From Mobula hypostoma (lineage: Eukaryota), in NCBI RefSeq assembly GCF_963921235.1, contig NC_086097.1:79920001-79984000 (forward strand): a stretch of 64,000 nt of DNA, given 5' to 3'. Made by a program: the position numbers and the translations under genes. Position 1 is the stretch's first letter. The number at the start of each line of letters is the position of its first letter. Under the pieces are notes generated by a model. That model was not told where the DNA came from. It searched no databases and saw only the letters and a program-made list of their open reading frames with translations. Of this stretch, positions 1 through 64,000 are shown piece by piece.

Positions 1-1075
1 AGACGCAAACTGAGACGGTCACAGGCTTTTGATATGCTAACAAACCTAGTCGGTGTTAGCGCGGAAATCAATGAAGCTAGGGTCCCCCTGATAAGGAAAA
101 AAAACCATTTTGAAAAGATGAGTATGGTATCGACCAGATGGGAGAAGGCTATTGTTTTGGCCAGCTCTGCTGATAAGGTCTCTCCCTTAATCCCCGAACA
201 AAGCGACTCTTTAGGAGAAGTAATTAAATGGCTCGCACACGTGTGTTTGATTGTCCTGAGGCGATGCAAAGAACTGGGACGTTGGGTGTTGTTGGTCACG
301 CTAGGTCAGCCTAGTGAGCAACACTCCTATAGATCAGCCTAGTGAGCAACACTCCTATAGATCAGCCTAGTGAGCAACACTCCTATAGATCAGCCTAGTG
401 AGCAACACTCCTATAGATCAGCCTAGTGAGCAACACTCCTATAGAATGAGTAATTCAGTGACGAAAGGGCTAACAAACATAGAAGTGTATATTGGCGATG
501 TAATACGGCTGTCTGAAGCCAGTTTGATAGTGAACCTTGAAAAAAATGAGTTTGGCCACACGAAGGTCACTTATCTGGGAACTGTGGTGACACAGGGGCA
601 GCTGGCAGTGATGCAAGCTAAGGTGCAGGTTATCTCTGACATCCCAACCCTGACAGACAGAGGGCCCTCAGAAGGCTCCTGGAGATGGTGGGGTACTGTA
701 GGAAGTTTTGCAATAACTCTGCGGTTACAACCCCTCCCCCTCCTACTAAGCCCTTGCGAGAGAAAACTAAGTCGGGATAGGACGACCCTTGTTATCGTGG
801 TCCGGGACGAAACTCAATGAGAGGTTACACTGATCGCAATTCATCAGTGTTTTCGGCCACTATGAAGGTTGCTAAGTTGTAGTCTGGTTTAGGAGATTAT
901 TAATAACACATATAAAAGGAACAGAAAATGTGATTGCTGACTGTCTGTCAGGTGTTGACAACTTAAAATTCTCTGTATTAGCCAAATAGCTGATGAAGAT
1001 GTATATTTGTGTGTATCTAATAATGTATTCATGTTTGTAATTTTTACCCCGGTAAAAATCCTTAAAGGTGAGGGG
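1..1075 (+). mobile_element. Ty3/Gypsy internal region, heavily deleted pol remnant (5' part outside window)
   Basis: Degenerate pol motifs QHSYR, VYIGDV (YIDD-like), VNLEKNEFGHTKVTYLG, MVGYCRKFCNN and IKGTENVIADCLS. Purine-rich tract aaaggtgagggg at 1064-1075 abuts an LTR. Confidence 0.8.
306..445 (+). repeat. Perfect tandem repeat, 5 x 28 bp (tcagcctagtgagcaacactcctataga)
   Basis: Identical units start at 306, 334, 362, 390 and 418. Confidence 0.97.
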
Positions 1076-1980
1076 TGTGACGAAAGAGGGTTACAAAGAG
1101 TACACATAGATTAAGATGTTAACTGTCCTGTGCTGGCACCAGTGGGATCAACAGTAAGAGAGATAAGGAAGACAATGGAGCAGCATTTGGAAATGTTAAT
1201 GAAGAGACCGGAGAGTTTAACGGAAGGAGACATGGTCTGAGAGCTGTCAAGATCGGCTCCTTTTTGAACCCTGAACTGTTTGAAGTGTGATGGACAAGCG
1301 ATACCCCAGCAGGGGGATAAAAAGGGACAGGTTCACTAAGGCAGGACACACAGGACACCCCGAGGTAACGAGACCCTGGAAGCGATGCGTCTCCCACAAG
1401 TCGGTGGGAGTTTTTGGAGGGCTGGTCGTGGGACCAAGCCGTAGACGCACAGGGTGGAAAGGTACGATTGGCGGGAACCTGGTGTGTGTCCGCCCTTGCC
1501 TGGGTGCCAAGTTCACTGCAGAGGAACGATCGTATCTGAAACGGAGGGGTCACAGTCGGTGACTTCAGAAGACATTACAAAGGGCTCGCCCGAAAGCTGA
1601 CTGTGAAGAATATCGAAGGTCTGTGTGGAAGCCGTTTTGAATATTCATTCGCTTTCGCTCTCTCTCTCTCCTTCCCCCCTCTGTCCACCGCCACGGCAGT
1701 GATTACTGTGAACTGAACTGAACTCAATTGAACTGAACTTTGCGTCACTTTGAAACTGGTCATTTACCCCTAGACGACGATAGAGCTTGATGGATCCTGT
1801 TATCCTAGTTCTGTGTACATGTGTGTTTATCATTGCTGAACTGTTGCATTTATTATCCTTTTGATTAGAGTACTGTGTTGCTTATTTCTTTAATAAAACT
1901 TTCTTAGTTCCAGTAATCCAGACTCCAACTGAGTGATGCATTTCTGCTGGTTTGGCAACCCAGTTACGGGGTACGTAACA
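1076..1980 (+). mobile_element. 3' LTR of the Gypsy element (about 905 bp)
   Basis: Ends TGTGACG...CGTAACA, preceded by a PPT, AATAAA near 1892, (aactg)n tract. L1 ORF2 sequence starts immediately after it. Confidence 0.85.
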
Positions 1981-4900
1981 AGGACAACTGATCATTTAGA
2001 AATAAATGATACTTTTAGAGTATTTTATTCTAAACTTCATAGTTCTGATCCTCTTAAAGATAATACTGTAATGGATAATTTTTTTAGACCAATTAAATAT
2101 CCCTACGCTTTCTGTTGATAACCGAAAACAGTTGGATCAAAGTATTTTCTCACAAAGAAACAACCAAGGCTGTACGCTCACTGCATTCAGGGAAAGCTCC
2201 AGGTCCTGATGGATTTTCTGGAGAATTTTATAAGGCTTTTTCTTCTTTGCTTATACCTCATTTACGTTCAGTATTTTTACAGATTCTTTTAAGTCAGGTA
2301 GGTTGCCACAATCTTTTTACGAAGCTTCTATTTCGCTTATGCTTAAAAATAAGAAACCAACTGAATGTTCTTCATATAGATCAATTTCCTTACTTAATGT
2401 TGATGCTAAAACCTTATCAAAAGTTCTGGCTCATAGGATGGAAAATATCTTACCAGCTATCATTTCTGACGCTCAGAATGGTTTTATCAAACATCCATAT
2501 TCTCACTTCAATATTCATCGGTTATTAAATGTTATCTATTCTCCTTCTAAGGAGATATCGGAGTGTGTGATATCCTTAGACGCTGAGAAGGCTTTTGATC
2601 GGGTTGAATGGCATTATTTATATAAAATTTTAGAAAAATTTAATTTTGGGTCCAACTTTATTCAATGGATTAAATTACTGTACTGCAATGAACCGGATTT
2701 GATCAGAGACCTCGAGATAAAGGAGCCATTCGGAGGTAGTGACAATAATATGATAAGTTTTAATCTACAAGTTGAGAGGGTGAAGGGAAAATCGGAAGTG
2801 TCAGTATTACAGTTGAACAAAGGGAACTATGGTGCTATGAGGGAGGAGCTGGTGAAAGTTCAATGGAACAATACCCTAGCAGGGATGACAGTGGAACAAC
2901 AATGGCAGGTAGTTCTGGGAATAATGCAGAAGGTGCAGGATCAGTTCATTCCAACGAGGAAGAAAGATCCTAAAGGGAGTAAGGGGAGTCCATGGCTGAA
3001 AAGTGAAGTAAAGGACAGTATATAAATAAAAGAGAAGTATAACATAGCAAAGATGAGTGGGAAGCTGGAGGATTGGGAAACTTTTAAAGAGCAAAAGAAG
3101 ATAACCAAAAAGGCAATACGCGGAGAAAAACTGAGGTACGAAGGTAAACTAGCCAAGAATATAAAGGAGGATAGTAAAAGCTTCTTTAGGTATGTGAAAA
3201 GGAAAAAAATAGTTAAGACCAAAATTGGGCCCTTGAAGACAGAAACAGGTGAATTTATTATGGGGAACAAGGAAATGGCAGACGAGTTGAACAGGTACTT
3301 TGGATCTGTCTTCACCAGGGAAGACACAAAGAATCTCCCAGATGTAATAGTGGCCAAAGGACCTAGGTAATGGATGAACTGAAGGAAATTTATATTAGGC
3401 AGGAAATGGTGTTGGATAGACTGTTGGGCCTGAAGGCTGATAAGTCCCCAGGACCTGATGGTCTGCATCCCAGGGTACTTAAGGAGGTGGCTTTAGAAAT
3501 GGTGAACACTTTGGTAATTATTTTCCAATGTTCTATAGATTCAGGATCAGTTCATCTGGATTGGAGGGCAGCTAATGTTGTCCCACTTTTCAAGAAAGAA
3601 GGGAGAGAGAAAACAGGGAATTATGGACCGGTTAGCCTGACAACAGTGGTGGGAAAGATGATGCAGTCAATTATAAAAGATGAAATTACGACACATTTGG
3701 ATAGCAGTTACAGGATAGGTCCGAGTCAACATGGATTTACGAAGGGGAAATCGTGCTTGACTAATCTTCTGGAATTTTTTGAGGATATAACTATGAAAAT
3801 GGACAAGGGAGGGCCAGTGGATGTAGTGTACCTGGACTTTCAGAAAGCCTTTGATTAAATCCCACATAGGAGATTAGTGGGCAAAATTAGGGCACATGGT
3901 ATTGGGGGCAGAGTACTGACATGGATTGAAAATTGGCTGGCTAACAGGAAACAAAGAGTAGCGATTAACGGGTCCCTTTCGGAGTGGCAGGTGGTGACCA
4001 GTGGGGTACTGCAGGGATCAGTGCTGGGACCGCAGCTGTTTACAATATACATTAATGATTTAGATGAAGGGATTAAAAGTAACATTAGCAAATTTGCAGA
4101 TGACACAAAGCTGGCTGGCAGTGTGAAATGTGAGGAGGATGTTATGAGAATGCAGGGTGACTTGGACAGGCTGGGTGAGTGGGCGGATGCATGGCAGATG
4201 CAGTTTAATGTGGATAAATGTGAGGTTATCCACTTTGGTGGTAAGAACAGGAAGGCAGATTATTATCTAAATGGAGTCAAGTTAGGAAAAGGGGAAGTAT
4301 AACGAGATCTAGATGTTCTTGTACATCAGTCACTGAAAGTAAGCATGCAGGTACAGCAAGTAGTGAAGAAAGCTAATGGCATGCTGGCCTTCATAACAAG
4401 GGGAATAGAGTATAGGAGCAAAGAGGTCCTTCTGCAGCTGTACAGGGCCCTGGTGAGACCACACCTGGAGTCTTGTGTGCAGTTTTGGTCTCCAAATTTG
4501 AGGAAGGACATTCTTGCTATTGAGGGAGTGCAGTGTAGGTTCACAAGGTTAATTCCCGGAATGGCGGGACTGTCATATGTTGAAAGATTGGAGCAACTGG
4601 ACTTTTGTATACACTGGAATTTAGAAGGATGATAGAGGATCTGATTGAAGATTATTAAGGGATTGGACACACTGGAGGCTGGAAGCATGTTCCCGCTGAT
4701 GGGTGCGTCCAGAACCAGGGGCCACAGTTTAAGAATAAGGGTAGGCCATTTAGAACGGAGTTGAGGAAAAACTTTTTCACCCAGAGAGTGGTGGATATGT
4801 GGAATGCTTTGCCCCAGAAGGCAGTGGAGGCCAAGTCTCTGGATGCTTTCAAGAAAGAGATGGATAGAGCTCTTAAAGATAGCAGAATCAAAGGTTATGG

Positions 4901-7167
4901 GGATAAGGCAGGAACTGGATACTGATTGTGGATGATCAGCCATGATCACAGTGAATGGTGGTGCTGGCTCGAAGGGCCGAATGGCCTACTCCTGCACCTA
5001 TTGTCTATTGTCTACTTATCTCCTTTTGCTTGGGTTCTTATTAATTCTCAGAATTCTAAACCACTTAAACTTCAACATGGAACCAGACAAAGTTGCCCTT
5101 TGAGTCCTTTGCTGTTTGACCTGGCCTTAGAACCTTCAGCTATTGCTTTTCGAGAATCTAATGATATCACTGGTATTTTACGGAAGGGTACTATCCACAA
5201 AGTTTCACTTTATGCGGATGACTTATTGCTTTACATTTCTAATGTCGAAACTTTGTTACCTTCCGAGCTTTCTTTACTCTCTAGTTTTAGTCAGTTTTCT
5301 GGATATAAATTGAACCTACACAAGAGTGAACTTTTTCCTTTGAATAATTTAGTATCAACTGATATTAACCTTCCTTTTAAAATTGTAAGAAACCAATTCA
5401 CTTATTTGGGTGTAACAATTACTAAGAATAATAAATACCTATTTAAAGAAAATTTTCTTTATTAAATTATATAAAACACTTTATCAAATTGATCGCCCCT
5501 TTCGCTATCATTGATTGGTCGAATTAATTCTATCAAAATGAATGTTTTACCTAAATTTACATATCTCTTTCAGGCTTTACCCATTTTTATTCCTAAATCC
5601 TTTTTTGACTCTCTGGACTCTATTTTATCCTCCTATATATGGAAAAGTAAATGTCCTCGATTGAATAAAGTCCATCTCCAAAAAGTTAAAAAGAACGGAG
5701 GTTTAGCTTTACCAAATTTTAGGTTTTATTACTGCGTAGCTAATATATGGAATCTCATGTTTTGGTTATACTATATTAATCATGAGGACTGTCCCGGGTG
5801 GGTTTCTTTAGAAGCTAACTCCGTTAATAAATTTTCTATTATCTCTCTTTTGGGATCTTTACTTCCTTTATCCTGAAGTAAGATAACTGAAAATGTGGTA
5901 GTCAAACATACATTGAGGATTTGGATATAATTTAGAAAACACTTTGGTTTATTGAGGTTCTCCCTTTCTAGTCCCATTTTTTAAAATTATCTTTTTAAGC
6001 CTTCTATGACTGATGTAGTTTTATGTTTCCAGGATCTGTTTGTTGGAGGAAGTCTTTCTTCGTTCGAACAACTGTCAACTAAATATAGTTTACCAAAAAT
6101 CCATTTTTTTCGGTACTTACAAATTAGAGATTTTCTGCGATCTCAATTATATACAATTCCTAATAGTCCTGATAAGAATGTATTAGATGAAATTCTTAAT
6201 ATGAAATCATTTTATAATGGTTCAATATCCAATATTTATGATATGTTGTTGGGAATGAGAAATGATTCTTTAGACAAAATCAAAAATCTTTGGGAACAAG
6301 ATTTACAGACTTCAATTTCTGAAGAAACTTAGAATCAAATTTTAAAATTGGTTAATACTTCATCTTTATGTGCTCGTCATTCCTCCTACAATTTAAAGTG
6401 GTTCATAGGGCTTACATGACCAAGGATAAGTTATCTCGTTTTTATATGGATATATCTGCCTACTGCGATAGGTGTAACACTGGAGAAGCTTCATTTATTC
6501 ATATGTTTTGGACATGCCCAAGTCTTGGAAAATATTGGAAGGAAGTATTCCAAACTTTTTCTGTACTCTTTAAAGTAAATTTTAAGCCTAATCCTTTGAC
6601 TGCCCTATTTGGTATTGCTGGAAGGAAAGATATCATCTTGAAGACATTTGATTTGCACATTCTGGCTTTTATCTCTCTTATGGCTTAGAGGGCGCTTTTG
6701 TTTAAATGGAAGGATGCTGTTCCGCCTAACCATGCTCAGTGGTTATGGGATGTTATGGCATGCTTAAATTTAGAAAAGATTCGTTGTTCAATTTCTGAAT
6801 CCAACCAAGAGTTTCAAAATTTGTAGGGGCCGTTTTTAAATTATTTTCATAATCTTTGACTTCTCATTAAAGTACATAAGTTGGTTAATAGCATATTTTA
6901 TTATCTGGTAAGGTTTTTTTTTCTTTTTTTCCCAAACAGCTTCGACTTTGGTAGTGGGTATAGATTTTTTTTTAATAAAACTGTTTGTATTCTAATATAC
7001 CAATCAATCTAATTGATATGAATATAAGGTAAGGAGTTCGTTAATGTGATTCAATATACTGTATCTGGTATTACTGTATATTTTCTTTTGTTTTATAATA
7101 TGTATTCTCTTGGACTTTGTATTCTTCTATATAGAAATCAACAAAAATATTGGAAAAGAAAGAAAAA
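1981..7167 (+). mobile_element. L1-clade LINE, ORF2 remnant plus 3' UTR, split by a CR1 at 2685-5012
   Basis: KAPGPDGF, SYRSISLLNVDAK, LDAEKAFDRVEW, GTRQSCPLSPLLF, VSLYADDLLLY, C-terminal CDRC...HMFWTC and an A-rich tail near 7140-7167. The frame WIKLLY|LSPFAW rejoins across the CR1. Confidence 0.92.
2685..5012 (+). mobile_element. CR1 LINE, 5'-truncated, inserted into the L1
   Basis: KSPGPDGLHPRVLKE, QHGFTKGKSCLTNL, YLDFQKAFD, SKFADDTK and LVRPHLE motifs. (ctattgt)n tail. TACT at both junctions (2681-2684 and 5013-5016). Confidence 0.95.
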
Positions 7168-7939
7168 TGGTAGAAATTATGAAGATGATCATGTTAATGC
7201 AGAACCTGGTAGGATAGAAGTTGGGAATCCGAAGCTTGTTCTGGAGGGGATTTGACGGGTGAGAGCTATAGTGTGAGATATAGAACTAATGCAGTTCCTT
7301 GCACACAGAGCTCTTCAGCAGCATCTCACTGAAAAGTGCTAATTGACTCTTAGCAATACATCCAGTCAGTGCTGCTTCAGTTTTTATGGCCATTAAATAA
7401 TAACACGAGAACACACACCAGCATTAATACACATGAAATCAACTTTGGAAGGTCATTGACCACTAGATGAACAGTGCACAAAAATTATTTCTCAGCTGAC
7501 ATAATGTCTAACAACAACAGTGGTGAATGCCCTTACTTTCTATTTCTACTGCATCCTAACCTACTCATGCTCCTAAGGAAGGTTCTCTTCCAGAGGGTTC
7601 AGCACAGGAGGGTCAATTATGCTGTAGCTCAAACAAGATTTTAGAAGCTGGCTGTAGTTATTAACCTTTCAGAGCTCAGGCTTCAGACTGTAATATTTAG
7701 GTGGTTTTTAGGTTTGTCTGATCCAACTGGCTTTCTGAAACCAAGGCAGAGATAAATTGAAAGGCTCACAAGAGTACACATCTGTTTTCGCATGGAGGGA
7801 GTAATATATGCTTTTGTACTATATGACTGGTCTCCTATGACTTGGAGAGCATCAAACCCCAGATCATCTGTGGGACAGTAAGGTACATATTATGCAACTG
7901 AAAACTTGTTAATATGTTCTTTTAAAATCACAAAAGGGA

Positions 7940-8595
7940 GACAAAAGACGGCAGCACCTCTACTTCCTTAGGAGACTGCAGAGATTCTGCATGACATATA
8001 AAACTGACAAACTTCCATTGATGTATAGTGGAGAGTGTATTGACTGGCTGCATCATGGCCTGGTGTAGAAATACCAATACCTTTGAATGGAAAACCGTAT
8101 AAAATTTGTGGATTCATCCCAGAACATCATGGGTAAAGCCCTCCCAACCACTGAACACTTCTACATGAAACGCAGTCATAGGAAAACAGCATCTATCATC
8201 AGAGATCCCCACCCACAGGCCATGCTCTTTTCTCGCTGCTGTCATCAGGTAGAAGGTACAAGAGCCTCAGGACTCATACCAATGAGTGTAAGAATAATTA
8301 CTACCCCACAACCATCAAGCTTTGAGCAAAAGGGGATAACTACACTCATCTATTGAGATGTTCCCACAGCCAATGATCTCACTTTAAGGACTCTTTATCT
8401 TGTTATCTCATGTTCTTGATATTTATTTATACTTGCATTTGCACTGTTGGTTGTCCTCTACACTCTGGATGATCTTTCATTGATCTTGTTATAGTTACTA
8501 TTCTATAGATTTGCTGAGCATGCCCGCAGGAAAATGAATCTCAGCATTGTACATGGTGACGTACATGTACTTTTATAAAAAAAATTACTTTGATT
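7940..8595 (+). mobile_element. Rex1/Babar-like LINE 3' fragment
   Basis: VESVLTGCIMAWC and KTASIIRDPHP motifs plus a 3' UTR shared with many other copies in the window. Confidence 0.7.
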
Positions 8596-9159
8596 TACTT
8601 CGAATTTTGAATCTAATTCCTGAATAGCTCCAGAAAAAATACCTTGAGAGGTGCCACTGACTCCTGCACAGACTGTCCATTGAGATAAGAAGATGCATTG
8701 CTGAGCAGAATAAAGAACTGCACAAAGGTTTATAGTAGAATAGTGTAGTTGGTATACCAAGTATGGAGTAAAATGAAAAACACCACTAAGAATGAAATTG
8801 CAAAGAAACCTTCATCTTACAATTCATCATTTTTCCCACTTATATTCAAATAGATTACTTAAGACTCAAATATACTTCCAATGGCTTTAATATTTTTCAT
8901 ATGGTTCATATGAAGATAAAATATCTTAATTGCCCTTCATTCCCACTCATTGTTAGCATTCCTAAAGTTGATTAGAAAATGATTCAAAGAATTAAAGTTA
9001 CGTCTCTATAATTTTTGAACACAAGAACTTAACAATTACATACAAAGTACTCAACAGAATAAGTTATGTTTTGTCTAGTATATTTCAATAAACAAATCTC
9101 ATTTTGCAGAAGATAATTATTACATAAATGTGTGTTGATTTTGGGTACTTCATACTTAC

Positions 9160-9238
9160 AATGAAGGATCTTGGACCAAGTCTTTCAGGTTTATCCCACT
9201 TCTATCTTCTGCAAGGTTTCTGAAGCAGCTATCACTCA
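9160..9238 (-). CDS. GPHN: Gephyrin coding exon 2 (G domain, MogA-like N-terminus), 79 nt
   Basis: Minus strand reads catcttttacag|TGAGTGATAGC...GATCCTTCATT|gtaagtatg, with canonical acceptor and donor. It translates to (V)[25 protein letters not shown](L), which matches the vertebrate gephyrin N-terminus as I recall it. Not present in the ORF track. Confidence 0.96.
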
Positions 9239-9627
9239 CTGTAAAAGATGAACATAAAATCATATGATATTTCAAAACACTGCCCACACAGCAAGACTCT
9301 CCAATGCTTCCCTTTCCTGTCAACTTTTCCTTTCCCCTCTTCTAAGCAATTGTCAACTGCAGGGAAAATAAGTCTCCTCATCACCAGCTGTGTTGTAGAA
9401 CCTCACTGAAATTACCAGCCTTCAGGCGTGAAGTGGACAGTGAGCTTTGGCAGAACATTCAACCACAGGAAACAATTTTGATTAGCAAGGTACACTATTA
9501 TAGGAAATTCTACTTTTAGGCAGTGGAGCACAAGAGTTCAGAAAGTTTGTACAATTGTATTCTATGTTCAATTTCAACAGTGGCACTACAAACTCATTCC
9601 ATTAAACAATCAAAGCCATCAAGATAT

Positions 9628-9990
9628 CCATAAGACATATTAACATAATTAGGCCATTTGGCCCATTAAGTTTGCGCCACCATTTGAAAGGCTGATATAT
9701 TTTCCCTCAACTCCATTCACCATGTAATCTTTGATAACCAGACGAATCAAAAACCTATCAATTTCTGCTTTAAATACACAAAATCACTTGGCTTCCACTG
9801 CCATCTGTGAAAATGATTTCTACAGATTCACCATCCTCCAGCTAAAGGAATTTTCCCTCACCTGTATTCTAAAGGGATATCCTTCTATTCTGAGGCTGTG
9901 CCATCTGGTCCAAAACTTTCCCGGTACTGAAAACAACCTTTTCATGTCATTCTATCCAGGCTTTTCAAATCTTCACAGGTTTCAATGAGA
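9628..9990 (-). mobile_element. CR1 3' end fragment
   Basis: (cataaga)-type tail and CR1 C-terminal/3' UTR sequence similar to 17189-17560. Confidence 0.75.
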
Positions 9991-10344
9991 TCCTTACAAA
10001 ATGAATATAATACGACTAAAAGGCATTTATACAAAGATACCACAATATTTAACAAAATATTCCGATTGCTGTTTGAATCTGTTTACATTGTTACAGATAC
10101 ATTTTGGTGACAATTTTATTCTATATTCTAATTTTTGAAAAATACGTTTGAGAATATAGGCTTGTCCAACAAACATGCAGTGTGCAGTACATTCATTTAA
10201 AGTAAGCTTGGTAGACTTAGTAGAAGCAGAGATAATCATATACAAAAGCAAATTAACTGTTAAGGTATGTCAATTGTGGTCTACTGCTCAATGAGACATT
10301 AAACTGAGAAGAATAAAATCTTATTTGGCATATAAAAGATACTT

Positions 10345-10620
10345 ACTGAGATACAGTATAGAATAGTTCCTTCCAACTCTTCCAAACATGCCACCCATCA
10401 ATCCCCCATTTTAATCCTAGCCTAGCCATGGGACAATTTACAATGACCAATTAACCTACCAACTGGTATGTCTTTGACCTGTGAAAGGAAACCAGAGCAC
10501 CCGGAGGAAACACACACAGTCAAAGGGAGAATGTACGAACTCCTTACAGGCAGTGCGGAAATTGAACCCATGTCACTGGTACTGTAAAGCATTGTGCTAA
10601 CCACTACAATATCATGGGCT
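10345..10620 (-). mobile_element. tRNA-derived V-SINE (HE1-like)
   Basis: Minus strand has a tRNA-like head followed by V-domain-like gtttcctccgggtgctctggtttcctttcacaggtcaaagac. Confidence 0.75.
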
Positions 10621-11844
10621 TTTGTACAAACTCTGGAAGATCATTGAGTTACAGATATAAAATACCAGATAAAAACTAAGAAATTTATCTTTGAAACATT
10701 AAAAGAAAATTGCTCTGTAAAGTTACATTACAATAATTTCCAAGGTTACAGTGATAACATTTATTTTTGCCTTTCTGCAGGCCAAAAATACTTTGAGTAT
10801 AACAAGGAAAAGATAGATATCAACTGAAATGTGTTCCTACAAAACAAAGGTTTATCTTTCATAAATAGTATCATGATTATAAACATTAACTAATGAGTTT
10901 GAAGCACATTAGAGAAGGACTTTCTGTACTAATACCTGGAATGGGTATTGTCTTATGAGAAAAGGTTGGATAGACTACAGTGTAACTACTGAAATGTCGG
11001 AAGAAACGTAAATATTTTGAAGGATGTTTTCAGAACAGATAAGAAGACAAAGTTTCTTCTTATAGGAGAATCGAGACCAGGGGTCACTGTTTCAAAATAA
11101 AGAGAAGACTATTCAGAACAGAATTAAGTAAAATTGTTTCTCTGAGGGTTATGAATCTTTGGAACGTTCTCAAAACTTGGTGGAGTACAGTTTTTGAATA
11201 TGTTTAAGACAGAATGAATAGATTCTTTATAAGAAAGGGTGAAAAGTTGTGGATTGACACAACAACTATGTCAGCCATCATCTATCTGAGTTATTGGCTC
11301 AATGCTTCCTCTCTCCATTAGCAAAGCCTGATCTGCTTAAACATTTCTTACAGTCCTGCATTCTGCATCTTTTCACATTCCATTTTCTAAATTCTTACTC
11401 TTAAAAAGTTATCATTTCTAGGTTTTTAAAAAAAATTTCATTCTAACTGCTCCTATTAATCCATTTAACTCAGAGCCATTACCAATCATCCCTACAACAA
11501 CCTGGTCTTACCTATTTGCTTTGTCCTATCTATGACTTCCCATCTTCTTTACAGCTTAAAACTAACTTGTTTTGCTCTTTTCTTCAGTTGTTTGTCTTTC
11601 TACAAAACTTGAACTGTTGAGTGAATCCAGTATTTGCAGTATTTTTAAGAATTCCAGCAACTGCAGAGTTTTTTTTTGATTTTCAACATACTATCTTGGT
11701 TCAAAGTTAACTATAAACAACCAATACAAAATATTTTTTTTTAAATGGTTTACCCTTTCTTCAACCATCACTCAAATATAGAACAGCCAAATATGGTGAT
11801 AAGGAGACTGATGAAATACTTAGCTTTATTAACTAAGACATGAA

Positions 11845-13215
11845 ATAAAAGAATAAGAATTAAGTTTATTATCACTGTCTTATATGATATGATTTTTGTG
11901 GCAGCAGTACAATGCAAAAACATAAAATTACTATAAATTAGTAAAATAAATAAATAGTGTAAAAAAGAATAATTAAGTAGAGTTCGTGAATTCATAGAGA
12001 ATCCAGAAATCTAAAGATGGATAGGAAGAAGCTGTTCCTGAATCATTGAGTGGGGGTCCTCAGGCTCGGGTACCTCTTCCCTAATGGTAACAACAAGAAG
12101 TCAGGTCTTAGATGGAGGCTGCCTACTTGAGCCATCGTCCCTTGAAGATATCCTTGACAATGAGGAGGGTTGTGCCTGTGATGGAGCTAGCTAAGTCTAC
12201 AATCCTTTGAAGTCCCTGGTGATCCTGTGCATTGGAGCCTCCATACCAGGCTGTGATGTCACCAGTCAGAATGCTCTCTACCATACATTTATAGAAATTT
12301 GCAAGAGTCTTCGGTGACATACCAAATCTCCTCAAACTTGTAATGAAATAGAGCCACTGGCATGTCTTCTTCATGATTGCATCAATGTGTTAGACACAAG
12401 ACAGATCCTTGGAGATGCTGACATCCTGGAACTTAAAGCTGCTCACCCTTTCCACAGCTGACCCTCCTATGAGGACTAGTGAATGCTCTTCTGAATTCCA
12501 CTTTAAATCCACAATCATTTCCTTGGTCTTGCTGACATTGAGCTTTGTTGTTGTTGCAACAACACTCAAATAGTTGTAGAGATGTCATCTATGGCTCGTT
12601 GGTGCCACCTGAGATTTTACTATCAACAGTGGGGTCATCTACAAATTTATAAGTTACATTTGAGCTGTGTTTAGCCACACTAATGAGCGTAGTGAGTAGA
12701 GCAATGGATAAACATGCATCCTTGAAGTTGAAAGTGATGAGGAGAGGTTATCACCAATCCATACTGATTTTGGTCTCCAGATGAGGAAGTCAAGAATCTA
12801 GTTGCAAAGGGAGGTACAGATGTCCAGTTTTATAAATTTTGCAATTAATTTTGAGAAATGGTCCTATTACACGCTGAGCCGTAACCAATAAACAGCAGTC
12901 TGACATATGTCTTGTTGCTGTTGAGGTGCTCCAGGTAGAGGACAGGCAATGAGGCTGCATCCACTGTAGACTTGTGGTAGCTGTAGATGAATTACAGCAG
13001 GTTCAGGCAGGAGTTGAATCTAGCCATAACCAACTTCATAGCACTTCATTACAGTAGATGTGAGTGCTGCTGGTCAATACTCGCTGAGGCAGCTCACACA
13101 GCTCTTCTTGGGGACTGATATGACTGCTGCCCTTTTGAAGCAAGGCAGAACCTCAGACTGCAGCAGTGGAAGATGTTGTTTAACACTCCAGCTAGCTCAT
13201 CAGCACACGTTTTTA
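11845..13215 (-). mobile_element. Rex1/Babar-like LINE remnant (RT and 3' end)
   Basis: LRRFGMSPKTLANFYKCMVESILTGDITAWYG and VLKTCADELAGV. Confidence 0.8.
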
Positions 13216-13464
13216 GCACCTGGCAGGGAACACATTGGCAATAAGTTGAGAAGTCATACTCAAACTTATAAAACACTGGCTTGGTCATTTCTAAAGTACT
13301 TCATATATTTCCGGTCATCAGACGTTACTACAGAGGCTGACTATTTTTGGTCCACAGGTAATGATGGGCTAAATGGCTTTTTTATCCTTGTAATTGAATT
13401 TTTCTAGGCCTTATTATCTTCATAATTTTCCTCTAATATCCCCACCTTCCACTCTCCTCTGAGT

Positions 13465-26099: not shown

Positions 26100-28020
26100 G
26101 GAAAGTGCAGGAGGTTCAACATGACCTCCGAAAGGCCATCTCATATGCAAAGTGATAATTTGGATTAAATTTGAAGCACACTTGGCAACTGTGGCAGGGC
26201 TTGAAAGCCATCACCTCATACAAAGCAAAACCTAGCAACATAAATGGTAACGAGGTTTCACTTCCAGAGTAGCTTAATCCATTTTATGCTTGCTTTGACC
26301 AAAACGCACGACTACCTCCAACAATGATCTAGGACATAAAAGCAAGGGTGTAATGCTGAGGCTTTATAAGGCATTGGTCAGACCATGTTTAGAGTATTGT
26401 GATAAGTTTTGGGACTCACATCTAAGAAAGGATATGCTGGCATTGGCAAGTGTCCAGAGGAGGTTCACAAGAATGACACTGGAAATGAAAGGGTTAACTT
26501 AAGAAGAGTTCAGAAGAAAAATGAGGATATCATTGAAAACTACCAAATACTGAAAGTCCTGCATAGAGTGTACATGGAGAGGATGCTTCTAATAGTGGAA
26601 GCGTCTAGAACCAGAGGGCACAGCCTCAAAATAGAAATACATGCCTTTAGAACAGAGATGAAACGTAACTTCTTTAGCCAGGGGGTGGTGAATCTGTTGA
26701 ACTCATTACCACAGAAAGCTGTGGAGGCCAAACCTTTGGGTATATTTAAAGTGGAGGGTGATAGATTCTTGATTGGTAAAGATGTCAAAGGTTTTGTGGA
26801 GAAGGCAAGAGAATGGATTTGAGGGGGAAAATAAATCATCCATGTTTGAATGGCTGAGCAGACTGATGGGCCAAATGGTATATACATCAGGATGCCCTTT
26901 ATTGACAACAGTTCAGCATTGAACTCGTCATCTCCTCGAAGCTCATCGCTAAGATCCAAGACCTGGACCTCAGTACCTCCCTGTGCAACTGGCTCCATGA
27001 TTTCTTAACTGTTAGTACAGATTTGTACAGTAATATTTTCTCAACACATCATCAGCACAAGAGCATCACAGGCCAGTGTGCTTAGCTCCCTGCTCTACTC
27101 ATTCTATGCTTATGACTGTGTGGCTACAATGCAATATTTAAGTTTGATGACAACACCACTGTTGTTGGCTGAACTAACGGTGGTTTTGAATTAAACAATG
27201 TCATCAAAACCAAAGAGCTGATTATCAACTGCAAAAGAAAGAAGCTGGAGGTTCATGAGCCAGTCCTCATTTGGGAAACGTAGGTGAACAGGGTCAATAG
27301 CATTAAATTTGTTGACATTAACATATCAGAGTATCTGTCCTCGGACCAACACGTAAGCGTCATCACAAAGGAGGCATGACATTGTCTTTATTTTCATAGA
27401 ATTTTGTGTAGATGCGGCATATCACCAAAAACTTTGACAAATTTCTACAGATGTACAGTGTAAAGTATCCTAACTGGTTGCATCTCGGTTTGGTTTGGTA
27501 TGGAAGTACCAATGCCCAGACATGGAAAAGGCATGGAAAGTAGTGGATACAGCCCAGTCCATCACAGGCAAAGCCCTCCTCACCATTGGGTACATTTACA
27601 TGCAGCACTGACACAAGAAAGCAGCATCCATCATCAAAGACCCACACCATCCAGGCCAAGCCCTCTTCTCACTGCTACCATTGACTAGGAGGTACAAAAA
27701 TTTTAGGTCCCACACCACCACGTTCAGAAACAGTTATTACATCACAACCATCAGGCTCCTGAACTGGCAGGAATAACTTCATTCACCAGCACTCTAAACC
27801 ATGACCTACAGACTCCTATTCATAGACTCTTTACAACTCATGTTGTTAGTATTATTTTCATTACACAGTTCGTCTTCTTTTTCACATTGGTTGTTTGTCA
27901 GTCTTTACCTATGTATGTATACCATTTTTCATTGAATTCTATTGTAACTTTCCCTGTAAACGTCTGCAAGAAAATGGCAACATATACATACTCTGGTAAC
28001 AAATTTACTTTGAACTTTAA
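26100..28020 (+). mobile_element. Rex1/Babar-like LINE remnant interrupted by a CR1 3' fragment (about 26330-26878)
   Basis: Rex-like RT and 3' pieces flank CR1 motifs (SRTRGHSLKI, NFFSQGVVNL). Confidence 0.7.
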
Positions 28021-28455
28021 TTTACTCCTATGGATTCAATGTCCACCTATTGGTTCACATTCAGACATATTTTATAAATAGCATTGTTCAGACTTACTAG
28101 CACCATTATCATGGAATGTTGTGCACTTCAATTATTTCTTCTCTCTAATTATCTTTTCCCTGAACAGTCTCCCAATTTCCATCATGTCAGATGTCTAAAC
28201 CTGCATTTTACACCCACTTCTATAGACGTGTGGAGTAGACTGGTTGTATCATGGCCTGGTATAGAAATAGCAATGCCCTTAACTGGAAAAGCATACAAAA
28301 AGTAGTGGATATGGCCCAGTCCATCACAGGTAAAACCTTCCATACCATTGAGCACATCTACTAGGAACAGTGTCTCAAGAAAGTAGCATCCATCATTAAT
28401 GACCCCCACCATCCAGACAACACTCTCTTCACTGCTGTCATCAGAACGGAGGCAC

Positions 28456-31400
28456 TGTGACAAGAGTCATTGCTAAAGATGGTTTGGATCCAAATGCTGG
28501 AGTATCCAAGGCTCGGATTGAGACACAGAATAAAACTGGATTGAGAACTGAGCACAAAACGCTAGATGATATCTCTGGCTGGGCTTAAGATTGAGTACTG
28601 AAGCTTCATTCAGGTGCTCTTTAAATCCTCAATTCTTGGTGCCCAAAACATGATTGCTAATTAGAAGGACAGTCCTGTATCCTTAAAGGTATCCATACTA
28701 CGGAGAGTTAGAGCGTCTAAACCTCAGAAGCTGGTGCAGTTGAGGGGCATCTCGTAACAGGAACCCCTCCCTTACAGCTGACTCCTGATGGCCCTGGCTG
28801 CTTGGAGAGAGAGTAATGGTAGTCATGGATGAGAACCGGATCCAAGATTACCTTCAGACGCCCAGCAACTTTCATCAGGTTTAAATCCTTCCCAGTTCAC
28901 GAGGTACTGCCAAAGACCCCGAACAGTTTGAGAGTCCAAAAGTCTTCTAACCATGAAGCCCTCTCCTCCATCGATAAACCTGGATGGTGGTGGGGCTGCT
29001 GGTGATGGAGCTAATGGGCTGGTGCTAATGGGTTTTAATTTAGAGGAGCTGCAAGGTGTAAGCCACCAGGTTTATGTCCCTCAGGAAGGGTCCAATGAAC
29101 TTGGTGCCATCTTTCTAGACTCCACCCAGAGAAACAAATCATGAATGGACAGCCAGACCTGTTACCCTGGCTGCAAAGGGGGTCCCTGTCTTCTCCTTCA
29201 GTTCGCATTGGTCTCCACCTTCCAGGTAGAGGCCAGCAAAATCTCTCTTGCCTTTATCCATTTCTGCTTGCAGTGTTGGATGAAATATTCAGCCACAGGA
29301 ATCCCAACCTTGGCCTCCTGTTCTGTAAAGAGTGGTGGATGATAACCAAACTAGCATTTGAACAGTCACATCCCATATGCCAAATGCTATAGGGTGTTAT
29401 GGGCAACCTCTGCCACACCACTCCTCAGGTCTTTGAAACCAGGCATCTTAGGGTTTGTTCCAAATCTTGGTCGGTCCAGTCAGTCCGGCAATTTGACTGC
29501 AGGTGAAAACCAGAGGAAAGACTTGTTGTTGTCACAATCAGCTTACAGAATGTCCTCCAGAAATATGATAAGAATTACGGACCATGATCCGAGACAATGT
29601 CCGCAGGGAATCCATGGGACATGAAGACCTGGTGCAGGACAATTTCAGCCATCTCTGCTGCAGATGGTAGCTTATCTAAGACAATGAACTTGCAGGCTTT
29701 TGAAAACTGATCACAAGTTACCATGATAACAGTCTTCCACTTGGATGGCAGAAGATCTGTGACAAGGTCTATAGAGATGTGCACCCATGGTCTTTCCAGA
29801 ACAGGTAGGAGGTGGAAGGTCCCCTTTGAGGTTGGGTGCAGGGCTCCTTGTTCCGGGCACAAACCTCGCACGCCTGCACGTACTGCCAGGCCTCTTTCGT
29901 CATTCCGACCACCAATACCTTCTCTTGATAAACTCGAGGGTCCTGGCAATCTCTGGATGAGCAGTCATTCTCAATCAAGGTCCCCATTGGAGTGCCTGAG
30001 AACAGACTGAACTTGGGGTAAACAGCCAACCCAGAGGACCATTCTAAGGAATCTCCCATTGCGCTTAAGTCTTGCGAACAAGAACACCGATTCCCCAATG
30101 AGTTGGCGCTACCACCTTAGCTCGGGGTTAAATGGTGGTAGGATGCTCTTCTCATTTCGGTTTGTCAAACTGACAGGACAAGACATCTGATTTCTGGATT
30201 TTTGATCCAAGTTGGTAATGTCAAGATGAAATTAAAGCAGTTAAAGAACAAAGGCCTCCGGGCCTGCCTGGAGTTCAGTCTCTTGGCCTCCTGAATATAA
30301 GCCAGGTTCTTGTGATCTTTCCAAACCATAAAAGGGTTCTTGGCCCACTCTAGCCAGTGACACCATTCCTCCAAAGCTAACTTAACCATAAGGAAGCTCC
30401 TGATTCCTGATGTCATAATTTCCCTCTGCCGGGATAGCAATGCACATGGAGAAGAATGCACACGGGTGCAGTTTCCTATTGCTGTGACAACACTGCACCC
30501 ACTCTAATGTCTGAGGTGTCCACCTCCATGATGAATAGAATGTCCGGGTTAGGAGAAACCAAGATGGGAGCTGATGTGAATCGCAGTTTAAGCTCTGCAG
30601 AAGCAGTCTCCGTTTCGGTAGTCCAGACGAAATGGCCCATGGATTTCTTATCGTCGTCAGTGGAGCTACCACCATGCTCAAGTTCTTCCTGATGAACTTC
30701 CAGTAAAAGTTTGCAACCCCAGGAATCATTTGACACTGGCTGGTTCTGGCCGGTCTCTGACTGCCTGGGTCTTAGGTAGGGTGCACCATGAAATTGCCAT
30801 TGAAGATGAAGAAACCCAAAAATGAAATGGTCATCGCCACATGAAATTTGGACTTCTCCAGCTTGACATCAAGTCCAGAAGCCTCTTTAAAATGTCCCCT
30901 ACATGAGTGACATGCTCCTCCATGGACTTCGCGAAGATTAAGCTATCATCCAAGTCGACCAAGGTGTACTTATGAAGAATATTCCAGAGCATGTAATTTA
31001 TAAAGGCCAGAAAGACCGCTAGAGCGTTCACAATGCCGAAGGGCATAACCAGGTCCTCACAGTGTCCCTTCGGTGTATTGAATGCGGTCTTCCACTCATC
31101 GCTCTCCTTTATACAGATCAGATTGTATGCACTCTGCCGGTCTAGCTTCATGAATATTCTTGCCCCTTGGAACATCGCGAAGGCCATATTCATGAGTAGA
31201 AGGGGAGAACAATTCTTGGTTGTTCTGCTGTTTAACCTCCTATAATCAATGCATGGCTGCAGGCTCCCATCTTTCTTTTGTACAAAGAAGAAGCCAGTGA
31301 CAGCTGGTGAGGTGGAGGGCCAAATGAAGTTCATGGCAAGAGCCTCCTTTATGTACTCCTCCACTGTGCTTCTCTCTGGGCCTGAGAGCGTGTACAATTG

Positions 31401-33659
31401 ACCCCTCTGAGAGCAAGTACCAGGCAGTAGATCTATAGTCGTATGGTTGGTGCGGTGGAAGAGTTGAGGCCTTTCCCTTGCTGAAGACTTCCTCTAACTC
31501 CTTGTAGATGGAAGGGATTTTGACTAGTTTGAGGACTGCAGTCTCCTCCTCTGGACTTCCCTTTGAGGATGACTCCTAAGGCTTCTTAAGTGGCAGGGGT
31601 GATTTAACAGACCTCAGAGCCCCCCTCCCTAGGTTCACAAAACTTGTTCATAGAACCTGTGGCCAAATTAGAGTCCATATCCTGGTCTGTATCCTCAAGC
31701 AAAGCGAGGCATTGCAAATGGTTTTTGCCCACCTCCACCAGGAATAGGCTTTAAGGATCTACATATAGGAGTCTTTCCTTCCCTTGAGACCTGGCGGCTG
31801 GGTTCCTTAGGCTTAGCGGCAAGTGTTCCAGACTACTTAGGTATCTCCTTGGTCTCCTCCTGAACTAGAGATTCCCTCTCTCTAGTAGCCATGCTGTCCT
31901 GATTACATTGGGTATGGACATGCACAGTCCTGTTGGCCAGGACTGGCTTGTCTGTCCTCAAGGGCAGGACTAGGTCTCCAGAAGGTCTCAGGTTACCTCG
32001 TACTGAAGGCTGCCTCCTTGTTGGTCATTGGTCTCGGGAGAGTCTAGGGGTTGGAACACCATGCTGCAAACATATCCTCTAACAATGACTGGACCAAGCA
32101 AAGATTCTTCTCTCCCTCCAGTCCACGCATGGGTTATGCTGGGACAGCCAAAGGTACCCAAGGACCAGGGGTATGAGGGGTGACTCAATGATGTAGAAAT
32201 TAATGTCTTCCACATGACTTTACATCATTCCCAGTTGTGGGCAGGGAATGGCTCAGCTCTCGCAGCGATACGTCGAGATGACTGGCAGTTCCTAAATCCA
32301 GAAAATTACCTGTTGCCTCACAGTCTACAAGAGCCTTCACCTGCCTCTGGTTCTTACCCCAGGTGATCTCCACCTCCCATCACAGTCACAGTCCTCCCAT
32401 CACTGGATAGTCTTTGTTGTTCTCCTAATGGCTGCAGCCTCAGGCACTTGGCCCAAAGGTGACCCATCTCCCTGCAGTAATATAACAGCCTTGATTCTAA
32501 TGCCACGACATTTCATTGGCAGAGAGTGCAGCCAATCTGCATGGGTTTGACTGAGTCCTGAACAGGGGATGGGTCAGTTATGGTCCAAGATCGGGTGTGG
32601 AACTACAATGCGTTGAATCTGGACTCGGGCTAGCCCTCCAACCTCTTGATGTAATCCCACTTATGCTCAACTAGATGATTATTGAGACAAATGTATTGAT
32701 CAATCAGAACCTCTAAGTCTTCTGCTGGCTCTCCTAAGGCGAGGGCATCCTTCAGTTCGTCTCGGAATCTGTGATGATATAGAGTGGCCAAGGCCTTCCT
32801 GTTCCAGCCACTCTCTCGGGGCTAAGGTCCAAAACTCAATAGCATAGTCGGCTGCTGACAGACCACCCTGTCCAATCTTCATCAAACAGTCTGAGGCTTG
32901 GTTGGCTCCAGCTGGGTGATGGAACACATTCCTCATGGGGCCCATAAACTCTTCCAAATCCGAGCAAACTTCCGACCTTTGTTCCCAATGCGTGGTGGCC
33001 CAGGCCAGGGCTCTTCCAGTCAGAAGAGAGATAATGAAGACCCCTTTTCCACACTCTGAAGGGAACCGGGATGGTTGGAGTTCAAACATCGAGCATTGAA
33101 TGAAGAAGCTGCGACAAGAGCCCGGTTCACCATCAAAACTCTCCAGGGTTGGAAGAAGTATCGACTCCTCAGAGCAACCGATTGGCTCTCTCAAGTAATT
33201 CTGGCTTCCCCCTTGCAAAATTGACAAATGACTACCTGAAGGTCATGCATCTCCAAATTTTGTCTGGAAATCTTCTCGCTGTGGCTGGTCACAGCAGATG
33301 AAAGACTGTGATACCCTGCTGGGTCCATACTGGCTCAACCGTACTGTGAGAAGAGTCCTTGAAATAGCTTGGATCCAAACGCTGTAGTGTCTAAGGCTAG
33401 GATGAGACGCAGAATAAAACTGGATCAAGAACTGAGCACAAAACAAAATGCTAAACAATACCGCTGGTTGAGCTTACGATTAAGCACTGAGGTCTCCATT
33501 CAGATATTCTTTAAATACTCAATTCTTGGTGCCAACACATGATTGCCAATTAGCAGGACGGTCCTGAACCCTTAAAAAGGCTGCGCCAGCTATCCATACG
33601 CCAGAGAGTTAGAGCATGTAAACCCCAGAAGCTGGCACAGTTGAATACATCTCATAACA
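28456..33659 (-). mobile_element. Near-full-length decayed Ty3/Gypsy chromovirus (sushi-like)
   Basis: LTRs at 28456-28759 and 33345-33659 (TG...CA), TSD ggcac/ggtac, PPT gggagggg. Gag FDGEPGSCRSF...LTGRALAWAT, RT KKDGSLQPCIDYRRLN, RNase H EVDTSD, IN RPWVHISIDLV, chromodomain VRRLLDS...YLVNWEGF. The Rex-like host LINE rejoins across it. Confidence 0.95.
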
Positions 33660-33978
33660 GGTACAGGAGCTCAGGACCTACAACAGAAGGTTCAGGAACA
33701 GTTATTACCCCAAAACCATCAGTCTCTTGAAGCAGAGGAAAGAATCTCACTCCACTCACCCAAACACTGAACTGCTTCCAAAACCTACAGACTCACTTTC
33801 ACAGACTCTTCAACTCATGTTCTCGATATTTAATGCTTGCTTGTTTCTTGTTTGTCTGTTAATTTATCTGCCTGCTTATTTATTTATTTGTCATTTTCTT
33901 TGGGTTTACTGTGAAAGCCCAGAAGAAAACGATTCTCAGAATTGTATATGGTGACATATATATACCTACACACACACA

Positions 33979-35526
33979 CAGTGGTATGCAAAAGTTTGGG
34001 CACCCCTGGTCAAAATTTGTTACTGTGAATAGCTAAGCAAGTAAAAGATAAACTGATTTCCAAAAGGCATAAAGTTAAAGATGACACATTTTAACATTTT
34101 AAGAAAACTTCTTTTATTTCCATCTTTTACAGTTTCAAAATAACAAAAAAGGAAAAGGGCCTAAAGCCAAAGTTTGGGCACCCTGCATGGCAGTACTTAG
34201 TAAAACCCCCTTTGGCAGGTATCACAGCTTGTAAAAGCTTTCTGTAGCCAGCTAAGAGTCTTTCAATTCTTGTTTGGGGGATTTGTGCCCATTCTTCCTT
34301 GCAAAAGGCTTCTAGGTCTGTGAGATTGTTCGGCCGTCTTGCATGCACTGCTCTTTTGAGGTCTATCCACAGATTCTCGGTCAGGGGACTGTGAGGACCA
34401 TGGCAAAATCTTCAGCTTGCGCCTCTTGAGGTAGTCCATCATGGATTTTGAGGTGTGCTTAGGTTTATTATCCTGTTGTAGAAGCCATCCTCTTTTCATC
34501 TTCGGCTTTTTTACAGACGGTGTGATGTTTGCTTCCAGAATTTTCTGGTATTTAATTGAATTCATTCTTCTCTCTACCAGTAAATGTTCTCCGTGCCACT
34601 GGCTGCAACACAAGCACAAAGCATGATCGATCCACCCCCGTGCTTAACAGCTGGAGAGGGGTTCTATTCAAAAGGTTCAAAGGAACATCTAAACAAGTCT
34701 GATGCATTTTGGAAACAAGTCCTGTGGACTGATGATGTTAAAATAGAACTTTTTGGCCACAATGAGCAAAGGTACGTTTGGAGAAAAAGGGGTGCAGAAT
34801 TTCATGAAAAGAACCCCTCTCCAACTGTTAAGCACAGGGGTGGATCGATCATGCTTTGGGCTTGTGTTGCAGCCAGTGGCACGGGGAACATTTACTGGTA
34901 GAGGGAAGAATGATTCAATTAAATACCAGCAAATTCTGGAAGCAAACATCACACCGTCTGTAAAAAAGGCAAAAATGAAGACAGGATGGCTTCTACAACA
35001 GGATAATGAACTTAAACACACCTCAAAATCCACAATGGACTACCTCAAGAGGTGTAAGCTGAAGGTTTTGCTATGGCCCTCAGAGTCCCCCGACCTAAAC
35101 ATCATCAAGACTCTGTCGATAGACCTCAAAAGAGCAGTGCATGCAAGATGGTCAACAATCTCACAGAACTAGAAGACTTTTGCAAGGAAGAATGGGCAAA
35201 AATCCCCCAAACAAGAATTGAAAGACTCTTAACTGGCTACAGAAAGCATTTACAAGCTGTGATACTTGCCAAAGGTGTTAGTAACCCCCTTTGCAGGGTG
35301 CAGGGTGCCATGCAGGGTGCCCAAACTTTTGCTTTCGGCCCTTTTCCTTTTTTGTTATTTTGAAACTGTAAAAGATGGAAATAAAAACGCTTACTTGCTT
35401 AAAATATTAAAGAAATGTGTCATCTTTAACTTTATGCCTTTTGGAAATCAGTTCATCTTTTACTCACTTAGCTATTCACAGTAACAGAAATTTTGACCGG
35501 GGTGCCCAAACTTTTGCATGACACTG
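33979..35526. mobile_element. Foldback Tc1 (IR/DR type) derivative built from two transposase 3' halves
   Basis: TIRs cagtggtatgcaaaagtttgggcaccc / gggtgcccaaacttttgcatgacactg with inner DR copies. DDE-domain motifs (WTDDVK, LQQDN, SPDLN) on the plus strand; the C-terminal part is mirrored on the minus strand. Confidence 0.92.
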
Positions 35527-35552
35527 TGTGTGTGTGTGTGTGTGTTTCTGTG

Positions 35553-35583
<31 letters not shown>
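35527..35583. repeat. (TG)n/(TA)n/(CA)n compound microsatellite
   Basis: Directly visible; mirrored by (TA)n(CA)n at 33955-33980. Confidence 0.9.
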
Positions 35584-35584
<1 letters not shown>

Positions 35585-35829
35585 TTGATAATAATTTTAT
35601 TTTGAAATTTGTATTTTTGAACTTTGAACCCTTTCCTACCATTCACCTCTTTACTATATTTCACGCCAGATCTAGTGCTCTCTCTCCATTACAATCTTCT
35701 GTCTTCTCCTACCTTTTTTTTATCTTTTCTATTTCCTTATGGTATAGAAGGAGATGGATTCAGCTCATGAAATCTATGCTATCAAAACAATCTCTTTTCC
35801 CCACTTAATTCCCTGTAATCTATTCTTTC

Positions 35830-36030
35830 ACATATGCTCACTAACATCCCTTTAATCCTAATGTCAACCACTATACTGGGGCAATACACAGGAGTCAATT
35901 AACCGAACAACCAGTTAATATTTGAGGAAACAACAAGGGGAAAGCCATGCAATCACAGGGGTAGTGCACAGACACCACACTGCCAACATTACAGGTTATA
36001 ATCAAACAAAGGTCACTGGAGCTGTGTGAA
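35830..36030 (-). mobile_element. Old degenerate V-SINE
   Basis: Resembles 10345-10620. Confidence 0.5.
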
Positions 36031-37368
36031 GCTGCACTACCTGCATTGCACTACACTGCACTACAGCACCACTCGGCCATGCTTTAATCTTGACAGCTCC
36101 CAGAAACAGAGAACCTTTGTCCCTTTTCCTCTCGTATCCTGCAGAGTTTGCCTACAAATATCAGTGGTATGTTTCATGAACCGGAAACCTTTCTGGAACA
36201 TTATCTACCTGGGGACAGAGTACTTCACACTCTTTATGTATATTGCTTCCCTTCACTTTTCAATCAATTGCAAGATTTACTTTTCTCAAAGTACTTTGCA
36301 AAAACTTACACTGGACCTCACTTTATTACCTCAGTCTTCCAAGAAATAGTGCACTTCTTGAAGGCAAAAGACATCCTCCCCCACCTCTGCATCAAACTGT
36401 ATCAAAACTTATTTTTGTACCTGGCATTTAATGACGCTCTAAATTGTTCTAAACATACAATAGCTCTTTCAAAGAATATCATGGGCACAAAAGGTGTTAT
36501 AGATTCTACGAAAAATAAACTGCAATGTATATTATTAAAACAATAATGGAATACTGTTAAAAAAAACATTTAGTTCAAATTCTTAACATTGTTGGGTAGA
36601 TCATAAAGACCAAATCCTAGATGACTCATTAGAGCCAATTTTTTTTTCGTTATATAGAGATCCAGCACAATAGCCACTCAGGGCATGTTTTAAGATGCCT
36701 TCTTATTTCCAGAATTCCTGCCCATCATGAAATTGAACCTGGCTCAATACCCTGAGCTTAGCTCCCATTTTGCCAGTTACATCCACAAACAAAATGAAGT
36801 TAGCCTACTAACAGAAGTTGGAACCTTAACATGCAACTAATGATTTTATTTTCAAACCCCAGTAAAACAAACAGCAACTTCATAGCATTCATCAGCATTG
36901 ATAGGTAAATTAAAGAGGCTATGGCCAAAACTTGTTGAAAACTTGGTGACAGATTATGTTACAATCATTTTTACATGCTGCACTTTTCTGCACAGATGTC
37001 AAACAAAGAATAAATATCTCCATATAATGCAATTCATGGCATTGGCATTGGGGCTTATTAGACCAGATGTCCATGCACAGAAGAGCACCACACTCTCTCC
37101 AATCTCACAACTCTTTTTTTTACCTTATTTCAGCAGCAGTCTCTTTGTTATTGAGTTGTGTTAGTCATGTGGAGTGTATTTGAAATATCAGAATCATTTT
37201 CCAATCAAAATCAATAATTCTAATTCTTGTTATAAAAATCAGCAGAATTGAAATTATACCACTGCAACATAGGACTGGTAGATTTAAACAATGTAAAAGC
37301 AAATTATCATTTAAGAGTGCATCAAGTATTTGTCAGAGTTTGAACAAAAACCTGCCTATGTTCTAGTA

Positions 37369-38917
37369 CAGGTTTCCCCCACCATCCGAAGGTAGAGCTT
37401 TCCTATGAAACGGTTCGTAAGCCGAAATGTCGTAAAGCGAAGAAGCAATTACTATTTATTCATATGGGAAAATTTTGTGAGCGTTCGCAGACCCAAAAAT
37501 AACCTACCAAATCATGCCAAACAACACATAAAACCTAAAACAGTAACAAATAGTAAAAGCAGGAATGATATGATAAATACACAGCCTATATAAAGCAGAA
37601 ATACTTTTCCACAATCATTACTGGACTGTTCTCCGTAGCGAAAATCTCACACAAGCGCCGTTGGCAGAAAATCTCACACAAGTGCTGTTGGCAATAAACA
37701 CTCTCCAGTAACCTTATGAAGCTGCCAAATCATACCAAATAACACGTAAAAATACACAGCCGATATAAAGTAGAAATAATGTATGTACAGTGCAGTATCA
37801 CTTACCGGAATTGGGACAGCACAGAGCACACGGATGATGGTGTGTTAGGCTGAGTCATCGGAGTTCGGGTGGTGCGGTGGCCCCCACCCTCCAGGCCGCC
37901 AACCAGTACATTGCCGCGAAGCATGCAGGAATACAGCGGTAGCCGGGAGGCACACAGCACATCTTTAAGAAAAAAGTCAAAACAAACATGCTAATTAATT
38001 AGGTGCCGCCCAGCACGTAATTGTCGGCCCAGATCAGCGCCAATTTCCGATTGCGTCGCCTCTGATCTGGGCCAACAATTATGTGTCGGTGGCACCTAAT
38101 TAATCAGCATGTTTATTTCGGCTTTTTTCTTAAAGATGTGCCGTGTGCCTCCCGGCTACCGTTGCATCCTCCGCGAATCAGTATCTGTCCATGGCCTGGG
38201 GGTTGGAGTGGTGGGACACTGGGGTGTCATCTCATCATCTGTTTCCATGAGGGCAGGCAGCTCATCTTCTCCTGTGACTGCCTGCCTCGATGTCGAAGGT
38301 CGAGGTTCGTCGTCTGCTGTGGCTGATGTGGAAGGCTTGCTTGACTGCTGAGCCTCGCACATTTTTCTAACATACAGTTCTTTGTAAGGACTCAAACCAT
38401 CCCGGAAATATCCCCTAAACCAACGTACCCTTTCAAAATTAAAGTCCTACTTTATCATTACTCATTCAGTTTCGATTGTTCTCCTTTCCTCTTCCAGCTC
38501 TTCGTCTGTCAGATCTTGGTCATGGGATGCCAAAACCTCTTCAACATCATGTTCGTCAGCTTCCACAAGCCAAACTCATGTTGTCCTTACTTCTTTCACC
38601 ATGATCAAAATGCTTAATTATATCTAGTTTTATGCTAAGTGTAACACCCTTATGAGCTCTTTTAGGCTTTTCCGATACTTTACAACTCATCTTGCAAATG
38701 GCTGCTCACAGGTTCGTGTTTAAGCAATGCTGACAAGAATACCGTTCCGAATCCCAGGAGAGCGGCTGCTCAGGGCGCGCGCTGCCTTTTATTGCGCGCT
38801 GCTCTTTTTTTCGTAACAGTGAAAACACCTTCTGAAAGCGAAAACAGGGTACTAATGTAGGTCTTTCGTAACGGTGAGGTTTCGTAAAGTGAACGTTCGA
38901 AAAGCGGGGGACACCTG
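37369..38917 (-). mobile_element. Non-autonomous Tigger/pogo-like DNA transposon
   Basis: TA TSD on both sides, TIR caggtttccccc...gggggacacctg, subterminal ttcgtaa repeats, acidic C-terminal transposase remnant DVEEVLASHDQDLTDEEL. Confidence 0.85.
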
Positions 38918-39571
38918 TATCTGGTTTAGACTTGGAAATATAATATCTTCGTTTATGTGAGAGCTTATATGAGCTGTAGAAAAAAATAATTTGTCATTTT
39001 CCATCATGTTGTGATTTTCTGATTGATAAACGTATTTTTTAATTTTGTCTGGTCACTTCTTAACACGCACATTTATATTCTAAAAATAGCTATATTTTAA
39101 TCTACTTTAATTCCAGGCAATTTAACACTGTCAATAATAATATAAGGAATGAGATCAGAAAAACCAACTGATTCTAGAAATTGTAGCAAATAATTTCATT
39201 TCACCTGCAAGTAATTTCTATCCATGCCCTTTTCTCCTAAAAGCAGAAAACATTTGCTTTTCCATCAACATTATGAGTTAGATTCACATGGTAACAACCA
39301 AGAAATCAGAAAAAAACAAATTCTGTATTTTCTAACAGACTAGAATAGAATTTGCAGTTAATGTAATGAATGTTAACATTCATTAATGTAATCAAATCAT
39401 CTTGCATGTGTAAGCATGAAGTTATTAATCATATAGACCCTTATGATGATTATAATGTTTATAAACTTTTGTTTTCATTGACAGAAATGCTGGAAACACT
39501 CAGCATGACAAGCAGAACCTATGGAAAGAGAAGAAGCTGAAACATTAACTGCTTTTAATTTAGATTTCCAA

Positions 39572-40456
39572 TGTTACATAACCGGCAACAATGAATATCA
39601 ATCCAGACAGGTTATATAAAAACAACCAAACATTTATTAAACACGGATAAACGATAAAAACAAAAACACACTAAAACTTTAACCGGAAGTTAACCGATAT
39701 GCAGCCGTTCAACAAATCGTCACTCGGCACTGGTTCTTAAAGTGTTAAATGCGAAAACAATTCTTAAAGCGATAAAGTCAGATATAGTTCTTAAAATGGT
39801 AAATTTGAAAGTCCAACAGATTTATACGTTCAATTGGAAGAGACTTCTCTGGAGAAGGATTTCTTCATAGGCGCGACTTTCCTGCTGGTTCTGTCCACAG
39901 GATTCGCGATGCAGTAAATAAACAGTTTGAAACAACTGACCTTAAAGTCTGTTAGAGAAAGCAAACCTTTGCATGAACTCTTTTCTCTTTTGGCAAGAGT
40001 TATCTTGATGCAGGTCGCTACTCCTCCAACGAAGACTCAGTAAGGTCAATCCTTTGTTAAACTGCCGAACAATGCCGAATCCTCTCAATCCTTCGGTCCT
40101 GTACTTCGATAAAGTTTTCACTCTCCCTTCTACTGCTGAAATAGGGTAAATCAGCACATCTAGCCAAGAATTTCCAGTCCAATTATATTGTATCTTGCAA
40201 CAGAACGCAACACTCCGTTTTGAAAATGAAACTGTGCCACAAAAACAAACGCAACAGAAACGGAGACACAGCATGTTCTACCTGGAAATCTGCAAACTAA
40301 AAACTAACTGCGTCATCTGGGGTCTTCCCTTATATACCCATGGTGCACATGTCATCATGTGACCTCACATCGGTGGGAAAATCACATCAGGTGACCTCCA
40401 AAAGACCATTACATCATTCTCACAGAAAAAAACAGACCTCCTTGAGGCATGTAACA
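39572..40456 (-). mobile_element. Solo LTR (885 bp)
   Basis: Ends TGTTACAT...ATGTAACA with 4-bp TSD CCAA. Minus-strand TATATAA near 40335 and AATAAA near 39635. Confidence 0.9.
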
Positions 40457-40747
40457 CCAATATCTGATTTTGTTCTGCTTTTATTACTTTCTCTAATAAA
40501 TCTGTGATTTTACTTTCAAAAGTATCTGGAATATATATGTGTAAATTACAAAGGATTAAATCTGATAGGAATAAAGATACCAATGCTGGAAATAATGCTA
40601 TTTTATGAACTTTGTTTTTTTTGCTTCTCACGTTTCTCCTGAATTGTACACATTCATCAGTCAAATAAGTCAACAGTGATTAACATCCCATAATATACAA
40701 AGTATCTAATAATTATGTCAATAACAAATTTTTTAGTGTACTTGCAT

Positions 40748-43713
40748 ATAAGACCATAAGACAAAGGAGCGGAAGTTGGCCCATCGAGTCTGCCCCGCCA
40801 TTTAGTCCCACTCCCCCGCCTTCTCACCATAACCTTTGATACCCTGGCTACTCAGATACCTATCAATCTCTGCCCTAAATACACCCAATGACTTGACCTC
40901 CACTGCCGCCCGTGGCAACAAATTCCACAGATTCACCATCCTCTGGCTAAAAAAATTTCTTTGCATCTCTGTTCTGAATGGGCGCCCTTCAATCCTTAAG
41001 TCATGTCCTCTTGTGCTAGACTCCCCCACCATGGGAAACAACTTTGCCACAGCCACTCTGTCCATGCCTTTCAACATTCGAAATGTTTCTATGAGGTCCC
41101 CCCTCATTCTTCTAAACTCCAAGGAGTACAGTCTAAGAGCGGTCAAACATTCCTCATATGTTAACCCTCTCTTTCCCGGAATCATTCTAGTGAATCTCCT
41201 CTGAACCCTCTCCAACATCAGCACATCCTTTCTTAAATAAGGAGCCTAAAACTGCACACAGTACTCCAAGTGAGGTCTCACCAGCGCCTTATAGAGCCTC
41301 AACATCACATCCCTGCTCCTATACTCTATTCCTCTAGAAATGAATGCCAACATTGCACTCACCTTCTTCACCACCGACTCAGCATGGAGGTTAACTTTAA
41401 GGGTATCCTGCATGAGGACTCCCAAGTCCCGTTGCATCTCAGAACTTTGAATTCTCTCCCCATTTAAATAATAGTCGGCCCGTTTATTTTTTCTACCAAA
41501 GTGTATAACCATACACTTTCCAACATTGTATTTCATTTGCTACTTCTCTGCCCATTCTACCAATCTATTCAAGTCTCTCTGCAGACTCTATTTCCTCAGC
41601 ACTACTGGCCCCTCCACCTATGTTTGTATCATCAGCAAACTTAGCCACAACCCATCTATTCCATAATCCAAATCATTGATGTACAACGTAAAAAGAAGCG
41701 TCCCCAACACGGACCCCTGTGGAATACCACTGGTAACCCGGCAGCCAAACAGAATCGGATCCCTTTATTCCCACCCTCTGTTTCCTGCCAATCAGCCAAC
41801 GCTCTATCCATGTATGTAACTTTCCCGTCATTCCATGGGCTCTTATCTTGTTTAGCAGTCTCATGTGCAGCACCTTGTCAAAAGCCTTCTGAAAATCCAA
41901 ATACACAATATCCACTGCATCTCCCTCGTCTAGCCTACTTGTAATTTCCTCAAAAAATTGCAATAGGTTTGTCAGGCAGGATTTTCCTTTAAGGAAACCA
42001 TGCTGAGTTCTGCCTATCTTGTCACATGCCTCCAGGTACTCTGTAACCTCATCCTTGACAATCGACTCCAACAACTTCCCAACCACCAATGTCAAGCTAA
42101 CAGGTTTATAATTTCCTTTTGCTTCGTTGCCCCCTTCTTAAATAGCGGAGTGACATTTGCAATCTTCCAGTCCTCCGGAACCATGCTAGAATCTATCCAC
42201 TTTTGAAAGATCAATGCTAATGCCTCTGCAATCTCCACAGCTACTTCCTTCAGAACACGACTCTTGACTATTCAGCTTCCTGAGTACTTTCTCTGTCGCA
42301 ATTGTGACTGCGCACACTTCTCTTCCCTGACACCCTTGAGTGTCCGGTATACCGATGTCTTCCTCAGTGAAGACTGATGCAAAATACTCGTTCAGTTCCT
42401 CCACCATCTCCTTATCTCCCATTACAATTTCTCCAGCATCATTTTCTATCGGTCCTATATCTACTCTCACCTGTCTTTTTCTCTTTATATACTTGAAAAA
42501 GCTTTTAGTATCCTCTTTGATATTATTTGCTACCTTTCTTTCATAGTTCATCTTTTCCCTCTTAATGACCTTCTTAGTTTCCTTTTGTAAGCTTTTAAAA
42601 ACTTCCCAGTCCTCTGTCTTCCCACTAATTTTTGTTTCCTTGTATGTCCTCTCCTTTGCTTTAACTTTGGCTTTGACTTCTCATCAGCCACGGTTGCATC
42701 CTTTTTCCATTCGAAAATTTCTTCTTTTTTGGAATATATCTGCCTTGCACCTTCCTCACTTCTCGCATAAACTCCAGCCACTGCTGCTCTGCCATCCTTC
42801 CCCCAGTGTCCCTTTCCAGCCAACTTTGGCCAGTTCCTCTCTCATGCCACTGTAATTTCCTTCACTCCACTGAAATACCGACACATCGGATTTTGGCTTC
42901 TCTTTCTCAAATTTCACAGTGAACTCAGGAGGGAAGAGAAGATGGCGGTGCGACACAGCACGCGCGGCCGTTTCGAATGATATCGATATGTGTTAACTAG
43001 GGAGCCGTGCACAATCCTCATTTGATGGAGACAGCCGTGAGAAGCACGGAGGAACACCTGGAGAAACTTCGGAAATGCCCACTTCGCTGTCGCTGCTACC
43101 GTGCGATCGAGAATCTCCGGAGGGGAAGGCCCCAAATCCTCGGCTTTGCCTATTGCCGGGGCCGGGATCAAAGCGCTCAGCAGAGATGGTGCTCAGTGTT
43201 AGAGAGCTGGTCGGAGGCTTGGAGTTTTTGGACGGACTCGGAGTCGGACTGTGGTCGGATGCTTCCAGGATGCTGCATTGGCAAGTTTGCGGCGCTGGAG
43301 GTTCACCGTCTGCGTGAGATGATGGGACTTTCGAGAGACTTTGAGACGTTTACGTGCCCATAGTCTGTTCTTATCAAATTACTGTATTGCTTTGCACTGT
43401 TGTAACTATATGTTATAATTATGTGGTTTTTGTCAGTTTTTCAGTTGGTTTGTCATGTGTTTCTGTGATATCATTCTGGAAAAACATTGTATCATTTCTT
43501 AATGCATGCATTACTAAATGACAATAAAAGAGGACTGCGTGTCCTCATAATCTAATCTACTCATGTTATGATCACTGCCTCCTAAGGGATCCTGCACCTC
43601 AATCTCTCTAATCACCTCTGGTTCATTACATAATACCCAATCCAGTACAGCCTATCCCCTAGAGGGCTCAGCAACAAGCTGTTCTAAAAAGTCATCTTGT
43701 AGACATTCTACAA
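40748..43713 (-). mobile_element. CR1 LINE, 5'-truncated, split by an insert at 42928-43558
   Basis: TQHGFLKGKSCLTNL, YLDFQKAFD and LVRPHLEYCVQF motifs; (cataagac) tail. Confidence 0.95.
42928..43558 (+). mobile_element. Young non-autonomous retroposon (631 bp)
   Basis: TSD ACTCA (42923-42927 and 43559-43563), 5' aagatggcg, CpG-rich body, AATAAA, gaggac...gtcctc stem-loop and (taatc)n tail. Confidence 0.8.
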
Positions 43714-45299
43714 ATATAGGTCTCTATATTCTTGCAGAGCAGGGAACATGCCTTTTCATTATAAAGTTGATACTGGCACTTGACCCTATTTGGTTATGGA
43801 AGGAGCATTTTCACCAAAATAACTGTATAACTTAAAAGCATAAATTACTAGTGTGGTTTACATAAAATTTATTTTCAGAAAGGCAAGGAGTGATGAAATC
43901 AAACTCAAAAGATTGATTAAATATTGAATCATGTAGAGCAAGACTATTTTCACTCATAGAGGAATTCACATTTCTAGAGAAAATAATTAGCCTACTTAAA
44001 TGATACCAATATGCACCATAAAGGAAAAAAAAAGAAAATCTTTCCCTAAAAGAGTGTGGGTGACAAATCAAATGAAGCTTTTAAGAGTGAAATTGACAAT
44101 ACTTTTAAGATGATGGTACCAAGGAATATGAGGCAAAAAAATGGAGTTCATATCCAGATCAGAGCTAATCTAGTTTATGCATAAAAGGTTGAATTGCATA
44201 CTGAGCAGAAATCAAGTAAACAACTGAAAAGAATAAATAGATCTTGAAGGAGCAGAGCCTTGAGGAGAAATCTAAAGGGATTCGGGGAAACGTGTAGAAT
44301 GGCCATATATTTTTATTGAGTTAGATCATAAGGAAATGGCAAATTTTGAAAAACAAGATTTAAAATATGGAGGATAAGAGTGTTAAAAAGGAAATGAAGT
44401 AACTGAAAGATTAACTGACTCAAAAATATAGTTAGCAGAATACTAGATGAGGAAAACAATAAACTTGCTTGAAGGGTAGAACGGAAATGACAAATGGCTT
44501 GTCAGATTAGAAAAAGACTGAAAACTGCAAAATGAGGAATGTATGTTGGCAAAAGAAGAGGCTTAGGTGTGAAATAATAACAATATCAGAAGTCATTCAA
44601 AGAGCTGTGAATTTTCAAATGAGGAAACAGATGTCCGAAGTGGGTGGGGAGGGGGAATATCAAGGAGAGGGAAACAGAAAATTTTGTTGAAAACTGGTAG
44701 AAAAAGGATAAACATACAAAGTGACTATTATCTATTGTTTTGTGAACAAGACTTTCTCAAGTACAATTACTTAAATGTGTAGTGAACATAATATGACTCA
44801 AAAAATTACATTTTGATAAAACTTCTAAAATCTTGAAGTACAAAACATCTTGTTATGCCATAAACAACATATCTATGATTCTTATTGGTAAGAAAATGTA
44901 TAACTACTCCAAGTCCTACCCAATGATAGACAGAAACAGTGCACTTAGCCCAGTTGGATTTTCACATACATCGTGTTATATCCAGAGTTGATATTGGTTG
45001 CATTTTTATTATTGGAATTAAATCAATATGGTGAAATGTTAAATAAAATTCCATGCTCTGTGGTATGTCAAATATGAGATGTCAAAATACCATATTTATG
45101 TCATTGTGCCGGAAACTGGTGAAATAATAATGCTACAGAATCTGCAGAAGAACAAGCCTCATTCACCATTGCCAAAGCTGGGTCTATTAATTCCAACACT
45201 GTGGATTTTCGACACCCCTATAATTCAAGTGCATTATTCTTACACTTTGTATAATGCAGTGTACTCAGGGTGATCCACAAAAATTGGTGGGAAATTCCA

Positions 45300-47900
45300 C
45301 TAAACCAAGGATAGAATGTAAAAATCTAGTCAACAGATTTAAACTCTGCAGATAAAAATCAATCAAATTAATTCCAATACTGGTCACTAAAATTGAAGAC
45401 CCTTTTTCTTTTCCCCAGTATGGCAATCATACAGAGTGATCCAGCAGCTCAAGAAATTTCCATTACTTTTATTTGATGAGCTGAAATTGAACTTAAAGAC
45501 CTCCTACTGCATAATGGTTTTGCATGTTCATAAAAATCACATGTTAGAACATCATATGCATAAAGTCTGCACCTTACTTGCACACTATAAGATCAATGTT
45601 TATTCTTCTAGATACATTCATAAAAATGTAAAGGGTCTCTGAGTTATGGGAGATCTGACTTATGAAGATACAACTTTACACAAATTTTCCTAGACTCTTC
45701 ACTCAGGTATAGTACTTCTCCTTACCAGTAAACAATACCAAGATCACCCATAGAGAAGTTATCTCCATACTCTCCTTCAGGTAAGATCAGATTTTATAAA
45801 CACTAAACCTCATTAGCACACACTTTCTTCTATTAGTGCCAATAGTTTCCTCACTGATTAGCAGATCAACCCCTGCCACTCCACCTTAGCTATATTAAGA
45901 CAAATATATGCCACAGTTCATTTGAAGGTAACAACTATCATCTACATTGAAATTCCCCAGCCTCATCTTTGCAATTCAGTCCCCAAGGCTGTTGAAACAA
46001 AAGATTTCACATTAATATTCTGGGGGAAATTGTTTCTGGCTTACGGAAAATTCATTTTATGGGCAGTTCTCAGAAATGGAACCCTTTCAAACCCCAGAGA
46101 CTCCTTGACTTCCTGAGGAGTGCCCAAAATATTGAACAGAAATAAAAACCTAAGGCTGAAATAAAGCAAGTGTATAATTTTATGGTGCTGTTGATATTCT
46201 TCATGCAGGCTCTTGGCTGTATCAATGTAAAATTAATTCTGTTCCCATAATCTTTCTTGCAGTTCCTATTTTCTTCATGTTCAACTGATTATACACAGTT
46301 CTGTTGTACAGTAAAAGAAACTTCCATTTGATTAGGATTGTTCATCCAATTTTCTTTATGTGATTGACCAATTTGTTTCTAAAAGCCAACAAAATTGTCA
46401 AATACTAACATTGACTGCAAGATCATCGCAACATTATTATTTCTTCAGATTTTAAGCACATCTTTTTAAGATTTTACTGCTGAATTTTCTCATGCTCTGT
46501 TCAAAAGAATACTCCCAACACTTCACCATCCAGGACATGCCCTCTTCTCATACAGGACCCTGAAGATGCACATTCATACTACATTATTGTTTTGCTCATT
46601 TTTGCACTTTTAAAATATATTCTTATTGTAATTAATAGTAATTTTCATGAATTGCACTGTATTGCTGCCACAAAACTACAAATTTCACAACATACTATGT
46701 CAGTAATAATAAACCTGATTCTAATTCTGAAAACAATAAGTGCTAGAAATACTTACTGGGCCAAACAACAGTTGTGGTGCTAGAAAAAGCTTCGATATTG
46801 AAATCAATAATAACATGGTTTTTCCCCATTTATGGCAAAATTGACCAGGTCAGCGATAATATTATCCATGTGGTCCAGCTTACTGGATGAAATACAAACT
46901 TTCTCAGTATCTTGGAAGGATCTGGAATAAATAACCTCTCAAACCAATTTGGCTTAAATCCACAAACTAAAGTTTATTAAAATGAATAGATGAGCATAGT
47001 CCATATGGCAAAGCTGCAGCATGCATTAAATTTCACTCTCTCAAGTCCAAAAATAGCAACAGACAAAAACGTTGCTAACTCTACTGATAATACTAAACCT
47101 AGAGATGAGCATCTGTATGGGAAAATATGATACAGTAATTCACTTTGACCCATCGAACTCCATGAAGACATTCCACAAGAGTAATAGCAGAACAACAGTT
47201 TCGAAATGGGGACATTATTTGGGAATGCTCCATCAGTTGAAGACTGATGTGCAGTCGAATAAAAGGACATCCTTTGTAGTCTCCAGTTTAATGAACTAAT
47301 TTCCTGGTTTCCTGAACTCATATCCTGCTCTTTTGGGAGGTGTACAGTTTTCACATACAGCTTTATTTTGTGACCTGCTCATTTTGACACAAGTAGTTCA
47401 CAAAACTCTAGCATTTTGGCAGAATGGATTTCTTTCTCAAAATAAATTGACATGGGTCAATTTTAGGGTATGCTTGGATTGAGCAAGTGATGTAAAAAAG
47501 CAGCTAAGCACACTGAAACATCTTTCAGTTGTGATGCTAGAAAGGAAAGAACAATTCAGCTCATATTTTGAACCTAACATTTGGAAATTACTACAAGTAT
47601 GATTAAGATATAAAATGAAGTATATCTATGCCTTTTTTAAAAGTTGTTTTTAAAAATCTGTCAGTTGTTTGAAATATTTATCTGCAGGAATACAAGATCA
47701 CTTACAATTTTTTCGGTAAAGTTTGCTAAGCAATTATTATGGCTTGGTAATCAATTAAAATTAATTTACAACTCAACTGACAAAACACAACATTTGCATG
47801 ATATTTAGAAGCAACGCTTATTTATAACTAACAAAAGTTTATCAATTCACTGACAACTAATTTGGAACTTCAGCAATTAACCACACGTATTCAAATTCCA
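45300..47900 (-). mobile_element. Very old L1-like ORF2 remnant (boundaries uncertain)
   Basis: Decayed C-terminal motif ADFMHM...F*TCKTI near 45500-45580, scattered L1-like fragments and many stops. Confidence 0.35.
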
Positions 47901-47996
47901 AAGCTGCTATAGGTTCATAGACTTGTACAAGTTGTGATCTTCTCCACCAAAATCATAAGAAATCAGTGAATTAAAAAACAAAATCAAGTAGTTGCC

Positions 47997-48215
47997 CACA
48001 TAAAAGTTGCTGGTGAACGCAGCAGGCCAGGCAGCATCTCCAGGAAGAGGTGCAGTCGACGTTTCAGGCCGAGACCCTTCGCCAGTCCTGACGAAGGGTC
48101 TCGGCCTGAAACATCGACTGCACCTCTTCCTGGAGATGCTGCCTGGCCTGCTGCGTTCACCAGCAACTTTTATGTGTGTTGCTTGAATTTCCAGCATCTG
48201 CAGAATTCCTGTTGT
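47997..48215. mobile_element. Palindromic Penelope-like terminus insertion with two hammerhead motifs
   Basis: 13-bp TSD tcaagtagttgcc (47984-47996 and 48216-48228). 89-bp inverted arms at 47997-48085 and 48088-48176. Confidence 0.9.
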
Positions 48216-48814
48216 TCAAGTAGTTGCCAATCAGTCTCGACAAACTAGCAGGAGCTGATTAATATCCTTGCAATTTTTACATTCACTTGGAGGCAATTAT
48301 GAAGAATTGTTTGGTTTGGATTCTGTGCCTTGGACGAAGTTCAGAATTAGTCACCAGGAAACAGAATTTGGGCAGAACCATGGATAAAAATTTTCTTTAT
48401 TAATTCTCTTTACTCCTTCTACAGATTTCCACGTTTTCTGTTTTGAGCAGAAGAAACTGCAGATGATTTCATATGATTAAACAGAGGTGGACAACACATC
48501 ATCTATAGCAATTTTATAAAAAGAGTTCATGATCACAACAGACATGTTTTGCCTCACTCACTTAAGCACACTTTCCTTTAAAACAGTGGTTCTTTCTGAA
48601 TTAAAATATATATGCAGTGTGGTTACACTTTGACAGCTTTGAAATCTGTTTCATGTTTTTAAATTTGTACTTTACACACAAGATTTCTGTTGAGAATACT
48701 CTCTGCCAGGTAGCTTTAAAATAATTCTTAAAAATGTAAATAAATATTTAAATATAAATTTAAAAAACAAGTTTACCAAATTTATAAACAAATAGACAAT
48801 TGATAGATAACTAG

Positions 48815-48892
48815 TGAGAGGGAGGGAGGGGGGAGGGGGAGAGGGAAGAGGGAAGGGGAGAAAGAGGGAAGAGCGAAGAGGAAAGAGGGACA
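48815..48892 (+). repeat. Polypurine G/A low-complexity tract
   Basis: gagagggagggaggggggagggggagagggaagagggaagggg... Confidence 0.85.
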
Positions 48893-49220
48893 GAACAAAC
48901 ACAAACACAATTTTCCCTGTGCATCTGAAACCATTGTTTCTGAGGTGTTGAATGGTTTGTAAATTGTCAAACTTGGGTTTTGCCAGCAGAGATTGGTGAA
49001 TTAAATTCAGAATTGATTAAGCATCAAAATTAGAAGTAAGTAGATATCTCACAGAAATACAAAGCAGAATATTCTATGTAGAGCTGTGGAAAAGTGGACC
49101 ACAGAATAATTTGAAAACAAGCATGATAAAAGCCCAAGCATTAAGAAACCAGCTAATGAACAATTACAATCACACCAGTGAATACAAGTAAAAGCCAATT
49201 GAAGTCTCATTGTAAGGTCT

Positions 49221-50080
49221 AGGATGGTATGGCAGCATAGCAGTCAGTATACTCTTTACAGTGCCAGCAATCAGTGTTCAATGGAAAAGAGTAAATAGTT
49301 AACTTTTTAGGCCGAGACTCTTCTTCAGGTCTAAGAGGGAAGGGGCGAGATATGCCCGAATTAAAAGCTAGGGGAGGGGAAAGAGGCTAACTGGACAGTG
49401 ATTCAGGCATTTCCCCTCTTCCCTCTCAGTTCCAAAGAAAAGACTCAGCCTGAAAAGTTGATGGTTTACTCTTTTCCATGGATGCTGCCTGACCTGCTGA
49501 ATTCCTCCAGCATTTTGTGTGTATTGCTTTGGACTTCTAGCATCTGCAGATTTTCTCCTATCAATGTTCAATTCTGACACTGTCTGAAAGGAGTTTGTAT
49601 AGTCTTCTGGTGACCGTATGCATTTCCTCTTGGTGCAGCAGTTTTCTCCACATTCCAAAGACACAGGAGCAGAATTAGGCCACTTGGCCAATCGAGTCTG
49701 CTCCGTCATTCAATCAAGGCTGATTCTTTTGTCCCCTCCTCACCCCCACACCCCAGCCATCTCCCTAAACCTTTGATTCCATGTCCAATCAAGAACTTAT
49801 CAAGCTCTGCCTTAAATACACCCAATGATCTAGCCTCCACAGTTGCCTGCATAAATAAATTCCACAAATTCACCACCATCTGGCTAAAGAACTTTTTCTG
49901 CATCTCTATTTTAAACAAACGTCCCTCTATCCTGAGGCTTTGCCCTTTTTTAGTAAGTTGTGGGCAGGTTACGTTGGCACTGGAAGCATGGCAACGCTTG
50001 TAATCTGCCCGCAGCACGTCCACAGACTGTTGGTTGTTGACACAAACTATGCCACTTCATTGTATGCTTTAATGTTTAAC
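49221..50080 (+). mobile_element. V-SINE split by an inverted PLE insert (49283-49559) and a CR1 fragment (about 49663-49940, minus)
   Basis: tRNA-like head and V-domain tcccacattccaaagac. The PLE insert has TSD atcagtgttcaat / atcaatgttcaat. Confidence 0.7.
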
Positions 50081-50084
50081 TGTA

Positions 50085-50738
50085 TGAAACACCCTGGTTT
50101 CCTTGGCTGCATAAGTCAAGAGAAGACAATCTCCGGCCCCACCTAACTTGTAAGATTGAGGCCCAAGCCCACCCCAAACCCCCTATTTGTGTGGATACTG
50201 GGTAATTCGTTACCCTGTTACAAATTAATGCCAAGAAATAACAGACAGTACACTGTATACAATTAAAGGAATTATATTTATGAATCTAACTAAAGGGTTA
50301 GCGAAGAATAACAAAAAGAAAAGGGCCCATTCTAATTAAACAGTCAAATGCGCACAAGTTGGAGTCCATCTTGAACTTCTCTATCACTCACGCACTGGGC
50401 CCTCGGTCAACATGAAAGCACACACCACCTTCCGAATGTCACTCGCAATCCATCTTGAACAAACAGGTCTCCCACTGGATTGTATGCTACGACTGGTTCT
50501 CCCCAGCATCTTCTCTCTTCATCTCCTCTCGAACTAAAGCTCCAAGCCCAACCTTAGCGTCCCTCACCAGAGAAACCTCCCCTTAATTCAACCATCCTAA
50601 TTGGATGACACACATTTCTCCCATCTCTCATCTTCAACAGTAACCCAAACATAAACTGAAAACAAACAGCTCGCACAGAACAGCACAAAATAAAACACAT
50701 ACAACATAACAATAAAAAATATGAACCAGGGCATTACA
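50085..50738. mobile_element. Solo LTR (654 bp)
   Basis: Ends tgaaacaccctggtt...aaccagggcattaca with 4-bp TSD TGTA. Confidence 0.8.
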
Positions 50739-51571
50739 TGTACATTTACCTTACGACAACACAGAGGAGAACAAAGGATGTACTGGAATGTCCAAACTAG
50801 ACATACCTAAAGGTATAAATATGGCATTCAGTATCTGATGAACAGAATCAGGGAAACAGACAGGTAATGTTACAAAGGTGATAAAAAGTGTACAATTGAT
50901 TCAATGAAAATAAAAGATTCTGGAGAAGACGTTCTTCTAGACCTGTTTCTTTAATAGCTTAAGAGGCAAGACAAAGAAAATGCTCATTTTCTAAGGGGAT
51001 AAACTGTTCAACACCATCAATCCCTCAAACTCAACTGTCAAGCTGGTCTTCTATACCTCCCTTTGCAATTGGATACTCAACTGGAAGTGCATAATCAGTA
51101 CAGCCTTCTTACTGACCATCAACACAGGTGCAGCTCAGGCCTGCAGACTTCGCACCTTGCTTTACTTTCTCTACTCTTTCAAATGTGTGGCTAAGCATAA
51201 CTCCAATACCACCTACAAATTTGCCAATTATACCTCAGGTGGTGAGGAGCTAACATACAGGAATGATAGGTCAGCTGAGTGAGTGGTAAGATAACAACAA
51301 CAACAACCTTGTACTCAACATCAGTAAAACCAAGAAACTAAATATGGCTTTTAGGCAATGGAAATCAGGCAAACAAGTATTGAAGGATCTGCACTGGAAA
51401 TGGTGAGAAACTTCAAGTTTCTGCATATCAACATCTTGGAGGATCAATCCTGGGCTCAGCACATAGATGCAACCATGATGAAGGCATGTCAGCATCTTTA
51501 CTTAATTAGAAGATTAAGGAGATTTGGCACTTTGTCAACGACTTTTACAAATTTATACAGATGTATCGGGA

Positions 51572-53392
51572 AGATATTTTTAGTTATATAAAGAGTAAAA
51601 GGTGAGAGTTGACATTGGACCACTAGAAAATGATGCTGGTGAGGTAGTAATGGGGGACAAAGAAATGGCAGATGAACTTAATGAAGGGGTACTTTGCATC
51701 TGTCTTCACTGTGGAAGACACTAGCAGTGGACCAGAAGTCTATGAGTGTCAGGGAGCAGGAGTGAGTGCCATTACTATTACAATGGAAAAAGTGCTAGAC
51801 AAGCTCAAAGATCTTAAGATGGATGAGTCACCTGGACCAGATGGGCTACATCCCAGAGTTCTGAGAGAGGTTGCTGAAGTGATAATGGATGCATTGACCA
51901 TGATCTTTCAAGAATCACTTAATTCCTAAATGACCCCATTGGACTGGAAGATTGCAAATGTCACTCCACTCTTTAAGAAGGAAGAGAGACAAAAGAGGGG
52001 AAATTATAGGCCAGTTAGTCTAACCTCAGTGGTTGGGAAAGTGTTAGAGCCTATTATTAAGAATGAGGTTTTGGGGTACTTGAAGACTAATGATAAAATA
52101 AGTCAAAGTCAGCATGGTTTCTCTCAAGGGAAATCTTGCCTGACAACTCTGTTGGAGCTCTTCAAGGAAGTAACAAGCAGAGTGGACAAAGGAGGTGCAG
52201 TGGATGTCATTTACTTGGATTTTCAGAATGCATTTGATAAAATGCCATACCAGGCTGTTTAACAAGATAAAATCCTATGGCATTACAGGAAAGATACAGG
52301 GTTGGATAGAGGAATGGCAGACAGGCAGGAGGCAACAGGTGGGAATAAAAGGGGCCTTTTCTGCCAGTGTCTAGTGGTGTTCCTCAGGGGTCAGTACTGA
52401 GAACGCTACTTTTCACGTTGTTTGTCAATTATTTGAATAACAGAACTGATGGCTTTGTAACCAAGTTTGTGATGATACGAAGATAGGTGGAGGGGTAGGT
52501 AATGCTGAAGATGCAATGCGACTGTAGCAGGACTCAGACAAATTGGAAGAATGGGAAAAAAAGTGGCAGATGGAATACAGTGCTGGGAAAAGTATGATAA
52601 TACATTTTGGTAAAAGGAACAATTGTGCAGGCTATTATCTAAATGGGGAGAAGGTTCAAACATCAGAGGTGCAGAGGCACCTAGGAGTCCTTGTGTAAGA
52701 CTCCCAGCAGGTTAATGTACAGGTTGAGTCTGTGGTAAAGGCAGCAAATGCAATGTTGATATTTATTTTAAGGGGAATAGAATATAAAACCAAGGAGATA
52801 ATGCTGAGCCTTTATAAGACACTAGTCAAACCATACATGGATTACTGTCAACAGTTTTGGGTTCCATATCTCAGAAAGTATGCGTATGTTGTTAGTGGAC
52901 AGAGTCCAGAGGAGATTTACGAGGATGATTCTGGGACTTAAGGGGTTAACATATGAGGAATGTTTGCAGCTTTTGGCCTGTACTCATTGGAATTTAGAAG
53001 AATGCTGGGGGATCTCAGTGAAACCTAACGAATGTTGAAAGTCTAGATAGGGTGAAAGTGGATAGAATGTTTCCTATGGTGGGGATGTCCAGAACTAGAG
53101 GGCACATCCTCAAAATTGAGGGACGACCTTGCAGAATAGAGGTAAGTGGGATTTTTTTGTTAGCCAGAGAGTAGTGGAATCCATGGAATGCTCTGCCACA
53201 GACTGCGGTGGTGGACAAATTGGTGGGTATACTTAAGGCGGAAGTTGATTGCTTCCCTGATTGATCAGAACATCAAAGCATATGGTGAGAAGCAGGCATA
53301 TGGGGTTGAATGGGATCTGGGATCAGCCATGATGGAATGGTGGAACAGATTCGATGGGTTGAATAGCCTAACTCTGCTCCTATGTCTTATGG
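51572..53392 (+). mobile_element. CR1 LINE, 5'-truncated
   Basis: SPGPDGLHPRVL, QHGFSQGKSCL and YLDFQNAFD motifs; tail ctatgtcttatgg. Confidence 0.9.
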
Positions 53393-53397
53393 TTATA

Positions 53398-53994
53398 CGA
53401 GGGGTGATTGATAAGTTTGTGGCCTAAGGTAAAAGCAGCCAATTTCAGAAAACCTAGCATATTTATTTTTCCTACATTTACACACTTAATCCAGAGGTCA
53501 TGGAGTATACGGATCCCTTCTTTGTAGAAGTCGGTGACTTGGAGCTCCAGAAGTGGTCCATAGCAGGGGTGATTGATAAGTTTGTGGTCTAAGGTAGAAG
53601 GAGATGAGTTATTAACTTCAAACTTTCTGCATTTTCACTCAAAGAGTTGAACTACATGTGCATGTAACGACAGCTGCATAACTCATCTCCTTCTACCTTA
53701 CGCCACGAACTTATCAATCACCTCTGCTGTGGACCACCTGGAGGTCCAAGACGCTCTTGTTATATGCACGTGCAGTTCAATTCTTTGAGTGATAATGCAG
53801 AAAGTTTAAAGTTAATAACTCATCTCCTTCTACCTTAGGGCATGAACTTATCAATCACCCCTGCTGTGGACCATTTCTACAAAGGAGGGATCTGCATGCT
53901 CCATGACCGCTGGACTAAGTGTGTACATGTAGGAGGGGACTATGTTGAAAAAATAAATGTGCTAGGTTTTCTAAAGTTGACTCCTTCTACCTTA
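53398..53994. mobile_element. Mariner-like MITE with multiplied internal TIR copies, right end truncated
   Basis: Starts TA|cgaggggtgattgataagtttgtggcctaagg. The motif recurs forward near 53564 and inverted near 53690-53722, 53830-53862 and partially at 53980-53994. Confidence 0.75.
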
Positions 53995-55464
53995 TCTGCA
54001 GCATAGCCTGGTATGGAAATTCCATCGCACAGGAATGTAAGAGGCTTGTGAGATTAAACTGTATAATTGTTATTTTCATTGCAGTTTAATGTTTTATGCC
54101 TACTTGTATTTATATAATTACCCATATATCAGTAATTATTCTGTGCTTCCTCTAATGGTTACAGTTCTGTCTCTTTCTGAAAGCATTATTTAAATAGGGG
54201 CTATATGATTGAATAATTCTGATCTGCAAATTTGAATGGAAAGGCTCTTACATATGGCATAAGAAGGGCAGAGCATGTTGGTCCGCCTTCTTTGCTTCTT
54301 TTCCTTTCCCTTCTCGCATCTTGCTACTCCCCAGTTCCAATTCTCTTTGTTCTACAGTATTAGTGCTTAATAAAACAATTGTGAAGCAACACTTTTTATG
54401 CCTCTTTCTTGGCTTTAAAAAACATCAGAATCCAACTATTTGGTGTACTCATCAGATCGGTTGTGAAGATTTACAAACTCTGAAGAATCCCAGAAGAAGT
54501 AGAAATTTTCAGCACCTTAACATAAATGTTGGTAAGAACTTCCTCTGATTCCAGATCATCTGAGAAAAAAGCAGCTAGTTCTCCTTAATACACTATCTGA
54601 TGGAAGTGTAGAAGGGCTATTTTGGAAAACAGATCTGCCAGTTTCAAATTATTGAAACTTCAATTGCAGGGCAATCTAATGGTTGCAATCTACTGATACT
54701 TCAGATCACAGTTGAAATAATAAAAAGTTCATACAAATTAAGTGTTACACGAGATTAAAACAATGACTAAAGTCATGAAACAAAGTTCTTATTCTGCATA
54801 AAACATCTCAGTTTGATAAGATTAATGAAAAAATCCAGAGGAAAAATACCATCAATGTTAAGCTTATTAAGAAGGCATGTAATAATAACCAAAGATTGCT
54901 TAAGGGAAAGGAAAATTAACGTATAATTAAGCAAAAAAGTTAACGAAGCAAGTAAAGAAGTCATCTAATAAATTGGGAAAACAACATGGTAAGTGTAATC
55001 AAATCAAAATGCATTGTACAGAGCTAAGAAGAAAACCAAGGAATATGAAAAAGCTAAGCAAGAATTTCAAGTGGGCAATCCTTCCAGTTCAGTCGGTGAT
55101 TGTGCCAGTGACGCTGCTTCTGATGTTTCTCCTTGGGAAACAACCCATACATAGGACAGTCCTCTGAGACAGCGACACCATCTGAACTCCGAGGAATTAA
55201 AGAATAAACATGGTATAGACTGTACAGTGGTCTCTAGTGACTCAAGTGAGGATGACAGTGATGAAACAATAGGATTGCCAGTTATGTTAAAGCCGGATCA
55301 AGTAAAGACCAAGGTTTGAGATGGCACTGGTAAAGATTAGCAACTACTTCCTGGCAACAAACAAAAGAAAGAATACAACTAAATATTTTATTAATAACCC
55401 TTTCTCTTATAAAATATATGGTAAACGATTCCTGCAAACAATGGAGAGGTGAGTGAAGGCAAGC

Positions 55465-56093
55465 TGAATCTAGGGTCAAAATGCGTGGGTGCCAGGTGAA
55501 CGGAGCAGAGGAGAGGTAGATTCAAGGCCCATCTATCTAAACCAAGAGCCAGATGCATTGACAAGACAGGGTTTTGGGACAAGAGGAGAAGGTCAGGCTG
55601 GCTCTGCTCACTGTTCTGAAACATTTACTTCGTTCTACACTGAACTGAGGCTGAGGCCTGCTCTGGACTCCCAAGTTTGAGGGCTCCACGATATTTACCC
55701 GTCTCTGCACTGAACTGAGGCTGAGGCTGTGGCCTGCTCTGGACTCCCAAGTTTGAGGGCTCCACGATATTTACTCGTCTCTGCACTGAACTGAGGCTGA
55801 GGCTGTGGCCATGGCCAGCTTTGGACTCCAAGTTTGAGGGCTCTGTGACGTTTACTTGCCTCTGTGCTAAACTGACGCTCTGTGGCCTGCTTGAGTTGCA
55901 CCGGGCTTCGTGTCTATGGATTCACTTTTGTTCTGAACACCATTTTCACGATGTGTACTTTTCTCTCTACATATTGAATGCTTGACATTTTTCTTTTTTA
56001 TGTGTTCTTTGTTCTGTGGCTATTTGTAGAAGACCAATCTCATGTTTGTAGAATGTACACATACTTCAACAATAAAAGTACTTTGAGTTTTGA
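55465..56093 (+). mobile_element. Non-autonomous retroposon with an internal tandem array (about 3.5 x 70-80 bp, 55624-55890)
   Basis: Repeated cactgaactgaggctgaggc...ggactcccaagtttgagggctc; Rex-like 3' end aataaaagtactttga. Confidence 0.65.
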
Positions 56094-56144
56094 AGACACG
56101 TAGCACTGAAGATGGAACCTATGAAAGGAGAGTGACCGTGGATT

Positions 56145-59100
56145 ACAATAAGATCCTAAGACATAGGAGCAGAATTAGGCCACTTGGCCTATTGCATCTG
56201 CTCTGTCATTCCACGATGGCTAATGTATTATTCCCTGAACTCTATTCTCTTGCTTTCTCCCCATAAACTTTGACACCCTGACTAATCAGGAATTCATCAA
56301 CCTCCGCTTTAAATATACCCAAAGATTTGTCCTCCAGAGTTGTCCATGGCAATGAATTCCACAGATTCACTACCTTCTGACTAAAGATAATATCTTCATC
56401 TCTGTTCTAAAGGACATGCCCTCTCCTAGACTCATACACTACAGGAAACATATCCTCTCTACCTAGGCCTTAAAATATTTGATAGGTTTCAATGAGATTC
56501 CTTCCTCATTCTTCTAAACTTCAGCAAGTACAGACCTAGAGCCATCAAATGTTCCTCATACGTTAGTTACCCTTTCATTCCTGGAATCATTCTCATGAAC
56601 TTCCTCTCGACACTCTCCAATGCCAGCACATCTTTTATTAGACAAGGGGCCCAAAACTGCTTACAATGCTCCAAGTATTGTCTGACCAATGCATTATAAA
56701 GCCTCAGCATCAAATCCTTGCTCTTGTATTCTTTTCCACTCAAAATGAATGCAAGCATTGCATTTGCCTTCCTTCCCACTGACTCAACCAGCAGGTTAAC
56801 CTTTAGGGAATCCTGCACAAGAACTCCCAAATCCCACTGAACCTGATTTTTGAGTTTTCTCCACATTTAGAAAATAGCCTACACCTTTATTTCTTCTACT
56901 AAAGTGCTTCCTGGCACTGTATTCCATCTGCCACTTCTTTGCCCATTCTCTCAATTTGTATAAGTCCTATGCAGACACACTGCTTCCTTAACACTACCTG
57001 CCCCTCAACCTATCTTTGCATCATTTGCAAACTTGGCCAAAAAGCCAAAAAATTCCATGGTCCAAATTGTTGGCATATATTTCCCAAATATTGATTGGCA
57101 TGTCCCTAAAGCGAGGGGTTTAGATGGGGCAGAGTTTGTTAGGTATGTTGAAGAAAGTTTCTTGACACAATATGTAGATAAGCCTACAAGAGGAGAGGCT
57201 GTACTTGATATGGTATTGGGAAATGAACCTGGTCAGGTGTCAGGTCTCTCGGTGGGAGAGCATTTTGGAGATAGTGATCACAATTCTATCTCCTTTACCA
57301 TAGCGTTGGAGAGGGAGAGGAACAGACAAGTTAGGAAAGCGTTTAATTGGAGTAAGGGGAAATATGAGGCTATCAGGCAGGAACTTGGAAGCATAAATTG
57401 GAAACAGATGTTCTCAGAGAAATGTACGGAAGAAATGTGGCAAATGTTCAGGGGATATTTGCATGGAGTTCTGCGTAAGTACATTCCAATGAAACAGGGA
57501 AAGGATGGTAGGGTACAGCAACCATGGTGTACAAAGGCTGTTGTAAATCTAGTCAAGAAGAAAAGAAGAGCTTCCGAAAAGGTTCAAAATGATAGAGATC
57601 TAGAAGATAATAAGACAAGCAGGAAGGAGCTTAAGAATGAAATTAGGAGAGCCAGGAGGGGCCATGAGAAGGACTTGGCAGACAGGATTAAGGAAAACTC
57701 CCAAGACATTCTACAAGTATGTGAAGAGTAAGAGGATAAGACATTAGAGAATAGGGCCAATCAAGTGTGACACTGGAAAAGTGTGTATGGAACCGGAGCA
57801 GATAGCAGAGGTACTTAATGAGTACTTTGCATCAGTACTCACTACGGAAAAGGATCTTGGCGATTGTAAGGATGACTTACAGCGGACTGAAAAGCTTGAG
57901 CACGTAGATATACAGAAAGAGGATGTGCTGGAGCTTTTGGAAAGCATCAAGTTGGATAAGTCACTGGGACCGGACGAGATGTACCCCAGGCTACTGTGGG
58001 AGGTGAGGGAGGAGATTGCTGAGCTTCTGGTGATGATCGTTGCATCATCAATAGGGACGGGAGAGGTTCCAGAGGATTGGAGGGTTGTGGATGTTGTTCC
58101 ATTATTCAAGAAAGGGAGAAGGGTAGCCCAGGGAATTAAAGACCAGTGAGTCTTACTTCAGTGGTTGGTAAGTTGATGGAGAAGATCCTGAGAGGCAGGA
58201 TTTATGAACATTTGGAGAGGCATAATGCGATTAGGAATAGTCGGCATGGCTTTGTGAAAGGCAGGTCATGCCTTACGAGTCTCATTGAATTTTTTAAGGA
58301 TGTGACTCAACACATTGATGAAGGTAGAGCAGTAGAGGTAGTGTATATGGATTTCAGAAAGGCACTTAATAAAGTACCCCATGCAAGGTTTATTGAGAAA
58401 GTAAGGAGGCATGGGATCCAAGGGGACATTGCTTTGTGGATCCAGAACTGGCTTGCCCACAGAAGGCAAACAGTGGTTGTAGACAGGTCATATTCTGCAT
58501 GGAGGTTAGTGACCAGTGGTGTGCCTCAGGGATCTATTCTGGGATGCCTACTCTTCGTGATTTTTATAAATGACCTGGATGAGGAAGTGGAGGTATAGGT
58601 TAGTAAATTTGCTGATGACACAAAGGTTGGGGGTACTGTGGATAGTGTGGAGTGCTGTCAAAGGTTACAGTGGGACAATGATAGGATGCAAAAACGGATT
58701 GAGAAGTGGCAGATGGAGTTCACCCCAGATAAGTGTGAGGTGGTTCATTTTGGTAGGTCAAATTTGATGGCAGAATATAGTATTAATGGTAAGACTCTTG
58801 GCAGTGTGCAGGATCAGAGGGATCTTGGGGTCCAAGTCTACAGGACACTCAAAGCTGCTGCAAAGGTTAAGAAAGCATACAGTGCATTGGCCTTCATCAA
58901 TCATGAGATTGAGTTTAAGAGCCTAGAGGTAATGTTGCAGCTGTACAGTACCCTGGTCAGACACCACTTGGCATACTGTGCTCAGTTCTGGTCACCTCAC
59001 TATAGGAAGGATGTGCAAACTATAGAAAGGGCGCAGAGGAGATTTACAGGGATGTTGCCTGGATTGAGGAGCATGCCTTATGAGGACAGGTTGAGTGAAC

Positions 59101-61060
59101 TCGGCCTTTTTACCTTGGAGCGAAGGAGGATGAGAGATGACCTGATAGAGGTGTATAAGATGACGAGAGGCATTGGTTGTGGGGATAGTCAGAGGCTTTT
59201 TCCCAGGGCTGAAATGGCTAGTACGAGAGGGCACAGCTTGAAGGTGCTTGGAAGTAGGTACAGAGTAGATGTCAGGGGTAAGTTTTTTTAGACAGAGAGT
59301 GGTGAATGCGTGGAATGGGCTGCCAGCGACGGTGGTGGAGGCGGATACGATAGGGTCTTTTAAGAGACTCCTGGACAGGTACATAGAGCTCAGAAAAATA
59401 GAGGGCTATGGGTAACCCTAGCAAATTTCTAAGGTAAGGACATGTTCAACACCACTTTGTGAGCCAAAGGGCCTGTATTGTGCTGTAGGTTTTCTATGTT
59501 TCTATAACATGAAAATAAGAGGCCCCAATACCGGCTCCTGCAGCACACCACAAGTCACCAGCAACCAACCAGAAAGGGCCACCTTTACTTCCCTCTTGTT
59601 AAACAGTCTCATGTGCAGCAACTTGTCGAAGGCCTTCTGAAAATCCAAGTCAACGACAACCACAGATTACTTTGTATGTCCTGCTGGTTATTTCCTCAGA
59701 GAGTTCCGACAGATTTGTCAGGCAAGATTTCCCCTTAAGAAAACCATGCTGATTTTGGCCTACTTTATCATGCACTTCCAAGCACCTCAAAACCTCATCC
59801 TTAATAAAGAAACTCCAAGTTCTTTGAAACCACTGCCCTATAATTTCTTTTCTTTTGCCTTTTAAATTCTTTGAGTGAAATTTGTAATTTTCCTGTCCTC
59901 CAGAACCATTCCAGAATCTACAATCTCTTCAGCTACCTTTTTCAGAACCCTGGGGTGTGAACAATCTGGTCCAGGCAACTTATCCCCCTTCAGACCTTTT
60001 AATTTCCCAAGCATCCTCTCTTTATTCATATCATAGCAATACACTCACTTCCGTTCCAATAACTATCGAGCCTCCTATCACTATTGCACTGCCTGACTTT
60101 ATGCTTCCCGACTGAGCCTCAGAGCTGGCCACAATGCCACCGGCTTGGCTACTGCTGCCGTGCCCTGATAGGTCATCCCCCCCCTCGGCCCCCATCAGGA
60201 GTACCTAAGAGGTATACTTGTTGAGGAGAATGCCACAGATGAACCCTACACTGTCTGCTTACTCTCCTTACTTCTCCAACTACCATCTGAAGCCTGCACT
60301 CTGGGTGTACCACCTCAGTAAGAGTCTTATCTATGAGGTTTTCAGCCTCCACAATAGTCCTTACTACATCCAGCTCCAGCTTCAGTTCATCGACCTTATC
60401 AGCCAGGAGCTGAAATTGGGTGCACTTTCTACAGATGTAGTCATCAAGGAAACTGCGAGGTACCCTAAAATACCACATCTCACAGGAGCAGCATTCCACT
60501 GCCTGAATTACCATCCTGCCTCAAGCTTAGGTTCTAGCCTGTGTCTGTTCTCACCTAAGCTGGTGAGCCAGAGCCTGACCATTCTAACAATGACCCACTC
60601 CAACAGCGGCTGTTCCCACAAAGGCCACTCTGCTCACAGCCTACTTCTTTTTATTGATCCTAGTGGTGTGCTAAAAGATGGCAATGACTGCAGCTTGCTG
60701 TAAAGTTCCAAAAGGCCTCGAGCCCTTTTTAAACCATGCACAGCCTCACCAACAAATGACCTCTTGTGATGATTGCATTTCGCTGAAAAGTTCTGAAAGG
60801 CCCCAGGTTCTTTTCAAATATCACTCGGCCTCAACAATGAATGATATCTCGTGTTGATTGCAGCGCTCTGAGAAGTTCTAAAAGGCCCCGAGCTCTTTTT
60901 AATCCTTGGATACCTCTCTGATGAATGGCTTCTCACAATGATTACAGCCTTTTTTACCTGTTTCATTGTGCACCACAACCTCTGGTTGCTCACACTCCCT
61001 CTTGAGAACCTTCTGCTGCCGCTGAGGCATCCTGGACCCCAGCATCCGGGAGGCTAATCA
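56145..61060 (-). mobile_element. CR1 LINE including an ORF1 remnant, split by a plus-strand CR1
   Basis: 3' RT at 56145-57048, resuming near 59510. ORF1 zinc finger/leucine zipper AVECCSCEMW...ICRKC...L at 60173-60514. Confidence 0.8.
57065..59504 (+). mobile_element. CR1 LINE of a second family, 5'-truncated
   Basis: EN FPNIDW...[18 protein letters not shown] and KFADDTK, (ttctatgt)n tail. Confidence 0.93.
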
Positions 61061-61069
61061 ACTACTTGG

Positions 61070-62000
61070 TTCTTAATCAATGTATTGACGAGCTACCCCC
61101 TCTAGTGGCATACCTATCAACTAGGTTCAATACTCTGATGCCATGGATTCTGTTCTGTACCACTGGTGCATAAACATCAAGTGTGGTTGGCTTTCTCAGT
61201 TGATGGTCAACAATATCAGTGGAAATGGATACCACAAAGGCTCCACAGCAGTCCCACTGTCGATCACATGGCTTTGCAACAACATCTGAGGAACTTACCA
61301 GTCACTGATCGGCCTATCATACAATATGCGAATGATATTCCGACTGCATCTGATACTGCAAAACAACATGAACATGATGTGCTTTATTTGCTCAATTATC
61401 TATCCTCCAGAGGTCACAAAGCAAATCTAGACAAGGCACAACAGCAACAAGTAGTAGTGATTTAGCTGGGAAATAAAATTTCCCACAGTAAATGGGAAAT
61501 CACTGACCATCGTGCAAAAGTCGTAAGTTAGCAAAGCCAACTGCAACAGTTCAGTCAACTCCAGTCATTTCTAGTTTTGTGTCATTACAACAGAGCCTGG
61601 TTTGATTCGTGATGAAATTGCCCAACCATTCAACAAGCTGCTGAAGGGCAGTAAATGCACAGACAATGATGTGACTCTTAATGGCTCCTGGTGCTTCTGT
61701 GAAACAGGCACAACTGAAAACTCTGACTGAAGCCTGTAAGAGTGCAGAAAGAAGATCAACTAATATCTACATGATTCCTGATGTGCTTTTGAAGTTATTC
61801 ATAGGTTTGGAAACTTAGGGAGACAAAGAGGATTTGTTATGGCTGTAGGAACCCCAAGTAAGAATGGATAACCAGTACACGAACTCACAGATGCTATACA
61901 ATTGTTATTTTAAAATGTAAAGGCCACTCAAAATGACTACGATGGAAAGTTGTGCAAATGTATTTGCAGATGAAATGGCAAAAAAAGCACAGAAAAGGGT
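61070..62000 (+). pseudogene. ERV pol remnant (RT plus RNase H tail)
   Basis: LAFSVDGQQYQWKWIPQRLHSSPT, IIQYAND (YVDD-like), RGHKANLDKAQ, and NVFADEMAK. Confidence 0.8.
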
Positions 62001-62149
62001 AAAACAAATAAAAGAAGTGAAAAAGGTCAAAGAATTAAAAGAAGTACCAAGAATATAAGCAGTGAACCCAACAACTGAAATTATGGAAATGAAGTTGGAC
62101 CCTGTATCACAAACATACAAGATATTTTAGAGAAGCAAGCGTATTGCTT

Positions 62150-62762
62150 TAATCAGGAAAAGTACTGCAGCTTTAGAAAAAGTAAGCAATGACACTGCAG
62201 ATGTCTTGAGATAAGTAATAGCAGAAATAGGCGCCATGTGTAAGATGGTTCTTCAAAATTGTATGTCATTAGATCTTCTTTTGACAGTGGGGGGGGAATA
62301 TGTACAAGTGTAAGCAAGGACTGTTGTATTTAAATACATGACAAGTCTGAAAACATAAACAACAGGAATTCTGTAGATGCTGCAAATTCAAGCAACACAC
62401 ATAAAAGTTGCTGGTGAACGCAGCAGGCCAGGCAGCATCTCTAGGAAGAGGTGCAGTCGACGTTTCATGCCGAGACCCTTCGTCAGGACTAACTGAAGGA
62501 AGAAAGTCAGAAAACATAACTGATTTGGTTGATCGTACATGTAAAGAAGCAGCTAAAATACATCAGATGGGATTTCTTTGATTGGATTTGGATTTACTTA
62601 AGTCAAGAAAGCTGGGATTACTCAAAGTAACAAATCGTAATATTTATGCTGATATGTCTTATCATAATTTACATCTCTTTTACTGGTATAAGGGCAATCA
62701 TTAATATAGTTCAAACTCACGTAAGTGTGCCTACTAATCTAGCCAAGAATGACATAATCTAA
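62150..62762 (+). pseudogene. ERV env TM remnant (gamma-type)
   Basis: Heptad region, ISD-like LQNCMSLDLLL, CX6CC (CTSVSKDCC after a 1-nt frameshift), hydrophobic anchor IVIFMLICLIIIYISF, stop near 62762. Confidence 0.85.
62359..62503 (-). mobile_element. Penelope-like terminus with hammerhead motif (62454-62490), inserted in env
   Basis: TSD aagtctgaaaacataa / aagtcagaaaacataa (62343-62358 and 62504-62519). Minus strand agtc-CTGACGA...GAAACGTC-gact. Confidence 0.85.
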
Positions 62763-63619
62763 TGAATAATTTGAAGAATATATATCTGATATTTCTATAA
62801 CTTAGGTAGTTTATTATCTTGAACTTAACGTAGATTCCACAAGTTGTTTCTGCCTCTGAATTTTCAGATATAATCACACGTAAGTGTGATTGAGAATCAA
62901 AGGGGAAATGTTGGATTAGACTGTATAATTGTTATTTGAAATTTAACCTTTTATGTCTGCTTGTATTTTATATAATTACCTATATCCATGTAATTGTTCA
63001 GTGTGTCCACTACAGGAATAGTTCTGGAAGCTTCTTTGGTATTGCAGGTGAACTCTTATCTACAAATTTTAATGGAATGGCTCTAAAGGGCAGAGCATAT
63101 TGTCCCACCATCTTTGTTTCTTCTTTTCCTTCCCCTACTAGCCTCTTGCTACTCCCTAATTTCCAATTATCTTTGTTCTCTTAATGTTTAATAAAACAAT
63201 CGTAAAGCAACAAGTTTCATATCTCTTCCTTGACTTCCAAAAGAACTTTGAATCAAAAATATCAGAATCCAACAGGCTACAGAGAAAGCAGGGCTCAGCT
63301 AGTTTCATCACGGTAAAGCTCTCCCCTTGGCTGAGGGCATGTACAAGAGGCGACATCTCAGGAAGGTGATATCTATCATTAAGGACCTCCACCATCCAGG
63401 CCATGCCTTTTCTTGTTGCTACCAGCAAACAGGAGATCTCAAGGTTCAACAACAGTTTCTTCCCGTCATGTAAATTATGTATAACTTAAATTTATGTCAA
63501 TTTATGTTTGTGTGCTATTTTGCGCCTACTGCATAAAGCTAATTTTCATGGCATTTAAACCCTAGGTACCTACACCCATGATAATGGGAATTGTTAGTCA
63601 TTTATATAAGAATGAGAAT

Positions 63620-64000
63620 GTATAATACATGGTTAGTCAGTTTGTACATGACACTAAAATAGATGGTACCGTAGGGTATGAAAAATGTTATCAAAAAGAT
63701 GCAGGACTTTATTAAAAGCCTAGTTAAAGTCCATGTCTACTGCCTTGCCCTTACCAATTTTCTTGGCCACCTCTTCAAAAATCTCAATAAAATTCATGAT
63801 ACATGATTTCCTATGTATAAAACCAGGCTGACTATCCCTAATTAGTTCCTGCTTTTCCAAATGTACATAAATCACAGAAACACCTGTAGTAAATTTTCCA
63901 CCACAAATGTTAGGCTCACCAGCCTGCAGTTCCCCAACTTGTCCCTGTAGTCCCTCTTAAATAAAGACACATCATCAGACACTCTTCAGTCTTCAGGTAC
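63620..64000. mobile_element. CR1 RT fragments in opposite orientations
   Basis: FVHDTKIDG (FADDTK-like) on the plus strand; QPGFI...SCIMNFIE on the minus strand. Confidence 0.6.

Follow-up and report, generated by a model that had tools for sequence, protein, structure and literature searches.

A defunct provirus from an abundant and old retroviral family of class I type in a gephyrin intron of Mobula hypostoma

The window analysed here is the whole of a 64,000-nt stretch of Mobula hypostoma DNA (GCF_963921235.1, NC_086097.1, positions 79,920,001 to 79,984,000 of the forward strand), in which an initial annotation had placed a cryptic endogenous retrovirus (ERV) within an intron of the gephyrin gene (GPHN). 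Is this element the relic of a single infection, or one copy of a family that multiplied in the genome? The answer that we favour, with a probability of about 0.85, is that the element, a provirus now dead, belongs to an old and abundant ERV family of class I type, was inserted once into a LINE fragment of the gephyrin intron and was likely copied from a protease-deleted variant with enzymes borrowed from complete relatives. Its intronic position is confirmed by a gephyrin exon (Table 1), located with a short motif and then verified against the PDB. A PF00994 search of the animal's own genome failed to recover the GPHN exons, its single match lying elsewhere, and we only infer that the intron is number 1.

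Table 1. Coordinates, in the window, of the provirus, of the elements nested in it and of the neighbouring gephyrin exon
Feature	Position	Strand	Details
Gephyrin exon, residues 21-48	9159..9245	-	PDB 1ihc/1jlj match, E = 1.7e-13; ERV antisense to GPHN
Left copy of the target site duplication (TSD), GGCT	54043..54046	+	Single GGCT in 6/7 empty-site LINE paralogues
5' LTR, 391 bp	54047..54437	+	TATATAA at 54111, AATAAA at 54369
Decayed primer binding site (PBS), TGGTGTACTCATCAGATC	54441..54458	+	TGG at 54441, 3-nt spacer after 5' LTR
Leader and putative gag remnant	54459..55314	+	Homologous in other copies; Ser/Asp/Glu-rich near 55240-55290
Later insertion 1, 776 bp	55315..56090		Tandem repeats of 70-81 bp; boundaries precise to about 5 nt
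RT fragment, KTRSTEDGTYERRVTVDY	56091..56147	+	Directly after gag-side segment in deleted variant
Later insertion 2, 4,920 bp	56148..61067	-	Minus-strand LINE split by plus-strand LINE
RT palm/thumb remnant (P0002 aa ~185-408)	61068..61694	+	QYANDI, GHKANLDKAQ; two in-frame stops, frameshifts
RNase H remnant	61681..62164	+	P0002 aa 618-692 (61681-61904) and C-terminal ..NVFADEMAKKA
env TM remnant	62165..62760	+	Heptad region, LQNCMSLDLL, CX6CC, membrane span
Later insertion 3, ~145 bp	62359..62503		SINE-like element of ~130 bp and one 15-bp duplication copy
Polypurine tract (PPT), AAAGGGGAAA	62899..62908	+	Abuts 3' LTR
3' LTR, 366 bp	62909..63274	+	TATATAA at 62969, AATAAA at 63190
Right copy of the TSD, GGCT	63275..63278	+	Same paralogue comparison

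A single integration event, into a LINE fragment of the gephyrin intron, is read directly from the host DNA. In six of seven uninterrupted paralogues of this LINE the sequence continues across the site with a lone GGCT (..AAGAGGCTACAGAG..), and the remaining paralogue diverges upstream, which makes the 4-bp duplication a real one; both the GGCT duplication and the exact rejoining of the host LINE had been proposed in the initial annotation, and both stand. Two independent solo LTRs were considered as an origin and rejected, as the paralogues close over that single GGCT. The LTRs are homologous and visibly diverged, as had also been stated, the 5' LTR measuring 391 rather than 392 bp. The 3' LTR finds its 5' partner at E = 5.4e-38 in a search of the own genome, and a global MAFFT alignment of the pair gives 345 aligned sites with 34 transitions, 36 transversions and 10 indel runs, that is p = 0.203 (20.3% mismatches) and a K2P distance of 0.234-0.238. 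This distance is to be taken as only rough, since transitions and transversions stand in a ratio of about 1 in the pair, as against about 2 in recent differences between species, which suggests saturation or some misalignment. The termini TG...CA are preserved in the 3' LTR, and the 5' LTR ends in CCAACT, its final A having been altered.

With the three later insertions subtracted, about 3.4 kb of provirus remain; between the two LTRs stand, in succession, the PBS, a leader, a partial RT, a partial RNase H, a TM and the PPT. The interior had been described as gag-like, RT, RNase H and TM; the last three hold, and the label gag-like belongs to a segment (54459-55314) that matches no Pfam family and owes this name to its position and to homology among copies. 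The RT is recognized by Pfam RVT_1 at 61139-61462 (E = 4e-9), a part that carries QYANDI and GHKANLDKAQ, the latter an instance of the expected motif GHKA-x-x-x-K-x-Q, and tblastn aligns the remnant with P0002, an intact Pol protein from a contig, at 52% identity over 158 aa. As for RNase H, Pfam RNase_H matches come from the homologous parts of other copies. The connection domain (P0002 aa 409-617) is deleted immediately before the RNase H remnant, and the TM joins the RNase H end directly, with neither integrase nor SU between them; other copies hold 1.3-1.7 kb between RNase H end and TM. The connection domain and the integrase plus SU were presumably lost, whether before or after the window copy was made. 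In the TM, LQNCMSLDLLLTVGG (62251-62295) is followed by a frameshift and then by CTSVSKDCC (62301-62327), which is the CX6CC that had been announced. The PBS-like TGG and the PPT of the initial annotation are both found. Set against the expected tRNA-Ser complement TGGCGTAGTCGGCAGGAT, the PBS agrees at 11 of 18 positions in the window copy and at 11-16 of 18 in other copies, so that the family PBS would appear to be the complement of the 3' end of tRNA-Ser and its priming that of a tRNA-Ser. No coding capacity survives in the window copy, and there is no hint of a function today.

This copy is far from alone. A first look at the own genome yields 1,569 candidates with an LTR probe and 1,240 with an internal probe, 40 of which were scored for each probe, all at 82% identity or less. 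The element belongs to an old, abundant ERV family whose copies are about equally diverged, and the view of a lone cryptic element falls, with over 1,200 first-look candidates for either probe. A second provirus, L025, has an LTR distance (K2P 0.247) close to that of the window pair, and 12 LTRs compared between copies differ by 0.30 on average (range 0.20-0.51). Of 11 loci selected by their RT, eight have the same deletion, which takes away the protease together with the N-terminus of RT; in these the distance from the RT match to the gag-side segment (window 55148-55314) is no more than about 35-190 bp. Of the other three loci, one carries a protease and the rest are uninformative. These loci are those most like the window copy, so that 8/11 overstates the share of the deleted variant in the family. 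The same junction recurs at numerous independent loci whose flanks differ, and its presence in eight of the 11 loci implies that it predates the window insertion.

Fuller copies complete the picture. Two of them, L028 and L031, carry protease and RT N-terminus, and Pfam recognizes in the fuller copies an RNase_H (2.9e-6), an Integrase_H2C2 (1.5e-6) and an aspartic protease (1.2e-4); MLVIN_C is matched in L028 (4.7e-6) and L031 (2.9e-6) at 27 bits each, just under the cut-off of 29.2, and the window copy has no integrase. A weak TLV_coat match (0.006) comes from one fuller copy; their SU, with CWxC, is very short in most. A TM remnant lies between pol and PPT in the window copy, L025, L027, L028 and L031. 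Neither in the window nor in four further copies does Pfam recognize a Gag family, Gag_p30 and Gag_MA included; the missing gamma-type Gag (MA, p12, p30 CA) may have decayed or been deleted, and as no copy shows a gag domain, any full-length form of the family is putative. Copies with protease may be incomplete themselves, and every family copy read in the own genome is broken. A coherent course of events would be as follows. Reverse transcription would have been primed by tRNA-Ser, and an integrase of the 4-bp-duplication type would have inserted the product; the protease-deleted variant, because it lacks protease and a whole RT, would have been mobilised in trans, complete relatives supplying the enzymes; a burst of the family probably took place around the time of the window insertion, because LTRs differ between copies about as much as within one copy; three different elements have since nested in the provirus.

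To which retroviruses is the family related? A retroviral Pol, an env downstream of pol and an LTR-PBS...PPT-LTR arrangement bounded by a TSD identify an ERV, and a 4-bp TSD is typical of class I ERVs. Taken alone, a 108-aa RT piece of the window matches gamma and foamy viruses in the PDB equally well (both E about 1e-3) and cannot separate them, so that placement in class I rests on the relatives. Among these, P0002 scores 444 bits with the MLV/XMRV RT, its scores falling to 210 with foamy virus, 156 with Ty3 and 77 with HIV, and passes MLVIN_C at 47 bits; Pol of the family copies is 49-58% identical to P0002 and P0003 and 42-48% to teleost proteins. A Ty3/Gypsy origin was discarded on the basis of these scores and of the nesting of the family among vertebrate ERV Pol. 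The TM pieces of the window are not recognized by Pfam and have nothing significant in the PDB (the best match of a relative's TM being filovirus GP2, at E = 0.12); with proteins that bear TLV_coat they do align, over the part around ISD and CX6CC, at E values between 7e-5 and 4e-3 calculated for a small search space. In a Pol tree obtained by a quick search, with long, gappy and decayed rows, the family is sister to P0002/P0003 (support 95), within a clade that includes teleost ERVs (17 rows, support 99); the rows were extracted with P0002 as a guide, which slightly biases them towards it. The references were P0002/P0003, teleost ERVs, WEHV-1 and mammalian gamma-like Pol. A branch with 99% SH-aLRT separates the family from WEHV-1 and four mammalian gamma-like Pol, which belong to the second main clade, and RT-RNase H identity is 32-36% to WEHV-1 and 25-31% to the one mammalian gamma-like Pol compared. 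The family thus groups in this tree neither with the epsilonretroviruses (WEHV/WDSV), WEHV-1 Pol being in the other clade, nor with the mammalian gammaretroviruses. Of the initial assignment to class I, gamma/epsilon-related, the class is upheld by the relatives' Pol, the 4-bp TSD and the TM motifs; closeness to epsilon or to gamma proper is not, the family having a separate clade.

With class I ERVs such as MLV and WEHV-1 the family has in common the 4-bp TSD, the TM with LQN..LDLL and CX6CC and, in its fuller copies, the order PR-RT-RNase H-IN, a candidate MLV-type IN C-terminus and the CWxC of SU. It departs from MLV and WEHV-1 by a Pol identity of 25-36%, a PBS that fits tRNA-Ser and the lack of a Gag_p30 or Gag_MA match. 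The predicted Gag-Pol proteins of Coilia grayii, Alosa pseudoharengus and Astyanax mexicanus, and P0002/P0003, form one clade with it and have the same set of Pfam domains, including MLVIN_C, which in the family itself stays just under its cut-off, but they keep intact frames of more than 1,000 aa, whereas the family copies are all broken. HERV-H/RTVL-H, and ETn with MusD, are familiar cases of non-autonomous ERV variants that carry deletions and multiplied in trans. There, as in the loci sampled here, a variant with essential genes deleted from its interior outnumbers complete copies; unlike them, the present family loses protease and RT N-terminus while keeping most of pol and env, and its copying in trans is what we infer. 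A literature search returned no description of this family, which is weak evidence, repeat libraries lying outside the corpus searched.

The insertion can be followed outside M. hypostoma. In three other organisms, which diverge by about 2%, 4% and 9%, contigs run across junctions of ERV and host: that of organism B spans 62909-63377 with 6 differences, that of organism I spans 62791-63390 and shows 21 differences as well as 15 gap letters, and those of organism C span 53996-54512 with 40 differences and 62794-63390 with 63 differences and 27 gap letters. These contigs cover parts of the stretch, and the uncovered parts are no evidence of absence. The identical insertion is present in all three, as the search for orthologues suggested in the initial annotation could have hoped, and as even the organism that diverges by about 9% has it, it must be older than their split at any rate of change. 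With the LTR distance, this sustains the claim of an old and datable ERV; the insertion would be about 2.4 times older than the deepest of the three splits. Its absolute age depends on the rate assumed, from about 50 to more than 230 My. Our literature search found no absolute neutral rate for elasmobranchs, and the statements on rate in PMC8455134 that bear on them give relative slowness alone. It is possible, though rather doubtful, that we have here both one of the oldest vertebrate proviral insertions still datable by LTR divergence and cross-species orthology (about 100-250 My) and an undescribed deep class I branch, with a tRNA-Ser primer and an envelope nearly devoid of its receptor-binding part, once present in cartilaginous and ray-finned fishes.

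Could the same facts be told otherwise? A lone ancient retrovirus, founded by one germline infection with an exogenous virus and eroded afterwards by random deletions, would account for the LTR pair, TSD, PBS, PPT and env remnant, all of them present, and an env-bearing lineage could have been infectious. It has very little chance of being correct: LTR and internal probes each bring up more than 1,200 first-look candidates, the gag-RT junction is older than the window insertion, and a genome deprived of protease, with a truncated RT, is incapable of replicating alone. Less probable still is a chimera with LTRs from two family copies, brought together by two insertions or by recombination between proviruses, which would make their divergence undatable. 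It draws on the 3' LTR, whose K2P distance from its partner (0.234) is slightly larger than those from two other copies (0.199 and 0.214). However, the 5' LTR has its own partner as nearest relative among the 12 LTRs, the interior is collinear with that of other copies, and inter-element recombination would be expected to leave unlike flanks, where GGCT is identical on both outer sides and the LINE paralogues close exactly over one.

The age is the remaining point of attack. An outright young family was rejected on the LTR distances and on the presence of the insertion in three other organisms. That the true age of the family lies far below the apparent one, the divergence being inflated by hypermutable sites, by misalignment of AT-rich LTRs or by a fast local rate, is improbable, if a little less so than a lone virus; the low ratio of transitions to transversions, the many indels of the LTR alignment and the want of a direct rate for the host speak in its favour. 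Against it are the sharing of the locus with the organism about 9% divergent, the like distance in the second provirus, the many stops and frameshifts of the pol remnants and the three different elements nested within.

Because cartilaginous fishes change slowly, old insertions remain legible in them when elsewhere they would long since have faded. The elephant shark CmiERVs, related to fish retroviruses, were dated by LTR divergences of 0.024 and 0.033 (Han, 2015; PMC4422223); compared by this published description, the window pair, also in a cartilaginous fish, differs seven to ten times more. Two independent clocks meet at one insertion, the LTR pair and its presence in species differing by about 2%, 4% and 9%, and with species names and a time tree the locus could calibrate LTR dating in elasmobranchs, whose published ERV ages use assumed rates differing more than twofold. 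A dated locus would also fix a reliable lower bound on the age of a retroviral lineage that has teleost relatives. For genome annotation, much of this ERV signal would be that of a defective variant spreading as a retrotransposon, not of repeated infections.

The provirus has in turn been a landing site, and the boundaries of the later insertions were set by comparing the window with other family copies. Insertion 1 is missing from L025, L027, L030 and L032, where its flanks abut, and insertion 3 from L005, L025 and L027, where they overlap by 15 bp; a copy of insertion 3 in L011 is 97% identical. The plus-strand LINE inside insertion 2 extends over about 57050-59505 (RVT_1, E = 1e-18), with repeat ends at 56148 and 59505. 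The ERV is indeed hidden under later insertions, as the initial annotation had it, its total of about 5.7 kb giving way to 5.84 kb in three insertions. Rfam has no match at gathering scores over 53000-64000. On the left, the flank of the ERV is mostly a young MITE-like repeat.

On the best reading, the element at 54047-63274 is an ordinary copy, and a very old one, of a variant that is defective and belongs to an abundant class I-type family of endogenous retroviruses (ERVs). It is delimited by two direct repeats, clearly homologous, which repeat search and alignment resolve into six collinear blocks at a spacing of 8.82-8.86 kb. With LTR ends placed by the family termini TGTTGG...CCAACA, a global MAFFT alignment of the pair gives 345 aligned sites with 34 transitions, 36 transversions and 10 indel runs (p = 0.203; K2P 0.234-0.238), and a search of the animal's own genome with the 3' LTR recovers the 5' LTR at E = 5.4e-38. 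Both LTRs retain a TATATAA box and an AATAAA signal at corresponding positions, the 3' LTR is preceded by AAAGGGGAAA, and GGCT directly flanks the outer edge of each. The host site is an old LINE fragment, which allowed an empty-site comparison: the genome was searched with the right flank, and seven paralogues reaching the junction were aligned with both flanks as separate rows. Six of the seven run uninterrupted through ..AAGAGGCTACAGAG.. with a single GGCT, the seventh diverging upstream. Host sequence thus rejoins precisely across a 4-bp target site, which shows one integration event and the GGCT duplication to be a genuine target-site duplication. The ERV call of the initial annotation, with its homologous LTRs and paired GGCT, is sound.

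Its placement in GPHN is borne out by a gephyrin exon, identical by eye to the G-domain of PDB gephyrin at 28 of 28 aligned positions. In gene orientation this exon is 45-54 kb downstream of the ERV, which is antisense to GPHN. The first GPHN exon was not found in the 64-kb window, and we infer that the host intron is GPHN intron 1. Immediately left of the ERV sits a young MITE-like repeat (53889-53994, also 53395-53873), 92% and 91% identical to two inverted copies in L031, another locus carrying the family; direct repeats D4 and D7 of the window repeat search are part of it. It masks most of the host LINE, of which only some 50 bp are visible on that side.

Downstream of the 5' LTR, a 3-nt spacer leads to TGG (54441), and the 18 nt past the spacer resemble TGGCGTAGTCGGCAGGAT across family copies. 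Searching the genome for the matching tRNA end with a 20-nt pattern gives 10 places, against 0 for its reversed control, and ARAGORN calls tRNA-Ser (AGA) at all five loci scanned. Copies match the expected primer-binding site at 11-16 of 18 positions, the window copy at 11, and several mismatches are located at the two CpG sites of the expected sequence.

Provirus and inserted sequence were told apart by comparison with other family copies, in which 55314 joins 56091-56147 within about 5 nt, that segment joins 61068 onwards within about 1 nt, and 62358 runs on to 62504. Later insertions total 5.84 kb, close to the 5.7 kb or so first proposed, and leave a provirus of about 3.4 kb. The plus-strand LINE within the second insertion carries RVT_1 (E = 1e-18). 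For the nested LINE, the best named protein matches are from devil ray (71%), zebra shark (68%) and stingray (62%), which supports a host among the elasmobranchs.

Features of the window copy, its gene context and env regions of fuller family copies
Feature	Locus	Coordinates	Strand	Length	Remarks
Gephyrin exon	window	9159-9245	minus		gephyrin residues 21-48, E = 1.7e-13
5' LTR	window	54047-54437		391 bp	
Later insertion 1	window	55315-56090		776 bp	contains 70-81-bp tandem repeats
Later insertion 2	window	56148-61067		4,920 bp	minus-strand LINE interrupted by plus-strand LINE, ~57050-59505
Later insertion 3	window	62359-62503			SINE-like unit (~130 bp) + 15-bp target duplication; 97% identical to L011 copy
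3' LTR	window	62909-63274		366 bp	
Fuller-copy env region	L025	4258-4700			
Fuller-copy env region	L028	4296-4644	reverse		
Fuller-copy env region	L031	5105-5420	reverse		
Fuller-copy env region	L027	3700-4706			

One high-copy LINE 3' end has entered two ERV copies independently (L031, reverse, 290-566; window 56148-56421), at points that are close together, not identical; it is also found in the flanks of L005, L006, L007 and L009. A hint of recent, lineage-specific expansion of the SINE-like unit comes from its summed contig depth, which in the coded organisms A and B far exceeds that in I and C.

The internal order initially proposed was gag-like, RT, RNase H, TM. Remnants of the last three were identified, but the 'gag-like' region (54459-55314), conserved across family copies, matched no Pfam family, and no family copy examined has a recognisable Gag. 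A stop-free piece (61139-61462) with QYANDI and GHKANLDKAQ matches RVT_1 (E = 4e-9). Mapped by tblastn, P0002, a related intact Pol of 1,118 aa from a contig, aligns at aa 170-408 to 61009-61694 (best HSP aa 222-379, 52% over 158 aa) and at aa 618-692 to 61681-61904. Residues 409-617, which span the connection domain and the beginning of RNase H, have no counterpart in the window copy. Matches to the other copies stop at 62163/62164 and those to their env start at 62165; in L025, L027 and L028 the same two points are separated by 1.3-1.7 kb containing Integrase_H2C2, integrase-core-like and MLVIN_C pieces and a short SU. This interval being closed in the window, its copy is without integrase and SU. 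TM persists as LQNCMSLDLLLTVGG (62251-62295), a frameshift in a G run and CTSVSKDCC (62301-62327), resuming beyond the SINE-like insertion as a membrane-span-like stretch. Pfam does not recognise these short pieces and gives TLV_coat at E = 0.006 in one relative; against proteins bearing TLV_coat they align at the ISD/CX6CC region (E from 7e-5 to 4e-3, the search space being small). In fuller copies, a signal-peptide-like stretch and CWxC (CWAC, CWVC) follow the integrase end very shortly, leading almost directly into TM in three of four, a SU of about 200 aa being kept in L027 only. A receptor-binding domain seems either to be lacking from the family envelope or to have disappeared from it early on.

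That this is a lone cryptic element does not hold. In the 3.48-Gb genome the 3' LTR and internal probes gave 1,569 and 1,240 first-look candidates; among the 40 scored per probe, all were at most 82% identical, the partner LTR ranking twelfth. Between copies (12 LTRs) K2P averages 0.30 (range 0.20-0.51), and within proviruses it is 0.234 for the window copy and 0.247 for L025. Because LTRs of one provirus are hardly closer than those of different copies, the values fit a burst of copying roughly contemporary with this insertion, almost all of the divergence having accumulated since. In the window, gag-side sequence passes directly into KTRSTEDGTYERRVTVDY (56091-56147), at about residue 170 of P0002. 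At eight of the 11 loci selected for RT similarity, a segment homologous to 55148-55314 lies about 35-190 bp ahead of the RT match, an arrangement shared by L004 and L032; these 11 are the loci most similar to the window copy, and the fraction is not the variant's share of the whole family. One of the other three has a protease and two are uninformative. The fuller L028 and L031 have, in between, an aspartic protease (LLDTEA / LLHTGA; gag-asp_proteas E = 1.2e-4) and the RT N-terminus ..PVWPVKKVNGTWRL.. The junction, being common to several loci, is older than this insertion. Without protease and with a truncated RT, self-copying would have been impossible, and the window copy would have been mobilised in trans by complete family members. 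When P0002 was searched against the same genome, family copies came at 42-50% identity with 4-13 stops, and none among the best 41 of 33,209 candidates was a young-looking copy of this family. Scores were highest for other class I lineages, at 31-39% identity, some of which retain long open frames. Their pol matches include stop-free ones in frames of more than 1,100 aa, and these lineages are far younger than the present family.

Contigs of the coded organisms were aligned to the window at 80% or more. Organism A shows 0 differences. In B, a contig covering 62909-63377 has 6 differences and others bridge 55314/55315 and 61067/61068; in I, 62791-63390 has 21 differences and 15 gap letters; in C, 53996-54512 has 40 differences and 62794-63390 has 63, with 27 gap letters. 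Contigs of B, I and C each span an ERV-host junction by more than 31 nt and, since the closest paralogous LTRs among scored matches are at least 18% different, these contigs are orthologues: judged from the alignments, the same insertion is present in at least these three other organisms. The match in C ends at 53996, a hint that the MITE-like insertion is absent there. Over orthologous pieces, summed divergence is 78/3,987 (2.0%) for B, 105/2,486 (4.2%) for I and 103/1,114 (9.2%) for C, sums that exclude records 19, 22, 11-13 and 26-31, which are 14-21% different and are paralogues or LINE copies. At about 0.10 after correction, the A-C distance is some 2.4-fold smaller than the LTR distance (0.234); with equal rates, the age of the insertion would be about 2.4 times that of the A-C split.

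Absolute age (t = K/2u) depends on the rate: 53 My if u is 2.2e-9 per site per year, a mean for mammals cited in PMC4422223, and 234 My at 0.5e-9, assumed for a catshark in PMC10699275. The rate assumed for elephant shark (2.2e-10; PMC4422223) gives 532 My, implausibly old, and is thus not applicable here; PMC8455134 supports no more than a slower pace of evolution in cartilaginous fishes than in bony vertebrates. Compared with the elephant shark CmiERVs, whose LTR divergences are 0.024 and 0.033 (PMC4422223), the window pair is seven to ten times more diverged. Class I-type ERVs have already been reported from cartilaginous fishes (PMC4422223), also by a survey including three cartilaginous species (PMC6001957) and one of 12 chondrichthyan genomes (PMC10699275). 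A search confined to literature text, not repeat libraries, turned up no account of this family, nor of any fish ERV primed by tRNA-Ser, nor of the insertion in GPHN. The locus is usable as a dating anchor for a retroviral insertion, because it combines an LTR pair and a target-site scar with orthologues from three or more other organisms.

The proposed assignment to class I, gamma/epsilon-related, stands in part. P0002, with a complete PR-RT-RNase H-IN-MLVIN_C set, scores best with MLV/XMRV RT-RNase H (444 bits, versus 210 for foamy virus, 156 for Ty3 and about 77 for HIV-1). Its closest named relatives are predicted teleost Gag-Pol proteins (Coilia grayii 64%, Alosa pseudoharengus 61%, Astyanax mexicanus 61%), the next, from sturgeon, WEHV-1, birds, mammals, sharks and skates, falling to about 40%. 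Seven family copies were added as fragments, X marking each break, to a 37-protein alignment without SnRV or ZFERV, and a quick IQ-TREE search was run; rows are long and gappy, slightly biased by the guide sequence, and the root is insecure. The seven form one group (SH-aLRT 99), sister to P0002 and P0003, a second intact contig Pol (95), inside a 17-row group with teleost proteins (99). A branch with support 99 sets this group apart from another of 24 rows, in which WEHV-1 and four mammalian gamma-like Pols stand together with ERVs of birds, reptiles, amphibians, sharks and skates. Pairwise identities of family Pol point the same way: 49-58% to P0002/P0003, 42-48% to teleost proteins, 32-36% to WEHV-1 and, for a rodent gamma-like Pol, 25-31%. 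The window copy thus samples a fish retroviral lineage placed by the tree apart from epsilon and gamma proper. The intact Pols nearest to this ray family are those of the contigs and of clupeiform and characiform teleosts, not the listed shark and skate ERVs, which grouped with WEHV-1; an old cross-class transmission of the lineage may have occurred.
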